A program made the translations under genes and the position numbers. 64,000 bases of DNA from Nitrospinales bacterium (GTDB taxonomy: Bacteria; Nitrospinota; Nitrospinia; Nitrospinales; VA-1). Positions 1 to 64,000 of the stretch are shown piece by piece (the stretch's first letter is position 1; every line of letters starts with the position of its first letter). The notes beneath the pieces are model-generated. The model ran no database searches, was not told the origin of the DNA, and saw only the letters and a list, made by a program, of their open reading frames with translations. Location: contig OZ253496.1 in NCBI GenBank assembly GCA_965262115.1, forward strand, positions 1,540,447 through 1,604,446. Reading direction: 5' to 3'.

Positions 1-123
1 CCATCGTTTTTGGTACGGGATAGCGCCAAGGGAAATAACGGCAGCCTTGGCATTTACCAAGGCATTTGATATGGCTTGAGAGTCATATTTGATCCAGTTT
101 TCGGGCATGTTATATTTAATCAT
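1..123 (-). CDS. Partial CDS, N-terminus only, running off the left edge; possibly Fic/DOC-family-like
   Basis: Minus-strand ATG at 123-121 opens a frame that stays open to position 1 (MIKYNMPENWIKYDSQAISNALVNAKAAVISLGAIPYQKRW...). It is under 60 aa, so absent from the ORF track. The Fic-like resemblance is by eye only. A very AT-rich tract lies upstream (124-340). Confidence 0.3.
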   Translation of the reverse strand, partial: MIKYNMPENWIKYDSQAISNALVNAKAAVISLGAIPYQKRW

Positions 124-394
124 TTTTAACATTATATTTTTGTTTTATTTTAAAGTCAAGTTTTAATAAGTCTTTTATTTAAAAGAATTTATAAAATATT
201 TTACAAATATATTTATAGTTTATTTTTAATTTATATTAACTTAATATATTCAACATTTCCTATAGATATCTAGTTAAAAACAAATTGTGCAGCAAAAAAG
301 GAGCTAATAAACGATTAAAAATTAAAGGAAAACTATCTTGATTTGCCAGGGGAATGGGAGGCGAGGAGGGGTGGGGATTGCCTGTTTTTGCTTA

Positions 395-418
395 CCTGCC
401 TCCCTAATGGGAGGCAGG
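395..418 (-). terminator. GC-rich hairpin downstream of thiC; candidate terminator, possibly bidirectional
   Basis: CCTGCCTCCC-TAAT-GGGAGGCAGG is a perfect 10-bp stem 27 nt after the thiC stop. The U-tract is weak on the thiC strand and GTTTT follows on the plus strand. Confidence 0.35.
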
Positions 419-444
419 GTTTTAGAGCTGGGCGATCTATGCGG

Positions 445-3024
<2,580 letters not shown>

Positions 3025-3029
<5 letters not shown>

Positions 3030-3060
3030 AGCTCAATCAGGCCATCCAGCGGGCTGCTGG
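3025..3060. repeat. Direct repeat copy 1: a duplicated thiG 3' end abutting the thiE start
   Basis: ATCATAGCTCAATCAGGCCATCCAGCGGGCTGCTGG matches 3236-3271 at 35 of 36 positions. This copy contains the thiE ATG (3029-3027). Confidence 0.9.
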
Positions 3061-3070
3061 ATGAACAAAT

Positions 3071-3189
3071 CGTCATCGCGAGCGACTGTGTGAAATTCTT
3101 CATTTGCCTTCATGCCCCGAAGGGGTAAAAGGAGCGCGGCGATCCGGGTTTCTGGATTGCTTCGTCGCGGTTAGCTCCTCGCAATGACG
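3071..3189. mobile_element. MITE-like element, family B (terminal inverted repeats CGTCATYGCGAG)
   Basis: It starts CGTCATCGCGAGCGAC and ends GCTCCTCGCAATGACG, which are inverted. The first ~75 nt are nearly identical to 6905-6980. It has no coding capacity. Confidence 0.7.
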
Positions 3190-3235
3190 GGTTATAAAAA
3201 GTTCTTGTTTTTGGCGGCACAGAAGTCATCATAAG

Positions 3236-3271
3236 ATCACAGCTCAATCAGGCCATCCAGCGGGCTGCTGG
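3236..3271. repeat. Direct repeat copy 2: the authentic thiG 3' end
   Basis: ATCACAGCTCAATCAGGCCATCCAGCGGGCTGCTGG. It contains the thiG stop codon (3239-3237). Confidence 0.9.
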
Positions 3272-4019
3272 CTGAGGCATAAAGTTTTTTAGGGATGCGT
3301 CCGGCTTCATAAGCCAGTCGGCCGGACTCCACCGCCATTTTCATAGCTAATGCCATCTTGTACGGCTCTTTCGCGCTGGCGATGGCAGTGTTCATCAAGA
3401 TTCCTGAAACGCCGAGTTCCATGGCGCGGCTGGCATCGGAGGCGGTGCCAACCCCGGCATCGATGATGACCGGCACCTTGACCGCTTCTAAAATCAGTTT
3501 GATGTTATACGGGTTGCGAATGCCGAGGCCGGAGCCGATCGGCGCCGCCAGTGGCATGACTGCGGCGCAACCGATGTCTTCGAGTTTTTTGCAGAGCACG
3601 ACATCGTCGGTGCAATAAGGCAGAACATGAAAGCCGTCTTTGACTAATAGTTTAGAAGCCTCCAGCGTGGCTTCGTTGTCGGGGAACAGAGTTTTCTCGT
3701 CACCGATGACTTCTACCTTGACGATGTTTCCCAGTCTCGCTTCCCGCGCCAGTTCGCAAGTCATCACCGCCTCTTTCAGCGTGTAGCATCCGGCGGTGTT
3801 GGGCAGAAAAGTGTATTTTTTTGGGTCGAGATGATTGAGTATGGAGTCTTTATTTTTGTCCAGCTCAATGCGGCGAACGGCGACCGTCACAATTTCGGCG
3901 CCGGAAATTTCGATAGCCTGTCGGGTTTCGTCGAAGGATTTATATTTCCCGGTCCCTACAATCAGCCTGGACTTGAAGGTCTTGTCGCCAATTTTCATGA
4001 ATTCTTGTTTTGTGTTCAT
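3237..4019 (-). CDS. thiG: Thiazole synthase ThiG
   Basis: 260-aa ORF with typical ThiG sequence ([12 protein letters not shown]..., [14 protein letters not shown]). Confidence 0.95.
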
Positions 4020-4043
4020 ATTGCCAGTTTTAAAAAATTAAAA

Positions 4044-4247
4044 TTAAATTCCACCACCGACGGCATGCACAATTTCAACCTCGTCGTTTTCCTGGATCGG
4101 GGTTGCGGCGTATTTGGATTTTGGAACGACTTGCTGGTTAAGGGCCATGGCGAAATTTGGGGCCTGAATATCGAGCTCGCGAGCCAGGTCCTCAAGGTTC
4201 TGGCTTTTCAGGATTTCGCGGTTTTCGCCATTAATCGTCAGTTTCAT
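4044..4247 (-). CDS. thiS: Sulfur-carrier protein ThiS
   Basis: 67-aa ubiquitin-like ORF directly upstream of thiG. The C-terminus is ...VHAVGGGI, a GG motif with one extra residue. Confidence 0.8.
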   Translation of the reverse strand: MKLTINGENREILKSQNLEDLARELDIQAPNFAMALNQQVVPKSKYAATPIQENDEVEIVHAVGGGI

Positions 4248-4362
4248 AGGATACGCTCCAGAAAAAGGACAAGGTCCAGTCCAAAATATCCGTTAAATCA
4301 ATAAGACAAGACTAAAATCGCGGATCAAATGCAGGAGGGATTCTTAAAGGAAGGGCGGACAT

Positions 4363-4400
4363 AAAAAAAGCCGCATCCCAACCTTGGAGGAAATGCAGCG
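4363..4400 (-). terminator. Intrinsic terminator / attenuator; candidate expression platform of the TPP riboswitch
   Basis: The minus strand reads GCUGCAUUUC-loop-GGGAUGCGGC, about 10 bp including G-U pairs, followed by UUUUUUU. It lies between the aptamer and the thiS start. Confidence 0.55.
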
Positions 4401-4414
4401 TATCTATTGTAAGA

Positions 4415-4510
4415 TGGCCTCACTTCCCTTCGCTGGCATGATCCAGATCAGGTTCAAAGGGTCGTCCTGTTTTAGGACTCTCAGTTCAAAAACGCCCCCA
4501 GTGTTCGTGA
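4415..4510 (-). promoter_or_regulatory. TPP (THI-box) riboswitch aptamer
   Basis: The minus strand contains CUGAGA ... ACCCUUUGAACCUGAUCUGGAUCAUGCCAGCGAAGGGAAG, the canonical THI-element core. It lies upstream of thiS. Confidence 0.9.
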
Positions 4511-4551
4511 CGAGTCTAGGTTATTTCATATTTCCTACAAGTCAACAATTA

Positions 4552-4579
4552 TTGACGTAAAAATAAAAAAGAGTAATAT
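4552..4579 (+). promoter_or_regulatory. Candidate sigma70-type promoter (TTGACG-16 nt-TAATAT) for the TPR/SH3 lipoprotein gene
   Basis: Near-consensus -35 (4552-4557) and -10 (4574-4579) hexamers. The -10 overlaps the ATG at 4578, so the ATG at 4587 would be at or near the transcript 5' end. Confidence 0.35.
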
Positions 4580-5774
4580 GCACATTATGTTTCCCACACT
4601 CCTGTTGCGCGTTTTGTTAATGGTTCTCCTTTTTGGGATCAGTGGTTGCGTCACCCGCTCGGCGCCTGTAAATCCCCATTTTGAGATGCCACCCGAGAAT
4701 CTGCCTAAAGCGCAGCTGGAGCTGTATAACCGCGCCATGGCGCAACTAAAAAACAATCAACTCGACAACTCGATTGATCTCTGGAAACAGTTTTTGCAAA
4801 ACAACCCGAGGTCGTTCAGGGGCCATAACAACCTTGGCATGGCGTTTTATTCCAGTGACCAACTGGCACCCGCCGTGACCTCTTTTGAAACCGCTCTGGC
4901 TCTGGAACCTTTTGACACTAAGATCAAGGATAATCTGAAAAGAGCATTACGGTTTCAGGTCACAATTTTGCGGGAGAACAAGGATTTTGAAACAGCTATC
5001 GAGCATCTCGAAAGGGTGAAAAAACTCACCGATCTTGGGGGAAAAGAGAAAGTGGCGCTGAAGATAGAAACCCTCCAGGACCTTATCTACGAGCAGGTCA
5101 AGCGGGCCAACACGTTGGAAGATTATGAAGCGTTTGTGGCGAAATATCCCGACAACCCGAAAAACTCTGATGAGGCCCGGCGTCTGATTGCCAAAATTAA
5201 GCCGGAAGAATCCCTGTTGGGAGAATTTCCGGAAATGCAGGGAGACATGTTGCCCGACCCTGTGCAACGAACCACCCAGACCCGAGAGGAGGTTTTTGTC
5301 CCCGAGCCGATGGGAGAGAGCCGTGTTCCTATTGCTTCCGCGCCTGTGCGCAGGGAATCGATAGAAATCGTGGCGGAAACAAAACGGTCTGTTGATGAGG
5401 AAGAGTTTTTCGAGGAGACACTGGATGAGAGGTTGGAACCTGTGGTGGAAGAAGCTACGCCAAAATCGTCAGCAATGGAGCGGCCTCAAAGAACCGAACC
5501 GATTGTGGATCCGGATATGGAAATGAAACGGGAAACACCTTCGATTGCCGCTCCGGTCGAGGAACCTGTGCCAACAAAACGGGTGCGGGTCACGACCCAA
5601 AATGCCTCGCTTCGAGTGTGGGCAAAACCGGATGCCCGGTCTACAGTGATGTCCCAGATCCCCAAAAATTCGGTTGTGCCGGTTTTTCAGGATACCGACA
5701 AGTGGTTCCAGATTGAGTACCAAAAAGGCAAGAAGGGCTGGATCTCCAAAAAATATTCCCGGCTGGTAAATTAA
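4578..5774 (+). CDS. Lipoprotein with TPR repeats and a C-terminal SH3b domain
   Basis: 398-aa ORF with signal peptide and lipobox (LLFGISGC). TPR-like N-terminal half, acidic linker, SH3b-like C-terminus (ASLRVWAKPDARS...WFQIEYQKGKKGWISKKY). The start could be 4587. Confidence 0.7.
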   Translation: MHIMFPTLLLRVLLMVLLFGISGCVTRSAPVNPHFEMPPENLPKAQLELYNRAMAQLKNNQLDNSIDLWKQFLQNNPRSFRGHNNLGMAFYSSDQLAPAVTSFETALALEPFDTKIKDNLKRALRFQVTILRENKDFETAIEHLERVKKLTDLGGKEKVALKIETLQDLIYEQVKRANTLEDYEAFVAKYPDNPKNSDEARRLIAKIKPEESLLGEFPEMQGDMLPDPVQRTTQTREEVFVPEPMGESRVPIASAPVRRESIEIVAETKRSVDEEEFFEETLDERLEPVVEEATPKSSAMERPQRTEPIVDPDMEMKRETPSIAAPVEEPVPTKRVRVTTQNASLRVWAKPDARSTVMSQIPKNSVVPVFQDTDKWFQIEYQKGKKGWISKKYSRLVN

Positions 5775-5923
5775 CCCCCTTCATCCAATTAGCTGATTCC
5801 TCCATCCATTACTGGATGTTATCCAGAAGTGTTGTTTGCTGTGATTCGAGTTGACCCGGTTTGACCGCATGAATATAATCCGTTATTGGCAGGTAATTTA
5901 GATATCGAACTATTTGGAGAATT

Positions 5924-6891
5924 ATGGCAACGATTGATAAGGAAGAACTGGATGCATTGATCCAGAGCGAGTGGGATTATCTGGAATCCAAAAGAGGCGA
6001 GTGGAGCCTTCTTGAAGGGAAACAGGATATGGAAGTGCTGGAACATGTCTTGCGCTGTATCCTGCATATGGATTTGACCGAAGAAAAACCCCGCGAATTC
6101 AAAGAGTGCGTCAAGGTGCAAAACCCGGATGGCGGCTGGTCTAAAGAATCCCACACCGAAAAACTTCGATGTGGATCACGACTTTTGTTGGGCTCAAACT
6201 CTGCCGGGGTAATATGGCTCTCAAAGATCCGGAAATTCAAGTGACCGTTGATAAGACTCTGGAATATGTCCTGTCCATGCAGGAAGAAGACGGGCATTGG
6301 TCCGATGCTGAATGGTCTCATCTGGATACGACCTGTTCGGTCACGTGCTTTCTGACCATCTATCAGGTCACTCAGGACAAGACCGATGACGAACGCATCA
6401 ACAAAGCTCGTGTTAGAGGCTTCGAGTTTATCAAGGAATGGCAAAAGGATTCAGGACTCTGGAAAGATGAAACGTTCCATCCGGCAGGTATCGAAACCAC
6501 GGCGCATTTAATGCAGTACACTCTGGTTCCCGCCTACTTCATGGACAAAATCGAGTATGCCGGAAAAATGTGCATGCAGGCGGCCGACTCCCTCGTGGCG
6601 GAACAAGCCGCAAACGGCAGTTGGGATAATGAAAATAATGACCACACCATGGATGCCTGTCGTAACCTGATGCTGGTGTCGGACACCTTCAAGGATAAGG
6701 AAAAATACACGCCGATTATTGAAAAAGGGGTGCGCTGGCTGATCGATATTAAAAATGAGCAGGGCTGGGGAGACTTCCCCGAGGAACCGAGCAACGTGGA
6801 ACGCAGCGCAGATGGACTGGATACCCTGCTCAAATACCGGCGCTACTGCTCCAGCAAACCGATGTCCGATTTCTGGGCTTTTTCTAAATAA
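5924..6891 (+). pseudogene. Prenyltransferase / squalene-cyclase-repeat protein, split by a frameshift at an A5 run
   Basis: ORFs 5924-6244 and 6169-6891 overlap in different frames. Both carry the repeated D-G-[GH]-W / NGSW / QGWG motifs of terpene-cyclase-like repeats. One extra A at 6159-6163 would read ...SHTEKTSMWITTFVGL... continuously. Confidence 0.6.
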
Positions 6892-6904
6892 CCCCTTCAG
6901 TATT

Positions 6905-7062
6905 CGTCATCGCGAGCGACTGTGTGAAATTCTTCATTTGCCTTCATGCCCCGAAGGGGTAAAAGGAGCGTGGCGATCCAGACTTCTGGATTTACCCTTT
7001 CAGGGCACGAAAGCTTGGGAAGAATATCTCGGCTTCGTCGCTGTTGGCTCCTCGCAATGACG
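6905..7062. mobile_element. MITE-like element, family B, longer copy
   Basis: Same termini as 3071-3189 (CGTCATCGCGAGCGAC ... GCTCCTCGCAATGACG) and a near-identical first ~75 nt. It has an extra ~39-nt internal segment. Confidence 0.7.
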
Positions 7063-7114
7063 TGCTATGCAAGGGTTTCCCTGTCAAGGGGTGTCAAGCT
7101 GGTAGAGGTTTTTT

Positions 7115-7870
7115 GTGGAAGCAATCATATTACTTGCCGGTTACGGCTCACGTCTGGATCGGCAAGATCTTGCTCATAAAGCGCTGCTGCCTTTCGGCGA
7201 GGAGACACTGCTTTCCCGCCACTTGAAATGCCTCAAAGCTCTGGGCATTCAGAAAACCCATCTCATCCTGGGTCATAATGCTCCGGTGCTGAAATCCTAT
7301 GTGCAGGAACTCAACCTCGATCTGCCGGTACATTTCATTGATAACCCGGTCTACCGCACCACCGGCAACACATTGTCGATGGTGATGGGACTCAAACACT
7401 GCCAGGACGAAACATTGATTCTCGATGGCGATGTATTGTATCCGCCCGAGGCCCTGCTCAATTATGTCCAAAAAGCGTCGCGCTCTTCATTTGCGTTGAT
7501 ACCTGCTGATATCGACGACGCTGAATGCGCGAAAGTATTGTTGAATCCATCAGGAACCATCCACGCTTTCATCACCAAACGAGAACTGACCGACGAGGAA
7601 AAATCCGGTTTCAGTTTTGGTGGCGAGGCTATAGGATTTTTCATGCTGCGCCAGGAAGATGTCCCCCGGTTTGTCGCCCTGTATGAAAATAATGAGTCCG
7701 CCTACCGACCCGTCCTTTGGGAAATCCCGTTCACCGAGTTTGCCCGAAACACCTCCCTGCATCCCTGGAACGTTGAGGAAGAAGGCTGTTTTGAAATAGA
7801 CACCCAAGAGGACTACTCCACCGCATTGAAGCGCTTTCAATCCCACCCGGATCAATACCAGCTCCCATAG
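7115..7870 (+). CDS. Nucleotidyltransferase (NTP_transferase fold; sugar-phosphate or phosphocholine cytidylyl/uridylyltransferase-like)
   Basis: 251-aa ORF with a GTG start. The N-terminal AIILLAGYGSRL matches the G-x-G-x-R-L nucleotide-binding signature. Confidence 0.65.
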   Translation: MEAIILLAGYGSRLDRQDLAHKALLPFGEETLLSRHLKCLKALGIQKTHLILGHNAPVLKSYVQELNLDLPVHFIDNPVYRTTGNTLSMVMGLKHCQDETLILDGDVLYPPEALLNYVQKASRSSFALIPADIDDAECAKVLLNPSGTIHAFITKRELTDEEKSGFSFGGEAIGFFMLRQEDVPRFVALYENNESAYRPVLWEIPFTEFARNTSLHPWNVEEEGCFEIDTQEDYSTALKRFQSHPDQYQLP

Positions 7871-8124
7871 CTAATAAAGTACAAATAAGTTAAAAAACTG
7901 TATGATTTTTAACATTTTATATTATTAATTATAATAATTTATCAGTTTTTGGATAAATTTAAATTTTTGTTTAAATTTTTTCTCAGTTTTTAAGAAAAAT
8001 TTCCTCTTTAAATACAAAAGGTTAGATACATCTCTCCCAAGTCCTCCCGAAAACTTTTGTTTATTGGTATCTTTTTTACTTTTTAATTGTGGTTCCCAGG
8101 ATTTAAGGAAACCGGTTTTGATCC

Positions 8125-8649
8125 CTAACTTTGAAGCGACTTAGAGACTTTGATCAATTGGTCCGACAATTTGCGAATGCGCTGTTCGATTTCAGGATCG
8201 GCCAGGTTGTCTCCTTCAAAAGCCGCACCTGTAACGTAAACGAATCGGGGCAGGACGATACATCGAAAGTCCAGCATCAGGCTGTTAGCCAGGCTCATGA
8301 TGGACATATAACTGCCTTGTCCTCCAGCGGCACAAAGAAACCCCACCACCTTATCTTCCCAACTTTTTCCGGTAAGCTCGATCAGGTTCTTCGCGGCGGC
8401 ATTGGCATCGTAGTTATAAATGGGGACGGAAAGCAAAATCCCCTCAGCTTTTTTAACTCGTTCAGCAACAGATATTACCTCCGGTTGTGCGTAAGCCGAA
8501 TCTCCATCACAAAGAGGTAAGGGAATATCCTTTAGAGACATAAAATCTACCGTTGCACCTGCTTGACGTAGTGCTTCCTCGGCCTGTTGTGCCAGGACAC
8601 GGCTACGGCTTTCAGGGTTGAGACTACAGGCCACAATTAAATAAGACAT
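8125..8649 (-). CDS. NAD(P)H-dependent FMN reductase family oxidoreductase
   Basis: 174-aa flavodoxin-like ORF (MSYLIVACSLNPESRSR..., SVPIYNYDANAAAKN). Confidence 0.75.
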   Translation of the reverse strand: MSYLIVACSLNPESRSRVLAQQAEEALRQAGATVDFMSLKDIPLPLCDGDSAYAQPEVISVAERVKKAEGILLSVPIYNYDANAAAKNLIELTGKSWEDKVVGFLCAAGGQGSYMSIMSLANSLMLDFRCIVLPRFVYVTGAAFEGDNLADPEIEQRIRKLSDQLIKVSKSLQS

Positions 8650-8754
8650 TTATTTCTCCAGATTCAAAATGGTTATCACGGAAATGATTCAAATCTTTTC
8701 CCGTTGGCTTTCCATCTTATTTACAGTATAAAATTCCAGTTATAAAATTTAATT

Positions 8755-9480
8755 TTGGGAAATTTTCCATTGCCTTTATCGTCTTATAAAGCGGTTTTTT
8801 TTGATGTCGGGGGGACTCTGATCCACGTTCACCCGTCGGTCGGGGATGTCTATGCCCGACACGCCCGCCCCTTCGGCTATTCGGGTTCTGTCGAGGTTTT
8901 AAACGAAGAGTTTCGCGCGCAATGGAAGAAAATGGGGGGTATCGAGTCTTTGGGCAATCAGAGCGGAGCCGAAGCGGAAAGAAATTTTTGGCGCAAATTG
9001 GTTTATGAGGTGTTTCAACCGCTGGGAGGGCTCGACCGGTTTGAAGAATACTTTGATCTCATTTTTGAGGCGTTTCGAGAGAAATCCAACTGGCGCGTTT
9101 ATGAAGATGTGATCGAATCAAAAATTCTCGAAACTCTGAAAAAAAGAGGCGTGGTGTTGGGGGTCATTTCTAACTGGGACTCGCGGTTGACCTCCACCCT
9201 GGAAAATATTGGTCTCGCGCGGTATTTTGATTTTATCTTACCCTCTGCTGTGGTCGGTTCGGCAAAGCCCGATAAAAAAATATTTGAGGAAGCGTTAAGA
9301 CGAAGTGGTGTCCAGCCTCATGAAGCCTGCCATATCGGCGATGAAATGCGAACCGATGTAGATGGGGCCCAGGCGGCTGGTATACATCCTATCCTGCTGG
9401 ACCGGGACAACCGTTTTGACTTGGCGGGAGTGACGAAAGTTGCTTCCCTTAGAGAACTGAATCCGTCGGCTGAATTGTGA
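8755..9480 (+). CDS. HAD-superfamily hydrolase (subfamily IA)
   Basis: 241-aa ORF with motif I FFDVGGTLI and a later GDEMRTD motif. TTG start. Confidence 0.75.
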   Translation: MGNFPLPLSSYKAVFFDVGGTLIHVHPSVGDVYARHARPFGYSGSVEVLNEEFRAQWKKMGGIESLGNQSGAEAERNFWRKLVYEVFQPLGGLDRFEEYFDLIFEAFREKSNWRVYEDVIESKILETLKKRGVVLGVISNWDSRLTSTLENIGLARYFDFILPSAVVGSAKPDKKIFEEALRRSGVQPHEACHIGDEMRTDVDGAQAAGIHPILLDRDNRFDLAGVTKVASLRELNPSAEL

Positions 9481-9505
9481 AGCGGGGAAAGTGGATAGGC
9501 GGCTT

Positions 9506-9670
9506 TTAAGCCTTATAGCCTTTTATGCCATCCAGTTTAGCATTTTTAAAGCTGGCGTCTTTAGTATCGGCTTTGGTCAAGTCTGCTTTGGAGAGATCCG
9601 CCCCATGGAAAGAGACGGCGTTGAGGTCGGCCTCCCTCAAATTGCTACTGACCAGAGATGCGAAGGTCAT
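9506..9670 (-). CDS. Pentapeptide-repeat ORF; stand-alone 54 aa, or a C-terminal domain of the upstream membrane protein
   Basis: Eight tandem A(D/N)LxX-type pentapeptides (NLREA DLNAV SFHGA DLSKA DLTKA DTKDA SFKNA KLDGI). There is no clear SD before the ATG at 9670. The frame is linked to the upstream ORF through an A10 run. Confidence 0.5.
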   Translation of the reverse strand: MTFASLVSSNLREADLNAVSFHGADLSKADLTKADTKDASFKNAKLDGIKGYKA

Positions 9671-11168
9671 GCCGACCGTTTTTTTTTTGCTTTTCCCGGA
9701 ATTCCAGAGCCAATAAAAAATAAAAAGGGAGATACTCCACCCAGGGGATCCATGGGCTAAATGCTTGAAGTTCTTGATAATCAAAATAAAAGTCGAGGTA
9801 ATAAAGGCCCACCAGTCCGGTCAATACCATCCACGACCGCGCGGGGAAGATACACAAAAATGGCACCACCCAGCAGAGATACCACGGGTTCTGCACCGGA
9901 CTGAGGAGAAATACCAAAGCCATGATCCAGAAAAGCCCGCGAACAAATTCTTCGGGTTGTTGAAGGAGAGAAGCCCCCTTAACCAGTAACCAGAATAAAA
10001 CCCCGATTAATGTAAGGGCCACTGTAACCTTGCTCAGAAAAATTGGCAGGGGATTGGAAAAAATCGTTTCACTCGCGAACCCACCCGACACATTGTTAAA
10101 GATGAAAACCAGAATAGCAAAAATGCTGTCGTTGCTCTGCCAGTACAGGCTGAAGGCTTTGAGTCCATCAAACATCTGCAATCCGATCCCCATAAAGGGT
10201 AGATACCCCAAAATGGCCACTCCGAGAAACAGACTGGTATTGCCGAAAGGAGTCAGCCAGGCTTTCCCCCCCGACTGGCGCATTTTTTCATAACCGGCCT
10301 TGAGGTATAGGGGAAGCAAAATCACGGGGTACAGTTTTCCCAGAAGGCCAAAGGCCAGAAACAGGGTCGCCAAGGTATGGCGGTGACAAAGCAAAAAATA
10401 AATGGAGCCAGTGAGCAGGGATATACCGATGATATCCAAATGGGTCGAGTTAAAAGTTTCCTTGATGATCAGAGGGCTCCAGAAATAAATCAGGCAAGCG
10501 GATTTATCTATCCCCAACCTCGAAAGAATGCCAACGATAAAAACTAAAGTCATGATGTCGAAAATTAAAAATCCGGAACGCAGGGCGACAATGCTGTCGG
10601 GTTTTATCTGATGCGCCAGGCGGAACACAAACTGCGCCATCGGTGGGTAGATGGTGGGCACATCTGGATGGTTCACCCGTTCCAAGTATTTAAGGGATTG
10701 GGGAGACGCCCATTTCAACGCATCCAGTTGTTCCAGTTCGCGCTCGTTGCGTTCAACATAAGTTTCATAATAGCTTTCTGGATTCTGAATCCTTAGCGCC
10801 TTGAAGTCGTGCGCTTCGGCGGGGGCGTATTCAAATGGATTGATTCCATTCGCGAATACTTTTCCATCCCATAAATAGCGGTAGACGTCATCTTCCTGAA
10901 TCTGCTGAGAGGGGAGGATGGCGGCACGAAACAACAGGCCGAACACGATGATCATCCAAAAACTGCCTGCGTCTCCGGGACGCTTGCGCACGATATACCA
11001 AGTGAGGCCATAAAGTGTACACAGGGAAAAATAAACAACAAGATAAGTGAGGAGGGGTCTTTCTGAATATCCCTCTCCCCAGTTGAATTGGTGGGAAAGC
11101 TGGGTCAGGAAACCATAAAGCAGGAGGCTGGCTGTCCCCGTTAACAGGATAGGGAGTCGGGAACGCAT
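9645..11168 (-). CDS. Polytopic membrane protein, GT-C-type glycosyltransferase-like (DUF2029/GT87-like)
   Basis: 507-aa ORF with many hydrophobic segments. It has an early loop motif DDVYRYLWDGKVFANGINPFEY, typical of this family. Confidence 0.55.
   Translation of the reverse strand: MRSRLPILLTGTASLLLYGFLTQLSHQFNWGEGYSERPLLTYLVVYFSLCTLYGLTWYIVRKRPGDAGSFWMIIVFGLLFRAAILPSQQIQEDDVYRYLWDGKVFANGINPFEYAPAEAHDFKALRIQNPESYYETYVERNERELEQLDALKWASPQSLKYLERVNHPDVPTIYPPMAQFVFRLAHQIKPDSIVALRSGFLIFDIMTLVFIVGILSRLGIDKSACLIYFWSPLIIKETFNSTHLDIIGISLLTGSIYFLLCHRHTLATLFLAFGLLGKLYPVILLPLYLKAGYEKMRQSGGKAWLTPFGNTSLFLGVAILGYLPFMGIGLQMFDGLKAFSLYWQSNDSIFAILVFIFNNVSGGFASETIFSNPLPIFLSKVTVALTLIGVLFWLLVKGASLLQQPEEFVRGLFWIMALVFLLSPVQNPWYLCWVVPFLCIFPARSWMVLTGLVGLYYLDFYFDYQELQAFSPWIPWVEYLPFYFLLALEFREKQKKNGRHDLRISGQ
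9679..9688. repeat. Homopolymer T10 (A10 on the coding strand)
   Basis: Counted directly. It lies where the 507-aa ORF frame and the pentapeptide frame overlap. Confidence 0.95.
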
Positions 11169-11174
11169 ACCCGG

Positions 11175-12043
11175 CTAGGGATTGTGGGCAAAAGAGCTCT
11201 GCCCCTCCAGGGTTTTCAACTCTTCGATTTCTTGATCTGCAAGAATTTTATAAATATCCAGAACGCTTCGGTGTACATAGGGATCGTCATTTTTCAAGGC
11301 CAGGGCAGACCAGTAGCGGGAAAGGGCCTCCCGGAACATTTTTTTCTTCTTATACAAGTCCCCGAGTTTGACATAAATTTCCAACCGCTTTGGTTCCAGA
11401 ACTGAAACCCTTTCAAAATAGTTCGCGGCCTCAAAATAATCTCCCGACCGTTTATATTCTTCAGCCAGAGCTTCCAGATAAGCAGGGTTCTCTGCTTCCA
11501 GATCAATGGATTGTTTCAGGTGCTCAATGCCTTGAGCAAACTTTTCCCGTTTCAGGTGCAACCGCCCCAGCCGATAGTGGGTGAGAGCATGTCGGCTATC
11601 AATACTCAAGGCCTTGAGATATTTTTGCTCCGCCTCGGCAAACTTTCCTTCCCGCTCCTTGAACTCTCCCAATCAGGATTTTTATTTGCCGCAGTTTCAA
11701 GTTGCCTGAAAGCCTCGTCCCGGTTTCCCTTGTTGTAATGAATTCCCGCCAGGTTAATGCGGCTGAAAGTGTCTTCGGTGATTTTCAGGATATCCCGGTA
11801 AAGGTTTTCGGCCTGGTCGGTCTTGTCCTGGTCCTGATATACAATGGCCAGGTTGTACATAGAGAAGGTGTCGTTGGGGTTTTTCCGGAGTGCCAGGTTG
11901 TACTCTTCAATGGCTTTGGCCAGTTCCTGATTGTCGTAGTGCTCCACGCCTTTGTTGAAGTGGCTGTCGATAGGAGCGGGAACATTGGCGCAGCCGAAGA
12001 AAAATAAAGCCGCTATTATAACCCCGTTGTTTATTTTAATCAT
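11175..12043 (-). pseudogene. TPR-repeat lipoprotein split by a 1-nt frameshift
   Basis: ORFs 11606-12043 (lipobox FFFGC, TPRs) and 11175-11672 (TPRs) overlap. Reading ...AANKNPD then LGEFKEREGKFAEAEQ restores a regular TPR pattern if 1 nt is added near 11666-11672. Confidence 0.55.
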
Positions 12044-12049
12044 CGTTGT

Positions 12050-13165
12050 CTAATTGCCGGATACTTTGTCCAGCCGTTTCATCCGGATGTTGGCTTGTCC
12101 GGGAGCAGTGGCCTCCGCGGGTGGAACGGGCACTTCATCAGATTTGCGAATCAGTTTCCAGGGGTTCCGTTTCAAGTCTTCGGTCAGGGATTTCAGGTTT
12201 TGCGATGTTTCGTTCATGTTCTGGATAAGTTGAAGCAGGTTTCTGCGGTTTTCCACCATGATGGAGTTGCCCTGGCCGAGAGTCTGTTCAACGCTCGTTG
12301 CGGTGCGGTCTATATCGATGGTGATTTCCCGTGCGTTCGTTTCCATACTATTGATCAAACTGGTTACACCCGGTCGCGTGTCAGCAAGCAGGATTTCCAT
12401 TTCCCGCGTCAGGTTATGAATCTGATCGATGATTTTGCGGATGTCCTTATCCTTGTCGGTGAACAGCTTGTCGGTTTTTTCTGAAACCGAAGCCACATGG
12501 TCGAAAGTGGATTGCAGTTTGCCGCTGTTTTTATCCAGCATGTCGGAAACCTTTTCGGAAATCTCCAGGGCATTTTCCATATTGGCCCGGATATATTTGC
12601 GGTTTTCTTCCAAGATCGTATCGACATTTGCGAGAGAGGTTCGAACATCTTTTAATGTGGCACGGGCATCGGTAACAAGTTCCCCTGTCAGTTGGGTAAA
12701 ACGCCGGATCTCCAACACCACCTCGGTAGCCATGTCGCCAATTTTAGCGATTTCAAACGAGTCCTCCCCAATCAACTCCTCATTGTCCTCTAAAGGTGGT
12801 GACCCTTGCGTACCGGGCCGCACGTCTATATAAAGCCCTCCCATCAGTCCGGAAGTTTTGATCATGGCGACGGAATTCTTTTTGATGATGATCTGAGGGT
12901 TGATTTCGGCCATCACTACCACTCGGTCATGGCCCTGATCATCCCCTAGCAATTCTATGTCCCTGACCGAGCCAATATCGAGCCCGGCATAACGTACCGG
13001 CGCGCCCACTTCCATCCCACCCGTAAAATTGAACACGATACGCAACATCTTCATGGGTTTGAAATAATCCTTAATATCGCCCAACACGAAGATCATTACG
13101 ATCAAAACCACCATGCTGACGAAAATAAAAAACCCGGCTTTAACTTCTGAGGAACGATATTCCAT
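12050..13165 (-). CDS. mlaD: MlaD / MCE-domain protein of the Mla-type lipid ABC transporter, with a long helical C-terminal extension
   Basis: 371-aa ORF with an N-terminal TM segment followed by an MCE domain (VRYAGLDIGSVRDIEL). Confidence 0.8.
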   Translation of the reverse strand: MEYRSSEVKAGFFIFVSMVVLIVMIFVLGDIKDYFKPMKMLRIVFNFTGGMEVGAPVRYAGLDIGSVRDIELLGDDQGHDRVVVMAEINPQIIIKKNSVAMIKTSGLMGGLYIDVRPGTQGSPPLEDNEELIGEDSFEIAKIGDMATEVVLEIRRFTQLTGELVTDARATLKDVRTSLANVDTILEENRKYIRANMENALEISEKVSDMLDKNSGKLQSTFDHVASVSEKTDKLFTDKDKDIRKIIDQIHNLTREMEILLADTRPGVTSLINSMETNAREITIDIDRTATSVEQTLGQGNSIMVENRRNLLQLIQNMNETSQNLKSLTEDLKRNPWKLIRKSDEVPVPPAEATAPGQANIRMKRLDKVSGN

Positions 13166-13168
13166 AGA

Positions 13169-13975
13169 TCAGGCTCGACTCATTTCTTTAAGTTCTTCCC
13201 CATAATCTGTCTGGCTTTTGCTGAACGGAATGGGTCCGTCCGGACTGCCTTCAATAAACTGGATCACTTTTGGGTCATCGCTGTTCCTGATTTCCTCCGG
13301 CGTACCCTCCGCGATGATCTTGCCTTTGAAGAGCATAATAATTTTATCCGAAATACGCATGGCGCTGGGGATTTCGTGCGTGACCACCACCGAGGTGATG
13401 CCCATTTTCCTGCTGAGGTCCATGATCAACTTGTCAATCACGCCAATGGAAATTGGATCCAGTCCCGCCGATGGCTCATCATAAAAAACAATTTTTGGAT
13501 CGAGAGCGATGGCCCGGGCCAGGGCAATGCGTTTGATCATGCCGCCGGAAAGTTGGGCTGGCTTGAGGTGCTCCGCTCCTCTTAGCCCGACCATTTCCAG
13601 TTTCATCTTAACCATGATAAGAATGGTGCCCTCGTTGAGGTCGGTATGCTCCCGCATGGGCAAGGCGACATTGTCCTCCACCGTCAGGGAGTTGAACAAG
13701 GCTCCGCTTTGGAACATGATGCCAAACTTTTTGCGGACACGATTGATCTCCTCGCCCTTGAACTGGCTGACTTCTTCGCCATCAATCCAAATTTCTCCCG
13801 AGTCGGGGCGATAAGCCCCTATTAAATGTTTGAGGACGGTGCTTTTGCCACTGCCACTGCCGCCAATGATGGAAGTGATCTGGCCTTTCTCCATGTGCGC
13901 GTTGAAATCTTCCAGAACAGTGATGCGCTGGTCGCCTTCTCCAAACGATTTTTTCAGGTTCTTGATTTGTATCAT
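13169..13975 (-). CDS. mlaF: ABC transporter ATP-binding protein MlaF
   Basis: 268-aa ORF with Walker A GGSGSGKST, signature LSGGM and Walker B VFYDEP. Confidence 0.85.
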   Translation of the reverse strand: MIQIKNLKKSFGEGDQRITVLEDFNAHMEKGQITSIIGGSGSGKSTVLKHLIGAYRPDSGEIWIDGEEVSQFKGEEINRVRKKFGIMFQSGALFNSLTVEDNVALPMREHTDLNEGTILIMVKMKLEMVGLRGAEHLKPAQLSGGMIKRIALARAIALDPKIVFYDEPSAGLDPISIGVIDKLIMDLSRKMGITSVVVTHEIPSAMRISDKIIMLFKGKIIAEGTPEEIRNSDDPKVIQFIEGSPDGPIPFSKSQTDYGEELKEMSRA

Positions 13976-14793
13976 CAGAGTACAAAGAAAAATAAGGATG
14001 TAAATATCAGATCGGCGATGATCACCAAAATCATCGATACCACCACGGCCGTGCGGGTGTTCTGCCCGACCATTTCCGCTCCGCCTTCAATAACGAAGGC
14101 CATATAACTGCCAACCATGACAATAATGACAGCAAATACTGCACTCTTGATCAGCCCGGTCACGACATCCTTCATCACCATGGCGTCCAGGGAGTTGTTG
14201 ACATAGGTCACCGGGTCGATTCCCAACGTGGTGACGCCAATCAAAAACCCGCCTAATATCCCCATCAAGTCTGCCATGATGGTCAGGCAGGGGAGCATGA
14301 TTAAAAGAGCGATAAACCGGGGAGTGATTAAAAACTTAACGGGATCCAACGCCATGATCTCAAGGGCCAGCACTTCATCGGAAACCTTCATCGTCCCCAT
14401 TTCGGCGGTGAACGCGGCCCCAACCCGTCCAGACATGACCAGTGCCGTCATCAACGGCCCCAGCTCACGCAAAATGGCAACCCCCACCAATGCGCCAACA
14501 AACTCCAAGGCCCCCAACCGGCTCAACTGGTGTGCCGACTGAAACGCAAGAATGACCCCGATCAGAAACGAAACCAGAAAAACAATGGTGGTGGACTTGA
14601 CCCCAACCTCTTCCATCTGTGTCCACACCGGACGCCATTTATTGGGTTTGCCGCGCAAGGGTTCTATGAAGGTGCAATATAAAGTGGAACGGGTGAGATA
14701 ATACAACCCGCTGATTTCCTTGAAAAAATTTTCCAAGACATCAGTGAGCTCGAATCCCCTTCTCCCTATAAACCCGAAAAATGATCTGACCAT
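13975..14793 (-). CDS. mlaE: ABC transporter permease MlaE
   Basis: 272-aa polytopic ORF of the MlaE/Ttg2B type. It overlaps mlaF by 1 nt. Confidence 0.85.
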   Translation of the reverse strand: MVRSFFGFIGRRGFELTDVLENFFKEISGLYYLTRSTLYCTFIEPLRGKPNKWRPVWTQMEEVGVKSTTIVFLVSFLIGVILAFQSAHQLSRLGALEFVGALVGVAILRELGPLMTALVMSGRVGAAFTAEMGTMKVSDEVLALEIMALDPVKFLITPRFIALLIMLPCLTIMADLMGILGGFLIGVTTLGIDPVTYVNNSLDAMVMKDVVTGLIKSAVFAVIIVMVGSYMAFVIEGGAEMVGQNTRTAVVVSMILVIIADLIFTSLFFFVL

Positions 14794-14929
14794 GAAAATG
14801 CTAATGCCCGTTAGAAATGGAACAAAAGGTTAACGAACCCGCATCACGATTCTCACGTACAAGGTCCTCATCTAGAAGCGCAACAAATGTTGTTCGCTCT
14901 AAAAGGCCTCAACTCACTGCCTGCGGAGG

Positions 14930-15265
14930 CTACTCCGTAAGGGCTTGTTCTTTTGTGTCGAAAACTTCAAACACGCTTAACAGACGTGCGATCTCAAACA
15001 CGTCCTTGACGCCGGGGTTCAAAGCCGCAAGGCGGAATTTGTTCTTGCTGTTGTGGCTCCATTGCAAGCCTTCCACAAGAGTGGCGATGCCAGAGCTGTC
15101 AATGTAGGAAACTCCTGATAAATCCACAACGATGACCTTATTGTTGTTCTGAAAAAGAGGAGCCAAAGCATCTCTAACTTTGGTCGAAGAACTCATGTCG
15201 ATATCGCCAGTAACTTCGAGGGTCACCGTATCCCCGGCTTTATCCAGTTTTAAATCTATACTCAT
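14930..15265 (-). CDS. STAS-domain protein (anti-sigma-factor antagonist SpoIIAA/RsbV-like; possible MlaB analogue)
   Basis: Start chosen at the internal ATG at 15265 (SD AGAGG; 2 nt after the kinase stop). It has the motif DLSGVSYIDSSGIATL containing the conserved phosphorylatable serine. Confidence 0.8.
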   Translation of the reverse strand: MSIDLKLDKAGDTVTLEVTGDIDMSSSTKVRDALAPLFQNNNKVIVVDLSGVSYIDSSGIATLVEGLQWSHNSKNKFRLAALNPGVKDVFEIARLLSVFEVFDTKEQALTE

Positions 15266-15267
15266 AG

Positions 15268-15705
15268 TTACCTCTTGTCCTGTGTCGACGTCAGTCCGGT
15301 TCTTAATTTTTTTATCATGGTCAGCAATGTGCCCTTGGCCCGGTTGGTGCAATAGCTGACCTCATCCATAATTTCATTCATGAAATGGGTGCCCAGTCCA
15401 CCCGGTTTTACATCCCCCAGGCTCCGCGGTTTTATCTGGTCAAGATCGCATTGTTTGCCGTAGTCGCGAATCTGAACTTTGAAGTTATCCTCTTCAATGG
15501 TGAAGGTGGCCTCAATCAGTTCATCGCAGGAACCTTCGTAACTGTGCTTGATCACGTTCGCGCAGGCCTCATCGACACAAAGGATCAGGCGGCGGGCTGT
15601 ATCCTCGGGCACATCATGGCTGTCCAAAAGCTCCTGCAAAACTTTACGAATCAATCCCAGGTATTTCGGGTCACTCGGTATAGAAAGTTTGATGGGTTGG
15701 GGCAT
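15268..15705 (-). CDS. RsbW/SpoIIAB-like serine protein kinase (HATPase_c anti-sigma regulatory factor)
   Basis: 145-aa ORF with N-box EACANVIKH and G-boxes DYGKQ...GGLGTHFMNEIMDEV. Confidence 0.8.
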   Translation of the reverse strand: MPQPIKLSIPSDPKYLGLIRKVLQELLDSHDVPEDTARRLILCVDEACANVIKHSYEGSCDELIEATFTIEEDNFKVQIRDYGKQCDLDQIKPRSLGDVKPGGLGTHFMNEIMDEVSYCTNRAKGTLLTMIKKLRTGLTSTQDKR

Positions 15706-15869
15706 AGGTCCTCGCTGGTATTAATTTAAAACTATTATAACGATCAAACCCCCGTTATTTCAATCATATCACCCACTGACGCGGGGAGCAATGGGCAATA
15801 GGTATAAAGCGGTCAGGTGTTGTTGAAGGCTGAAAAAGTCGAGTTAGTTGTCTGTGGCGCCTTGCTGCT

Positions 15870-16329
15870 TTATAAGGCTTTAAAGGTCAGGGAGGTGAGG
15901 TCGTCGAACTGGGGGGCGTCGCCGATGAATTGTTTGATGGAGGTTTCCAGATTTTGCAGGAATTCTTTCGCTTGGGCGGTATTGTCGGCAAACAGGTTTT
16001 TCAACCGATCGACTCCGAATTCCTTCTGCTGTTTGTTTTTGGGTTCGGTCACTCCATCGGTGAAAATAAGAATCTCGTCCCCGCTTTTAAGGCAATGTTC
16101 TTCCTGGCTGTATTGCATATGCACCCTCATCGACCAGCAATAAACTGCAGGCATCGGCATTCATGACTTTTTTGGCAACATTCATGATGGTGTCGAGAAG
16201 ATTGGCGAGATTCGGTTCGGAATTGATCAGGGAGGTGATTTTGTAGCAGGTTTCCAACTGGTCGATCCGCCGTTCCATTTGGGCCAGCCGTGAATCTGTG
16301 GAAGGCAATGCGTCTTTATCTGTACTCAT
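15870..16329 (-). pseudogene. Remnant of a GAF-PP2C (RsbU/SpoIIE-type) phosphatase with an internal deletion plus frame change
   Basis: ATG at 16329 with SD GGAGGA. The N-terminal coiled coil and the start of a GAF domain (...VMNADACSLLLVDE) join out of frame to a PP2C C-terminus only (...GDEILIFTDGVTEPKNK...FDDLTSLTFKAL). About 150 codons remain; intact homologues have roughly 380 or more. Confidence 0.65.
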
Positions 16330-16519
16330 GGTCCTCCATATCAGGAGAGGTGACTTGTAAGGCCGAGATAACTCGTTGCTTGCTTGATGGGTTACTCTTA
16401 TTGCCACCGGCGGCTCGCCGGTTGGCCTCACGCCGAGTGGTGGAGAAATAACTTTAACTTAGCCGCTAAGATAGCTAAAATGTGATAGTGGGTCAAACCG
16501 TTTCCCCAATATCTCGTTT

Positions 16520-16840
16520 ATGGACAGAAAGCTAAAACAAAGCTCAAGCGGGAACTGGTCAGAAATTAGGTCGGTTCTTTTTCAGTCTCTTCCTGATGAA
16601 ATGTTTTCCAAGGCGAATCAACAGGAATGGCTGACCTATCATTGGAACCTGGTAGTGGGAAAAGAAATTTCAGGGGTTTCCACCATTGACAAGGTGGCGC
16701 GGGGGATACTCCATGTACGGGTAGAGGGTAAGGAGTGGGTGCCAGTTTTGGATCTGTTAAAAAGCAAAATCGTGCAGGAAATAAATAGCAGGGCAGGTGA
16801 ACCGTTGTTAAACGGTATTGTGTTTAAGGCAGTGGCCTGA
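16520..16840 (+). CDS. DUF721 (DciA-like) protein
   Basis: 106-aa ORF with the pattern W..VVG..I...T....V..GIL.V.V....W, typical of DUF721. Confidence 0.6.
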   Translation: MDRKLKQSSSGNWSEIRSVLFQSLPDEMFSKANQQEWLTYHWNLVVGKEISGVSTIDKVARGILHVRVEGKEWVPVLDLLKSKIVQEINSRAGEPLLNGIVFKAVA

Positions 16841-16924
16841 TATGCTCTAAAGAAAAATTTTCTATATGTCAGGGCAATCCAGAAGATGAAAGCTATAGCC
16901 TGTGAATTAAAGTCTATTTGCAGA

Positions 16925-17095
16925 ATCAGCCAGCGGAGAGCCTCCGCAGGCGTAATGTTTTTCCTTGGCCTTCGTGCCCCGGAGGGGTACAAATTGCAAT
17001 ATCTTTCCCTGGCTAGAAATGATTTTCCCGGTTGGGCAAGCCATTGCCCAGTTGCCTCCACGGCTAGTGGGCGGAGAGCCTCCGCTGCAGGTTTA
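16925..17095. repeat. Cluster of short hairpin repeat modules
   Basis: It contains GCGGAGAGCCTCCGC twice, CTTCGTGCCCCGGAGGGGTA, AATTGCAATATCTTT and GTTGCCTCCACGGCTAGTGG (17051-17070). All of these recur elsewhere in the window. Confidence 0.8.
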
Positions 17096-17098
17096 TTC

Positions 17099-18859
17099 AT
17101 GCTCCTGTTCCTGGCGAGTTGCACGACAATACCCGGAGTCCCGGATTCAACGACTTCTGACTTGTCTTCTTCCTATGCGGTTTTGTCGTTCGAAAAGAAA
17201 AAACAACTTTCCGGGAAACTGGATACGCGGGATCCCCGCTCCTATTACCACTACCTGCTGGCCCTGAAGGCGGAAAAGGGCTACCAGATGGATCAGGCCG
17301 CTGTGCATTATAAAGAAGTGGTCCAGTATGATCCGGAAACAGAAAGGTTCCATGAAAAATGGGTTCGCCTGTTGCTCCGTACCGGTCAGTTGGATGAGGC
17401 CGTTGAAGCCGGTCAAAATGCACTGGCCCGTTTTCCCAACAACGAGGAAATTTTGATGGTCCTGGGGGATATTCTGGCCAGTCAGGGGAAAGCGGAAGAG
17501 GCCATCACGTATTATGACCGGATTAGCCGGGTTGCCTCTGGAAATGCCCGGGCTCCGTTACTGAAAGGTTCTTTGTTAGAGGGGTTGGAGCGATTTAACC
17601 AGGCTTTTGAAGAGTATAAGAAAGCGGCGTTGATAGAGCCGAAAAATCCTCTGGTGCAGTTTTATCTGGGCCGGGCCTATTTGCGGGCCAACCAGTTGCC
17701 GGAGGCCGAAAAGAGTCTTGAAACGGCAGTTTCCCTGAAGCCCAACCTTCTCCAGGCCCGACACCATTTAGCCTGGGTGCTCGAACGTCAGGGCAGAACC
17801 GTTGAAGCGTTGAAAGAATATGGGCTATTGTTAAAGCTGACACCGGATAACGAATATATTAAAAATCGGGTTTCACAGCTTCACTCTTCGGATTCTTTGG
17901 GTCAGAGCCCCTCGCAGGGTTTTGAAGCCATTCCCTCCGGCTTGGCAGAGCAACCCGATATCCATATGCGTATCGCAACGATATATTTTGAGCAAACTCT
18001 ATATATGAGAGCATTGGATGAGTTTCAGCTTGTTCTGGCCAAACACGATTACAAGGATCCGCATGTTCTCATGGCCCGGATTTATGAAACTCACGGCCGC
18101 CTGGACAAAGCCGTTGAGGAGTTTGAAAAACTCAGAAAGCTGGAACCGCAATCCCTGGACCTTCTCCTTTATACGGCCCGGCTCTATAGCTTGATGAAAA
18201 AAACACAAAAATCGGTGGGTCTGCTCAATGAGGCCGTTGCAATAGAACCGGAGAACGACCAGATACATCACTCTCTGGCACTGGCCTACATGGCCCTCAA
18301 AAAAAATGAGGAGGCCATTGCAACCATGCGGAAAGCTTTGGCTTTGAACCCTCAAAAAGATTCCTACTATTTTGATCTGGGCGCCCTGATGGAAAAAGCC
18401 GGAGATTACCAAGGGGCCATTGCAAATATGAGGCTGGCGATTGAGTTAAATCCTTTGCACTATAACGCACATAATTTTTTGGGGTACATGTATGCGCTGG
18501 AAGGACACGACCTTGACCAGGCCCTTGAGCATCTGAAAAAGGCCCTGACCATCCAGCCTCGCAACGGCTATTTCCTGGACAGCCTGGGTTGGATTTATTT
18601 CAAAAAAGGCGAATCGGAAAAAGCTTTAACGCAAATTCAGAAGGCCTTGATCTACACCGAGCCGGACCCGGTACTTTATGACCACCTTGGGGATATTCTG
18701 TTCTCTCTGGAAAATTACGATGAAGCCAATTGGGCATGGAGAAACAGCCTGTTTCTCACTGTGAATCCAAAAGACGACCTGGGTGGAGAAGCGCCGGACC
18801 CGCAAACACTTAAGAATAAAATTAATAAATCGAAAAGGCTTTTACAAAAGAGCTATTAA
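17099..18859 (+). CDS. Large TPR-repeat lipoprotein
   Basis: The ORF track starts at 16886, but its first ~70 codons are repeat-module sequence. The ATG at 17099 gives MLLFLASC (lipobox), then about 580 aa of TPRs. The start is uncertain. Confidence 0.7.
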   Translation: MLLFLASCTTIPGVPDSTTSDLSSSYAVLSFEKKKQLSGKLDTRDPRSYYHYLLALKAEKGYQMDQAAVHYKEVVQYDPETERFHEKWVRLLLRTGQLDEAVEAGQNALARFPNNEEILMVLGDILASQGKAEEAITYYDRISRVASGNARAPLLKGSLLEGLERFNQAFEEYKKAALIEPKNPLVQFYLGRAYLRANQLPEAEKSLETAVSLKPNLLQARHHLAWVLERQGRTVEALKEYGLLLKLTPDNEYIKNRVSQLHSSDSLGQSPSQGFEAIPSGLAEQPDIHMRIATIYFEQTLYMRALDEFQLVLAKHDYKDPHVLMARIYETHGRLDKAVEEFEKLRKLEPQSLDLLLYTARLYSLMKKTQKSVGLLNEAVAIEPENDQIHHSLALAYMALKKNEEAIATMRKALALNPQKDSYYFDLGALMEKAGDYQGAIANMRLAIELNPLHYNAHNFLGYMYALEGHDLDQALEHLKKALTIQPRNGYFLDSLGWIYFKKGESEKALTQIQKALIYTEPDPVLYDHLGDILFSLENYDEANWAWRNSLFLTVNPKDDLGGEAPDPQTLKNKINKSKRLLQKSY

Positions 18860-18868
18860 GAAGGTCCG

Positions 18869-19681
18869 TTGAATTCCTACCTGTTAACGCGTGTGACCAA
18901 CCTCCCTCATTTTTTCAGATTCCTAATTTTTGTTTTGTTGGGCTGGGGATGTCAGCCTCGTGTCGAACCAATCGCTCCGCATTTTTTAAAAGATTCAATC
19001 ACCACCGATTACGTTTTAAAAAGGCAGGTAGACCGGGCGGGGCAAATTAAAAACCTTAAATCATTCACCCGCACCAGCTTTTTAGGTCCTAAGCGGAAGC
19101 AAAGTTTCCGTCAGTCTTTATTGATTCAGAGTAGCCAGTCTATTCGGGTGGATACCTATGGCTTGTTTGGTCAGGCTCTGGGTGTTTTCACCCACCATGA
19201 GGGCAAGACCACGTTTTTTGATCCGGCAAAAGGCAGGATTTATTGCGGGGCAGAAGTGGAATCCCTGATGGAGAGAATGCTGGGAACACAAGTGGATTTT
19301 TACGAGCATCTCAGAATTTTTATCGGCCATATCCCAAGACTTGAGCTGCTTAAGGTTTTAAAATCGCGTTTGAATTTAGACCGGACGCGATACATCCTGC
19401 AATTGACCGATATCCTGCGGGGTGGTCGCGTGACCCTGCAATTTTCCGCCACGACTTTGCTTCCTCTTGCGATGACTCGCTATCTGGAGGGAGGGCGCGC
19501 CGTCTATTCGGTCACATGGCAGGAATACGCAAAAGTGGGGGAGCATGACTTTCCTCATCTGGTGACGTTAACATTTCCTGAAAAACAGGAAACGATCAGG
19601 GTGAAATATAAAAATCCGATCATCAACCAGGGACTGCCTGCAGACACGTTTCAACTCCCTTTACCTGCTTCGAGAAGTTGA
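18869..19681 (+). CDS. LolB-like / DUF4292-like outer-membrane lipoprotein
   Basis: 270-aa ORF with lipobox LLGWGC. Its position immediately upstream of ispE-prs mirrors the lolB-ispE-prs arrangement known from E. coli. Sequence similarity was judged by eye only. Confidence 0.45.
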   Translation: MNSYLLTRVTNLPHFFRFLIFVLLGWGCQPRVEPIAPHFLKDSITTDYVLKRQVDRAGQIKNLKSFTRTSFLGPKRKQSFRQSLLIQSSQSIRVDTYGLFGQALGVFTHHEGKTTFFDPAKGRIYCGAEVESLMERMLGTQVDFYEHLRIFIGHIPRLELLKVLKSRLNLDRTRYILQLTDILRGGRVTLQFSATTLLPLAMTRYLEGGRAVYSVTWQEYAKVGEHDFPHLVTLTFPEKQETIRVKYKNPIINQGLPADTFQLPLPASRS

Positions 19682-20580
19682 TGACAGCGTCTAGCGTTTC
19701 TTTTAAGACCCCGGCAAAAGTGAATCTGGGGCTCCATATTCTTGGCAAGCGTGAAGACGGTTTTCATGAACTCGAAACCCTGTTTCAAATGGTGAACTGG
19801 TGTGACGAGATTAAGTTGGAACGTCTTTCGTACGGATTGGAGTTGGTCTGCAACCAGCCGGATATTCCTGCCGATGAAGGCAATCTGGCTATAAAAGCCG
19901 TCCGCCTGTTAGAAACGCACTATTCTGATCGCTGTAAGGGTGTAAGAATCCATTTAAAGAAAAACATTCCCCATGGGGCCGGGTTGGGGGGAGGCAGTGG
20001 CAATGCCGCCGGGGTTTTGCTGGGACTCAACTTTTTGTGGGATTTGCAAATAAAACGGAAAGACCTGATTCTTATAGCTTCCGAACTGGGTTCGGATGTG
20101 CCTTTTTTCCTGCTTTCCCCCTGCGCTATTGGAAGGGGTCGGGGAGAAATTCTCGAATCGGTAAAAAGTTCCATTAGATTTTATGTTTTAATGGTTTACC
20201 CGGGGTTTGCCGTGTCCACGGCGATGGTTTATGGAAATCTAAAATTGAATTTGACAAAGCGGGAAAATAATATTAACATTTTGAAAAATTTTCTCTTGCA
20301 GTCGGAGTTTGCCCAATTGGGGGCGGCCTGGTCCAATGATTTGGAACCCGTTGTATTTCAAGAGCATCCGGGTATTTCTGAGATAAAAAAAGAGATGCTT
20401 GCTTTGGGAGCAAAGGGGGCGCTCCTTTCAGGAAGTGGCTCCACTGTCTTTGGTATTTTCGACAATCCCGAAACAGCGAAAAGTGCGTACGCCCGGTTGG
20501 AGAGAGGGGAATTCCGGCTGTTTTTAGCTGAAAGCGTTGCCAGTTTATCCGAATTATATCCTGAGGAAATGTTGTGTTAA
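19678..20580 (+). CDS. ispE: 4-diphosphocytidyl-2-C-methyl-D-erythritol kinase IspE
   Basis: 300-aa GHMP kinase with [23 protein letters not shown] and the P-loop-like [14 protein letters not shown]. Confidence 0.9.
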
Positions 20581-20622
20581 CGACCACCCTAGCGCATTGG
20601 TGCGGATTGGGTTTTTATACTT

Positions 20623-20698
20623 TGGGGCGTCGTCAAGTGGCTAAGACACAGGATTTTGATTCCTGCATTCGGAGGTTCGAGTCCTCCCGCCCCAGCCA
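20623..20698 (+). tRNA. tRNA-Gln (anticodon UUG), CCA encoded
   Basis: Manual cloverleaf: acceptor TGGGGCG/CGCCCCA, anticodon stem CAGGA/TCCTG with loop TTTTGAT, T arm GGAGG-TTCGAGT-CCTCC. 76 nt in total. Confidence 0.9.
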
Positions 20699-20723
20699 GA
20701 TTTTTACGGGGATTATTTATAGA

Positions 20724-21689
20724 ATGTATTCCAGCGATAATGGGCGGTTGCTTGTTTTTTCAGGTAGGGCCAATCCGTCCCTGGCGGAGGATATTTGTAA
20801 ATATCTTAAAGTTTCTTTAGGGAAAACGGTGGTCCGTGATTTCTCCGACAAGGAGATTTATGTGCGGATCGAAGAAAATGTTCGCGGCGGAGATGTTTTT
20901 GTTATTCAGCCGACTTGTTATCCCGGCAATACCAATTTGATGGAATTACTGATCATGATCGATGCCTTGCGCCGGTCATCAGCAAAAAGGATCACGTCGG
21001 TGATCCCTTATTATGGTTACGCGCGCCAGGATCGCAAATGCGAACCCAGGGTGCCAATCACCTCCAAGCTGGTTGCCGATTTGCTGGAAACGGCTGGAAC
21101 GGACCGGGTGTTGACTCTCGATCTTCATGCCGGACAGATACAGGGTTTTTTCAATATTCCCGTGGATCATCTGTTTGCCATGAATGTTCTGATTGAATAT
21201 ATCCGCACACTTGCTTTACCAAATTTGATTGTTATTTCACCCGATGCGGGAGGGGTGGAACGGGCCAGGGCATATGCCAAAAGGCTGAATACCTCTTTGT
21301 CCATTATCGATAAGCGCAGGTATATTCCGAACGAAGCCAAAGCCATGAATATTATTGGTGACGTGAAGGACAAGGTAGCGTTTATTGTGGACGATATGAT
21401 TGATACTGCGGGAACCCTCATGGAAGCGACCGATGCGTTGCTGGGGGTGGGCGCTAGCGAGGTTCATGCCTGTTGTTCTCATGCGGTTCTTTCCGGTCCT
21501 GCGGGGGAGCGAATCAGTAATTCTCGGATCAAGTCGGTGGTGACGACAAACAGCATTCCCTTAACCAACGGGTTAGAAAAAAACCCGAAGATCAAGGTGC
21601 TCACGGTCGCGCCGTTGTTGGGAGAAGCTATTTTAAGAATTCACGAAGAAACCTCGGTCAGTTCGTTATTCGATTCAACCCGAGAATAA
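20724..21689 (+). CDS. prs: Ribose-phosphate pyrophosphokinase Prs
   Basis: The ORF track starts at 20574 and would overlap tRNA-Gln. The ATG at 20724 gives [24 protein letters not shown]..., a typical Prs N-terminus. PRPP-binding loop [10 protein letters not shown]. Confidence 0.9.
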
Positions 21690-21761
21690 AAAATCAGGCT
21701 TTGGCGTTGCATATTATGCGTAGTGCGCTCATAGCTTTTATCTAATGGATGGGAGTATAGA

Positions 21762-22427
21762 ATGTCAGCTTTAGCGGGAAAATTAAGAGAAGTAACCGGC
21801 AAGTCTGCCACGCGGAAACTTAGAAACGATGAGACCATGCCTGCAGTTCTATATGGACTGAAAGACAACCTCAGCCTGACGGTTAACCCCAAGGAATTGA
21901 GAAAGCTCCTTGAAGCAAAGGGCCGCAATGCCTTGATTGAACTCGAAATTGAAGGTGACTCCAAACGCAGCGTGGTGGTGAAAGAATATCAAGCCCACCC
22001 TTTAAAGCCGGGTTGGGTGCATGCGGATTTCCTGGAAGTGGATGTTACTAAAAAAATCAAGGTCAAGGTTCCTGTTGTGCTGGTGGGTGATTCACCCGGC
22101 GTAAAAATGGGCGGGTTGGTCAACCACATCCTTCGCAATATTGAGGTGGAGAGTGTTCCCTTGAATATCCCTGAAAAAATTGAGGTGCAGATGGGTGGAG
22201 TGGAACTCAATGATGTGATTCATGTTTCCGATCTTACGGTAGGAGAAGATGTGGAAATTCTCAACAACCCCAGTGATGCTGTGGTGACCGTTCATGTTGA
22301 AAAAGTGAAAGAAGAGACACCTGAAGGCGAGGAAGGCGAAGAAGTCCTAGAAGGCGAGACTGATGAAGGCGCTGAAGCCACCGCAGATGCACCGGCTGAT
22401 GCTGCCGGTAAAAAAGAAGACGGTTAA
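21762..22427 (+). CDS. rplY: 50S ribosomal protein L25 / general stress protein Ctc
   Basis: 221-aa ORF with an L25 N-domain (RKLRNDETMPAVLYG) and an acidic C-terminal tail. Confidence 0.85.
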   Translation: MSALAGKLREVTGKSATRKLRNDETMPAVLYGLKDNLSLTVNPKELRKLLEAKGRNALIELEIEGDSKRSVVVKEYQAHPLKPGWVHADFLEVDVTKKIKVKVPVVLVGDSPGVKMGGLVNHILRNIEVESVPLNIPEKIEVQMGGVELNDVIHVSDLTVGEDVEILNNPSDAVVTVHVEKVKEETPEGEEGEEVLEGETDEGAEATADAPADAAGKKEDG

Positions 22428-22435
22428 AATAAATA

Positions 22436-22993
22436 GTGTTCTTGATTTTGGGTCTGGGCAATCCCGGGCCACGCTACGAATTGACACGGCACAACGCGGG
22501 TTTTTGGGTGGCGGATAACCTGGCCGATAAATATGATATCCGGCTGGGGTGCCACAAATATTTCTCCTTGTATGGAAAAGGAGAATTGGATGGACTCGAA
22601 GTTGTTATAGCGAAACCGATGACCTATATGAATGAAAGCGGAAAAGCGGCCAAGTCGTTGCTTTCCGCTTTTAATCTTTCCCCAGAGCGATTGCTGGTGA
22701 TTCATGACGACATTGATCTTCCTCTTGGCAAGGTTAAGAAAAAGTTCAAGGGCGGCGATGGCGGGCAACGGGGAATCCGATCAACGATCCGATCCATACG
22801 GACCGGGGAATTTGCGCGAGTTCGAGTGGGGATCGGTAGGCCCGAGGATAAAGGCGATATTGTTGATTATGTGTTGTCCCCATTTGAAGAAGAAGATTCG
22901 GGCCTGATAAATGAAACTATGGAACAAGCGGTGCAAGCGGTAGAAGCGGCGCTCAAAGAACTCAATAAACGATCTAAATCTACGGAGGATTGA
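22436..22993 (+). CDS. pth: Peptidyl-tRNA hydrolase
   Basis: 185-aa ORF with a GTG start and [21 protein letters not shown]. Confidence 0.9.
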
Positions 22994-25074
22994 ACGGAAT
23001 GTTAACGGAACATAAAGGTGAAATGATTTTCATCGGATTTGCCATGATCTTGTATCTGGTGATGGCCGCTTTTGATGTGTCGCAGAAATTTGTTTATCTG
23101 GCGGTCTTATTTGGGTTATTCGGGCTCGTCATAGCCTGGAAACTTTTTGAAAGCGTGGATGATGAACCGGCCGGCAATGAAAAAATGACCGAAATCGCCG
23201 ATGCCATCCATGAAGGTGCAATGGTTTTCCTGGCCAGGGAATATAGAATACTGGGTTATTTTGTGGGAGGGGTGTTCCTTCTGCTGTTGGTTTTGATTTC
23301 CGTACAGAGTGGTTTGTGGATCGGTCTGTGGACAGCCATTGCTTATGCAGTAGGGGCTGGGTGTTCCATGCTTGCCGGATTTTTCGGCATGAACGCGGCG
23401 ACCACCTCCGGGGTACGAACTTCTCAGGCTGCTTTGGATGGCGGTCAGGCTAAAGCCCTCAACATCGCTTTCAACGGCGGTGCGGTGATGGGACTTTGTG
23501 TGGCGAGTTTGGGCCTGATCGGGGTTGGCGGATTGTTCACCCTGTTTGGCCGTGGAGAGTCTATCGGAGTCATCAGCGGATTTGCCATGGGCGCCAGTTC
23601 CATCGCGCTGTTTGCGCGCGTGGGCGGAGGCATCTACACCAAAACTGCCGACGTTGGTTCCGACCTGGTTGGTAAAGTGGAAGCGGGAATCCCGGAAGAC
23701 GATCCAAGAAACCCGGGGGTTATTGCTGACAACGTCGGAGACTGTGTGGGCGATACTGCAGGTTTGGGAGCAGATATTTTTGAGTCCTACTGCGGTTCCA
23801 TGATTGCTACCATTGCTCTCGGTGCAGGCATGGCAACCATGAAGTTTGAATACATGGCCCTGCCGATCCTGGTTGCCATGATCGGCCTGGTGGCTTCTGT
23901 CCTGGGAATCCGGGCCATGAGTGCTTTGGGAAACATGGATCCTTCCGCCGCACTGCGCAATTGTACTTTTATCAGCGCCGGGGCCATGTTGTTCGTCACC
24001 TTTTTTCTGATTAAGGTTATGGGACTGCCTTCTGGCGTTTTTGTCGCCTTGTTGTTTGGTTGTCTGGCAGGTATTGGTATTGGCCTGATCACCGAGTATT
24101 ACACGGCTGGCAAACCAGTTATCCGCATTGCAGAGGCAAGTGAAACAGGGGTTGCGACAGTAATGATCACGGGTCTTGCGATAGCAATGGAAAGTTGTGT
24201 TGTGCCTATCCTGATCATTGCGTTGACGATTTTTGTGAGTGCCGAATTCGCCGGTCTCTATGGTGTGGCGCTTGCGGCCGTGGGTATGCTGGCAACAGTA
24301 GGCATCACCATGTCGGTCGATGCTTACGGACCGATTGCGGATAACGCAGGCGGAATCTCTGAAATGGCTGGGCTGGGGGAAGAAACCCGTAAGATTACTG
24401 ATGGACTAGATCAAGTGGGTAACACCACGGCCGCTATCGGTAAAGGTTTCGCCATTGGTTCTGCGGCTCTGACGGCACTGGCCTTGTTTGCCGCGTTCAC
24501 CCAGGCGGCAAACATTGATTCGATTGATATTACCAAAACGACAGTCATCATTGGTGTCTTTTTGGGTGGGGCGATTCCCTTCTATGTCGCCGCTCTCACC
24601 ATGACTTCGGTGGGCGAGGCGGCCATGAAAATGGTTGAAGAAATCCGCCGCCAGTTCAGAGAGATTCCTGGGTTGATGGAAGGCACGGCAAAACCAGACA
24701 GTGCCCGTTGTATCGATATCAGCACTCAGGCGGCCTTGAGAGAAATGGTCGCCCCGGGTGTAGTGGCTTTCCTTAGTCCCATCATTGTCGGTTCAGTGCT
24801 TGGAGCAGAAGCTCTGGGAGGTATGCTGATGGGTGCCACGCTTACTGGCGTTTTGCTGGCGTTGTTTATGTCTAATGGTGGCGGTGCCTGGGATAACGCG
24901 AAAAAATATGTGGAAGCGGGTAACCTGGGTGGTAAAGGTTCCCCTGCTCACCACGCTACAGTAGTTGGAGATACGGTTGGAGATCCGCTGAAAGATACAT
25001 CGGGTCCGGCGATGAACATCCTGATCAAATTGATGTCTATCGTCTCCCTGGTGATGGCGCCGTTTTTCCTGTAA
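22990..25074 (+). CDS. hppA: Membrane-bound proton/sodium-translocating pyrophosphatase, K+-dependent type
   Basis: 694-aa polytopic ORF with [21 protein letters not shown] and [18 protein letters not shown] motifs. The start is TTG 22990 or ATG 22999. Confidence 0.9.
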
Positions 25075-25094
25075 CTGAAATAAGGTTTAAGTTA

Positions 25095-25130
25095 AAGGGA
25101 TGGGGGCTTGCCCCCATCCCTTTTCTTTTT
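25095..25130 (+). terminator. Rho-independent terminator after hppA
   Basis: AAGGGATGGGGG-CTTG-CCCCCATCCCTT is a perfect 12-bp stem followed by TTCTTTTT. Confidence 0.85.
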
Positions 25131-25147
25131 AGAAAGGAGTCTGTTTC

Positions 25148-25924
25148 GTGCTGTTAGGAATTCATGACTTTATAAATTCACAGCCTCTTTTGGAGCCTTT
25201 GAGGAAACGGGCTCTGGATATCCGTACCGACTCCCCGGCGCGGCTGGCCGATCAATTATCTGGCGGAGAGCTGGATATGGCCATGATTCCCGCCATCGAA
25301 TATTTAAAGCAGGCCGATCGGTTTCGACTTTTACCGAACATTTCCATAGCCTCCAGAAACAAGGTGGGAACCGTTTTGCTGGTCTCCAAGGTTCCTCTTA
25401 ATTCTATCCGCTCTTTGGCACTGGATGACCGTTCGAGAACTTCGGTCGCGTTGATCCAGGTGCTTTACTCGAAAGTGTTTGTGACCGGACTCAAACTGGA
25501 GAGCCAGGAGCCCGATCCGGAAAAGATGCTCGAAAATCACGATGCCGCATTGATCATTGGCGATCAGGCTCTGGGGTTTTCCAAAGAAGGCGTGTCAGTC
25601 TATGACCTCAGCGAAGAGTGGTTCAACCAGACAGGCAAAACTTTTGTTCACGCCGTGATGGCAGTTCGGGAAGGTGTCAAGGTGGAGGGTGGAATTATTC
25701 AAACCCTGCTGGATGCAAAGCAGGAAGGAATGGAAAACCTGGATACGATTGCCGAGAGTCAGGCAAAGAAAACGGATCATCCTGTGTCTTTATTGCAGGA
25801 CTATCTCAAAAATAAAATTCGTTACGATTTTGGCGAAGAGGAAATAGAAGGGCTCGTGCATTTTCAGTCCCTTTGCCACGAGACCGACCTGATTCCACAA
25901 AAATTTCCCTTAAAGTTTGTTTGA
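25148..25924 (+). CDS. mqnA: Chorismate dehydratase MqnA (futalosine pathway of menaquinone synthesis)
   Basis: 258-aa ORF with a GTG start. It shows the MqnA/VitK2_biosynth pattern (FINSQPL...GELDMAMIPAIEY...). Confidence 0.7.
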   Translation: MLLGIHDFINSQPLLEPLRKRALDIRTDSPARLADQLSGGELDMAMIPAIEYLKQADRFRLLPNISIASRNKVGTVLLVSKVPLNSIRSLALDDRSRTSVALIQVLYSKVFVTGLKLESQEPDPEKMLENHDAALIIGDQALGFSKEGVSVYDLSEEWFNQTGKTFVHAVMAVREGVKVEGGIIQTLLDAKQEGMENLDTIAESQAKKTDHPVSLLQDYLKNKIRYDFGEEEIEGLVHFQSLCHETDLIPQKFPLKFV

Positions 25925-25941
25925 GGATGGGCTCCGAAAAC

Positions 25942-26688
25942 TCAACTCGGCTTTTGTTTTAAATAATCCCAACCCCAATTAAACCCTTCTTTAATAAACT
26001 GGCCTAATTTCTGCACAGAAGATTCAACGAAGTCGAGATAAGCCTGGACGGCTTCAGTGCGTTGTGGTTCGTCCGGCTCTGATGAGGAAGGTTCTGGAGA
26101 AGCGATCACTTCAGTCACCACTGCCTCGGCTACATTCTGTTTTAAAGTCGGCTCAGGTTCTTCGAGGCTTGCGGTTTCCTGCAGTTCTTCCGCCACATCT
26201 TCCTCTTCGGGAGTCTGATCAAAATCGTTGCCAGAGAGGTGGGCCGCTGATGTGGACGGTGGGCCGCTGATACGTGTTTCCTGAATTTCAGGAGGCGAGA
26301 CGGTAGCAAGCTTGGCAATTTCAGCCTCAGGAACCTCAGCGGGTTCTGAAATTTTAGCAACCGTCTCGTCCATAAAGGGCGGTGTTGGGGTGACCAATGC
26401 CAGTGGTTTGGAAGGAGCTGATTTTGGGGAAACGAAGTTTAAAATTTCAGCGGGAATGAGGTTGTTGAAATATAGATAGCCGCCCGAACCTATCAAAACA
26501 AGAACCAGGAGCAAAAAGACTTTCCCTGCGCCGGATTTTTTCTTTTCTTCTGGAGGCAGAAACTCCTGTTCCTCAAACCCGGGATCGGATTCAGAATCTT
26601 CCGGCGTCTCCACCGCAACAGGGAGAGCTTCTTCTTTTTCTAGAGAGTCTGAGTCTTGCGGTTTTTCTGATTCGCTGTTTTCTTGCAT
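25942..26688 (-). CDS. Hypothetical single-pass membrane protein, acidic and Pro/Glu-rich
   Basis: One TM segment (VFLLLVLVLIGSGGYLYF). The start is set at ATG 26688 because the upstream 18 codons of the tracked ORF are repeat-module sequence. No family was recognised. Confidence 0.5.
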   Translation of the reverse strand: MQENSESEKPQDSDSLEKEEALPVAVETPEDSESDPGFEEQEFLPPEEKKKSGAGKVFLLLVLVLIGSGGYLYFNNLIPAEILNFVSPKSAPSKPLALVTPTPPFMDETVAKISEPAEVPEAEIAKLATVSPPEIQETRISGPPSTSAAHLSGNDFDQTPEEEDVAEELQETASLEEPEPTLKQNVAEAVVTEVIASPEPSSSEPDEPQRTEAVQAYLDFVESSVQKLGQFIKEGFNWGWDYLKQKPS

Positions 26689-26692
26689 AAGA

Positions 26693-26890
26693 CCACTAGC
26701 CGTGGAGGCAGATAGCAATAAATCGTTGGGCCGAGCAGCCAATGGAGCGCAAGTTAAAGATATTGCAATTTTCCAGAGGCGGTGCGGCGTCCACTCGCCG
26801 TGGAGGCAACTGGAAAAAACTTCATCCAGAAGCTCAATGACCCTCGTTCGCCCTATAACGTACCAACCTTTTTCCCGTGGCGGTGCGCCA
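26693..26890. repeat. Cluster of short hairpin repeat modules
   Basis: CCACTAGCCGTGGAGGCAGATAGC (26693-26715) and CAAGTTAAAGATATTGCAATT (26750-26770, identical to 29187-29207), plus further CCGTGGAGGC / CCACTAGTGG motifs. Confidence 0.8.
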
Positions 26891-27769
26891 CTAGTGGATG
26901 ATTTTGTTTAAGGGATATTCGACAATATCTTCTGCGCCAGCGTTTTTAAGGTCGGGTACAATATCCCGCACCAGTTTTTCTTCCAGAATAACATTCACGG
27001 CAACCCAGCCCTTTTCGCTGAGTTCGGAGATGGTGGGTTTTTTCCCCGGCGGAAAAATTTTAATAATGGCATCAAGATTATCTTTCGGGGCGTTCAGCAT
27101 CAGCCCTACCCGGCCGTTTGCGGCCATGGCTCCCTGCAACATCAAAACAAGGCGATCCACTTTATTTCTTTTCCACTTGTCCTGGCTGGCTTGCTTGTTC
27201 ATGATAAAGCGGGTTGTCGATTCCATCAAGGTGTCCACAATGCGCAGGTTGTTAGCTCTCAGAGAAGACCCGGTTTCGGTAACTTCAACAATGGCATCCA
27301 CCAGTTTAGGAGCTTTAACTTCTGTTGCTCCCCAGGAAAACTCAATGTTCGCGGTCACTCCCTTTTCTTTCAGCCAGTCGGTGGTCAGGTTAACCACTTC
27401 AGTGGCGATGCGTTTGCCCTGCAGGTCTTTAACTGATTGGATGGCAGAATCGTTGGGGACGCACAGCACCCAGCGTACTGGCCGGGCGGAGACCTTTGAA
27501 TAAACCAGAGGTGCGATCTCTTCAACATCGGCACGATTCTCAAGAATCCAGTCTTTGCCTGTCAGACCGGCATCGAGCACTCCATCCGCCACATAACGGG
27601 CTATTTCCTGGGCGCGGATCAGCATGCATTCGATCTCGTCATCATCGATGCTGGGAAAATAGGACCGGCTTTTAATGGTGATGTTATAACCTGCGCGCGC
27701 GAAAAGTTTAACGGTTGCTTCTTCCAGGCTTCCTTTGGGAATTCCTAACTTCAATACGTTACCGCTCAT
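26891..27769 (-). CDS. hisG: ATP phosphoribosyltransferase, long form
   Basis: 292-aa ORF with [12 protein letters not shown] and a C-terminal regulatory domain. Confidence 0.9.
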
Positions 27770-27811
27770 GGATTGGCTTCTTTCTAAAGAAAAATTATTT
27801 AAAAGGGCGGA

Positions 27812-28183
27812 TTATTTTTTATAAACTTTTTCTGGATCAAAAACTTTTTCTTCGATGATTTTCACGTCGCCGTTAACTTTTCTGAAAAAACAACTGGTAT
27901 AGCCTTTATGGCAGGCGGCATTGCCAACTTGTTCGACTTTCAGCAGAACTGTGTCGTCATCGCAGTCGACAAAAACTTCCTTAACGATTTGCACGTTACC
28001 GCTTTCTTCACCTTTCATCCATTGTTTGTCGCGCGAGCGGCTGTAGAACCAGGCTTTTCCGGTTTCCAGGGTTTTTCCCCAGGCAATGGTGTTCATGTAC
28101 GCAAGCATCAGAACCTTGCCGGTTTCCGCGTCCTGAATGATGACCGGGACCAGACCGCCCATCTTATCAAAATCCAATTTCAT
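27812..28183 (-). CDS. hisI: Phosphoribosyl-AMP cyclohydrolase
   Basis: 123-aa ORF ([22 protein letters not shown]...[10 protein letters not shown]). Confidence 0.9.
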
Positions 28184-28496
28184 AAACCTTCTCCAATACG
28201 TGATAACGCAGTGAAAATGCGCTTAAATTTGAGACTAATTAGGGGTCAGAACCTGAATCCCTGAAACTTCTCCAGTATTGAGGAAGACCGAAATGGCACA
28301 TTCATATTATTGGGTAAAAACCCAATAAATACTGGCTCAAGGTGAAGCTTGAAAATTTAAAATATAATTGATTTTATGTCAGCCTTATAATAGCCTGTTT
28401 GAAACCGAATTAGTTGTTTTTTTTGTTTGTTTTGCGACATTCCCCTGTTGAATTTATGGGGAATTAAACGATTTGATCCTATTTGAAAGAGGTCTT

Positions 28497-29117
28497 ATGC
28501 CTTCGATCACCCATTTTGAAATCTATAAACCTGCGGAGCCGTGTAGTTATACCGGTGAAAAATTGCGGGAAGTCATGACGAAAATAATCTCCGAAACGCT
28601 CACTCCAGACGGTACAGACTTGAACTTGAAAGGCTATTGCATTGGCCCAAATGGCATGACGATCATTACCCGTGACGAACGTGTTGCCAAAGTGCGACGA
28701 TTAAACCTGGGGGGCAACCGCATTGGCGATGCCGGGGTCAAGCTATTGGCGGAGGCGGAGTTGTTTTCCAAGGTCAGCTGGTTGGAGCTTGGAGGGAACG
28801 ATATTGGGCCGGATGGCATCCGTTCCCTGGCGAGTTCAAATGCATTGAAAAAGGTCAAATCCCTCAATCTTTATCGCAACTACCTTAAGGACGAGGGGGC
28901 GATTATTCTTGCTAATGAGAACCAGTTGGCAAAAGTTGAGGATCTTGACCTGGCTCAGAATGAGATCGGGGATGACGGCATTTTGGCTCTTTCCCGGTCG
29001 AAAAAATTTCCTGAACTGGTGAGCATCGCTTTGGACAATAATTTTTCTTCTGCTGAAGGAAAAGAAGAGGCCAAAGTCGGCCCTAACTTTAAAAAGCTCC
29101 AGTCCCTCAACCTGTAA
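28497..29117 (+). CDS. Leucine-rich-repeat protein, ribonuclease-inhibitor (RNI)-like repeats
   Basis: ATG at 28497 with SD AGAGG. It has about six 28-aa repeats of the type L.L..N.IGD.G...LA......L..L.L. No signal peptide is evident. Confidence 0.65.
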   Translation: MPSITHFEIYKPAEPCSYTGEKLREVMTKIISETLTPDGTDLNLKGYCIGPNGMTIITRDERVAKVRRLNLGGNRIGDAGVKLLAEAELFSKVSWLELGGNDIGPDGIRSLASSNALKKVKSLNLYRNYLKDEGAIILANENQLAKVEDLDLAQNEIGDDGILALSRSKKFPELVSIALDNNFSSAEGKEEAKVGPNFKKLQSLNL

Positions 29118-29270
29118 CTACTAGGCGCCAGCGTGACGCTGGACTCAGCGTGCAAGAACCCGTTAAGCCGAGTAGCCGATTGAGGGCAAGTTAAAGATAT
29201 TGCAATTGGCCCCACGCCTAGTGGTTGCTAGTTGCCAGCGGAGGCACTCCGCTTACTCATTCGTGGGATT
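29118..29270. repeat. Cluster of short hairpin repeat modules
   Basis: CAAGTTAAAGATATTGCAATT (29187-29207), GGCCCCACGCCTAGTGG (29209-29224) and GCGGAGGCACTCCGC. Confidence 0.8.
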
Positions 29271-29278
29271 AAAATATC

Positions 29279-29851
29279 ATGTCAGAAGCTAACCAAGATT
29301 ATGGGAAAGGTCATTTTATGATCGCTAATCCTGTTTTGCCGGACCCTAGTTTTTCCCGAACGGTGGTGTTGTTATGCAATCATGACGACCAGGGTTCGTT
29401 TGGCTTGGTGATTAATCGGTCTGCCCCTGCCAGCGCCAAAGAGATTTTTGAGGGCATGGGCATTTCAAATTCTCCCTCAGGGAAAATTTATTTAGGTGGT
29501 CCCGTGTCCCCCTCGCAGGTGTTTTACCTTTGCCACTCAAAAACTCCTTTGCTGGAACTGGATGCCATTTGTGATGGAGTTTATCTGGGAATGAGTTGGG
29601 AACTTCTTGATAATTTGATGACGCGGGTTGAAGATCCGGAAAAAAATATCAGGTTTTATATGGGCTATTCCGGTTGGGGCGCAGGTCAGCTTGTGGGCGA
29701 GATGACCCGGCTCAGCTGGTTGACTTGTGAAGCGCAAAGCGAATTTGTGTTTCAGGAAAATGAAGAGGGCGTCTGGGCAAATGCCGTGAAGTCCATGGGC
29801 AAAGATTACGAATACCTGATCAAAGCCCCCGTTAACCCACAATGGAACTAA
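29279..29851 (+). CDS. YqgE/AlgH family protein (UPF0301)
   Basis: 190-aa ORF (FSRTVVLLCNHDDQGSFGLVINR ... GYSGWGAGQL). Confidence 0.8.
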   Translation: MSEANQDYGKGHFMIANPVLPDPSFSRTVVLLCNHDDQGSFGLVINRSAPASAKEIFEGMGISNSPSGKIYLGGPVSPSQVFYLCHSKTPLLELDAICDGVYLGMSWELLDNLMTRVEDPEKNIRFYMGYSGWGAGQLVGEMTRLSWLTCEAQSEFVFQENEEGVWANAVKSMGKDYEYLIKAPVNPQWN

Positions 29852-30030
29852 CCCACTAGCCGTGGGGGCAGATAGCCATAACTTTTTCCGGCAAAAAAAG
29901 TTGTCGCGGCTTAATGGGTTGGGGTGATTGACCTCCAGTGGGGTTGCCGTGCCCGAGTGAGAGGATGTTTTATTCTTCTTTAGCTTTCATGATCCTGTGA
30001 TTTCCCCTGACGTTAACTTCATGCCCTGCA
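29852..30030. repeat. Cluster of short hairpin repeat modules
   Basis: CCCACTAGCCGTGGGGGCAGATAGCC (29852-29877), GGGTTGGGGTGATTGACC (29916-29933, also at 48974-48991) and CTTCATGCCCTGCAGGGTA. Confidence 0.8.
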
Positions 30031-30037
30031 GGGTACA

Positions 30038-31003
30038 ATGAGTAATAACTTTCACCGGCCTCCGGCAACCCAGCAAATTTATAAATCCACAATTCCTACG
30101 CAATACCACGGTTTTGTTATCGAACAGTATTTTTCCTTACGATTTCCCTATCAGACCCGGCAAGCGTGGGTGGCGCAGATTATAAACGGAGACATCAGGT
30201 TAAACGGAGAAAAGGCCCAACCCGGGTGTATCCTTCATAAGGGGGACAGCATCATCACTCATGCGGGGGTTCGTCAGGAACCTCTGGCGGACCGCAGGTT
30301 GAGGGTTGTTTATCAAGACAGGCATATCCGGGTGTTCAACAAGCCGGCACCCATTCCCGTGCATCCGAGTGGCCGGTATTTTCAAAACAGCATGACCGAA
30401 GTCTTGAAGGAAATGTTTCCGGAGGAGGTTCCACGTCCTGTGCAACGGTTAGACGCAACCACCACCGGGTTGATCGTGTTTGCCCGGTCCCGTCAGGCTG
30501 CGGGATTCTTAATGAAAGAGTTTCAAAACCATCGAGTGCAGAAAGAATATCTGGCCTTGGTGAAAGGCAAGCCGGAGAAAAAGCAGTTCACTTTGACAGC
30601 CCCTATTGGAGTGGTGGCCGGGGTGCAACGAGGCGTGGGAGAGGGAATCAGGAAACCGCAAGCCGCGACCACCCAGGTTGAATGGTTGGCCTCCACCGAC
30701 ACTCATTCTATTTTAAAAGTGGTTCCCTTGTCTGGCAGAACCAATCAGATTCGCGTGCATTTATCCAGTCAGGACCTGCCAATTTTAAATGATGAGGTTT
30801 ATGGAGAAGGGAACCTGGAAAGTTATGAGTATGGACTGCATGCCTGGAAGCTGAGTTTCCATTGTTTTGACCGCTATCTGGAGTTTGAAGTAGCTCCTCC
30901 TCCACATTTCCAATCTTTTTGGGAAGATTTTGATAGAAAAAGTTTATGGACTTACTGCAATCATCACTTGTATCGGATGCACCCGCGAGTCAGGGAAAAC
31001 TGA
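30038..31003 (+). CDS. RluA-family pseudouridine synthase with an S4-like N-terminal domain
   Basis: 321-aa ORF with the catalytic-loop motif VQRLDATTTGLIVFARS. Confidence 0.8.
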   Translation: MSNNFHRPPATQQIYKSTIPTQYHGFVIEQYFSLRFPYQTRQAWVAQIINGDIRLNGEKAQPGCILHKGDSIITHAGVRQEPLADRRLRVVYQDRHIRVFNKPAPIPVHPSGRYFQNSMTEVLKEMFPEEVPRPVQRLDATTTGLIVFARSRQAAGFLMKEFQNHRVQKEYLALVKGKPEKKQFTLTAPIGVVAGVQRGVGEGIRKPQAATTQVEWLASTDTHSILKVVPLSGRTNQIRVHLSSQDLPILNDEVYGEGNLESYEYGLHAWKLSFHCFDRYLEFEVAPPPHFQSFWEDFDRKSLWTYCNHHLYRMHPRVREN

Positions 31004-31989
31004 TAGCGCGCGCCAGGAGTCCGTTTTGGCTGGCTCCTATGGCGGGGATCACCGATGTTTGTTTTCGCCAATTGATGGATGAAATGCAGGCAGGTGTTTT
31101 GATTTCAGAGCTGGTGTCAGCGAAAGGGCTCTTATTTAATTCCGGGAAGACCCGGAAAATGATGCGCATTCATAAAAATCCCGGAACCATTGTCGGGGTT
31201 CAGCTTTTTGGTGAGTCGGCGGAGGATATTGTTCAGGCGGTGAGCGTGGTTGAAGAGACGGGGGCAGATTTTGTCGACATCAATATGGGTTGCCCGGTAA
31301 AAAAAGTGGTCAAAAAAGGATGCGGGGCGGCATTGCTGCGCGACCCGGCTTATGTGGAAACATTTTTGACTACGATTAAAAAAGGCATTCGTCTGCCCCT
31401 CACCGTCAAAATGAGAACGGGTTGGAATGAAAATGAGTTGACCATCCATGAATGTGTCGAAGCGGCTTACCAGTCAGGTTGCGAGTGGGTGGCCATTCAT
31501 GGGCGTACTCGCGCTCAGGGTTATGAGGGCAAAGCGGACTGGGACCTTATTGCTGAAGTCAAACACCGGGCGAAATTGCCGATCATCGGTAACGGAGATA
31601 TCCGCAGTGCCGCCCAGGCAAAACAAAGATTGCAGGAAACCGGAGTGGATGCGGTGATGATCGGTCGTGGAGCTTTGCGGAATCCCTGGATTTTTAAAGA
31701 ATGTGTCGGCCTGTCTGTCCAGCGTGCCGGTCTCGAACTTTTGAACCACTATTTAAATGGGTTGCGCGAAAATTACGATTTGCGATCGACGCTGATTTTG
31801 TTGCGCAAGTTTTCGTCCTGGTTGGCGTTCGCCTATCCCGGCGCGGCGAAGTTTAGAAAAAATATGTTCGAGTGCCATACCGCATCAGAGGTCATGCAAC
31901 AGGCGGAAAACTTTTTCAGCCAGGTTGCCGAACTTCCAGTTCCGGCTTTTGAAGACAGTGAAGAATTTATGATGGGAGGTCATGGTTAG
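30946..31989 (+). CDS. dusB: tRNA-dihydrouridine synthase
   Basis: 347-aa ORF with LAPMAGITD, DINMGCP and IGNGDI motifs. The ATG at 30946 implies a 58-nt overlap with the upstream gene, so the true start is uncertain. Confidence 0.85.
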   Translation: MDLLQSSLVSDAPASQGKLIARARSPFWLAPMAGITDVCFRQLMDEMQAGVLISELVSAKGLLFNSGKTRKMMRIHKNPGTIVGVQLFGESAEDIVQAVSVVEETGADFVDINMGCPVKKVVKKGCGAALLRDPAYVETFLTTIKKGIRLPLTVKMRTGWNENELTIHECVEAAYQSGCEWVAIHGRTRAQGYEGKADWDLIAEVKHRAKLPIIGNGDIRSAAQAKQRLQETGVDAVMIGRGALRNPWIFKECVGLSVQRAGLELLNHYLNGLRENYDLRSTLILLRKFSSWLAFAYPGAAKFRKNMFECHTASEVMQQAENFFSQVAELPVPAFEDSEEFMMGGHG

Positions 31990-32079
31990 TGGAGTGCCTC
32001 CGCCTCCAGGGAAAAATAACCGAAGTGTTGAGGATTAGTCGTTGTAAATGGAGCATTAATTTTATAAAATATACTTGAG

Positions 32080-32997
32080 ATGAAGGCATCCGAAAAAAGA
32101 AAAAAAGTTCATACCGTAAAAGGTGAAAGCCCCTTAATAGATACTCCGTTCACACAGATATACTTGGGAGACTGTGCGGAACAGTTGCAAGATATTGACA
32201 GTAGCTCTATAGATTTAATCGTTACCTCTCCGCCTTATGCCGACCAACGGAGTAAAACCTACGGTGGTATCACGCCAGACAATTATGTTGAATGGTTTTT
32301 GCCTGTTTCCGCAGAGCTATTACGAGTACTAGAGCCTACGGGGACCTTTATCCTCAACATAAAAGAAAAGGTTGTAAATAGTGAGCGCCATACCTATGTT
32401 TTAGAACTCATCCTTGCTATGCGCAAACAGGGTTGGTTGTGGACAGAAGAGTTTATCTGGCATAAGAAAAATTGTTATCCCGGCAAATGGCCCAATCGGT
32501 TTAGAGATTCCTGGGAGCGTTTGTTGCAATTTAACAAAAATCGCAAATTTAAGATGTTTCAAGAAGAAGTCATGGTGCCAACGGGAGATTGGGCCAAGAC
32601 CCGGCTTAAAAAACTGAGCGAGACAGATAAGACCCGTGACGAATCAAAAGTGGGTAGTGGCTTTGGAAAAAATATTTCAAACTGGACGAACAGGGATAAA
32701 GCCTATCCTACAAATGTTTTGCAAATGGCAACGGAATGTAGCAATAAAAGCCACAGTGCCGCTTTTCCACCTACTTTGCCAGAGTGGTTTATCAAGCTTT
32801 TTACTTCGGAAAATGATGTTGTGCTTGACCCTTTTGCGGGTTCAGGAACGACTCTGAAAATTGCCAAGCGAATGAATCGGCATGCGATTGGTATTGAAGT
32901 TAATAAAGACTATTACGATCATATTTTAGAAGATTTGGATGAAAGACAATATTTTTTAATGGAAGAGTCCAAAAAATATGTCGCAAATCGTTCTTGA
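32080..32997 (+). CDS. Beta-class N4/N6 DNA methyltransferase; SPPY motif suggests N4-cytosine
   Basis: 305-aa ORF. Motif IV (IVTSPPYADQR) lies near the N-terminus and motif I (DPFAGSGTT) near the C-terminus, which is the beta permutation. G+C is visibly lower than in the flanks. Confidence 0.8.
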   Translation: MKASEKRKKVHTVKGESPLIDTPFTQIYLGDCAEQLQDIDSSSIDLIVTSPPYADQRSKTYGGITPDNYVEWFLPVSAELLRVLEPTGTFILNIKEKVVNSERHTYVLELILAMRKQGWLWTEEFIWHKKNCYPGKWPNRFRDSWERLLQFNKNRKFKMFQEEVMVPTGDWAKTRLKKLSETDKTRDESKVGSGFGKNISNWTNRDKAYPTNVLQMATECSNKSHSAAFPPTLPEWFIKLFTSENDVVLDPFAGSGTTLKIAKRMNRHAIGIEVNKDYYDHILEDLDERQYFLMEESKKYVANRS

Positions 32998-33727
32998 TGT
33001 TGTCAGAGAATTTGTTAGGGGTAATATTGGTCATTTTCATAAAAAGCGGTTGCAAAATTTGGAGAAGTTGAAGTTAGGCAAAATCCTGAAACGTAAAAAT
33101 CCCTACCTTTTTAAATCTAAAAATATACTTACCTCTGAGGCATTGGTCAAAACTTTGTTGGATGCCCACCTGTCCTCACAAGAAGAAACTATTTTTGGGG
33201 ACTTTCTCGAGGAACTCGCGATATTTATCAATCAACAAGTTTATGCTGGAAAAAAATCTTCTGCAGATGGTATAGATTTAGAGTTTGACCGTGAGGGAAT
33301 TCATTACATTGTTTCCATTAAGTCCGGACCTGATTGGGGAAACAGTAGCCAGATTAAGCGAATGAAAGAGAATTTTAAACAAGCTCAAAAGATTCTTCGT
33401 ACAGGAAACTCTAAACTCCATGTCAGGGCGATAAATGGTTGTTGCTATGGTAGAGGTGGCAGGGAGGATAAGGGGGACTACCATAAATTATGTGGGCAGC
33501 AATTCTGGGCTTTCATTTTCGGCAATGACAATATTTATACGGAAATTATTGAACCTCTTGGATATCAGGCTAAAAAGAGAAATGAGGATTTTGACAAGCA
33601 CTATGCCAGGATTGTAAACCAGTTTTCAAAATCATTTATGAATCATTTTTGTGACCAAGGTGAAATTAATTGGGACAAATTGGTGCAATTTAATTCGGGC
33701 AAAAATAAGGTTTCTTTGAAAATTTAA
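32978..33727 (+). CDS. Putative type II restriction endonuclease, cognate of the adjacent methyltransferase
   Basis: 249-aa ORF overlapping the MTase gene by 20 nt and AT-rich. It has a possible PD-(D/E)xK-like core (ADGIDLEF...YIVSIKSG). Family assignment (possibly TdeIII-like) is from memory only. Confidence 0.5.
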   Translation: MSQIVLDVVREFVRGNIGHFHKKRLQNLEKLKLGKILKRKNPYLFKSKNILTSEALVKTLLDAHLSSQEETIFGDFLEELAIFINQQVYAGKKSSADGIDLEFDREGIHYIVSIKSGPDWGNSSQIKRMKENFKQAQKILRTGNSKLHVRAINGCCYGRGGREDKGDYHKLCGQQFWAFIFGNDNIYTEIIEPLGYQAKKRNEDFDKHYARIVNQFSKSFMNHFCDQGEINWDKLVQFNSGKNKVSLKI

Positions 33728-33865
33728 TTTTTCTGAACACCTTTTTGCCGGGCCGTAGGAATTTATTACTTGTGGTTTTGTGGTAAAATAAAAACGGCCC
33801 TGAACAAAACTGAAAAGAAAATCATTCAAATCCCCCCAAAGTTCTTTTATTTAACGGCCCCATAA

Positions 33866-34684
33866 TTGAGCCAGAGAATCACAGCCTATGAAAAAACGCG
33901 CCCCGACCGGGTGCGTAAGCAGTATAAAGAGCGGGAAGAGTTCACCCTCTATGGCTGGAACTCCTGCATGAGCGCGTTCAAGGCGAGACCGGAAAGTCTC
34001 TTGCGCATGTTCTTCAGCCGCGCCCGTTCCGCTCAGTTGAAAGAGATCAAGGTTTTTTGCGGAGAAAATAAAATTCCCTATCGGCAATTGGATCAGGAAT
34101 CCCTCAATAAAGTTGCGTCTGGTGTTCACCATGAAGGAGTGGTGATGGTTGTCCGGCCCCGCCTGCCGGAATCCGCGCATCGACTGATCCGGGGAACAAT
34201 GCCCGACAGGGGACTGGTCGTGGCGTTAGACGGAATTGATAACCCGCATAACCGGGGAGCAATTTTGCGGACCTGCGCTTTTTTTGGTGTGCGGGGGTTG
34301 CTGGTTCCCGGAGATGGAAAGGTTGTTTCCTCTTCCGCCGCGAGAATGGCGGAAGGAGGACTGGAAGAAGTCCCGATATTTACCAGTAGTGACCTTCCCT
34401 CTGCATTAAGAGATTGCAGGGAGCGAGGCTGGTTTGTGGTGGGTGCGGATGCAAACGCGAAAGAAACCCTTTTCGACGCTACAATCAAGTTTCCTGCTGT
34501 GGTGGTGATGGGAAATGAACAGGAGGGACTTTCGAGTCGAGTCAAACAAAAATGCGATAAGGTGGTCCGGGTTCCCGGAGAGGGTTCCCTGCAATCTCTC
34601 AATGTATCGGTCGCGGCTGGAATCATTCTGGCGGAAATCGGCCGCCGGAGAAAAACCCGCAAAAAAAATATATCTGGTTCATGA
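33866..34684 (+). CDS. SpoU/TrmH-family RNA 2'-O-methyltransferase (RlmB-like)
   Basis: 272-aa ORF with a TTG start and DGIDNPHNRGAILRT, VVMGNEQEGLS and LNVSVAAGI motifs. Confidence 0.8.
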   Translation: MSQRITAYEKTRPDRVRKQYKEREEFTLYGWNSCMSAFKARPESLLRMFFSRARSAQLKEIKVFCGENKIPYRQLDQESLNKVASGVHHEGVVMVVRPRLPESAHRLIRGTMPDRGLVVALDGIDNPHNRGAILRTCAFFGVRGLLVPGDGKVVSSSAARMAEGGLEEVPIFTSSDLPSALRDCRERGWFVVGADANAKETLFDATIKFPAVVVMGNEQEGLSSRVKQKCDKVVRVPGEGSLQSLNVSVAAGIILAEIGRRRKTRKKNISGS

Positions 34685-35100
34685 TTTTCTTCGCAAAACT
34701 CCATCCCATGATCGTTCACTTTCCAGTGGGTTTGTTAATCAGTGGAGTGGTGTTTGAAATTTATGGAGTGCTTCGCAACGAGGAGGTGGTTGCAACCGCA
34801 GGCCGGTTTAATATCCGGTTTGGGTTCTGGTGTCTGTTTCCTGTTCTGCTGGTGGGGTTTCTGGGAATGCTCAGCCTGGAAAACACGGAAAAGTTCAGGG
34901 ACTTTCTGTCCAGCCATTTGAAGTTTGCGTTCACCACTGCCGGAGTATTTATTTTGGCCATGCTGGTTTCCAGATATTTTCGCCAACCTTGGGGCAGGGT
35001 TTTGTATTTACTGATCATTGCCACAGGGGGAATTTGTGTTCTTACCACAGGTTACTTCGGCGGAGAACTGGTTCATCGCTTCGGAGTTTCCACGCGCTAA
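34681..35100 (+). CDS. DUF2231-family membrane protein
   Basis: 139-aa ORF with four TM segments and an N-terminal HPMIVHFPVGLL motif. Confidence 0.6.
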   Translation: MIFFAKLHPMIVHFPVGLLISGVVFEIYGVLRNEEVVATAGRFNIRFGFWCLFPVLLVGFLGMLSLENTEKFRDFLSSHLKFAFTTAGVFILAMLVSRYFRQPWGRVLYLLIIATGGICVLTTGYFGGELVHRFGVSTR

Positions 35101-35151
35101 GTGAAGGAGCCAATTCGTATCACCTATCGTAAAACATTCCGCTAAAAGACC

Positions 35152-35278
35152 AGACCTTTGCATAACCCCGAGATTCTTCGTCACGTTGTTCCTCAGAATG
35201 ACAAAACAGCCCTTTATTGTCATGCTGAGCTTGTCGAAGCATCTCGCTTTTCTGCTTTATCGACTTACGCAAAGGTCT
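35152..35278. mobile_element. MITE-like element, family A (terminal inverted repeats AGACCTTTGCRTAAG)
   Basis: The left end is AGACCTTTGCATAA and the right end TTACGCAAAGGTCT. It is flanked by the direct repeat CTAAAAGACC (35142-35151 and 35280-35289). The second copy includes the stop codon of the gene at 35280-35660. Confidence 0.75.
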
Positions 35279-35279
35279 C

Positions 35280-35660
35280 CTAAAAGACCAGTTGGTAGCC
35301 TGAAAACAGGCAGATGCCCATTACCAGAAGTCCTGCCAAATAAAATCCTGTCGCGGTTCTCGAAAAGGTATTGGTGTAGGCGTAGCCGGCAGAGAATCCA
35401 TAGAGGATGGTAAACAAAAAAGCATAGCCTTGGTGCCCCTCAACCTCCACAATGGTTCGCAAGTTAATGTCGACAGAGACCATGCCGGAAAAATCGGCGA
35501 CCACAGCGGCTAGAAGGCCCAGGCTCAGATTAAAAGCTCCTGCGGCTTTTAATTTTTCATCATTTTTTTTGTGGGCCAAAAAAAGCAGGGCCAGTCCGGC
35601 AACAAATAAGGCGGGAGAAAAATGGGAAATGAAAGGGTGAAACGATACGGAGCTGATCAT
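35280..35660 (-). CDS. DUF2231-family membrane protein
   Basis: 126-aa ORF with HPFISHFSPALFVAGL and four TM segments. Confidence 0.6.
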   Translation of the reverse strand: MISSVSFHPFISHFSPALFVAGLALLFLAHKKNDEKLKAAGAFNLSLGLLAAVVADFSGMVSVDINLRTIVEVEGHQGYAFLFTILYGFSAGYAYTNTFSRTATGFYLAGLLVMGICLFSGYQLVF

Positions 35661-35781
35661 TGCATGAGAAACTCTTGATTGGGTAGGTTAGGTGGTGGAG
35701 CAGGGACTCATCCAGTCGAGACAATTTTGCGATTGCCAGATAAAGTGGCGGCCTACTGGCCCCACGCCTAGTGGGCGCCGG

Positions 35782-36090
35782 TCAGTCGTCTTTTTTTCTC
35801 AGGTCGCCGACAATGTCGCCGGCAAGATCGAGGTCGGCTTCTGAAAGGTTGACATCCACGTCCACTTTGGTGGCGGCACTGATATCCTGTTCCAGGGCAT
35901 CGATGTTGACGGTTTGTTTGAGTCCTTCCGCCTCATCCATGACCTCCTGTTTCAGGCCGCTGAAAGTTTTTTGGAATTCGCCCCAACCTTTACCAATGGC
36001 TCTTGCGAGTTTAGGCAGGTTCTGTGGGCCAATCACCACTACGGCGATGCCCATAATAATCATCAGCTCAAAAAATCCGATATCAAACAT
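35782..36090 (-). CDS. tatB: Twin-arginine translocase subunit, TatB-like (TatA/B/E family)
   Basis: 102-aa ORF. MFDIGFFELMIIMGIAVVVIGPQNLPKLARAIG closely resembles the E. coli TatB N-terminus as I recall it. Acidic tail. Confidence 0.7.
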   Translation of the reverse strand: MFDIGFFELMIIMGIAVVVIGPQNLPKLARAIGKGWGEFQKTFSGLKQEVMDEAEGLKQTVNIDALEQDISAATKVDVDVNLSEADLDLAGDIVGDLRKKDD

Positions 36091-36232
36091 TCAGATGCTC
36101 CAATCTTGTTGCGATAGGGTTCATTCTAGCAGATTAAAGGGGTAAATGCATCAGGTTGGAATCAGGATTTTTCCGGATGGTTTTCTGCTGATCTTGAATA
36201 AAAAGTGGTTTGGGGTAGTATAAGACCAATTT

Positions 36233-37174
36233 ATGAGAATTATTCGAGGAACAAAAAATATAACCGGTGCCATTCCCTATCCTGTGATGGCGATTGGCAA
36301 TTTTGACGGAGTGCATGTGGGCCATCAGACCCTGTTCCGTAAAACGGCTGAGTTGGCATTGGTGCATGAGGGCACTGCTATCGCGTTCACCTTCGAGCCG
36401 CATCCCTTAAAGATCATCGCGCCGGAAAAAGTACCCCCCCTGCTGACCAATTTCCATAAAAAGATGGAGTTGATGGAATCCTTTGGAATCGACCTGGTCA
36501 TTTGCGCCGATTTCACCCGTAAATTCGCAGACCAGCGGCCGCGTGATTTTTCAAAAAATATTCTTTTTGAAAAGATAGGGGTGAAGGAGGTAGTGGTCGG
36601 GTTCGACTACGCATTTGGCCGTGGAAGGGAGGGGACGATTCCCTACCTTAAAAAGATGGGAGAGGAGTTTGGGTTTCAGGTTCATGTGGTGGAGCCCTTC
36701 AAGCTCAAGGGGCATACTGTGAGTAGTTCCCATGTGCGGGAACTGATAGAGGCCGGGCAGATAGAAACAGCGAGTCAATTCCTGGGCCGGGATTATTCCA
36801 TTATAGGCCCGGTTATTTCCGGTTATAAAACCGGGCAGTCCATCGGGTTCCCCACCGCTAATATTGATACCAGCAAGGTCCAGATACCGGGGACGGGGGT
36901 GTACGCGGTTCGGGTTGTCTATGAAAATAAACCTTATGATGCAGTGGCCAATATCGGGTTTAATCCAACCTTTCATCGCGACCGATTAAGTGTTGAGGTG
37001 CATATCTTTGATTTTAATCAAGTGATCTACCATCATGAAATTGAAGTTCAGTTTGTAGAGCGCATTCGTAGTGAAATATCCTTCAAGTCCGCCGACGATC
37101 TGGTCGCTCAGATTAAGCACGATATTGATAAAGCCAAAAAAATACTGGAGCAGACAGAAATCCCGAACAAGTGA
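36233..37174 (+). CDS. ribF: Bifunctional riboflavin kinase / FMN adenylyltransferase
   Basis: 313-aa ORF (AIGNFDGVHVGHQ..., GFPTANI, ...FDFNQVIYHHEIEVQFVERIR). Confidence 0.9.
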   Translation: MRIIRGTKNITGAIPYPVMAIGNFDGVHVGHQTLFRKTAELALVHEGTAIAFTFEPHPLKIIAPEKVPPLLTNFHKKMELMESFGIDLVICADFTRKFADQRPRDFSKNILFEKIGVKEVVVGFDYAFGRGREGTIPYLKKMGEEFGFQVHVVEPFKLKGHTVSSSHVRELIEAGQIETASQFLGRDYSIIGPVISGYKTGQSIGFPTANIDTSKVQIPGTGVYAVRVVYENKPYDAVANIGFNPTFHRDRLSVEVHIFDFNQVIYHHEIEVQFVERIRSEISFKSADDLVAQIKHDIDKAKKILEQTEIPNK

Positions 37175-37297
37175 TTCTTTAGTTGACAGGCATTCAAATT
37201 CCATAGGAATTTGCTATAATGCCGCTTTAAATTTTGCCCAAATAAATATTGTATGTCTTCGTGAGTAAGAGCTCACGCCAACAGACTGAAAATGTAT

Positions 37298-37384
37298 GCC
37301 GAAGTGGCGGAATTGGTAGACGCGCATGATTCAGGTTCATGTGCCCGAAAGGGTGTGGAAGTTCGAGTCTTCTCTTCGGCACCA
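37298..37384 (+). tRNA. tRNA-Leu (anticodon CAG), long variable arm, CCA encoded
   Basis: Acceptor GCCGAAG/CTTCGGC, anticodon stem CATGA/TCATG with loop TTCAGGT, variable arm GCCCGAAAGGGTGT, T arm GGAAG-TTCGAGT-CTTCT. Confidence 0.9.
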
Positions 37385-37539
37385 TTTTTCAATTAATTAG
37401 ACTGTTGGCTCACCCGGGTAATTATTCAGCAAAAGTTTGACCGGCTTTTTTCGATGAACTGGATGGGGAATTGCCCCCTGCCTGATTGTCTAGGTTATGA
37501 GTGCCTCCTTGCGGACCTTCTGAATTGTGTTGTAATACA

Positions 37540-38040
37540 GGGCATCTCAAAAAATTGCTTTTGTACCCCTGTGGGGCATGAAAGCTGATGGGGAATATAA
37601 CAGCCACGAGCGGCCATTATGACAAGGAGACCTTTGCATAAGTCGAAAATCGAGATGCTTCGACATACCCCTCCGGGGCAAGAAGGCAAAGGTCGAGTAT
37701 CACTAGCTCAGCATGACAATACTGGGCCATTTTGTCATGCTGAGGAACAAGGCGACGAAGACGTGACATTTTTCCTTACCCTTCGTGCCCGGCACGGGTA
37801 ATCTCGCTTTGCATAGGCTTGGGGATTTGGGGTTGCCGTCTTTGCGAGGAGGCTTTAGCCGACGCGGCAATCCAGGTTTTGGTTTTTCTCTCGGGGTCAT
37901 GCTGAGCCTGTTGAAGAATCTCGCCTTGCATAGGCCTGGGGATTCTTCACTGCGTTCAGAATGACAAGAAACGCCGGTTTGTCATCCTCAAGGAGCCAAC
38001 GGCGACGAATGATCCGGGGTTACGCAAAGCTCTCTATGAT
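37540..38040. repeat. About 500 bp built only of nested MITE-like and hairpin repeat units
   Basis: Family A terminus GAGACCTTTGCATAAGTCG at 37627, GTCATGCTGAG / CTCAGCATGAC inverted pairs, TACCCC-N3-GGGGCA hairpins, and family B-like termini (GCGAGGAGGC..., ...GGAGCCAACGGCGACGAA). Confidence 0.8.
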
Positions 38041-38118
38041 AAGGGTCTGCGAGTTGCCTTAGAGAAAATTACCGAATAAATAGAGATTTTTTGCAGTTAG
38101 TTCATTCACCAGTCCGGT

Positions 38119-40038
38119 TTGAATTCGATGAAAATGGTTGACGTAATTGTTATTGGCGGTGGGCACGCGGGTTGCGAAGCGGCTCTGGCCTCGGCACGTA
38201 TGGGGTGCTCCACAGTGATGATCACCCTGGAAGCGGACAAAATCGCCCTGATGCCATGCAACCCCGCTATTGGCGGGGTGGGCAAGGGCCATATCGTGCG
38301 CGAAATAGACGCGCTCGGGGGTGAGATGGCCAAAATCATCGACGAGACAGGAATCCAGTTCCGGGTTTTGAACTCTTCCAAAGGGCCGGCCGTACATGGT
38401 TACCGGGCTCAGGCCGACAAGGACCGTTACAAAAATGCCATGCGCCGGGTTCTGGAAAATACCGATAATCTCGACCTGCTCTTCGAAGAAGTCGATGAAC
38501 TGATTATTGAGAGCTCTGCCGTTAAAGGGGTACGGACGGCATCGGGAACCGAAATTAAGGCCGTATCGGTGGTCATCACTACGGGAACTTTTTTAAACGG
38601 GCTCATCCATCTTGGGCTGAAAAGCAGACCGGCTGGCCGGGTGGGAGAAAAACCTTCTACCAGATTGTCGCAGTCGTTTCTGGCTGTCGGCTTTGAACTG
38701 GGTCGTTTGAAAACGGGAACCCCGCCGCGTTTGAAACGCGGAAGTATCGACTTCAGTCGCTGTACCCCGCAGCCCGGGGATGAGGTGCCGCGGCCTTTTT
38801 CGTTTTCGACCTCCGGTATTGACCGGAAGCAGGTGCCCTGCTACCTCACCGCCACCAATGAACGAACCGCACAGGTCATCCGCGACAATATGCATTTGTC
38901 CCCGTTATACAGCGGCGTGATAGATGGAGTCGGTCCGCGTTATTGTCCTTCCATAGAAGATAAAGTTGTTAAGTTTCCTGATAAGAATTCGCATAATATT
39001 TTTCTCGAGCCGGAAGGTTTGGAGTCGGACTGGATTTATCCGAACGGCATTTCCACCAGTCTTGCTGAAGAGGTGCAGTTACAGTTCGTGCGCACGATCC
39101 CGGGTCTGGAGCAGGCCGAGATTGTTTTGCCGGGTTACGCTGTGGAATACGATTATGTCCCACCCACGCAGCTCACTCCTGCTCTGGAGACTAAACGGGT
39201 GAGCGGGTTGTTCCACGCAGGTCAGATTAACGGCACCTCCGGCTATGAAGAAGCGGCGGGCCAGGGCATCATGGCAGGGATCAACGCCGCCCTCAAGGCG
39301 CAAAAACGCAAGCCATTTCTGCTCACCCGCATGGATAGTTATATTGGTGTGCTCATTGATGATCTGGTGACCAAAGGTACGTTGGAGCCCTACCGCATGT
39401 TCACCTCACGCGCCGAATATCGGTTGATTTTAAGGCAGGACAACGCCGACGAGCGGCTGATGGAAAAGGGTCATGGACTGGGTCTGGTGAATAAAGACCT
39501 GCTTGAAAAATGTATGAATAAATACCGCGCGGTGGACAGAGAGATAAAAAGACTGGAAGAGACAACAGTTGCGCCCAATCCGGAAACGCTTGTCCGGTTG
39601 TCCAAACTGGGTATTCAGGAGTTGAGGAATCCCACCACACTGGGGGGTCTGCTCCGTCGTCCCGAAGTGTCGCATGATAGTTTGCTAAGAGCTTTTGATG
39701 GTGGTGAGGTCCCGCAACTGGTCGGCGAGCAGGTAGAGATTCGCGTGAAGTATGAAGGATTCATCAACCGGCAGAACCAGATGGTAGCCCGGCAAAAGAA
39801 ACTGGAGCACTACCGCATACCCGATGAGTTTGAGTATCAGGGGGTTTCCGGACTTTCTCGCGAAGTGGTGCAGAAACTTGAAGAAATTCGCCCGGTTACG
39901 TTGGGGCAGGCAGGGCGTATTTCCGGAATCACTCCCTCAGCCATCAGCCTGATTATGATACTCCTAGAGAAACTCCACTCCCGGCCCACAACTGGTGATA
40001 ATGGGGTCGTGACGCTGGTGCGCCCACCAAAGGCATGA
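38119..40038 (+). CDS. mnmG: tRNA uridine 5-carboxymethylaminomethyl modification enzyme MnmG (GidA)
   Basis: 639-aa ORF ([17 protein letters not shown]...). The start is probably the ATG at 38128. Confidence 0.95.
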
Positions 40039-40277
40039 CCCGGAAGGCAAGCGTGCATACGGATTCTATTCAATGGCAGATCGAAGTCGATAAAAAAGAC
40101 ATCGCATACATTGTCAGCATTTTTGACGGATATGATAATCTGGCGGTGGTGCGAACGCTGGATGCTTCCCGTGGACTCATTGAGCTGATAATCTCTCCCG
40201 ACTATCTGGAAGATACCCGTTGCCTGGTGGAGGCACTCTCCAGGGAAATCCCTTTCCGCCCACTGGCAGGGTGCTAA
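40035..40277 (+). CDS. DUF4911-domain protein
   Basis: 80-aa ORF overlapping mnmG by 4 nt ([22 protein letters not shown]...[10 protein letters not shown]). Confidence 0.55.
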
Positions 40278-40315
40278 AAAACTCCTGTAGTTCGGCGGTG
40301 TTGACCTCCCTCCCT

Positions 40316-41782
40316 GTCAAGTCTTTTGGGCCTGTTGCCCAAACCTTTTGATAGAAGCGTGGGTTTATAAGGATTATAATTTATCTGGCTAGTTTTTGTT
40401 CTTCTACAGTTTTAATCTTTTTTTCCGGGAGTCATTCCCATGATGAAACGCGAAACCCCGTCCCAGAGCGTATTCTTTAACTAGGCCGTGAATCTTGAAG
40501 ATCGGAGTCCTCCAGATCACGAGTTGCGGCAAGTTTCTTCCGTTTTGAACCTGGATTTTGTGTATGAACAAGTAAAGGATAAGTACGGCCACAATGGCAA
40601 CGAATCGGTTCCGCCTCCGGTGATGCTAAAACTGATGTTGCTGCTCATCTTTTACAACGTTCGTTCCGAACGTGAGTTGATGCGTACGCTTCCGTAGCGG
40701 ATGGATTGGCTCTGGTTTCTGGGTTATGGTCTGGACACTGTGATTCCTAATCCCAGCGTATTATCGAAACCAAGGGTTACGAGAAACTTTGTGAGAGACT
40801 GGGCGAACCGGAGGAATCCAATAATCGGCGGGTACGCAGAGAAGTTAATGTTCGTTACCGTTCTACGACCGCTCCGGATGCGGCGATTGTGCCGCGCGGG
40901 GGTTCGCGTTTGCGTTATAAAGTACATCGTTCGGTGGATCCGGCGGCGGAAGTGATCACCACGACTGAGGTGACACGTGGCGATGTAGACGATTCGCATC
41001 GGTTCAGTGCCATGCTGGAAGCGCACCAGGAAAATACCGGGATGTCAGCGAAGACCGCAGTGGCCGACAGTAAATACGGTACGGTGGAAAACTTTCTTGC
41101 CTGCAAAGATATGGGCATTCAACCCCATATGCCCGACCTGAAAAAGAGTCAGGAAACAGACGGCAAACGTCATGGAATATTTTCCAACAGCGCATTTACA
41201 TTCGACCCTGAAAGCGATACCTATATCTGCCCGGTGGGCAAACGCTTGCGGCTGAAGACCTGCCGGTTAAAAGAGCAGCGTATGTATTACGCCGCCAGAG
41301 CAGACGACGGTAATGCCTGCGAACTAAAATCCCAATGCACACGTAGTGCAACCGGACGCACGATCCAACGGGTTGATCGTCAGGACGACCTCGAAGAAAT
41401 GCGCGCAATGGCAAAGACCCCAAAAGGAAAACAAGACCTGAAAACGAGACAGCATCTTATGGAACGGTCATTCGCATATTCGGTGCCCTTGGGATTCAAA
41501 AGGGCACGGTGGCGAAGATTATGGCTGATCCAGATTCAAGAATACCTGACCGCATCCATTCAAAACATCAAACGAATGATCCAACACCTGAAAAAACCGA
41601 TTCACAGTCATGCACTGAAGGTCGTACAACGATTCAAAAACTGCTTGCAGGCTTCAACTTGGGGAGGAATGAATCTGGGTTTTGGGATTTCAATTTAGAA
41701 AAGAAAATTCGTAAGAAATACACAAAATTAATATCAGCAACCCTTCACGGCAACCCTTTGGGCAACAGGCCCTTTTCTTGAC
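40316..41782 (+). mobile_element. Decayed IS1182/IS5-family insertion sequence; the transposase is a pseudogene
   Basis: Terminal IRs GTCAAGTCTTTTGGGCCTGTTGCCCAAA (40316-40343) and TTTGGGCAACAGGCCCTTTTCTTGAC (41757-41782). The transposase reading frame has in-frame TAG codons at 40482 and 40698 and a frame change with apparent internal deletion after ...SVLSKPR. The DDE C-terminal part is in ORF 40889-41698. Confidence 0.8.
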
Positions 41783-41810
41783 TACAAGAGGGTAAAAGAA
41801 GCGTGGCAAT

Positions 41811-42258
41811 CCAACCCTCCCCCAGCCCCTCCCTATGAAGGGAGGGGAGGCAGATGTTTTAAAATCTTTTCAAAAACTCCATCCAGGTTTTCATAAACAT
41901 CCTGATTGGTAAATCGCAGAAACCGTATCCCCATATCTTCGATGGTTTTCTGCCGGATTTCATCCGATTGGATCGCCGTTCCACTGAAATGAGAGTCTCC
42001 ATCGATTTCAATCGCGAGTTTTGCCGATGGGCAATAAAAATCCAGAATGTATCGGTCGACACTGTATTGTCGCCCAAACTTATATCCACCGGCCTGTCTG
42101 TTTCGCAAAAACTGCCACAAAGCCACTTCCGCTAGCGGCATTTCTTTGCGCAAGGATTCTCTTTTGGTTTTTTCTGTGTTTCTGTTGAAAATTTTTACCA
42201 TAGCTTTCTACATTCCAAGCCCCCCTCCCTTCATAGGGAGGGGCTGGGGGAGGGTTGG
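41811..42258. mobile_element. 448-bp cassette: DUF559 gene bracketed by perfect 37-bp inverted repeats
   Basis: CCAACCCTCCCCCAGCCCCTCCCTATGAAGGGAGGGG (41811-41847) and its exact reverse complement (42222-42258). Confidence 0.75.
41833..42201 (-). CDS. DUF559 (Vsr-like endonuclease fold) protein, copy 1
   Basis: 122-aa ORF (LWQFLRNRQ...YILDFYCPSAKLAIEIDGDSH...RFLRFTNQDV). The stop codon and last codons (LPPLPS) lie inside the left IR. Confidence 0.8.
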   Translation of the reverse strand: MVKIFNRNTEKTKRESLRKEMPLAEVALWQFLRNRQAGGYKFGRQYSVDRYILDFYCPSAKLAIEIDGDSHFSGTAIQSDEIRQKTIEDMGIRFLRFTNQDVYENLDGVFEKILKHLPPLPS

Positions 42259-42363
42259 ATCAAAGTTAGCATCCGAACCTGAAAACAGGTTAACAAATAG
42301 TTGAAGATGGTGTAAATAATTTTTGTGTCTGCTTTGAGGCTGGAGGCGGCTCAAGTACTTTTT

Positions 42364-42650
42364 TTATAGTCCCTCCCTATGAAGGGAGGGATAGATATCG
42401 GCAGAGAGGGTTTGAGTCATTTTTTGATGCTCGGCAAACTCCAGGCCGTTGTCATAAGTGATGGTGTGAACCCGGTTCCGGTGAGGGGCAAGCCCCTGTT
42501 CGATGCGTTGGCGGACCTGTGGGACCTGTTTGGTTTTCGATGCGGTCAGAACCGTATATTGAGTTTTGCGCTCCACAAGAGTGGCAACAACGCCGACCTT
42601 TACCGATGAGGGTATCGCCTTCCCAGTCTCCGACACGAAATGGCATTTTG
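42364..42650 (-). pseudogene. IS30-family transposase fragment
   Basis: Two overlapping frames carry ...GDWEGDTLIGKG... and ...TLVERKTQYTVL...TITYDNGLEFAEH..., which are integrase-core motifs of IS30 transposases. It is truncated at both ends. The 3' end abuts a CCCTCCC-N6-GGGAGGG hairpin. Confidence 0.7.
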
Positions 42651-42743
42651 TTATTTTTATCTATTGTGGATCATTCTGGATAAAAATACGGCGGAATTAA
42701 AAGAGGCCGGGTCTTTCGGGGAACGGTTGTCGCTAATTTAGCT

Positions 42744-43838
42744 TCATCGTCCCAGGCAAATGCCGATTGACTCAGCAGTACGGACCAGTTGCGAGTCATC
42801 GGGTACCTGACGGACGATTCCAGCCAGGGATGCCAGCGGAACTAAGACAATATCCTGAGATTTCAAAGCCACCATAGTGCCAAATTTCCCTTCTGCGGCG
42901 GCTTCGACCGCCTGGGTTCCCAACCGGGTACCAAGCACCCGGTCAAAAGCCAAAGGAGTGCCACCTCTTTGCGTATGACCTAAAACCGTGCAACGCACTT
43001 CCAAATCGATTCGATCGCTCAATTGCTTGGCGATATAATTGCCCACTCCTCCCAACTGAGCGACTCCCTGCAATCGGGTAGATGCCGCCTCACTGGTGAT
43101 GGCTTCCTTGCCAATCTCTTTGGCACCTTCGGCCACCACGATCACGCTGAAAGGACTGCCCCCTTCTTCCCGCAAGCGGATTTTTTCCCGGACTTTTTCA
43201 AGGTTGTAAGGGATTTCCGGAATAAGAATGACATGAGCTCCGCCGGAAATTCCGGCTTCCAGAGCGGTCCATCCGGCACTCCGGCCCATTACTTCCAGGA
43301 TCATGATGCGATGGTGACTTTCGCCAGTGGTTTTCAGTCTGTCCAAGGCATCGCAAGCAACCTGCACGGCGGTCTGGTAACCAAACGTGTAGTCCGTTCC
43401 CACCAGATCGTTATCAATCGTCTTGGGAATGCCGATCACCGGCAACCCTTTTTCAAAAAATTTGTGCCCCAACTGCAGGGTTCCATCCCCGCCCACCACA
43501 AACAGGCAGTCCAGTTCAAGGCGCTTGAAATTTTCAATCGTTTTTTGGGAATAGTCCTGAGTGGTCAGGTTGCCGTCTTTATCGAATTGGCGGTACTCAA
43601 AAGGATCTCCTTTATTGGTGGTCCCGAGAATGGTTCCCCCTAACGTCAGGATGTCCTTGGTTCCGGCTACGGTGAGCTTGCAGTTGCGGTCAAAGATCAA
43701 GCCTTCGAAACCCTGCTCGATGCCAATGACTTCAGCTTTATAGGTGATGATCGCGGATCGGGTGACCGCCCGGATGACCGCATTGAGTCCCGAGCAATCT
43801 CCCCCGCCGGTCAGAATGCCAACACGTTTAAGGCCCAT
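42744..43838 (-). CDS. pfkA: 6-phosphofructokinase
   Basis: 364-aa ORF (ILTGGGDCSGLNAVIRAV, VVGGDGT, GIPKTIDND). Confidence 0.9.
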   Translation of the reverse strand: MGLKRVGILTGGGDCSGLNAVIRAVTRSAIITYKAEVIGIEQGFEGLIFDRNCKLTVAGTKDILTLGGTILGTTNKGDPFEYRQFDKDGNLTTQDYSQKTIENFKRLELDCLFVVGGDGTLQLGHKFFEKGLPVIGIPKTIDNDLVGTDYTFGYQTAVQVACDALDRLKTTGESHHRIMILEVMGRSAGWTALEAGISGGAHVILIPEIPYNLEKVREKIRLREEGGSPFSVIVVAEGAKEIGKEAITSEAASTRLQGVAQLGGVGNYIAKQLSDRIDLEVRCTVLGHTQRGGTPLAFDRVLGTRLGTQAVEAAAEGKFGTMVALKSQDIVLVPLASLAGIVRQVPDDSQLVRTAESIGICLGR

Positions 43839-45158
43839 GGGAAACAGTTACAGGTTCCGCAATCAGGTCATAATCCGCCGCGTGCTTTATGGTTACCGGA
43901 ATTATTTCTCCGGGTTCGGCTTCACATTTTTCGAGGATGACCTGTCCGTCAATATCCGGTGCCTGGGAGGCGAGCCTTCCCGTCATCAAATAATTTTCCT
44001 GCGGGTCAAAACCTTCCACCAAAACCGGTTCCACCCTGCCCACGCGCTCCCGGTTTTTTCTGAGAGCAATATCTTTTTGAAATTCCATCAGGATATCGCG
44101 GCGCTCTTCTTTGACCTCCTGCGGTACCCGGTCGGGATAATCGAAGGCAGTGGTGCCTTCCTCATCCGAATAAGTAAAAATCCCAACATGGTCGAATTCC
44201 ATTTCACAAAGAAACCGGACCGTATGTTTAAAATGCGTCTCGGTCTCCCCCGGAAATCCGATGATAAACGTGGTTCTCAGCGCCACATCGGGAATTTTTA
44301 ATCGAACTTCTTCGAGCATTTTCCGCACCCCGCCTGCCGTTTCATGCTTTTAAGCATCTCGTCATGCGTATGTTGCAGAGGCACATCAATGTAGCGGCAG
44401 ACTTTGGGCTCTGAGGCGATGAACTCAATCACCTCCGAGTTCAAAAAGGTCGGGTAACAATATAAAAGCCTGATCCACTCCAACCCATCGACCTTGGCCA
44501 TTTCTGCCAGCAAGCGAACCAGTCCGTCTTTCATTCCCAAGTCAAAACCGTACATGGTGGTGTCTTGCGAAATCAGGTTAAATTCTTTGACTCCCTTGCT
44601 GGCCAGGTTCTCGGCCTCGGCCAGAATGGATTCCGGCGAGCGACTGCGCATCGGCCCACGCATTTTCGGAATGATGCAAAACGCGCAACGGTTGGAGCAA
44701 CCTTCGGAGATTTTTAAATAAGCAGTATAAAAAGCTGTGCTCAACAACCGGTCGGTGTACGACTCATAATATTCGGCGGGTGTGGCGACATGGTTTTTGG
44801 ATAACGGGTCTGTATCCCCAATGATGTTTTTCAATTGAGGGTACTGGCCCACCCCCAGCAGGTGGTCGATTTCTGGAATTTCATCAAGCAGTTCCTGACT
44901 ATACCGTTCGGCCAGACAACCGGTGACGACCAACTGTTTGCATTCCCCCTCGGTCTTGTGCCGGGCCATTTCCAGAATCGTGTCGATCGATTCCTTTTTG
45001 GCAGACTCTATAAAGCCGCAAGTGTTGACAATGATTACCTCTGCATCTTCTTCATTCTGGGTGAGGCTGAATCCAGAAGAAACCAGATCGCCCAGAACCC
45101 TTTCGGTGTCCACCGTGTTTTTCGGACACCCCAAACTCACCATGCCAATTTTTTTCAT
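43828..45158 (-). pseudogene. rimO: Ribosomal protein S12 methylthiotransferase RimO, split by a 1-nt frameshift
   Basis: ORF 44298-45158 carries the UPF0004 domain and the radical-SAM motif CSNRCAFC. ORF 43828-44328 carries the rest plus the TRAM domain. Adding one G near 44330-44338 gives ...MLKSMKRQGGVRKMLEEVRLKIPD... continuously. Confidence 0.8.
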
Positions 45159-45192
45159 TCTCTGTCTTAACTCCCTGAATCCCCTTGTCAGG

Positions 45193-45442
45193 CAGACCTT
45201 TGCGTAAGTCTATAAAGCAGAAAAGCGAGATGCTTCGAGATACCCCTACGGGGCATGAAGTTTAATGAAGAGGATATCACATACCCCTCCTACCCCTCCG
45301 GGGCATGAAGTTAATGGAAGGGGATATAACAGGCTCAAGAAGGCAAAGGTCGAGTATCACTAGCTCAGCATGACAATAAAAGGCTATTTTGTCATTCTGA
45401 GGAGCTATTGCAACGAAGAATCTTGGGTTATGCAAAGGTCTC
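45193..45442. mobile_element. MITE-like element, family A, with about 125 bp of hairpin modules nested inside
   Basis: Ends are CAGACCTTTGCGTAAGTC and TTATGCAAAGGTCTC. The internal arms match the reverse complement of 35152-35278. The middle carries two TACCCC-N3-GGGGCATGAAG...GGATATCAC units. Confidence 0.7.
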
Positions 45443-45491
45443 CTTCTTAGGGGGAAGTTCTTTTAAGTATTACCCTTCCGGGGCACGAAGG

Positions 45492-46181
45492 CTAATGAAG
45501 AGTATCACGTGCGCTTGAGCGTTTGGTCCGCTTTATAGGCAATGCAGTGCTGGCAGCATGTGATACCCCTTCACTTGTTTCATGCCCCGTAGGGGTACGC
45601 CGAGCGGTTAACTTTTTATCCATTTTGCGAATGAGTTCATCAAAACTCTTTTTTTTAATCACCTTGTAAAACTGACTGCGCAAATTGTTCCGCATGCTGA
45701 TCCCGTCCAGAATGACATCCACCACCTGCCATTTACCTCCGGCCAGAGTCAGATGAAAATCGATGTCGACTTCCCCTTCCTTTTCATGAATCACCGTCAG
45801 GGGAACCACAACAACTTTCTTTTTTTCTTTGGTTTTTCCATATTCCAGATCCAGTTCGGCAAAAAATTTCGCAGAACTGGGAAATGCCACATGGACGAAC
45901 AGGTCCCCGAGCAGGGTTTTAAACTTTTCTCGCTCGGGATCACTGCGCTTAGCCCAATGTTTTCCTAAAGCTTTTTTGCTGATTTCTGCGACATTCAGCA
46001 AACCAAGAGCAGATTGGGAATGCTTCTGGTTGTCTGCCTCTTCTAAACCCGAAACATCCGCTTTAATCTGTTGAATTTCTCCCAACAACTTTTTCACCGA
46101 ATCCTGGGGGTCTTTGGTTTCTGCCCAGAGCGGACTGGTGGTCAAAACAATAAAAAGAACAGCACTTAAGGTTTTTTTCAT
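45492..46181 (-). CDS. MlaC/Ttg2D-like periplasmic lipid-binding protein with a repeat-encoded C-terminal tail
   Basis: 229-aa ORF with a signal peptide and an MlaC-like core (ALGKHWAKRSDPEREKFKTLLGDLFVHV...). The last ~38 codons (45492-45608) are translated hairpin-repeat sequence. Confidence 0.6.
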   Translation of the reverse strand: MKKTLSAVLFIVLTTSPLWAETKDPQDSVKKLLGEIQQIKADVSGLEEADNQKHSQSALGLLNVAEISKKALGKHWAKRSDPEREKFKTLLGDLFVHVAFPSSAKFFAELDLEYGKTKEKKKVVVVPLTVIHEKEGEVDIDFHLTLAGGKWQVVDVILDGISMRNNLRSQFYKVIKKKSFDELIRKMDKKLTARRTPTGHETSEGVSHAASTALPIKRTKRSSARDTLH

Positions 46182-46290
46182 ATTCGTCTATGATAGGTTC
46201 AGCATTGCATATTTAGTGGGGGCTTCTCATAAATTATAACGCAAACCGCAAGTTCATTTAACAAATTTTAATCCCTTTATAAAACGACAC

Positions 46291-47073
46291 ATGGCTGAAG
46301 ACTCATCCCAAACAAAGAGACTTTTAAAGGGCCGGGTTTTCCTACTGGCAGTATTTCTCGTGATTCTAACCGGGAAAACCTCCTTTGCCGGGCCGGCCGA
46401 GATCGATAAACAGTATCAGCAAGCCAAAACCTTGAAAGAGTTTGAACGCATCGCCGAAGAAATCCGGAAAACCCTCGAAAAAGAACCGGGCAGCCCCCAA
46501 TGGCAATGGCGACTGGCTCGATCCCATTACGCCATCGCCAAACGAACGGAGGACGAAGACATCGCAAACCAGCAATACGACCTGTGCATCGAGCACAGTA
46601 GCCGGACTCTGGAAATGCAACCGGACTCGGCCATCGGTTATTTTTTCCGTGCCATATGCCGAGGCAAACAGGGGGAGATGAAAGACATGTGGTCCAGCCT
46701 GGGAATCATCGATCCTTTTGAAGAAGATATGAAAAAAGCGTTAGAGCTGGATCCGGCTATCCAGAACGGCGGCCCGAACCGCGCGCTGGGCAAGTTTTAT
46801 TTGGAGTTGCCCTTTTTTCTAGGTGGCAGCACAGATCAATCGATTTATCACCTTAAAGAAGCAGTTCGCCTGAGTCCTGATTACGCAGAAAACCACCTTG
46901 GGCTGGCCCAGGCTTATTATGCTAAAAATAATTTCACCTCCGCGCGAAAATCGCTTTCCACCCTACTTAGTCTGACCGATAATGTTGCGGACAATGAGGA
47001 CCTTTTAAAACTCAGGACAAAAGGCCAGGAGTTGATGAAAAAGCTGACCACTGATTATTCCCACACCTTATGA
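46291..47073 (+). CDS. TPR-like periplasmic protein (TatT-like, low confidence)
   Basis: 260-aa ORF with a signal sequence and helical repeats (NRALGKFYLELPFFLGGSTDQSIYHLKEAV). Confidence 0.5.
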   Translation: MAEDSSQTKRLLKGRVFLLAVFLVILTGKTSFAGPAEIDKQYQQAKTLKEFERIAEEIRKTLEKEPGSPQWQWRLARSHYAIAKRTEDEDIANQQYDLCIEHSSRTLEMQPDSAIGYFFRAICRGKQGEMKDMWSSLGIIDPFEEDMKKALELDPAIQNGGPNRALGKFYLELPFFLGGSTDQSIYHLKEAVRLSPDYAENHLGLAQAYYAKNNFTSARKSLSTLLSLTDNVADNEDLLKLRTKGQELMKKLTTDYSHTL

Positions 47074-48770
47074 TTAAAGAAATTAGAATCCGAAATTTTG
47101 CCACTATAGAAAATCTTGCGGTGAACTTTGAGAAAGGATTGAACGTGCTGACCGGTGAAACCGGCGCGGGTAAATCCATCATCATCGACGCGCTGAATCT
47201 CCTGCTAGGAGGTAGGGCCGATACCGATTCCATCCGTTCCGGAGAAACCACCGCTTTTGTGGAAGCAGCCTTCGAAGTCACCGACCCCATGACTCTCGAC
47301 TTGATTTTGGAATTCGGCATCGAAATAGAGGATGGAGAACTTCTTGTCAAACGCCAGATTTCCAACGCTGGGAAAAATCGCTGCCTACTCAATGATAGTC
47401 CGGTCACGGTTTCCACCCTGGCAAAAATTGGTGACCGCCTGGTCGATCTGCATGGGCAACACGATCACCAGACCCTGCTTCATCCTGAAGTCCACGTCGA
47501 TCTTTTAGACCTGTACGGCAAATGCAGGACACTCCGCGATGAGTTCTCCGGGAAGTTCTCGGACCACCAGACTGGGACGAAAAAATTGCAGTCCATGAAA
47601 ATGGATGAGCAGGAGCTGGTACAAAAACAGGAGTTCCTGAACTTTCAACTCAACGAGATTGATCAGGCCCAGCTCTCGGAGGAAGAAGAGGAAGAAATCA
47701 AGGCGGAGCGCAATAAACTGAAACACGCCGGACAAATTCGCGAAGGCCTGCAAAAAAGCCAGTCGCTGTTGACCGATGAAAGCGGCTCCATACTGGAAAA
47801 CCTGGGGCAGGTTTTGAAAGAGCTGGAATCGGTTCTCGACATCGATCCCAGCATGAAAGAAACGGTTGAACGGTCCCGTTCCGCTTTCTATGAACTGGAA
47901 GAGGTGGTGGAGTCTTTACGAAACTATGACCGATCTTTGGAGTTCAATCCGAACAGACTGGAAGAAATTGAAGACCGGCTCGCCGAGATAAGCGGACTAA
48001 AACGAAAATACGGCAACGACATCGCAGAAATTTTAAAGCGCCGGGAACAGATCGCCCAGGAGTTGGAGCAGTTGGCCTCCAATGATGAAAACATGAAAGC
48101 CCTGGAAGAAGAACTGAAGAAAAAAGAAAAGGCGCTTGCCGAACTCAGCATCCGCCTGGCTGAAAAAAGAGAAGCCGCCGCCAAAAACCTTACCAACAGT
48201 GTTGAGAAGGAGCTGAAAGAACTGAGCATGGGCAGCGTCCAGCTTGGCGTGCGTTTTGATTATCCGACCGACCCTGAGGGATTCATCCTGTTCCGCAAAG
48301 AAAAAATGAAAGCCACACCAACCGGATTGGGCACACTGGAATTTTTGTTTTCGTCGAATCCGGGTGAAGAACTGCGCCCCCTGGCTAAAATCGCCTCAGG
48401 CGGTGAATTATCGCGGGTGATGCTGGCTTTGAAATCTATCTTGAACGACCAGGACACCATCCCGGTGATGATCTTCGATGAAGTGGATACCGGCATCGGT
48501 GGAAGAGTGGCAGAAAAGGTGGGAACCAAATTACAAAAAGTCGCCAGTACCAAACAGGTTTTTTGCATCACTCACCTGCCACAAATTGCCGGGATGGCTT
48601 CTTTCCATTACCGGGTAGAAAAAGAAGTAAAAGGGAAACGCACACGCTCCACCATCCGCCAACTGGAACATGAAGAACGCGTTGAAGAACTGGCCCGCAT
48701 GTCGAGCGGAGAAAACATCACCAACGCCTCCCTCAATCACGCCCGCGAAATGCTTCGGCCCACCCGCTAG
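47070..48770 (+). CDS. recN: DNA repair protein RecN
   Basis: 566-aa SMC-like ORF with Walker A GETGAGKS, a long coiled coil and the signature ASGGELSR. Confidence 0.95.
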   Translation: MIKEIRIRNFATIENLAVNFEKGLNVLTGETGAGKSIIIDALNLLLGGRADTDSIRSGETTAFVEAAFEVTDPMTLDLILEFGIEIEDGELLVKRQISNAGKNRCLLNDSPVTVSTLAKIGDRLVDLHGQHDHQTLLHPEVHVDLLDLYGKCRTLRDEFSGKFSDHQTGTKKLQSMKMDEQELVQKQEFLNFQLNEIDQAQLSEEEEEEIKAERNKLKHAGQIREGLQKSQSLLTDESGSILENLGQVLKELESVLDIDPSMKETVERSRSAFYELEEVVESLRNYDRSLEFNPNRLEEIEDRLAEISGLKRKYGNDIAEILKRREQIAQELEQLASNDENMKALEEELKKKEKALAELSIRLAEKREAAAKNLTNSVEKELKELSMGSVQLGVRFDYPTDPEGFILFRKEKMKATPTGLGTLEFLFSSNPGEELRPLAKIASGGELSRVMLALKSILNDQDTIPVMIFDEVDTGIGGRVAEKVGTKLQKVASTKQVFCITHLPQIAGMASFHYRVEKEVKGKRTRSTIRQLEHEERVEELARMSSGENITNASLNHAREMLRPTR

Positions 48771-48774
48771 GCGC

Positions 48775-49490
48775 GGGGCCGACTGCAATAGCTTTCCCTG
48801 GCAAGCAATAGGTTAGCCCGGCCTGATGAGCCGCCGAGGGCAAAAACTTCTCCCCTGACAGGTGGACGTGATATTTTTCCTAAATTTTCGTACCCCGAAG
48901 GGATATTGAGGGGGGTTGATTTTTTAACTCCCTCTTTCTCAAACTCGAACAATAGGAAGACGTTTTGTTCGACGGGTTGGGGTGATTGACCACAAGAAGG
49001 GGGTTTGTCGTCATTGCGAACGAAGTGAAGCAATCCAGTTGCTAGTACCCCAAAACCGTATGAAACACAGCACCAATTCCGACACACCAGTAAATGTCGG
49101 CACCAATAAGGTTCCAAACTGCGGCTGATTTCTCTAAAGGTCATTGCATCACCGCCTTAACCACAAAGAAAAAGAACGCGAGCATGGTGAGGACGGTGTT
49201 CGCCACCGCCGACCAGATCATGATTGTGTGCGCAATATTCCCATCACTAACTTCATGCCCCGTAGGGGGGGTATAATAGTTTTTCCATATCACTTGCCAT
49301 TCTGAGTTTGTAGGTCTGTCATGCTGAGCTAGTGATATTTGATCTTTGAATTCTTGCCCCGGAGGGGTATGTCGAAGCATCTCGATTCTTCGATTTTTCG
49401 ACTTATGCAAAGGGCTCCCTGTCAAGGGAGGGGTGAATGATCTCTTTACAACCTTGGTAACACTGAACTATTTCACAAGGCTCAAGGCCA
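48775..49490. repeat. About 700 bp tract of hairpin and MITE-like repeats, possibly with a gene remnant
   Basis: GGGTTGGGGTGATTGACC (48974-48991), GTCGTCATTGCGAACGAAG...CAATCC, CTTCATGCCCCGTAGGGGGGGTA, GTCATGCTGAGC, and the family A terminus ACTTATGCAAAGGGCTC (about 49401-49417). Confidence 0.75.
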
Positions 49491-49491
49491 G

Positions 49492-49939
49492 CCAACCCTC
49501 CCCCAGCCCCTCCCTATGAAGGGAGGGGAGGCAGATGTTTTAAAATCCTTTCGTAAACTCCATTCAGGTTTTCATAAACATCCTGGTTGGTAAAACGCAG
49601 AAACCGTATTCCCATATTTTCGATAACCTTCTGTCGGACCTGGTCCGATTGTGCAGCCTCTTCGCTAAAATGAGAATCCCCATCGATTTCAATCGCGAGT
49701 TTTGCCGATGGGCAATAAAAATCCAGAATGTATCGATCAACACTGTGTTGCCGCCGAAACTTGTGTCCATTTGCCTGCCTGTTTCGCAAAAACTGCCACA
49801 AAGCCACTTCCGCTGGGGGCATTTCTTTGCGCAAGGACTTTCTCCTGGTTTTTTCTGTATTTTTATTAAAAATTTTTACCATTGTTTTTTTGTTTTTCAT
49901 ATCCCCTCCCTTCATATGGAGGGGTTTGGGGAGGGCTGG
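49492..49939. mobile_element. Second DUF559 cassette with degenerate right inverted repeat
   Basis: The left IR (49492-49528) is identical to copy 1. The right IR (49903-49939) differs at 4 of 37 positions. The length is the same, 448 bp. Confidence 0.7.
49514..49882 (-). CDS. DUF559 (Vsr-like endonuclease fold) protein, copy 2
   Basis: 122 aa from the ATG at 49882. It differs from copy 1 at 18 of 122 residues by manual alignment. The tracked 253-aa ORF is an upstream read-through extension. Confidence 0.75.
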   Translation of the reverse strand: MVKIFNKNTEKTRRKSLRKEMPPAEVALWQFLRNRQANGHKFRRQHSVDRYILDFYCPSAKLAIEIDGDSHFSEEAAQSDQVRQKVIENMGIRFLRFTNQDVYENLNGVYERILKHLPPLPS

Positions 49940-50062
49940 ATTAAAGCAATGCATTATCCTGAACTTCCCCTGGTTGAGTGGACACATTGAAAGTGTGGAT
50001 AATACATTTTTGGAGGTGTGTCTATGGTGAGCAAGCGAAGGAGTTTTAGTAAGGAGGTGGGA

Positions 50063-50251
50063 ATGCAGTACCAGCTCAAAATTGTTTTCGTGGATAATCA
50101 GGAGCTGGTTCTCGATACGACCCAAAAGCATGGTTTCAGCGATGACCTGGAACTGTTCGAGGTGACCACCTCGGAGGAAATTTTTGTGGTTCCCCTCAAA
50201 CAGAGCAAATATATCTCCCGCGACGCCGGAATCTTTCAAATAGGAGTCTAA
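50063..50251 (+). CDS. Small hypothetical protein (62 aa)
   Basis: Strong SD TAAGGAGGTG 5 nt before the ATG at 50063 (MQYQLKIVFVDNQELVLD...). No family was recognised. Confidence 0.45.
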   Translation: MQYQLKIVFVDNQELVLDTTQKHGFSDDLELFEVTTSEEIFVVPLKQSKYISRDAGIFQIGV

Positions 50252-50318
50252 CTTCCCCGCATTAGAGATTGACACGAGCAGATGACTTAGCTAAAATCCG
50301 TTGCATGTTTATTAAAAC

Positions 50319-50329
50319 GGGGGGGGGGG
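50319..50329. repeat. Homopolymer G11
   Basis: Counted directly. It lies between an ATG (50305) and the first in-frame start (GTG 50333) of the autotransporter ORF. Confidence 0.95.
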
Positions 50330-50332
50330 ATA

Positions 50333-53123
50333 GTGGTTACTTTGAAAAGCCGTGCTGTATTGAGTGCTGTGCAGTCTGCGTCCAGTTCTGGTTCGTCGGG
50401 TGAGGGGCACGCCCTATGCGCTGTGAGAAACCCCGCACTACCGAAGAAAGTCTTCCGCCATTTCCTGGCTTCATGCCCGTCCCTGGTCCGGTTATGCACA
50501 GTCGCCATCCTTGTCCTGCTGTTCATGGCCCCCGTTGCCAGCGCCCAAGTCACCGCCAATGCCGGGGACGATCAGATCGTCGCAGAGGGCGCGTTCGTCA
50601 CGCTTGACGGCGGTGACAGTTCCGGCCCCGGCAGTGCGCTGACCTATGAATGGAGGCAGACCGCCGGTACTGAGACCGCTCTCCCAGTCGTGCTAGACGA
50701 CATTGCGGCAATCTCACCAACCTTCACTGCGGGTACCGCCGTGGAACTGGAATTTGAATTGACCGTGAGTGATGGTACCTCCTCGGATACCTACGAGGTG
50801 GTGGTCAGTGTAGTTCCGAACACTGTCCTGAGTTTCGGTACGGCCACAATCTCCGACCGGACTTTTATATTTACACAGAATACACTGGTTGGCGAAATGA
50901 CCGCCCTGCACGTAGCCAGTGGCGGCAACGTGCCCCTGACCTACAGCATAATAGAGACGCTGCCAGCGGGGCTAAGCTTTAATCCTGTCACCCGCACAAT
51001 CAGCGGCACCCCGACCGCCGTTAGCCAGAGAGCTATCTATACATACGAGGTCAGCGACGCGGATGCTGACACCGTTAACAACAGTGTTTTCATCACCGTT
51101 AATCCCGACCCCGCCATCATAGTCAACCAGGCTCCGACCGCCGTGGTCGTGCAGCTTGCGGATCAGACCCCAAGCCCGTTGATAACGGAGGACATAGTCA
51201 ACCCCCCCCCATCACTGGCGTTGACGGCGGCGTTCTGATCACGCTTGACGGCAGCCGCAGTTTTGATCCCGACGGCGATACCCTGGCCTACCTCTGGACC
51301 CAGGTTCTTGGTCAGGATATTCTGGCCGAAGGAGCCTTCTCCTCTGAAGAAATAAGCCCTCAAATCACCATTCCGGCCGACTTCCCTGTCGGAACGGAGC
51401 TGGAGTTCAGATTGACTGTGACCGATAGTCCGCAGCCGGGCCAGCCAAGCCTATTCACCATCGACACCGTGACCATCACCGTCGTCACGGACGGGACTGC
51501 TCCGGTCATTACCCTGAACGGTATGGCGACGGTCTCCATCGATCTGGGTTCTACCTATGCGGACGACGGGGCAAGCGCCACAGACAACATTGACGGGGAT
51601 ATTTCCAGCTCGATCACAACGACCATTACCGACAGCAGCGGTGCTGTGATCGCTGCGGTCGATACCGGTACGGTTGACGTCTACACCATCACCTACACGG
51701 TCTCCGATGCGGCGGACAACCCGGCCGTTGCCGTTATTCGCACCATCAGCGTCACCGCTGATGTGACGAGGTTTGCCGACCTCAATAACGCGGTCCTGCC
51801 GGAAGTGGCGCGTGCCATAGCAGACCAGACGGTGGGTGCGATAACAGAACGTATTGGTCAGGCCAGGAATGGTACGACCCGTTCTGTGTCACCATCGCCG
51901 GGCAGTCCACATTGACCGGGGCGGCATCTGCCCACGGGCAGGCCATAGCCGATGGCACGCTGAGTCTGAAGGATGTACTGGGTAACTCCGACTTTGTACT
52001 GCCGCTGGATGATATGGGCGGCATGGACAACGGGATGCTCTCCTCCCTGACCTTATGGGGCGGGGGCGGCTACCGCAGCTTCGAAAGTTCCGGCGGGAGC
52101 GTGAACTTCGACGGCGACCTGTTCAGCGCCCATCTGGGACTGGACGCCCGACCGCGCGACGATCTGCTGATCGGTCTGGCGGCGTCCTGGAGCCAGAGCG
52201 ATCTTGACTACAGAGGAGGCCTCGACCTGAACGGCGAGCACAAGCTGGACCTCACCAGCGTCCACCCCTATGTGAGCTGGGAAGTATTGGCCGGACAACT
52301 GGACCTGTGGGCCACTGCGGGCTACGGCTGGGGTGACCTTGAGATCGCCAATGACGGGCTAGACCGTGTATCGAGTGATGTCGAGACGCGGACTGTGAGT
52401 GTGGGCGGTGATTATCAGTTGCCGCAGATAGGATCAACCACGTTCCGGCTCAAGGGTTCAGCCTTGCTGACCGAGCTGGAAGTGGATGGCAGCGATGATA
52501 TAGAAGCGCTGGATGTGGAGGCCAGCCTGTTTCGGATGGTCCTGGAAGGGGCCCATAAGCACATGTTGTCTGACGGGGCTTATGTGGAGCCGAGCCTGGA
52601 GGCTGGAGTGCGGTATGACGGCGGCGACGGCGAAACCGGTTTCGGGGCCGAGCTGGGTGCCGGTTTCCGTTACACCGATCCGACCGTCGGCCTGACTCTG
52701 GAAGGCAGGGCGCGGACTCTGGTGGGACGGGACAATTATGAGGAATGGGGCGTTTCCGGCCTGATTCTTCTGGAGCAGGGCCGAAACGGGCGGGGACTGT
52801 CGTTCAGTCTGAGTCCCGGCTACGGCAGTACAGACAGCGGCACGCAAAAAGTATGGCAGGAGGGTCTGCGTGACGAGATCAGCCGGGATTACGGCGTGCG
52901 GTTGGACACCAGTCTTGGTTACGGGCTGACCGCTCCCGGCGGACGGGGACTGCTGACTCCCTACAGCGAGATGACCTTCGGCGGCTCTTCCAGGAGCTAC
53001 CGCCTGGGGATGAGATGGGAACTTGATGCGTTGTTTGACCTGAACCTGACCGGTGAACGCAGTGAAAGCAACAGCAACACCACCGATCACGCCATCATGC
53101 TGAAGGGCGATATCCGGTTTTAA
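50333..53123 (+). pseudogene. Autotransporter (type Va) adhesin-like gene broken into three frames
   Basis: The signal peptide ends ...LLFMAPVASA. The passenger has PKD-like (LDGGDSSGPGSALTYEW; LDGSRSFDPDGDTLAYLW), putative-Ig (LPAGLSFNPVTRTISGTP) and DUF5011/HYR-like (APVITLNG...ATDNIDGDIS) modules. The C-terminal ~400 aa is a beta-barrel domain ending in F. The frame changes at the C9 run (51202-51210) and near 51885-51888. Confidence 0.75.
51202..51210. repeat. Homopolymer C9 inside the autotransporter coding sequence
   Basis: Counted directly. C10 would join frame 2 (...IVNPPP) to frame 1 (ITGVDGGVLITLDGSRSFDPDGD...). Confidence 0.95.
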
Positions 53124-53220
53124 CCCGGTTGTGGTCATTGAGTGAAGCGCGGCTCAAGCCGCACTTCCGGCAACCCTGCCAGTCCTGCCGTCTGCAACGG
53201 TCTTGTGTGGGCGTGGCCCG

Positions 53221-53760
53221 TTAATAATGGATCATGGAGTGAACGGGGGTGTTTTTGAGTTTTTCCCGGCCTTTCAGGAAGTCTAGTTCGATCAAGAAGG
53301 CGGCTTCCACAACTGTTACATTGCTAAAATTTTTCTGGATCAAATCGAGGGTGGCGGCCAGGGTTCCTCCGGTGGCCAGCACATCATCAATGACGAGGAT
53401 ATTTTGTCCTGGCCGGAATGCATCCTGATGAACTTCGACGGTATCGGTTCCGTATTCCAGGGAATAGGTTTCCTGAAAAGTTTTGTAAGGCAGTTTGCCC
53501 GGTTTTCGAACCATGACCACTCCTGTACCCAGCGCATAGGCCAGGGCTGAGGCAAAGATAAACCCGCGCGCTTCCACGCCGACCACCACGTCTACCCGCT
53601 TATCTGCGTAACGATCCTTCAGGGAATTAATGGTTTTCTGGAAGGCGACAGGGTCGCCCAGGAGCGGCGTGATATCTTTAAAGATGATTCCCTCTTTGGG
53701 GAAGTCTGGAACATCGCGGATGATTTGTTTCACAGCGGTCTCACCTTGCTTAAAATTCAT
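53221..53760 (-). CDS. apt: Adenine phosphoribosyltransferase
   Basis: 179-aa ORF (FPKEGIIFKDITPLL..., VLVIDDVLATGGT). Confidence 0.9.
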   Translation of the reverse strand: MNFKQGETAVKQIIRDVPDFPKEGIIFKDITPLLGDPVAFQKTINSLKDRYADKRVDVVVGVEARGFIFASALAYALGTGVVMVRKPGKLPYKTFQETYSLEYGTDTVEVHQDAFRPGQNILVIDDVLATGGTLAATLDLIQKNFSNVTVVEAAFLIELDFLKGREKLKNTPVHSMIHY

Positions 53761-53817
53761 ATTTGCTCTGAGTTGTGACCCTGGTTTTTTATCAAAGATC
53801 TGGATAAAAAGAAAACC

Positions 53818-54525
53818 TTATCTTTTGAGAGGCAGATATTTTACAGGATCTTTGGGATGCGTGTCGTTTCGCACTTCAAAATGGAGATGGGATCCGGTGG
53901 ACCGGCCGGTGCTTCCCATCAGAGATATTTTTTGTCCCTGCTTGACCCGGCTTCCTTTTTTAGCGATGAGTTTTGAGTTATGCGCATAAAGGGTGGTCAG
54001 ATGATGTCTGTGTTTGATGATGACCATTTTCCCATAGCCGGTGGGCCCCCAGCCACTAAACACCACCTCACCTGCGGCAGCGGCATGAACGGGAGTTCCT
54101 TTGGGTGCGGCAATATCGATTCCTTCATGCCTGCGCCCGTTTCGCATCCCGAATCGAGACGTCAGAGTTCCCTTCGTCGGCCAGACGAGAAAACCTTTGC
54201 GGGGTTTGACGGTGGGCGATGATTTCTTTTTTGCGGTACGGGATACAGGTTTATCGGGGACCTTTAAAACCCGGCGGGCTCCCGGTATCCATAACCGGAT
54301 TCCTTCCCGGAGTTTTGCGGGATCTCTTATATGGTTGGCGCGCCGCAGAACTTCCACACCCAGATCATAGGTTTTGGCAATGCGGTACAGGGTCTGGCCT
54401 TTTTGTACCGTGTGGTACACCCCTTCCCCCTTTTCGGGCCAGGGATCGAATTGGAAACTCTGGCATCCCGTAAGGAATAAAATGATAATAAAAAAAACTG
54501 ATTTGTAATAATGATGGCAGGACAT
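53818..54525 (-). CDS. LysM-domain M23 metallopeptidase lipoprotein (NlpD/murein endopeptidase-like)
   Basis: 235-aa ORF with lipobox LFLTGC, LysM (YHTVQKGQTLYRIAKTYD) and M23 motifs HEGIDIAAPKGTPV and GSTGRSTGSHLHFEV. Confidence 0.85.
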   Translation of the reverse strand: MSCHHYYKSVFFIIILFLTGCQSFQFDPWPEKGEGVYHTVQKGQTLYRIAKTYDLGVEVLRRANHIRDPAKLREGIRLWIPGARRVLKVPDKPVSRTAKKKSSPTVKPRKGFLVWPTKGTLTSRFGMRNGRRHEGIDIAAPKGTPVHAAAAGEVVFSGWGPTGYGKMVIIKHRHHLTTLYAHNSKLIAKKGSRVKQGQKISLMGSTGRSTGSHLHFEVRNDTHPKDPVKYLPLKR

Positions 54526-54619
54526 TTTATAGGGGCTTGAATATGCTCTAACTTATTGAAAATTGTAGCATTTTTTCAAATTCGTTTACAAGTTTCGCAG
54601 CATCCTGTATAACCGAAAA

Positions 54620-54835
54620 ATCGTTTTAGCGGAGAGCCTCCGCTGGCAACCGGCAAGGGCATGAAGGCTAATGATGGGGATATCACAAGCCAAGATAATT
54701 TTTTCTAGCCAGACGTGATATTTTTCTTAAGTCTTCGTGCCCCTGTGATATCCCCTCCGCTAAATTCATGCCCGGAACGGGTAGAAGGGGTAAATAGTTA
54801 TTACCAGTTGCCTCCACGGCTAGTGGTGGGATTTA
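54620..54835. repeat. Cluster of short hairpin repeat modules
   Basis: GCGGAGAGCCTCCGC, GGCATGAAGGCTAATGATGGGGATATCAC, its inverted partner GTGATATTTTTCTTAAGTCTTCGTGCCCC, and GTTGCCTCCACGGCTAGTGG (54807-54826). Confidence 0.8.
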
Positions 54836-54853
54836 GAATCGGGAAAAACTACG

Positions 54854-56002
54854 ATGAAAAAGTCGGTACGGTTAGATATAAAAATTCTGCTTTCCATATC
54901 AGGAGCCCTTTTGCTATCCGGTTGCGGACAAAGCCAGCCCTCCCCGGATTTGTTCGCTCTGCCGGTTTCCTATATGGTCGGGAAAAAACCTGAAGTGGTG
55001 TTAGCTCATGACATGAACAACGATGAGTTCCCCGATCTTCTGGTAGTCAACTCGGGGGACAATTCCCTGAATTTCCTGGAAGGCCTCGGAGACGGCACTT
55101 TCAAAGACCCGCAAACTATTGAAACCGGGCGCGAACCTTTTGCCCTGGATGTGGCGGACTTCAATGGCGATCGCATTCCTGATATTGCTTTATGCAATTA
55201 TGGTGATGGAAATGTTTCTATCATCCTCGGACAGAAAGACGGGTTGTTCAAGCTGAAGACCGATGTGAAGGTTGGGCGGCTTCCCATCGCGATTAAAGCG
55301 GGCGATTTTAATAACGATGAGAAAACCGACCTCGCCGTGACTCTGCGCTTCAATAAACTGATCATCCTTCTTGGAGTGGGAGATGGCACTTTTAAAGTCG
55401 CCGAGGCCTATCAGGCCGGTCCCACTCCCGCATACATTACCATTGACGATTACAACAGCGATGGCAATCAGGACATTGCTATGGCGCTCAACGCAGTCAA
55501 GGTGAGGCATATTAAAATGTTTTTAGGCAATGGAGACGGCACTTTCCTGCCGCCCAAAAAAATTGCCGGTGGTAACCAGTCCTCGTTCATCATTCACCAC
55601 GATATGAACCTGGATGGGCAGACAGACCTGATCGCATCCAGCCCGATGAGGGACAGCCTAACTATTTATATAGGAGATAAAAAAGGCACGTTCTTCAAAC
55701 TGGAAGACTTTGCCGGAGAAAAAGGGCCGCATAATATTGTGGCGGGGGACTTCACCGGCGACAAGGTTCCCGATATTGTGGTGTGCAACCGCAGAGGGGG
55801 GACCATATCTGTGATTCCAGGGAGAGGTGACGGAACATTTATTTATCCACATTTTAATTATGTCGTGGGTTCCCAGCCCCGTTCCATTACTGGCGCAGAC
55901 TTCAACCTTGATGGCATGATGGATATTGCCGTCGTGCTTTACCAGAAACAAATCCTCGAAGTTTTTTTAAGGAAGGCCAATGTCCCGCTGAACGACTTGT
56001 AA
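54854..56002 (+). CDS. FG-GAP/VCBS-repeat lipoprotein (beta-propeller)
   Basis: 382-aa ORF with lipobox LLSGC and seven repeats of the D.N.DG..D....N.G....S...G.GDGTF type. Confidence 0.8.
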   Translation: MKKSVRLDIKILLSISGALLLSGCGQSQPSPDLFALPVSYMVGKKPEVVLAHDMNNDEFPDLLVVNSGDNSLNFLEGLGDGTFKDPQTIETGREPFALDVADFNGDRIPDIALCNYGDGNVSIILGQKDGLFKLKTDVKVGRLPIAIKAGDFNNDEKTDLAVTLRFNKLIILLGVGDGTFKVAEAYQAGPTPAYITIDDYNSDGNQDIAMALNAVKVRHIKMFLGNGDGTFLPPKKIAGGNQSSFIIHHDMNLDGQTDLIASSPMRDSLTIYIGDKKGTFFKLEDFAGEKGPHNIVAGDFTGDKVPDIVVCNRRGGTISVIPGRGDGTFIYPHFNYVVGSQPRSITGADFNLDGMMDIAVVLYQKQILEVFLRKANVPLNDL

Positions 56003-56412
56003 ATGAGCCTCTCTTCTGCATGAGACTTTTAACAATCGCGAACGAACCAATCCGGGCTGGTTTTACCGCAGATGAACACGGATGGACACCGATAGAAAAT
56101 TCCTCCCCTGATAAGTGGAGGTCAGGAGGGGTTTGGGTTTTAACTGTCTCTTACCCAAAAGCGGCTATTCGACAGGGATTGATCAGGGCTTTCTCTACAC
56201 GCGGAAACTCATACTTCGGGCCAGCACCGGCACCCGCAATCTTCGCCAGGATGACCCGTATTTGGGAGAATTATTCCAGTAAACAATTTACCCTTCTCTT
56301 GCTTTGTGGCTGTCTCTTGCATTTTTGTCTTTCAGCGTTCGCCATTTGTATTTCTTTTTGAACTCGGCCAGAGTTTTACACCTGTCCTGGGGAGTTGGCC
56401 TCAAGTTCGTAG

Positions 56413-56745
56413 TCATAGGCGATCTTGTTCAAGAAGAATATCAATCGTTTGTTTGATAGCTTTGATATGGTTTTTTGCGGAGGGCATGCCATCGTGATGC
56501 GGGTCTTCCTCTTCCAGTGAGATGATGCCGGGGCCGAGGTAGTTGCAGTAAAACGTTCCCAGTGGGCGGAACTTTTCCATCGGTTCATCTTCCAGGCGGG
56601 AGTTGACGACAACCGTTGTTACTGTGTCGTCTGGATCGGGATAAACCTCGAACAATCCGCCCTTCTGGATCGTGTGTTCCTGGCAGTATGCAATAATGCG
56701 TTCGACATCTTCGGGAGCAAGCGCCTTGTAAACGGTGTGCAACAA
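56413..56745 (-). CDS. Hypothetical protein (110 aa)
   Basis: Clean ORF with ordinary composition. No family was recognised. Confidence 0.4.
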   Translation of the reverse strand: MLHTVYKALAPEDVERIIAYCQEHTIQKGGLFEVYPDPDDTVTTVVVNSRLEDEPMEKFRPLGTFYCNYLGPGIISLEEEDPHHDGMPSAKNHIKAIKQTIDILLEQDRL

Positions 56746-56897
56746 TCATCTCCTGTTTTTGGTTGATGCATTAATTTTAACAGATTTCCGGCGTAGCCGC
56801 TGGCTGCTCGCCGCAGGGGCAATAGGCCCTTGCTATCTGCCCCCACGGCTAGTGGGGGTTGACTTTATCCACCTAACTTTGATACACCCGGACCACT

Positions 56898-57785
56898 ATG
56901 CATTTTCAAGACATCATTCTCAATCTGCAAAACTACTGGTCGTCCAGGGGATGCGCCCTGCACCAGCCCTATGACATTGAAGTGGGAGCGGGGACGTTTA
57001 ATCCCTGCACATTTTTCCGGGTATTGGGTCCGGAGCCTTATAGTGCCGCCTATGTCGAGCCTTCACGCAGGCCCACCGATGGCAGGTATGGGGAAAACCC
57101 CAACCGTCTCCAACATTATTACCAGTTTCAGGTTATCTTAAAGCCATCGCCCGAAGATGTGCAGAACCTTTATCTCGACAGCCTGACTTCACTGGGAGTG
57201 GATCCGCTTCAACACGATATTCGTTTTGTGGAGGACGATTGGGAGTCGCCCACTCTCGGGGCTTGGGGTTTGGGATGGGAGGTCTGGCTGAATGGCATGG
57301 AGATCACCCAGTTTACTTATTTCCAGCAGGTGGGGGGCATAGACCTGAAACCGATCACGGTCGAGTTGACGTATGGGCTGGAACGCATCGCCATGTATCT
57401 GCAGGATGTGGACAACGTCTATGATCTTAAGTGGAATGAAAATATTTTATATGGCGATGTCCATCTTGAAACAGAAAAGCAGTTCTCGCGTTACAATTTT
57501 GAAGCGTCGGGTAAGGAACGATTATTTCAGTGGTTCGATATGTATGAAGCGGAAGCGAAAGATTTGCTGGGGCAGGAACTGGTTCTGCCTGCATATGACT
57601 ACACTTTAAAATGTTCGCATACCTTCAATCAGTTGGATGCCCGCGGAGCGATCAGTGTCACGGAGCGAACCGGGTTCATTGGCCGGGTGAGGAACCTGGC
57701 CCGGTTATGCGCTGAAAGCTATGTGCAACAGAGGGAAGCGATGGAGTTCCCCTTGCTGAAAAAGCAGGGCAATCTGCAAGCCTGA
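56898..57785 (+). CDS. glyQ: Glycine--tRNA ligase alpha subunit
   Basis: 295-aa ORF ([17 protein letters not shown]..., [23 protein letters not shown]). Confidence 0.95.
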
Positions 57786-57969
57786 AACAATCAATCCCCT
57801 CCGGACCATTTATCTATTTGAGCCTTGATATCACTGGACATGCGATGATCAGGGGTCCAAAGGGGGACTCTCCTTGCTGATGGTTGACTTTGTGGGTATT
57901 TATTCGATAATACCCGTTTTTGCTCAAGTTGGTCACCTTTTGCCACGGCTTTAAACTGAACGGTACGAT

Positions 57970-60036
57970 ATGCCCGAGTTTTTTCTAGAAATTGGTTCTG
58001 AGGAAATCCCTTCAGGATATGTTCAGCCTGCCCTCGAATATATGCGTGAGGAGTTGGCGGCCTTTTTTGCTCGCAACCGGATTCAGGCCGAGATTCCGGA
58101 AATTCTGGGTACGCCCAGAAGGTTGGTGGTATCGGTCAAAGGAGTGCAGGCCTTGCAGGAAGATTGCGTGGATCTTTTTCATGGCCCCAGTGTCTCTGTG
58201 GCTTATGACGATCAGGGAAAACCCACCAAGGCGGCAATTGGGTTTGCCCGTAGTAAGGGTTTGGATGTTTCCGCCTTAACCCGGGAGAACACTGCAAAAG
58301 GAGAAGTGGTCTGCGCCCGTGTAGAAAAAAAAGGCCGCCCTACTCCTGACTATCTCAATGAATTCCTGCCGCAGTTCGTGGGCAATATCCCCTTTCCTAA
58401 AAAAATGCGCTGGCAAAACAAGACCCGCCCCTTCGCACGGCCTTTACATTGGATCACCGCAATATTTGATGGAAAGCCTTTGCAGTTCAGTTTTGATGGT
58501 ATTGGGTGTGGTGATTTTTCGCTGGGACATCGGTTTTTAAAACCCGATAAATTCCAGGTGAAAAACCTGGCCTCTTATTTAGAGGAGAGCGCCAACCATT
58601 TTTTAATGGTCGACCCGGAGCTAAGGAAACAGAAAATTCTTGAGCAGGTGCAAAACCTCGCCCAAGAGGCAGGAGGGTTGGTGGAAGATGACCCGGACTT
58701 ATTGAATACCGTCAATTATCTGGTGGAGTATCCGATAGCCATTCGGGGAGATTTTGATGCCGATTTTCTGGAATTGCCCAAGGAGCTATTGGTGATGACG
58801 ATGAAGTACCACCAGAAATATTTTCATGTCTCTGATGGAAAAGGAAATTTACTGCCCTGCTTTATCACGATCAGCAATATGCCTGAAGGTCCTAAAATAA
58901 AAAGTGGCAACGAGCGGGTTTTGCGTGCCCGGTTGGAGGACGCCAGGTTCTTCTATAATGAAGATAAAAAGAAAAAGCTGGATGATTTTGTGGACGCATT
59001 AAAAGGCGTTGTGTTCCAGAAAAAACTGGGAACGCTGTATGAAAAAATGGAAAGAATTTGCGGTCTTGCCGGAGTTTTGTCCGCTCATGTCTGTCCGGAT
59101 AAGAAATCCCAGGCACTGAGAGCCGGGCGTTTATGCAAGGCCGATCTGGTGACCCTGATGGTTTATGAGTTTCCGGAATTGCAGGGCATCATGGGCGGAT
59201 ATTATGCGTCCCATTCTGGAGAGGCGCCCGAAGTCTCGCAGGCGGTCCAGGAACATTACCGTCCTGCTTTTGCCGGAGATGCTCCTCCCGAAAGTGAGTT
59301 GGGAGCAGTCATCGCAGTTGCGGACAAGCTCGATACTATTTTAGGCTGTATCGGGGTGGGTTTGATCCCCACTGGTTCTGAAGACCCGTATGCTTTGAGA
59401 CGAAATGCACTGGGCATCATCCAGATTTTTCTTAATCGGGGTTGGCAGCTATCGCTGGACAGCCTGGTGGAAGAAGGTCTGCGCTTGGTGGGCTCGAAAC
59501 TCAAACTGGAACCCGAAGCCATTAAAAATCATGTGATGGATTTATTTTCTCAGCGGTATAAAACCCATTTGAACGCCGAGGGGTTTCCTTATGACGCGAT
59601 TGATTGTGTGTTGTCCACGGGCCTGGATTCCATTGTCGATATCAGGAAAAAGGTTTCTGCTTTTTCCGATTTGAAGAAGCAACCCTATTTCGAACCTTTA
59701 GCCATTGCTTTTCGCCGGGTTGTCAGCATCCTCAATGATGAGGCTGAGGGCGAAGTGGATCCTGGATTGTTAAATGAACCTGCTGAAAAAAAATTGTTCG
59801 AAGCGTATTTGAAGGTTCGGGATCCGGTGTTCCGGCACATTCAAAACAAGGAATTTGATCAGGCTCTGGAAAAAATTGTAGAAATAAAACCTGCGGTGGA
59901 CGGTTTTTTTGATGAGGTCATGGTTATGGTGGAAGATGTTTCATTGCGTAATAACCGGCTTCACCTTCTGTATCAGATTTCCGGTCTTTTTTCGGGGCTT
60001 GCCGATTTTTCCCGGATCATTTTGAAAAAAGGTTGA
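57970..60036 (+). CDS. glyS: Glycine--tRNA ligase beta subunit
   Basis: 688-aa ORF (FLEIGSEEIPSGY..., TPRRLVV...). It is separated from glyQ by a 184-nt spacer. Confidence 0.95.
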   Translation: MPEFFLEIGSEEIPSGYVQPALEYMREELAAFFARNRIQAEIPEILGTPRRLVVSVKGVQALQEDCVDLFHGPSVSVAYDDQGKPTKAAIGFARSKGLDVSALTRENTAKGEVVCARVEKKGRPTPDYLNEFLPQFVGNIPFPKKMRWQNKTRPFARPLHWITAIFDGKPLQFSFDGIGCGDFSLGHRFLKPDKFQVKNLASYLEESANHFLMVDPELRKQKILEQVQNLAQEAGGLVEDDPDLLNTVNYLVEYPIAIRGDFDADFLELPKELLVMTMKYHQKYFHVSDGKGNLLPCFITISNMPEGPKIKSGNERVLRARLEDARFFYNEDKKKKLDDFVDALKGVVFQKKLGTLYEKMERICGLAGVLSAHVCPDKKSQALRAGRLCKADLVTLMVYEFPELQGIMGGYYASHSGEAPEVSQAVQEHYRPAFAGDAPPESELGAVIAVADKLDTILGCIGVGLIPTGSEDPYALRRNALGIIQIFLNRGWQLSLDSLVEEGLRLVGSKLKLEPEAIKNHVMDLFSQRYKTHLNAEGFPYDAIDCVLSTGLDSIVDIRKKVSAFSDLKKQPYFEPLAIAFRRVVSILNDEAEGEVDPGLLNEPAEKKLFEAYLKVRDPVFRHIQNKEFDQALEKIVEIKPAVDGFFDEVMVMVEDVSLRNNRLHLLYQISGLFSGLADFSRIILKKG

Positions 60037-60126
60037 AAACCCTTTTACCATCGGATAGTCTGGCTCACTCCACTTGCAGGCTGTTTTAGCCCCTGTTTTC
60101 AGTTGGTTGAGAGGCCAGGTTTTTTT

Positions 60127-62757
60127 ATGACACAGAAATATGTTTATGCCTTCGGCGATGAAAACTCCGAAGGCAAAGCAGGAATGAAAGACCTCTTGGG
60201 AGGGAAAGGTGCCAACCTTGCTGAGATGGCCTCGCTGGGAATACAAGTCCCCCCCGGATTCACCATAAGCACAGAAGCCTGTGTTTACTATTTCAAACAC
60301 AAAAATACGTTCCCTTCTAAATTGTGGGATGAAGTTCTTACCCGTCTGAAAGACCTGGAAAAGACTCTGGGAAGAAAATTTGGCGACCCGGTCAATCCTC
60401 TTCTTGTTTCGGTGCGATCAGGAGCAAGGGTTTCCATGCCCGGGATGATGGATACTGTGCTGAACCTGGGGCTGAATGATATAGCCACCAAAGGTTTGGC
60501 CAAGAGCACCAGGAACGAGTGGTTTGCCCTCGACTCGTATCGCCGTTTCATTTCCATGTTCGGGGATGTGGTGCTGGGGGTTCCTGGAGAGCGGTTCGAG
60601 GCCATCCTCACCAAGAAAAAATTAAAACGTAAAATCGAATTTGATACGGAATTTACCATTCAGGAGTTGAAAGCGCTCATCCGGCAATTCAAAGCTTTGG
60701 TGGTTCGAGTGACGGGGGAAGAGTTTTCAGAAGACCCTATGCAACAGCTGCGCATGGCGATTGAGGCAGTGTTCAATTCCTGGAACACGGATCGTGCGCG
60801 AACGTATAGAAGACTGCATGGAATTCCGCACGAATGGGGCACGGCGGTCACTGTCCAGTCCATGGTGTTTGGCAACATGGGGGAGACTTCCGCCACCGGT
60901 GTTGCGTTCACTCGCAACCCGGCCACAGGGGAAAAGAAATTCTATGGCGAATACATGATCAATGCTCAGGGTGAGGATGTTGTCGCGGGAGTCCGGACGC
61001 CCAGCTCAATCGAAATGCTGGAGCAGGACATGCCGGAGGTGTATCAGGATCTGGTGAAGGTTTACCAGAAACTGGAAAACCATTACAAGGATATGCAGGA
61101 TCTGGAGTTCACCATTGAAAACCAGAAACTGTTTTTATTGCAGACGCGGTCTGGCAAACGCACGGCTGCCTCGGCCATCAAAGTGGCGATTGATATGGTG
61201 AATGAGGGGTTGATCAGTAAACGGGAAGCCCTGATGCGTGTTCCGGCAAACCAATTGGATCAAATCTTTCATCCGATGATTTCCCCCAAGGCGAAATTGA
61301 AATTGCTGGGCCAGGGTTTGGGCGCCTCCCCCGGTGCGGCCGCAGGGAAAATTGTATTCACTCCCGAGCGTGCCCAGGAAATGGCTGAGAAAAAAGAAAA
61401 AGTTATTCTTGTCCGCATGGAGACATCGCCGGAAGATATTCATGGAATGAGTGTGTCGCAGGGAATACTGACCGCCAAGGGGGGCATGACTTCACATGCC
61501 GCAGTGGTGGCCCGGGCCATGGGCAAGCCTTGTGTTTCCGGAGTCAGCACCCTGGATGTTAACGTGAAAAGAAAAAAATGTACGCTTGGGGATGTCCAGC
61601 TAAAGGAGATGGATTCGATCACTCTGGATGGAGCGACAGGCAGGGTGATCCAGGGGGCGGCGCCTTTAATCCAGTCCAGGCTGACCAGTAACTTCACGCG
61701 CATGATGACCTGGGCGGGGGAAGTCCGATCTCTACAAATTCTGGCCAATGCTGATACCCCGCACGATGCATTGATGGCGCGGGATTTTGGAGCGCAGGGG
61801 ATCGGGTTGTGCCGTACGGAACATATGTTTTTTGATGAGGAACGCATTTTCCTGGTACGCAAAATGATCGTTGCCGAGGACGGCAAAGTTCGCGACGAGG
61901 CCTTGAAGAAACTGCTTCCCATCCAACGCGGGGATTTTACCGAAATTTTTAAGGTTATGGATGGGCTTCCGGTCACGGTGCGGTTGCTGGATCCTCCTTT
62001 ACACGAATTTCTGCCCAATTCCCCGGCGGACATTAAAAACCTGGCCAGGGAGATGAAAGTGTCGCCAGCGGCTTTGGGTAAGAAAATCGAAACGATGAAG
62101 GAAGTCAACCCCATGCTTGGGCATCGCGGTTGTCGGCTTGGAATCACCTTCCCGGATATATACCGAATTCAGGTTCGAGCGATTGTTGAAGCGGCCTGCA
62201 GGCAGGCCAAAAAGGGCATTAAAGTTTTTCCGGAAATTATGGTGCCGCTTGTAGCGCATGTTAATGAATTCAAAATTGTTCGTGAACTCATTGTCGAAGT
62301 GGCTGAGGATGCGATTGAAAAAGCCGGTGTGGACCTGAATTATAAAATCGGTACCATGATCGAGCTCCCCCGGGCCGCCCTGACGGCAGATGAAATTGCG
62401 GTGGATGCGGATTTCTTTTCCTTTGGAACCAACGACCTGACACAGACCGCCTTTGGGCTCAGCCGGGATGATTCCGGAAGTTTTCTGAACGAATATCTCG
62501 ATAAAGGCCTGCTGACTCATGACCCGTTTGTGACGGTGGACCAGGAGGGGTTGGGTCAATTGATCAGTATCGCGGTTGAAAAAGGCAAAAAGGTCAAACC
62601 CAATATTCACTTGGGGGTGTGCGGAGAGCACGGAGGAGATCCCGCATCGATCAACTTTTTTAATAAATTAGGTTTGGACTACGTCAGTTGTTCCCCTTAT
62701 CGGGTTCCCACTGCCATACTCGCCGCTGCCCAGGCCGTTATTCAGGAAGACAGTTAA
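60127..62757 (+). CDS. ppdK: Pyruvate, phosphate dikinase
   Basis: The start is taken at ATG 60127 (MTQKYVYAFGD...GGKGANLAEM). Phosphohistidine motif GGMTSHAAVVARAMG and PEP-utiliser C-terminal domain. Confidence 0.95.
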   Translation: MTQKYVYAFGDENSEGKAGMKDLLGGKGANLAEMASLGIQVPPGFTISTEACVYYFKHKNTFPSKLWDEVLTRLKDLEKTLGRKFGDPVNPLLVSVRSGARVSMPGMMDTVLNLGLNDIATKGLAKSTRNEWFALDSYRRFISMFGDVVLGVPGERFEAILTKKKLKRKIEFDTEFTIQELKALIRQFKALVVRVTGEEFSEDPMQQLRMAIEAVFNSWNTDRARTYRRLHGIPHEWGTAVTVQSMVFGNMGETSATGVAFTRNPATGEKKFYGEYMINAQGEDVVAGVRTPSSIEMLEQDMPEVYQDLVKVYQKLENHYKDMQDLEFTIENQKLFLLQTRSGKRTAASAIKVAIDMVNEGLISKREALMRVPANQLDQIFHPMISPKAKLKLLGQGLGASPGAAAGKIVFTPERAQEMAEKKEKVILVRMETSPEDIHGMSVSQGILTAKGGMTSHAAVVARAMGKPCVSGVSTLDVNVKRKKCTLGDVQLKEMDSITLDGATGRVIQGAAPLIQSRLTSNFTRMMTWAGEVRSLQILANADTPHDALMARDFGAQGIGLCRTEHMFFDEERIFLVRKMIVAEDGKVRDEALKKLLPIQRGDFTEIFKVMDGLPVTVRLLDPPLHEFLPNSPADIKNLAREMKVSPAALGKKIETMKEVNPMLGHRGCRLGITFPDIYRIQVRAIVEAACRQAKKGIKVFPEIMVPLVAHVNEFKIVRELIVEVAEDAIEKAGVDLNYKIGTMIELPRAALTADEIAVDADFFSFGTNDLTQTAFGLSRDDSGSFLNEYLDKGLLTHDPFVTVDQEGLGQLISIAVEKGKKVKPNIHLGVCGEHGGDPASINFFNKLGLDYVSCSPYRVPTAILAAAQAVIQEDS

Positions 62758-62802
62758 ACGCTGGGTTTTATGTGGGACGAGTGAAATGCCGGGAAAAAGG
62801 TT
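62734..62802. repeat. 69-bp direct repeat, left copy (ppdK 3' end plus 45 nt downstream)
   Basis: GCCGTTATTCAGGAAGACAGTTAAACGCTGGGTTTTATGTGGGACGAGTGAAATGCCGGGAAAAAGGTT is identical to 63882-63950. Confidence 0.95.
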
Positions 62803-62918
62803 CCGATTATATTCGTTCCAACGTTTCCTTATGGCCGCTTCAGGGATTTGTCTCTCTTGATCCTAACGGGTCAATTCACCCCAGGATATTTATACAAAGA
62901 TGGAAAAGAGAGGGGGAG

Positions 62919-62946
62919 TTGACAGGTGTTGTCATAAGTGACAACA
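62919..62946 (+). promoter_or_regulatory. Candidate promoter and operator of the toxin-antitoxin cassette
   Basis: TTGACA (62919-62924) is followed by the perfect palindrome TGTTGTCA-TAAG-TGACAACA (62927-62946), ending 7 nt before the toxin ATG. Confidence 0.4.
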
Positions 62947-62953
62947 TGGTTTT

Positions 62954-63299
62954 ATGTTAGAGACTGAAAGAGATATTGAATGGATTGTTGCCGCTTTTAA
63001 GGAATTTAAAAAGTTTCCTGATTTTGCGAAACGAAAAATTCTTGTAGCTCTAACCGATGCGGCTAAAGGTACAACTGCCGATATTGCCAAACCTGAAAGG
63101 GCTAGGGGCAGGCATTTTTGAGGTGGCCCTGAAATACAGAACGGATGCTTATAGAACTGTGTATGCGGTTCAGTTTGATAAAAAAATATGGGTGGTGCAT
63201 GCGTTTAAGAAGAAATCGAAAAAGGTAATTAAAACCCCGAAAAAAGAGATTGATTTAATCAAGACTCGCATTAAGTTTTTAAAGGAGCAAAGGAAATGA
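62954..63299 (+). pseudogene. HigB/RelE-superfamily toxin (phage Gp49-like, DUF891-type), frameshifted
   Basis: The ATG at 62954 gives MLETERDIEWIVAAFKEFKKFPDF...ADIAKP. The frame then shifts to ...LKGLGAGIFEVALKYRTDAYRTVYAVQFDKKIWVVHAFKKKSKK..TPKKEIDL (ORF 63057-63299). There is one surplus nt near 63085-63090. Confidence 0.65.
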
Positions 63300-63637
63300 C
63301 CGATAAAAATGAAGATTTTGAAATCGTGCGCGGAAGTGGGAACGTTTTCCGCGATGTTGGGTTTCCCAATCCAGATGTGGAACAGGCCAAAGCACTTTTG
63401 AGCGCCGAAATTATTAAAGCCCTGAATAGCCGGAAATTATCCGTACGTAAAGCCCAGACTCTAACCAAAGTACAGGCCGCAGATTTTTCCCGCATCCGGA
63501 ACGCAGACCTTAAAAGATTTACTATAGACCGTTTGATGACTATTCTAAACAAGCTGGACCCTGAAATGGATGTCAAAATGGAGTTCAAAAGCGGCTCTAA
63601 AAAAAGACCCCCCTTGCAACAGGAAGCAGCTCTTTAA
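63296..63637 (+). CDS. HigA-like XRE-family HTH antitoxin
   Basis: 113-aa ORF overlapping the toxin by 4 nt (RGSGNVFRDVGFPNPDVEQAK...LSVRKAQTLTKVQAADFSRIRN), typical of antitoxins paired with Gp49-like toxins. Confidence 0.7.
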   Translation: MTDKNEDFEIVRGSGNVFRDVGFPNPDVEQAKALLSAEIIKALNSRKLSVRKAQTLTKVQAADFSRIRNADLKRFTIDRLMTILNKLDPEMDVKMEFKSGSKKRPPLQQEAAL

Positions 63638-63881
63638 CCAAGCTCCGGTGTGGCGCGGTAGATGACCGGTGGGATCGTACGACATCATATGCGAAAACGG
63701 CTCACTTGGAGAGTGATCGGGAAAAAGAAATTGATAAGGTAGAAAGTGTCTATGCTTCTTAACTAACTGCCCACTGATTCAGGGGAAGTTCACTTAACAG
63801 GAAAATGCTACTTTTAAACCGTACAACTTATGGGGAGAAGGTCATTAAGCTTTATTTTTGAGGAGGGTTCTATGAAGAAAA

Positions 63882-63950
63882 GCCGTTATTCAGGAAGACA
63901 GTTAAACGCTGGGTTTTATGTGGGACGAGTGAAATGCCGGGAAAAAGGTT
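63882..63950. repeat. 69-bp direct repeat, right copy
   Basis: Identical to 62734-62802. The sequence after it (GACTTCGTTTTTGCC...) is presumably the original ppdK downstream region. Confidence 0.95.
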
Positions 63951-64000
63951 GACTTCGTTTTTGCCGGTCACCATAATGAAAAATTCTTTAATTTGAAAGA

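Follow-up and report, generated by a model that had tools for sequence, protein, structure and literature searches.

Roughly 1.08 kb of foreign DNA carrying a HigB(Gp49)/HigA(HTH_37) toxin-antitoxin (TA) pair appears to have entered a marine Nitrospina genome between ppdK and the promoter of the gene that follows it, by an insertion in which a 69-bp stretch of resident sequence was duplicated on either side of the newcomer. [quoted passage not shown]

The ppdK end and the cassette between its two copies

A repeat search across the whole 64-kb window (the entire stretch of DNA analysed) recovered a 69-nt direct repeat in two copies that are 69/69 identical and stand apart from the multi-copy repeat families of the window; chance cannot have produced a perfect 69-mer within 64 kb. 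Each copy comprises the last 24 nt of the ppdK coding sequence, TAA stop codon (62755-62757) included, and 45 nt of spacer. Both carry the strain's own variant (TTTTATGTG), and their edges are sharp, with similarity stopping at both boundaries. The features of the locus, all on the forward strand, are:

60127-62757, +, ppdK (pyruvate, phosphate dikinase), intact, from the ORF list; start ATG at 60127 or TTG at 60103
62734-62802, +, left 69-bp repeat copy, the true ppdK 3′ end and 45 nt of native spacer
62803-63881, +, insert of 1079 bp, absent from 10/10 related loci examined
62872-62908, +, leader motif adjoining the TA promoter on its upstream side, common to the plasmid-like contig L101 (2616-2655)
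62919-62953, +, predicted TA promoter and operator (hairpin and promoter scan)
62954-63299, +, Gp49/HigB-like toxin pseudogene (Pfam PF05973; alignment with intact 115-aa relatives)
63296-63637, +, HTH_37 antitoxin (XRE-type, HigA-like), intact (PF13744, E=2e-15)
63638-63881, +, right flank of the insert, without a match anywhere and without structure
63882-63950, +, right 69-bp repeat copy, an orphan ppdK end and spacer
63949-63977, +, promoter-like site TTGACT-17-CATAAT of the downstream epimerase-family gene (promoter scan, 10/12 matches)

The 876-aa ppdK product is an exact member of a 90% cluster named pyruvate, phosphate dikinase [Nitrospinaceae], and its orthologues in Nitrospina MAGs are 96-68% identical. 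Rfam families, tRNA included, gave no match in 62600-64000 at E<=1. As the 50 nt past the right repeat are the native post-ppdK sequence of relatives, the insertion is wholly bounded inside the window. The -35 hexamer of the downstream promoter-like site takes its TT from the right repeat copy, and the predicted promoter and its upstream A-tract thus stay intact after the duplication.

The insert has a GC content of 42% against 49% for the window, and Gp49 and HTH_37 are the only Pfam domains within it. Its leader motif matches contig L101, which carries ParA, RepA_C and iterons, at 36/37 nt positions with one 3-nt indel, a score reached by 0/200 shuffles. Given this shared motif and the difference in GC, the insert is, on sequence grounds, foreign and probably plasmid-derived; no donor sequence was found. 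The TA promoter hexamer TTGACA (62919-62924) is followed by an operator palindrome, TGTTGTCA-TAAG-TGACAACA (62927-62946), that is invariant in the related cassettes L090, L092 and L083. The toxin ORF is split across two frames (62954-63121 and 63057-63299) because 2 nt present in the intact 115-aa relatives are missing between 63093 and 63094, and restoring two bases recovers the full Gp49 profile (positions 1-90/90, 71 bits). The antitoxin start overlaps the toxin stop (ATGA, 63296-63299), and of its 7976 homologues the nearest come from marine metagenomes and Nitrospinaceae MAGs. Thus the locus has the overlapping toxin-first operon and palindromic operator of a type II HigB/HigA-like system with a toxin frame that is broken, and, with the toxin dead, the antitoxin/repressor is the sole part able to function. 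Beyond about 63650 the right flank has no homology to the relatives; it ends with GAGGAGG (63860-63866), 5 nt, an ATG (63872) and 7 nt to the junction, which looks like the truncation of a putative donor gene after its first 10 nt.

The original prediction had described a stretch of 24 nt of ppdK and 45 nt downstream recurring without mismatch, which proved exact to the base, and an interval of 1079 bp holding only a frameshifted Gp49/HigB-like toxin, an XRE-type antitoxin and their own promoter, with which the ORF and Pfam content agrees. It had also proposed that recombination between the repeats would excise the cassette precisely, something the structure would allow. Were a circle formed by a recombinase, its junction would read ...GAAGAAAA, the 69-mer, and CCGATT...

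Related loci and other bracketed cassettes

We compared ten Nitrospina/Nitrospinaceae loci, six of which align through the site, and found the empty arrangement in all ten. In the three closest (L001, L124 and L125) a single 69-mer, with 3, 5 and 5 substitutions, respectively, runs straight into GACTTCG..., and the DNA flanking it is about 95% identical; L002, L003, L004, L006 and L012 are empty too, and L008 and L009 keep the ppdK-to-epimerase synteny. The downstream promoter-like TTGACT-17-CATAAT is kept in L001-L004, L012, L124 and L125, and the epimerase-family gene was seen in L003, L008, L009 and L124. Judged from these alignments, the insertion is recent and lineage-specific, with duplication of resident sequence, because all ten loci are empty and the closest three hold a single, diverged 69-mer. 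The comparison with relatives that had been suggested earlier as a check thus upheld a real insertion, and the suggested recency is borne out by copies that are identical to each other while relatives differ from them at 3-5 positions. However, gene conversion could also have made the copies identical, as could cycles of integration and excision that homogenised an attP within one lineage.

The empty loci also bear on an origin in two steps, in which slippage would have produced a 69-bp tandem duplication and the cassette would later have been inserted exactly at the joint. It would leave the same final structure and has nothing more specific in its favour, but a tandem 69-mer is present in no relative, and two rare events at the same base, recurring at three other loci, would be needed; we consider it very improbable. 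Least credible of all is an artefact of assembly or of chimeric reads in the source MAG. The source is an assembly of an uncultured organism, with the antitoxin and ppdK on one 2,684,264-bp contig, and a sequencing error could account for the toxin frameshift; against this, the structure is internally consistent, a complete operon set between stretches of native sequence, it lies at no evident contig end, and the 2-nt deletion removes CA or GA, i.e., more than part of a homopolymer run. Moreover, independent assemblies made by other methods (L090, L101 and L105) show the same kind of bracket.

These three brackets consist of unrelated repeats of variable length and share no common core. L090 has a 26-nt perfect repeat on a contig composed of 4 + 26 + 987 + 26 + 4 nt; that assembly used k=31 (PMC12424806), and we infer that the layout is the k=31 graph product of coexisting filled and empty alleles. 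The L101 repeat is 73 nt long at 86% identity. L105 carries a RES/Xre pair, unrelated to Gp49/HTH_37, at the 3′ end of ddl, bracketed by 71 nt of which 53 nt are perfect, with two mismatches near the repeat edges. Flanking repeats are absent from the majority of related TA cassettes (about 20 contexts), which counts against our preferred reading.

Modes of entry

No recombinase gene was found between the repeats among the ORFs or by Pfam, as had been noted originally. Searches of the insert for a transposase (Pfam) and of its ends for terminal inverted repeats were likewise negative, and an IS or DNA transposon was rejected on these two counts together with the 69-bp duplication. An integron gene cassette was also rejected: the right flank has no attC-like fold (fold z-score 0.04, same as shuffled sequence) and the repeats on either side come from the host. 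To the left and right the gene order, as read from the sequence, is native, which argues against an integron array.

The main rival explanation takes the 69-mers as attL/attR of an integrative element that entered at the ppdK 3′ end and carried a replacement gene end, either one from which internal deletion removed the integrase and most of the cargo or a small CIME-like element mobilised in trans, with the self-stabilising TA module alone left. We regard it as unlikely, if still the strongest of the competitors. TA modules typically serve to stabilise integrative elements, and direct repeats that take in the 3′ end of a conserved housekeeping gene, stop codon included, while leaving it intact are a classic tyrosine-integrase signature, which weighs against our preferred reading, as does the same geometry in L105 at the ddl 3′ end, where the two mismatches near the edges would also be compatible with a copy that was imported and had diverged slightly. 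Site-specific recombination is, besides, one of three repeat sources listed by Furuta et al. (PMC2853133). However, a recombinase is missing both inside the repeats and adjoining them, and the would-be attB is empty in all ten related loci, none of which has another element at the site. The closest related cassettes have only 62901/62918-63638 in common and differ in their termini, and on the right the insert breaks off 10 nt into a donor ORF. Fast-changing spacer makes up two thirds of the repeat (45/69 nt), yet both copies match the strain's own variant exactly, and the brackets of other TA cassettes (26, 71 and 73 nt) are unrelated to this one. Given the sharp edges, the strain's own variant, the variable termini, the empty sites and the unrelated brackets, in-situ target duplication fits better than att sites. 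Thus, of the original proposal of attL/attR left by a site-specific or homology-driven insertion that preserves the host gene end, the preserved gene end stands and site-specific recombination finds no support in that form.

Another route would be Campbell-type integration, in which a circle or plasmid with the TA operon and a previously captured 69-bp segment recombined into the chromosome by a single RecA crossover. A 69-bp segment offers sufficient length for RecA to act on, the plasmid-like L101 shares the TA leader motif, and capture of the segment from the same strain would be expected to give perfect identity. We nevertheless hold this to be improbable, since it requires an unexplained prior capture of exactly that segment and would have to occur independently at four unrelated targets; moreover, such a circle or plasmid was looked for and not found, and an ORF predicted to span the joint of the circle is without homologues.

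An insertion with long target duplication, our preferred reading, places the locus beside a class for which Furuta et al. 2010 set repeats of >30 bp, an insert of <20 kb and a single copy in a related genome. Here the repeats are 69 nt, a single contiguous copy is present in L001, L124 and L125, the 1079 bp hold no mobile-element genes, and the repeat is neither a tRNA gene nor multi-copy (two copies in the 64-kb window); the cargo, however, is a type II TA pair and not R and M genes. The ancestral locus had ppdK, the 45-nt spacer, TTGACT-17-CATAAT and the epimerase-family gene, with one 69-mer. A linear fragment with arbitrary ends, its right end 10 nt inside a donor ORF, would have been joined to it at two chromosomal points 69 bp apart, presumably by illegitimate, recombinase-independent end joining; the two points may have been the ends of a filled-in staggered break or have lain on the two sisters of a broken fork. 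In the outcome the ppdK 3′ end is intact on the left and the downstream promoter on the right, so this event could persist, whereas an insertion that was flush or removed sequence would have damaged one of them. While the toxin was active, cells losing the cassette through repeat recombination would have died, and such killing would explain why persisting repeat-flanked inserts tend to be addiction modules (TA or restriction-modification, RM). With the toxin inactivated by its 2-nt deletion, the cassette would now be an orphan, self-regulated antitoxin, which RecA-type recombination between the 69-mers could delete precisely.

These considerations suggest a two-part selective filter, whereby the duplication shields the gene end and the downstream promoter and addiction shields the insert from repeat-mediated deletion. 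For the host genome the consequence is small, i.e., an orphan antitoxin/repressor downstream of ppdK in a cassette that can be lost precisely. More broadly, the structure offers a search image for gene gain that pipelines miss: a small indel with repeats of at least 25 bp that are single copy in the empty allele.

Comparison with known systems

Long duplications around self-stabilising units have been known since 2000, for RM systems only (Gene 259:99 (2000); Furuta, Abe & Kobayashi 2010, PMC2853133; Mruk & Kobayashi 2013, PMC3874152), and the favoured idea for their common cause was a double-strand break by the cargo's own nuclease (Furuta et al., PMC2853133). A literature search for this signature around TA modules found no paper. 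Gp49/HigB and RES toxins are not, to our knowledge, known to cleave DNA, and a break of that kind therefore cannot apply here. The same signature around such TA pairs points to host repair or replication processes. One could go further and postulate that addiction modules, TA and RM alike, share one entry pathway with long variable duplications, mainly at gene 3′ ends and independent of cleavage; we think this rather doubtful, but if it were true, the four brackets (26, 69, 71 and 73 nt; two TA families; two at housekeeping 3′ ends) would be footprints of the pathway, and the filled and empty alleles proposed for L090 would mean that it is active in natural populations.

TA cassettes exist in chromosomal integrons, e.g., higBA in the Vibrio superintegron, and they resemble this locus in being compact mobile TA operons bracketed by repeats; unlike them, it uses host target sequence as repeats and shows neither an attC-like fold nor an array. 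We know of no transposase whose stagger approaches 69-73 nt. As in transposon target-site duplications, including those of IS1630 of Mycoplasma (variable, 19-26 bp; cited in PMC2853133), the target was duplicated at insertion, and the 26 nt of L090 fall within the IS1630 range, but transposase and terminal inverted repeats are lacking here. With HigB/HigA type II systems (PF05973 + PF13744) the cassette has in common the toxin-first order, the gene overlap and the palindromic promoter operator, and it differs in its inactivated toxin. CIME-like elements, as described in streptococcal ICE/IME/CIME work, are bracketed by att sites, which lie at housekeeping-gene 3′ ends. The ppdK locus is similar in having a gene 3′ end in the repeats, an intact host gene, a small cargo and no integrase; it is dissimilar in that relatives hold no intact related element at the site, the termini vary and the repeated block is mostly strain-specific spacer.

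The closest parallel in structure is with RM units, which are inserted without mobility genes and with long variable target duplications of 46 to about 400 bp that in some cases extend over a gene 3′ end, as in the 46-bp examples of H. influenzae (PMC2853133; PMC3874152). Common to both are a small unit devoid of mobility genes, direct repeats of tens to hundreds of bp that vary in length, are unrelated in sequence and correspond to sequence present once where a related genome lacks the insert, the overlap of some repeats with the 3′ end of the upstream gene, and a cargo that is an addiction-type module, which in the present case is a type II toxin-antitoxin pair and not an RM system.

Structure of the bracketed cassette

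The 69-nt direct repeat around the toxin-antitoxin (TA) cassette (62734-62802 and 63882-63950) has sharp edges, is identical at 69 of 69 positions by repeat search, and a whole-window repeat search found no third copy within the 64 kb. As the ORF call places the ppdK stop codon (TAA) at 62755-62757, the repeat consists of the final 24 coding nucleotides of ppdK and a 45-nt spacer. The original prediction had described perfect 69-bp direct repeats, built of 24 nt of the ppdK end and 45 nt beyond it, around 1079 bp carrying a frameshifted Gp49/HigB-like toxin and an antitoxin with their own promoter and no integrase, and all of this is borne out by the repeat search, the ORF end, Pfam matches, ORFs and a promoter scan; a recombinase is absent from inside the insert.

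Features of the insert (window coordinates)
62919-62924: TTGACA of the TA promoter
62927-62946: TA operator, perfect palindrome TGTTGTCA-TAAG-TGACAACA
62954-63121 and 63057-63299: Gp49/HigB-like toxin split over two frames (Pfam PF05973)
63296-63637: intact HTH_37 antitoxin (PF13744), its start overlapping the toxin stop
244 bp: unassignable remainder of the insert

Alignment with intact 115-aa relatives traces the toxin frameshift to a 2-nt deletion at 63093/63094, and putting two bases back restores a full-length Gp49 match. NCBIfam offers no name for toxin or antitoxin, and no Rfam family of structured RNA was found in or near the insert. As cargo this is a HigBA-type module of an ordinary kind, in decay.

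Neither terminal inverted repeats at the insert ends nor an attC-like fold were found, the right flank being without structure. The right end reads GAGGAGG, 5 nt and ATG AAG AAA A, and passes directly into the 69-mer; judged from sequence it is a putative ribosome-binding site with the start of a gene that the junction severs after 10 nt, and it looks like an arbitrary breakpoint, unlike the terminus of a dedicated mobile element. The insertion made two new junction sequences, GGGAAAAAGGTTCCGATTATATTCG and CTATGAAGAAAAGCCGTTATTCAGG, and a circle or tandem form would be expected to show ...CTATGAAGAAAA + 69-mer + CCGATTATATTCG... It also gave birth to a chimeric 26-codon ORF (63872-63952) with a strong Shine-Dalgarno sequence (GAGGAGG, 5 nt, ATG), which crosses the duplicated ppdK end in a different frame and stops at a TGA at the junction of repeat and unique sequence. 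A circular permutation, in which the right end (RBS-ATG-AAGAAAA) joined to the left end yields a 55-aa ORF ending at the toxin start, was considered and rejected for want of a homologue; of the three frames of the insert's left flank, one contains no stop at all and another is open over most of its length, so this ORF is probably a coincidence. Campbell-type integration of a circle by homologous crossover at a previously captured 69-mer is improbable, as it needs a prior capture that stays unexplained and predicts an ORF across the circle junction that has no homologue.

Empty sites in relatives and what the duplication preserves

Relatives of the host were found in public genomes with the ppdK C-terminus (399 residues) as query. 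The best matches were Nitrospinales/Nitrospina MAGs (96-87% identity), which shows the window, by sequence affinity, to be DNA of a marine Nitrospina. The closest locus by ppdK identity (L001, flanking DNA ~95.6% identical to the window) holds a single 69-mer with 3 substitutions, continuous with GACTTCGTTTTTGCCGGTCACCATAAT..., i.e., the same sequence as that 3' of the window's right copy. Two others (L124 and L125), ~95% identical to the window over up to 6.4 kb, have the single-copy empty arrangement with 5 substitutions in the 69-mer, L002, L003, L004, L006 and L012 are likewise without the insert, and in the more distant L008 and L009 the same epimerase-family gene directly follows ppdK. 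Given that the relatives are empty and carry the 69-mer in single copy, the cassette is an insertion in the window's lineage only, and the duplicated 69-mer is resident chromosomal DNA rather than a conserved site borne by an element; a tandem duplication already in place is a very improbable source of the two copies, both of which carry strain-specific sequence. Had the two copies existed since these relatives split off, ~3 differences would be expected between them at a background divergence of ~4-5%. None is observed, and the event must therefore be recent unless gene conversion homogenised the copies. An empty site in relatives, the check proposed in the original prediction, was thus found at 10 of 10 related loci examined, and its choice between a recent event and homogenisation falls, with 0/69 differences, to the former, barring gene conversion. 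These alignments confirm the insertion as real and, by the apparent lack of divergence, recent.

The original prediction had further read the repeats as attL/attR-like. In the form weighed here, the main rival, they would border an integrative element whose integrase was lost or which is mobilised in trans. The insertion itself and the intact ppdK end stand, but the att nature of the repeats we consider unlikely. The repeat does cover the end of a housekeeping gene both here and in L105 (a locus of an unrelated high-GC organism), a classic integrase signature; however, the site is empty in all ten relatives examined, related cassettes do not share the insert termini, an ORF is cut at the right end, and fast-changing spacer identical to that of the window's own strain makes up two thirds of the identity block.

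A promoter-like TTGACT-17-CATAAT with an upstream A-tract is common to all close relatives 3' of ppdK, and the right edge of the 69-mer cuts its -35 hexamer between TT and GACT. Because the 69-mer stands on both sides of the insert, the left copy completes ppdK and the right copy gives the next gene's promoter its TT and upstream region; both flanking functions are kept. A flush insertion at either repeat edge would have left ppdK short of 8 codons or the predicted promoter altered. This site (window 63949-64000; L003 11224-11310) is sigma-70-like, strongly conserved in several Nitrospina relatives, and has the ppdK stop on one side and a GC-rich hairpin (CTGGCC...GGCCAG) on the other; should that hairpin be the terminator of ppdK, it is placed beyond the promoter of the following gene.

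Cassette relatives and other bracketing repeats

At 42% GC the insert lies below the window's 49%. Its antitoxin has thousands of homologues, the closest (89-78% identity) coming from short contigs of marine metagenomes and from contigs labelled Nitrospinaceae or Nitrospinae. The DNA common to all close relatives runs from promoter to antitoxin stop only (~62901/62918-63638), and the sequence outside this core varies locus by locus. The insert flanks beyond it have no homologue in any relative examined and no second copy in the window or any examined locus; the insert ends are arbitrary and non-conserved. The whole 1079-bp insert matched no plasmid DNA, and scans of viral DNA gave no match.

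Contexts of related TA modules
L084-L086, L091, L093: adjoining lnt
L081: defence-island-like region with an MmeI-type enzyme and a resolvase
L101: plasmid-like contig with ParA, RepA_C, iterons, other TA pairs and Dcm/Vsr

A 37-nt leader motif just 5' of the TA promoter (62872-62908) recurs as a near-exact copy in L101 (2616-2655), and the comparable leader of L090, the closest DNA relative of the window module (87.6% identity), matches L101 ~100 nt further along (2719-2758). These segments of ~40 nt lie immediately 5' of the TA promoters in the window and L090, their L101 counterparts just after replication genes, and the matches link both cassettes to plasmid-like donors. The sole difference between the window and L101 leader copies is a 3-nt indel, in frame in one reading (QFTP[L]GYLYKDGK). 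Among antitoxin relatives, most of the toxin gene is gone in L084-L089, where DNA homology begins only at 63240, and in L123 a BrnT/BrnA pair immediately precedes a related antitoxin; it thus seems that orphan antitoxins and mosaic TA arrays are common in this family.

A scan for exact two-copy direct repeats across 424 kb of examined loci, combined with further repeat searches, revealed three further TA cassettes with bracketing repeats, L090, L101 and L105. L090, a Logan contig of 1047 nt, consists of 4 nt, a 26-nt repeat, 987 nt, the identical 26 nt and 4 nt. Logan contigs are built on a de Bruijn graph with k=31 (PMC12424806), and ends lying k-1-26 = 4 nt outside both repeats are as expected if filled and empty alleles coexist; a circle would predict identical 30-nt ends. 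The contig's shape thus indicates that both alleles were probably present in one sample, the predicted empty site being CTGGAAACCTGATAAAACTCATGAAGTGAATTCC. The 26-nt repeat may end a gene (...NLIKLMK*). In L101 a Gp49/HTH_37 pair (3651-4342) lies between 73-nt repeats (86% identity; 3526-3598 and 4341-4413); these contain a hairpin, CTTTCCC-TTGA-GGGAAAG, and the contig's four iterons, 22 nt each, are at 2272-2361. L105 has a different TA family between 71-nt repeats (953-1023 and 2035-2105); these disagree at 2 positions and share a perfect core of 53 nt, and the right copy is the genuine ddl 3' end, stop codon included.

Features of L105
1092-1556, minus strand: RES toxin (PF08808)
within 1553-2143, minus strand: Xre/MbcA/ParS antitoxin (PF09722, PF20432)
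2041-3009, minus strand: ddl

The four bracketing repeats are of unrelated sequence and differing length, i.e., the arrangement recurs with variable lengths at unrelated targets. An assembly artefact is extremely improbable, as similar brackets occur in independent assemblies made by other methods. In database records the window's antitoxin and ppdK share a single contig of 2.68 Mb. No bracketing repeat was present in ~20 other contexts of related antitoxins. Three junction motifs, AAGGTTCCGAT at the window's left junction (similar to the L101 repeat start), ATTCAG near the gene-side repeat edge in the window and L105, and GTGAA ending the L090 and L101 repeats, were given no weight, being post hoc, short and inconsistent across cases.

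Other repeats were rejected as brackets, that of L009 being a pair of paralogous genes and the window's other long ones multi-copy REP-like elements or a segmental repeat. The window holds several REP/MITE-like families of short interspersed intergenic repeats (3090-3127, 6924-6961, 16952-16989, 37564-37800, 45241-45595, 48868-49369, 54647-54781 and others), one with the core TACCCCTNCGGGGCATGAAG and its complement (at least 7 copies), another with the core CCACGGCTAGTGGG (4 copies). Two direct repeat pairs, 300 nt at 86% (41805-42104 and 49486-49785) and 68 nt at 93% (37679-37746 and 45336-45403), have near-equal spacings of 7681 and 7657 nt, which suggests either paired repeat elements or a segmental duplication whose copies have diverged. 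Direct repeats of ~90-165 nt (3025-3195 against 3236-3275 and 6904-7068; 89-96% identity) enclose 3.8 kb of what look like core genes, including a thiG-like one; they hold a member of an interspersed family and are thus probably repeat elements, not a target duplication. L001 has its own 2.1-kb insertion of two genes upstream of glyQ (3150-5300; ~90 nt in the window, 56766-56857), coding for an AAA_21/AAA_15 ATPase and a DUF4276 protein; it looks defence-like, and no flanking repeats were found there.

Mode of insertion and known systems

We postulate, with a probability of about 0.5, that the cassette was inserted with duplication by illegitimate joining and kept by two selective filters. A linear fragment from a plasmid-like donor would have been joined illegitimately at two chromosomal points 69 bp apart, and the duplication would arise if these were the ends of a filled-in staggered break or lay on two sister duplexes at a broken fork. 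In a compact genome, survivors would be those whose offset duplicated, rather than deleted, the gene end and promoter. An insert between long direct repeats would moreover be unstable, except where losing it is lethal, as with an active TA or restriction-modification (RM) system. Together these filters could explain why such events appear with addiction modules. The toxin has been inactivated since, the cassette now probably encoding only a self-regulated antitoxin/repressor, and homologous recombination between the 69-mers could delete it precisely.

Furuta, Abe and Kobayashi (PMC2853133) distinguish three sources of direct repeats around such units: site-specific recombination, long target duplication, and an insert that lands by chance between repeats already present. 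Long target duplication they recognize by repeats >30 bp, an insert <20 kb that carries no mobile-element genes, and a repeat found only once in the insert-free genome, a description given again by Mruk and Kobayashi (PMC3874152). Their cases have repeats of 46-47 bp to ~400 bp, those of H. influenzae including an overlap with the 3' end of the upstream gene, and a property common to RM systems, e.g., double-strand breakage, is suggested to be involved. The window insert agrees with long target duplication in every structural respect and departs from it in cargo, because it carries a type II TA pair. Our full-text search found no paper reporting this signature for TA modules, although one may exist outside the literature searched. 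What stands out is the insertion mode, a known signature with a cargo class for which we found no earlier description, and one that recurs in three other cassettes.
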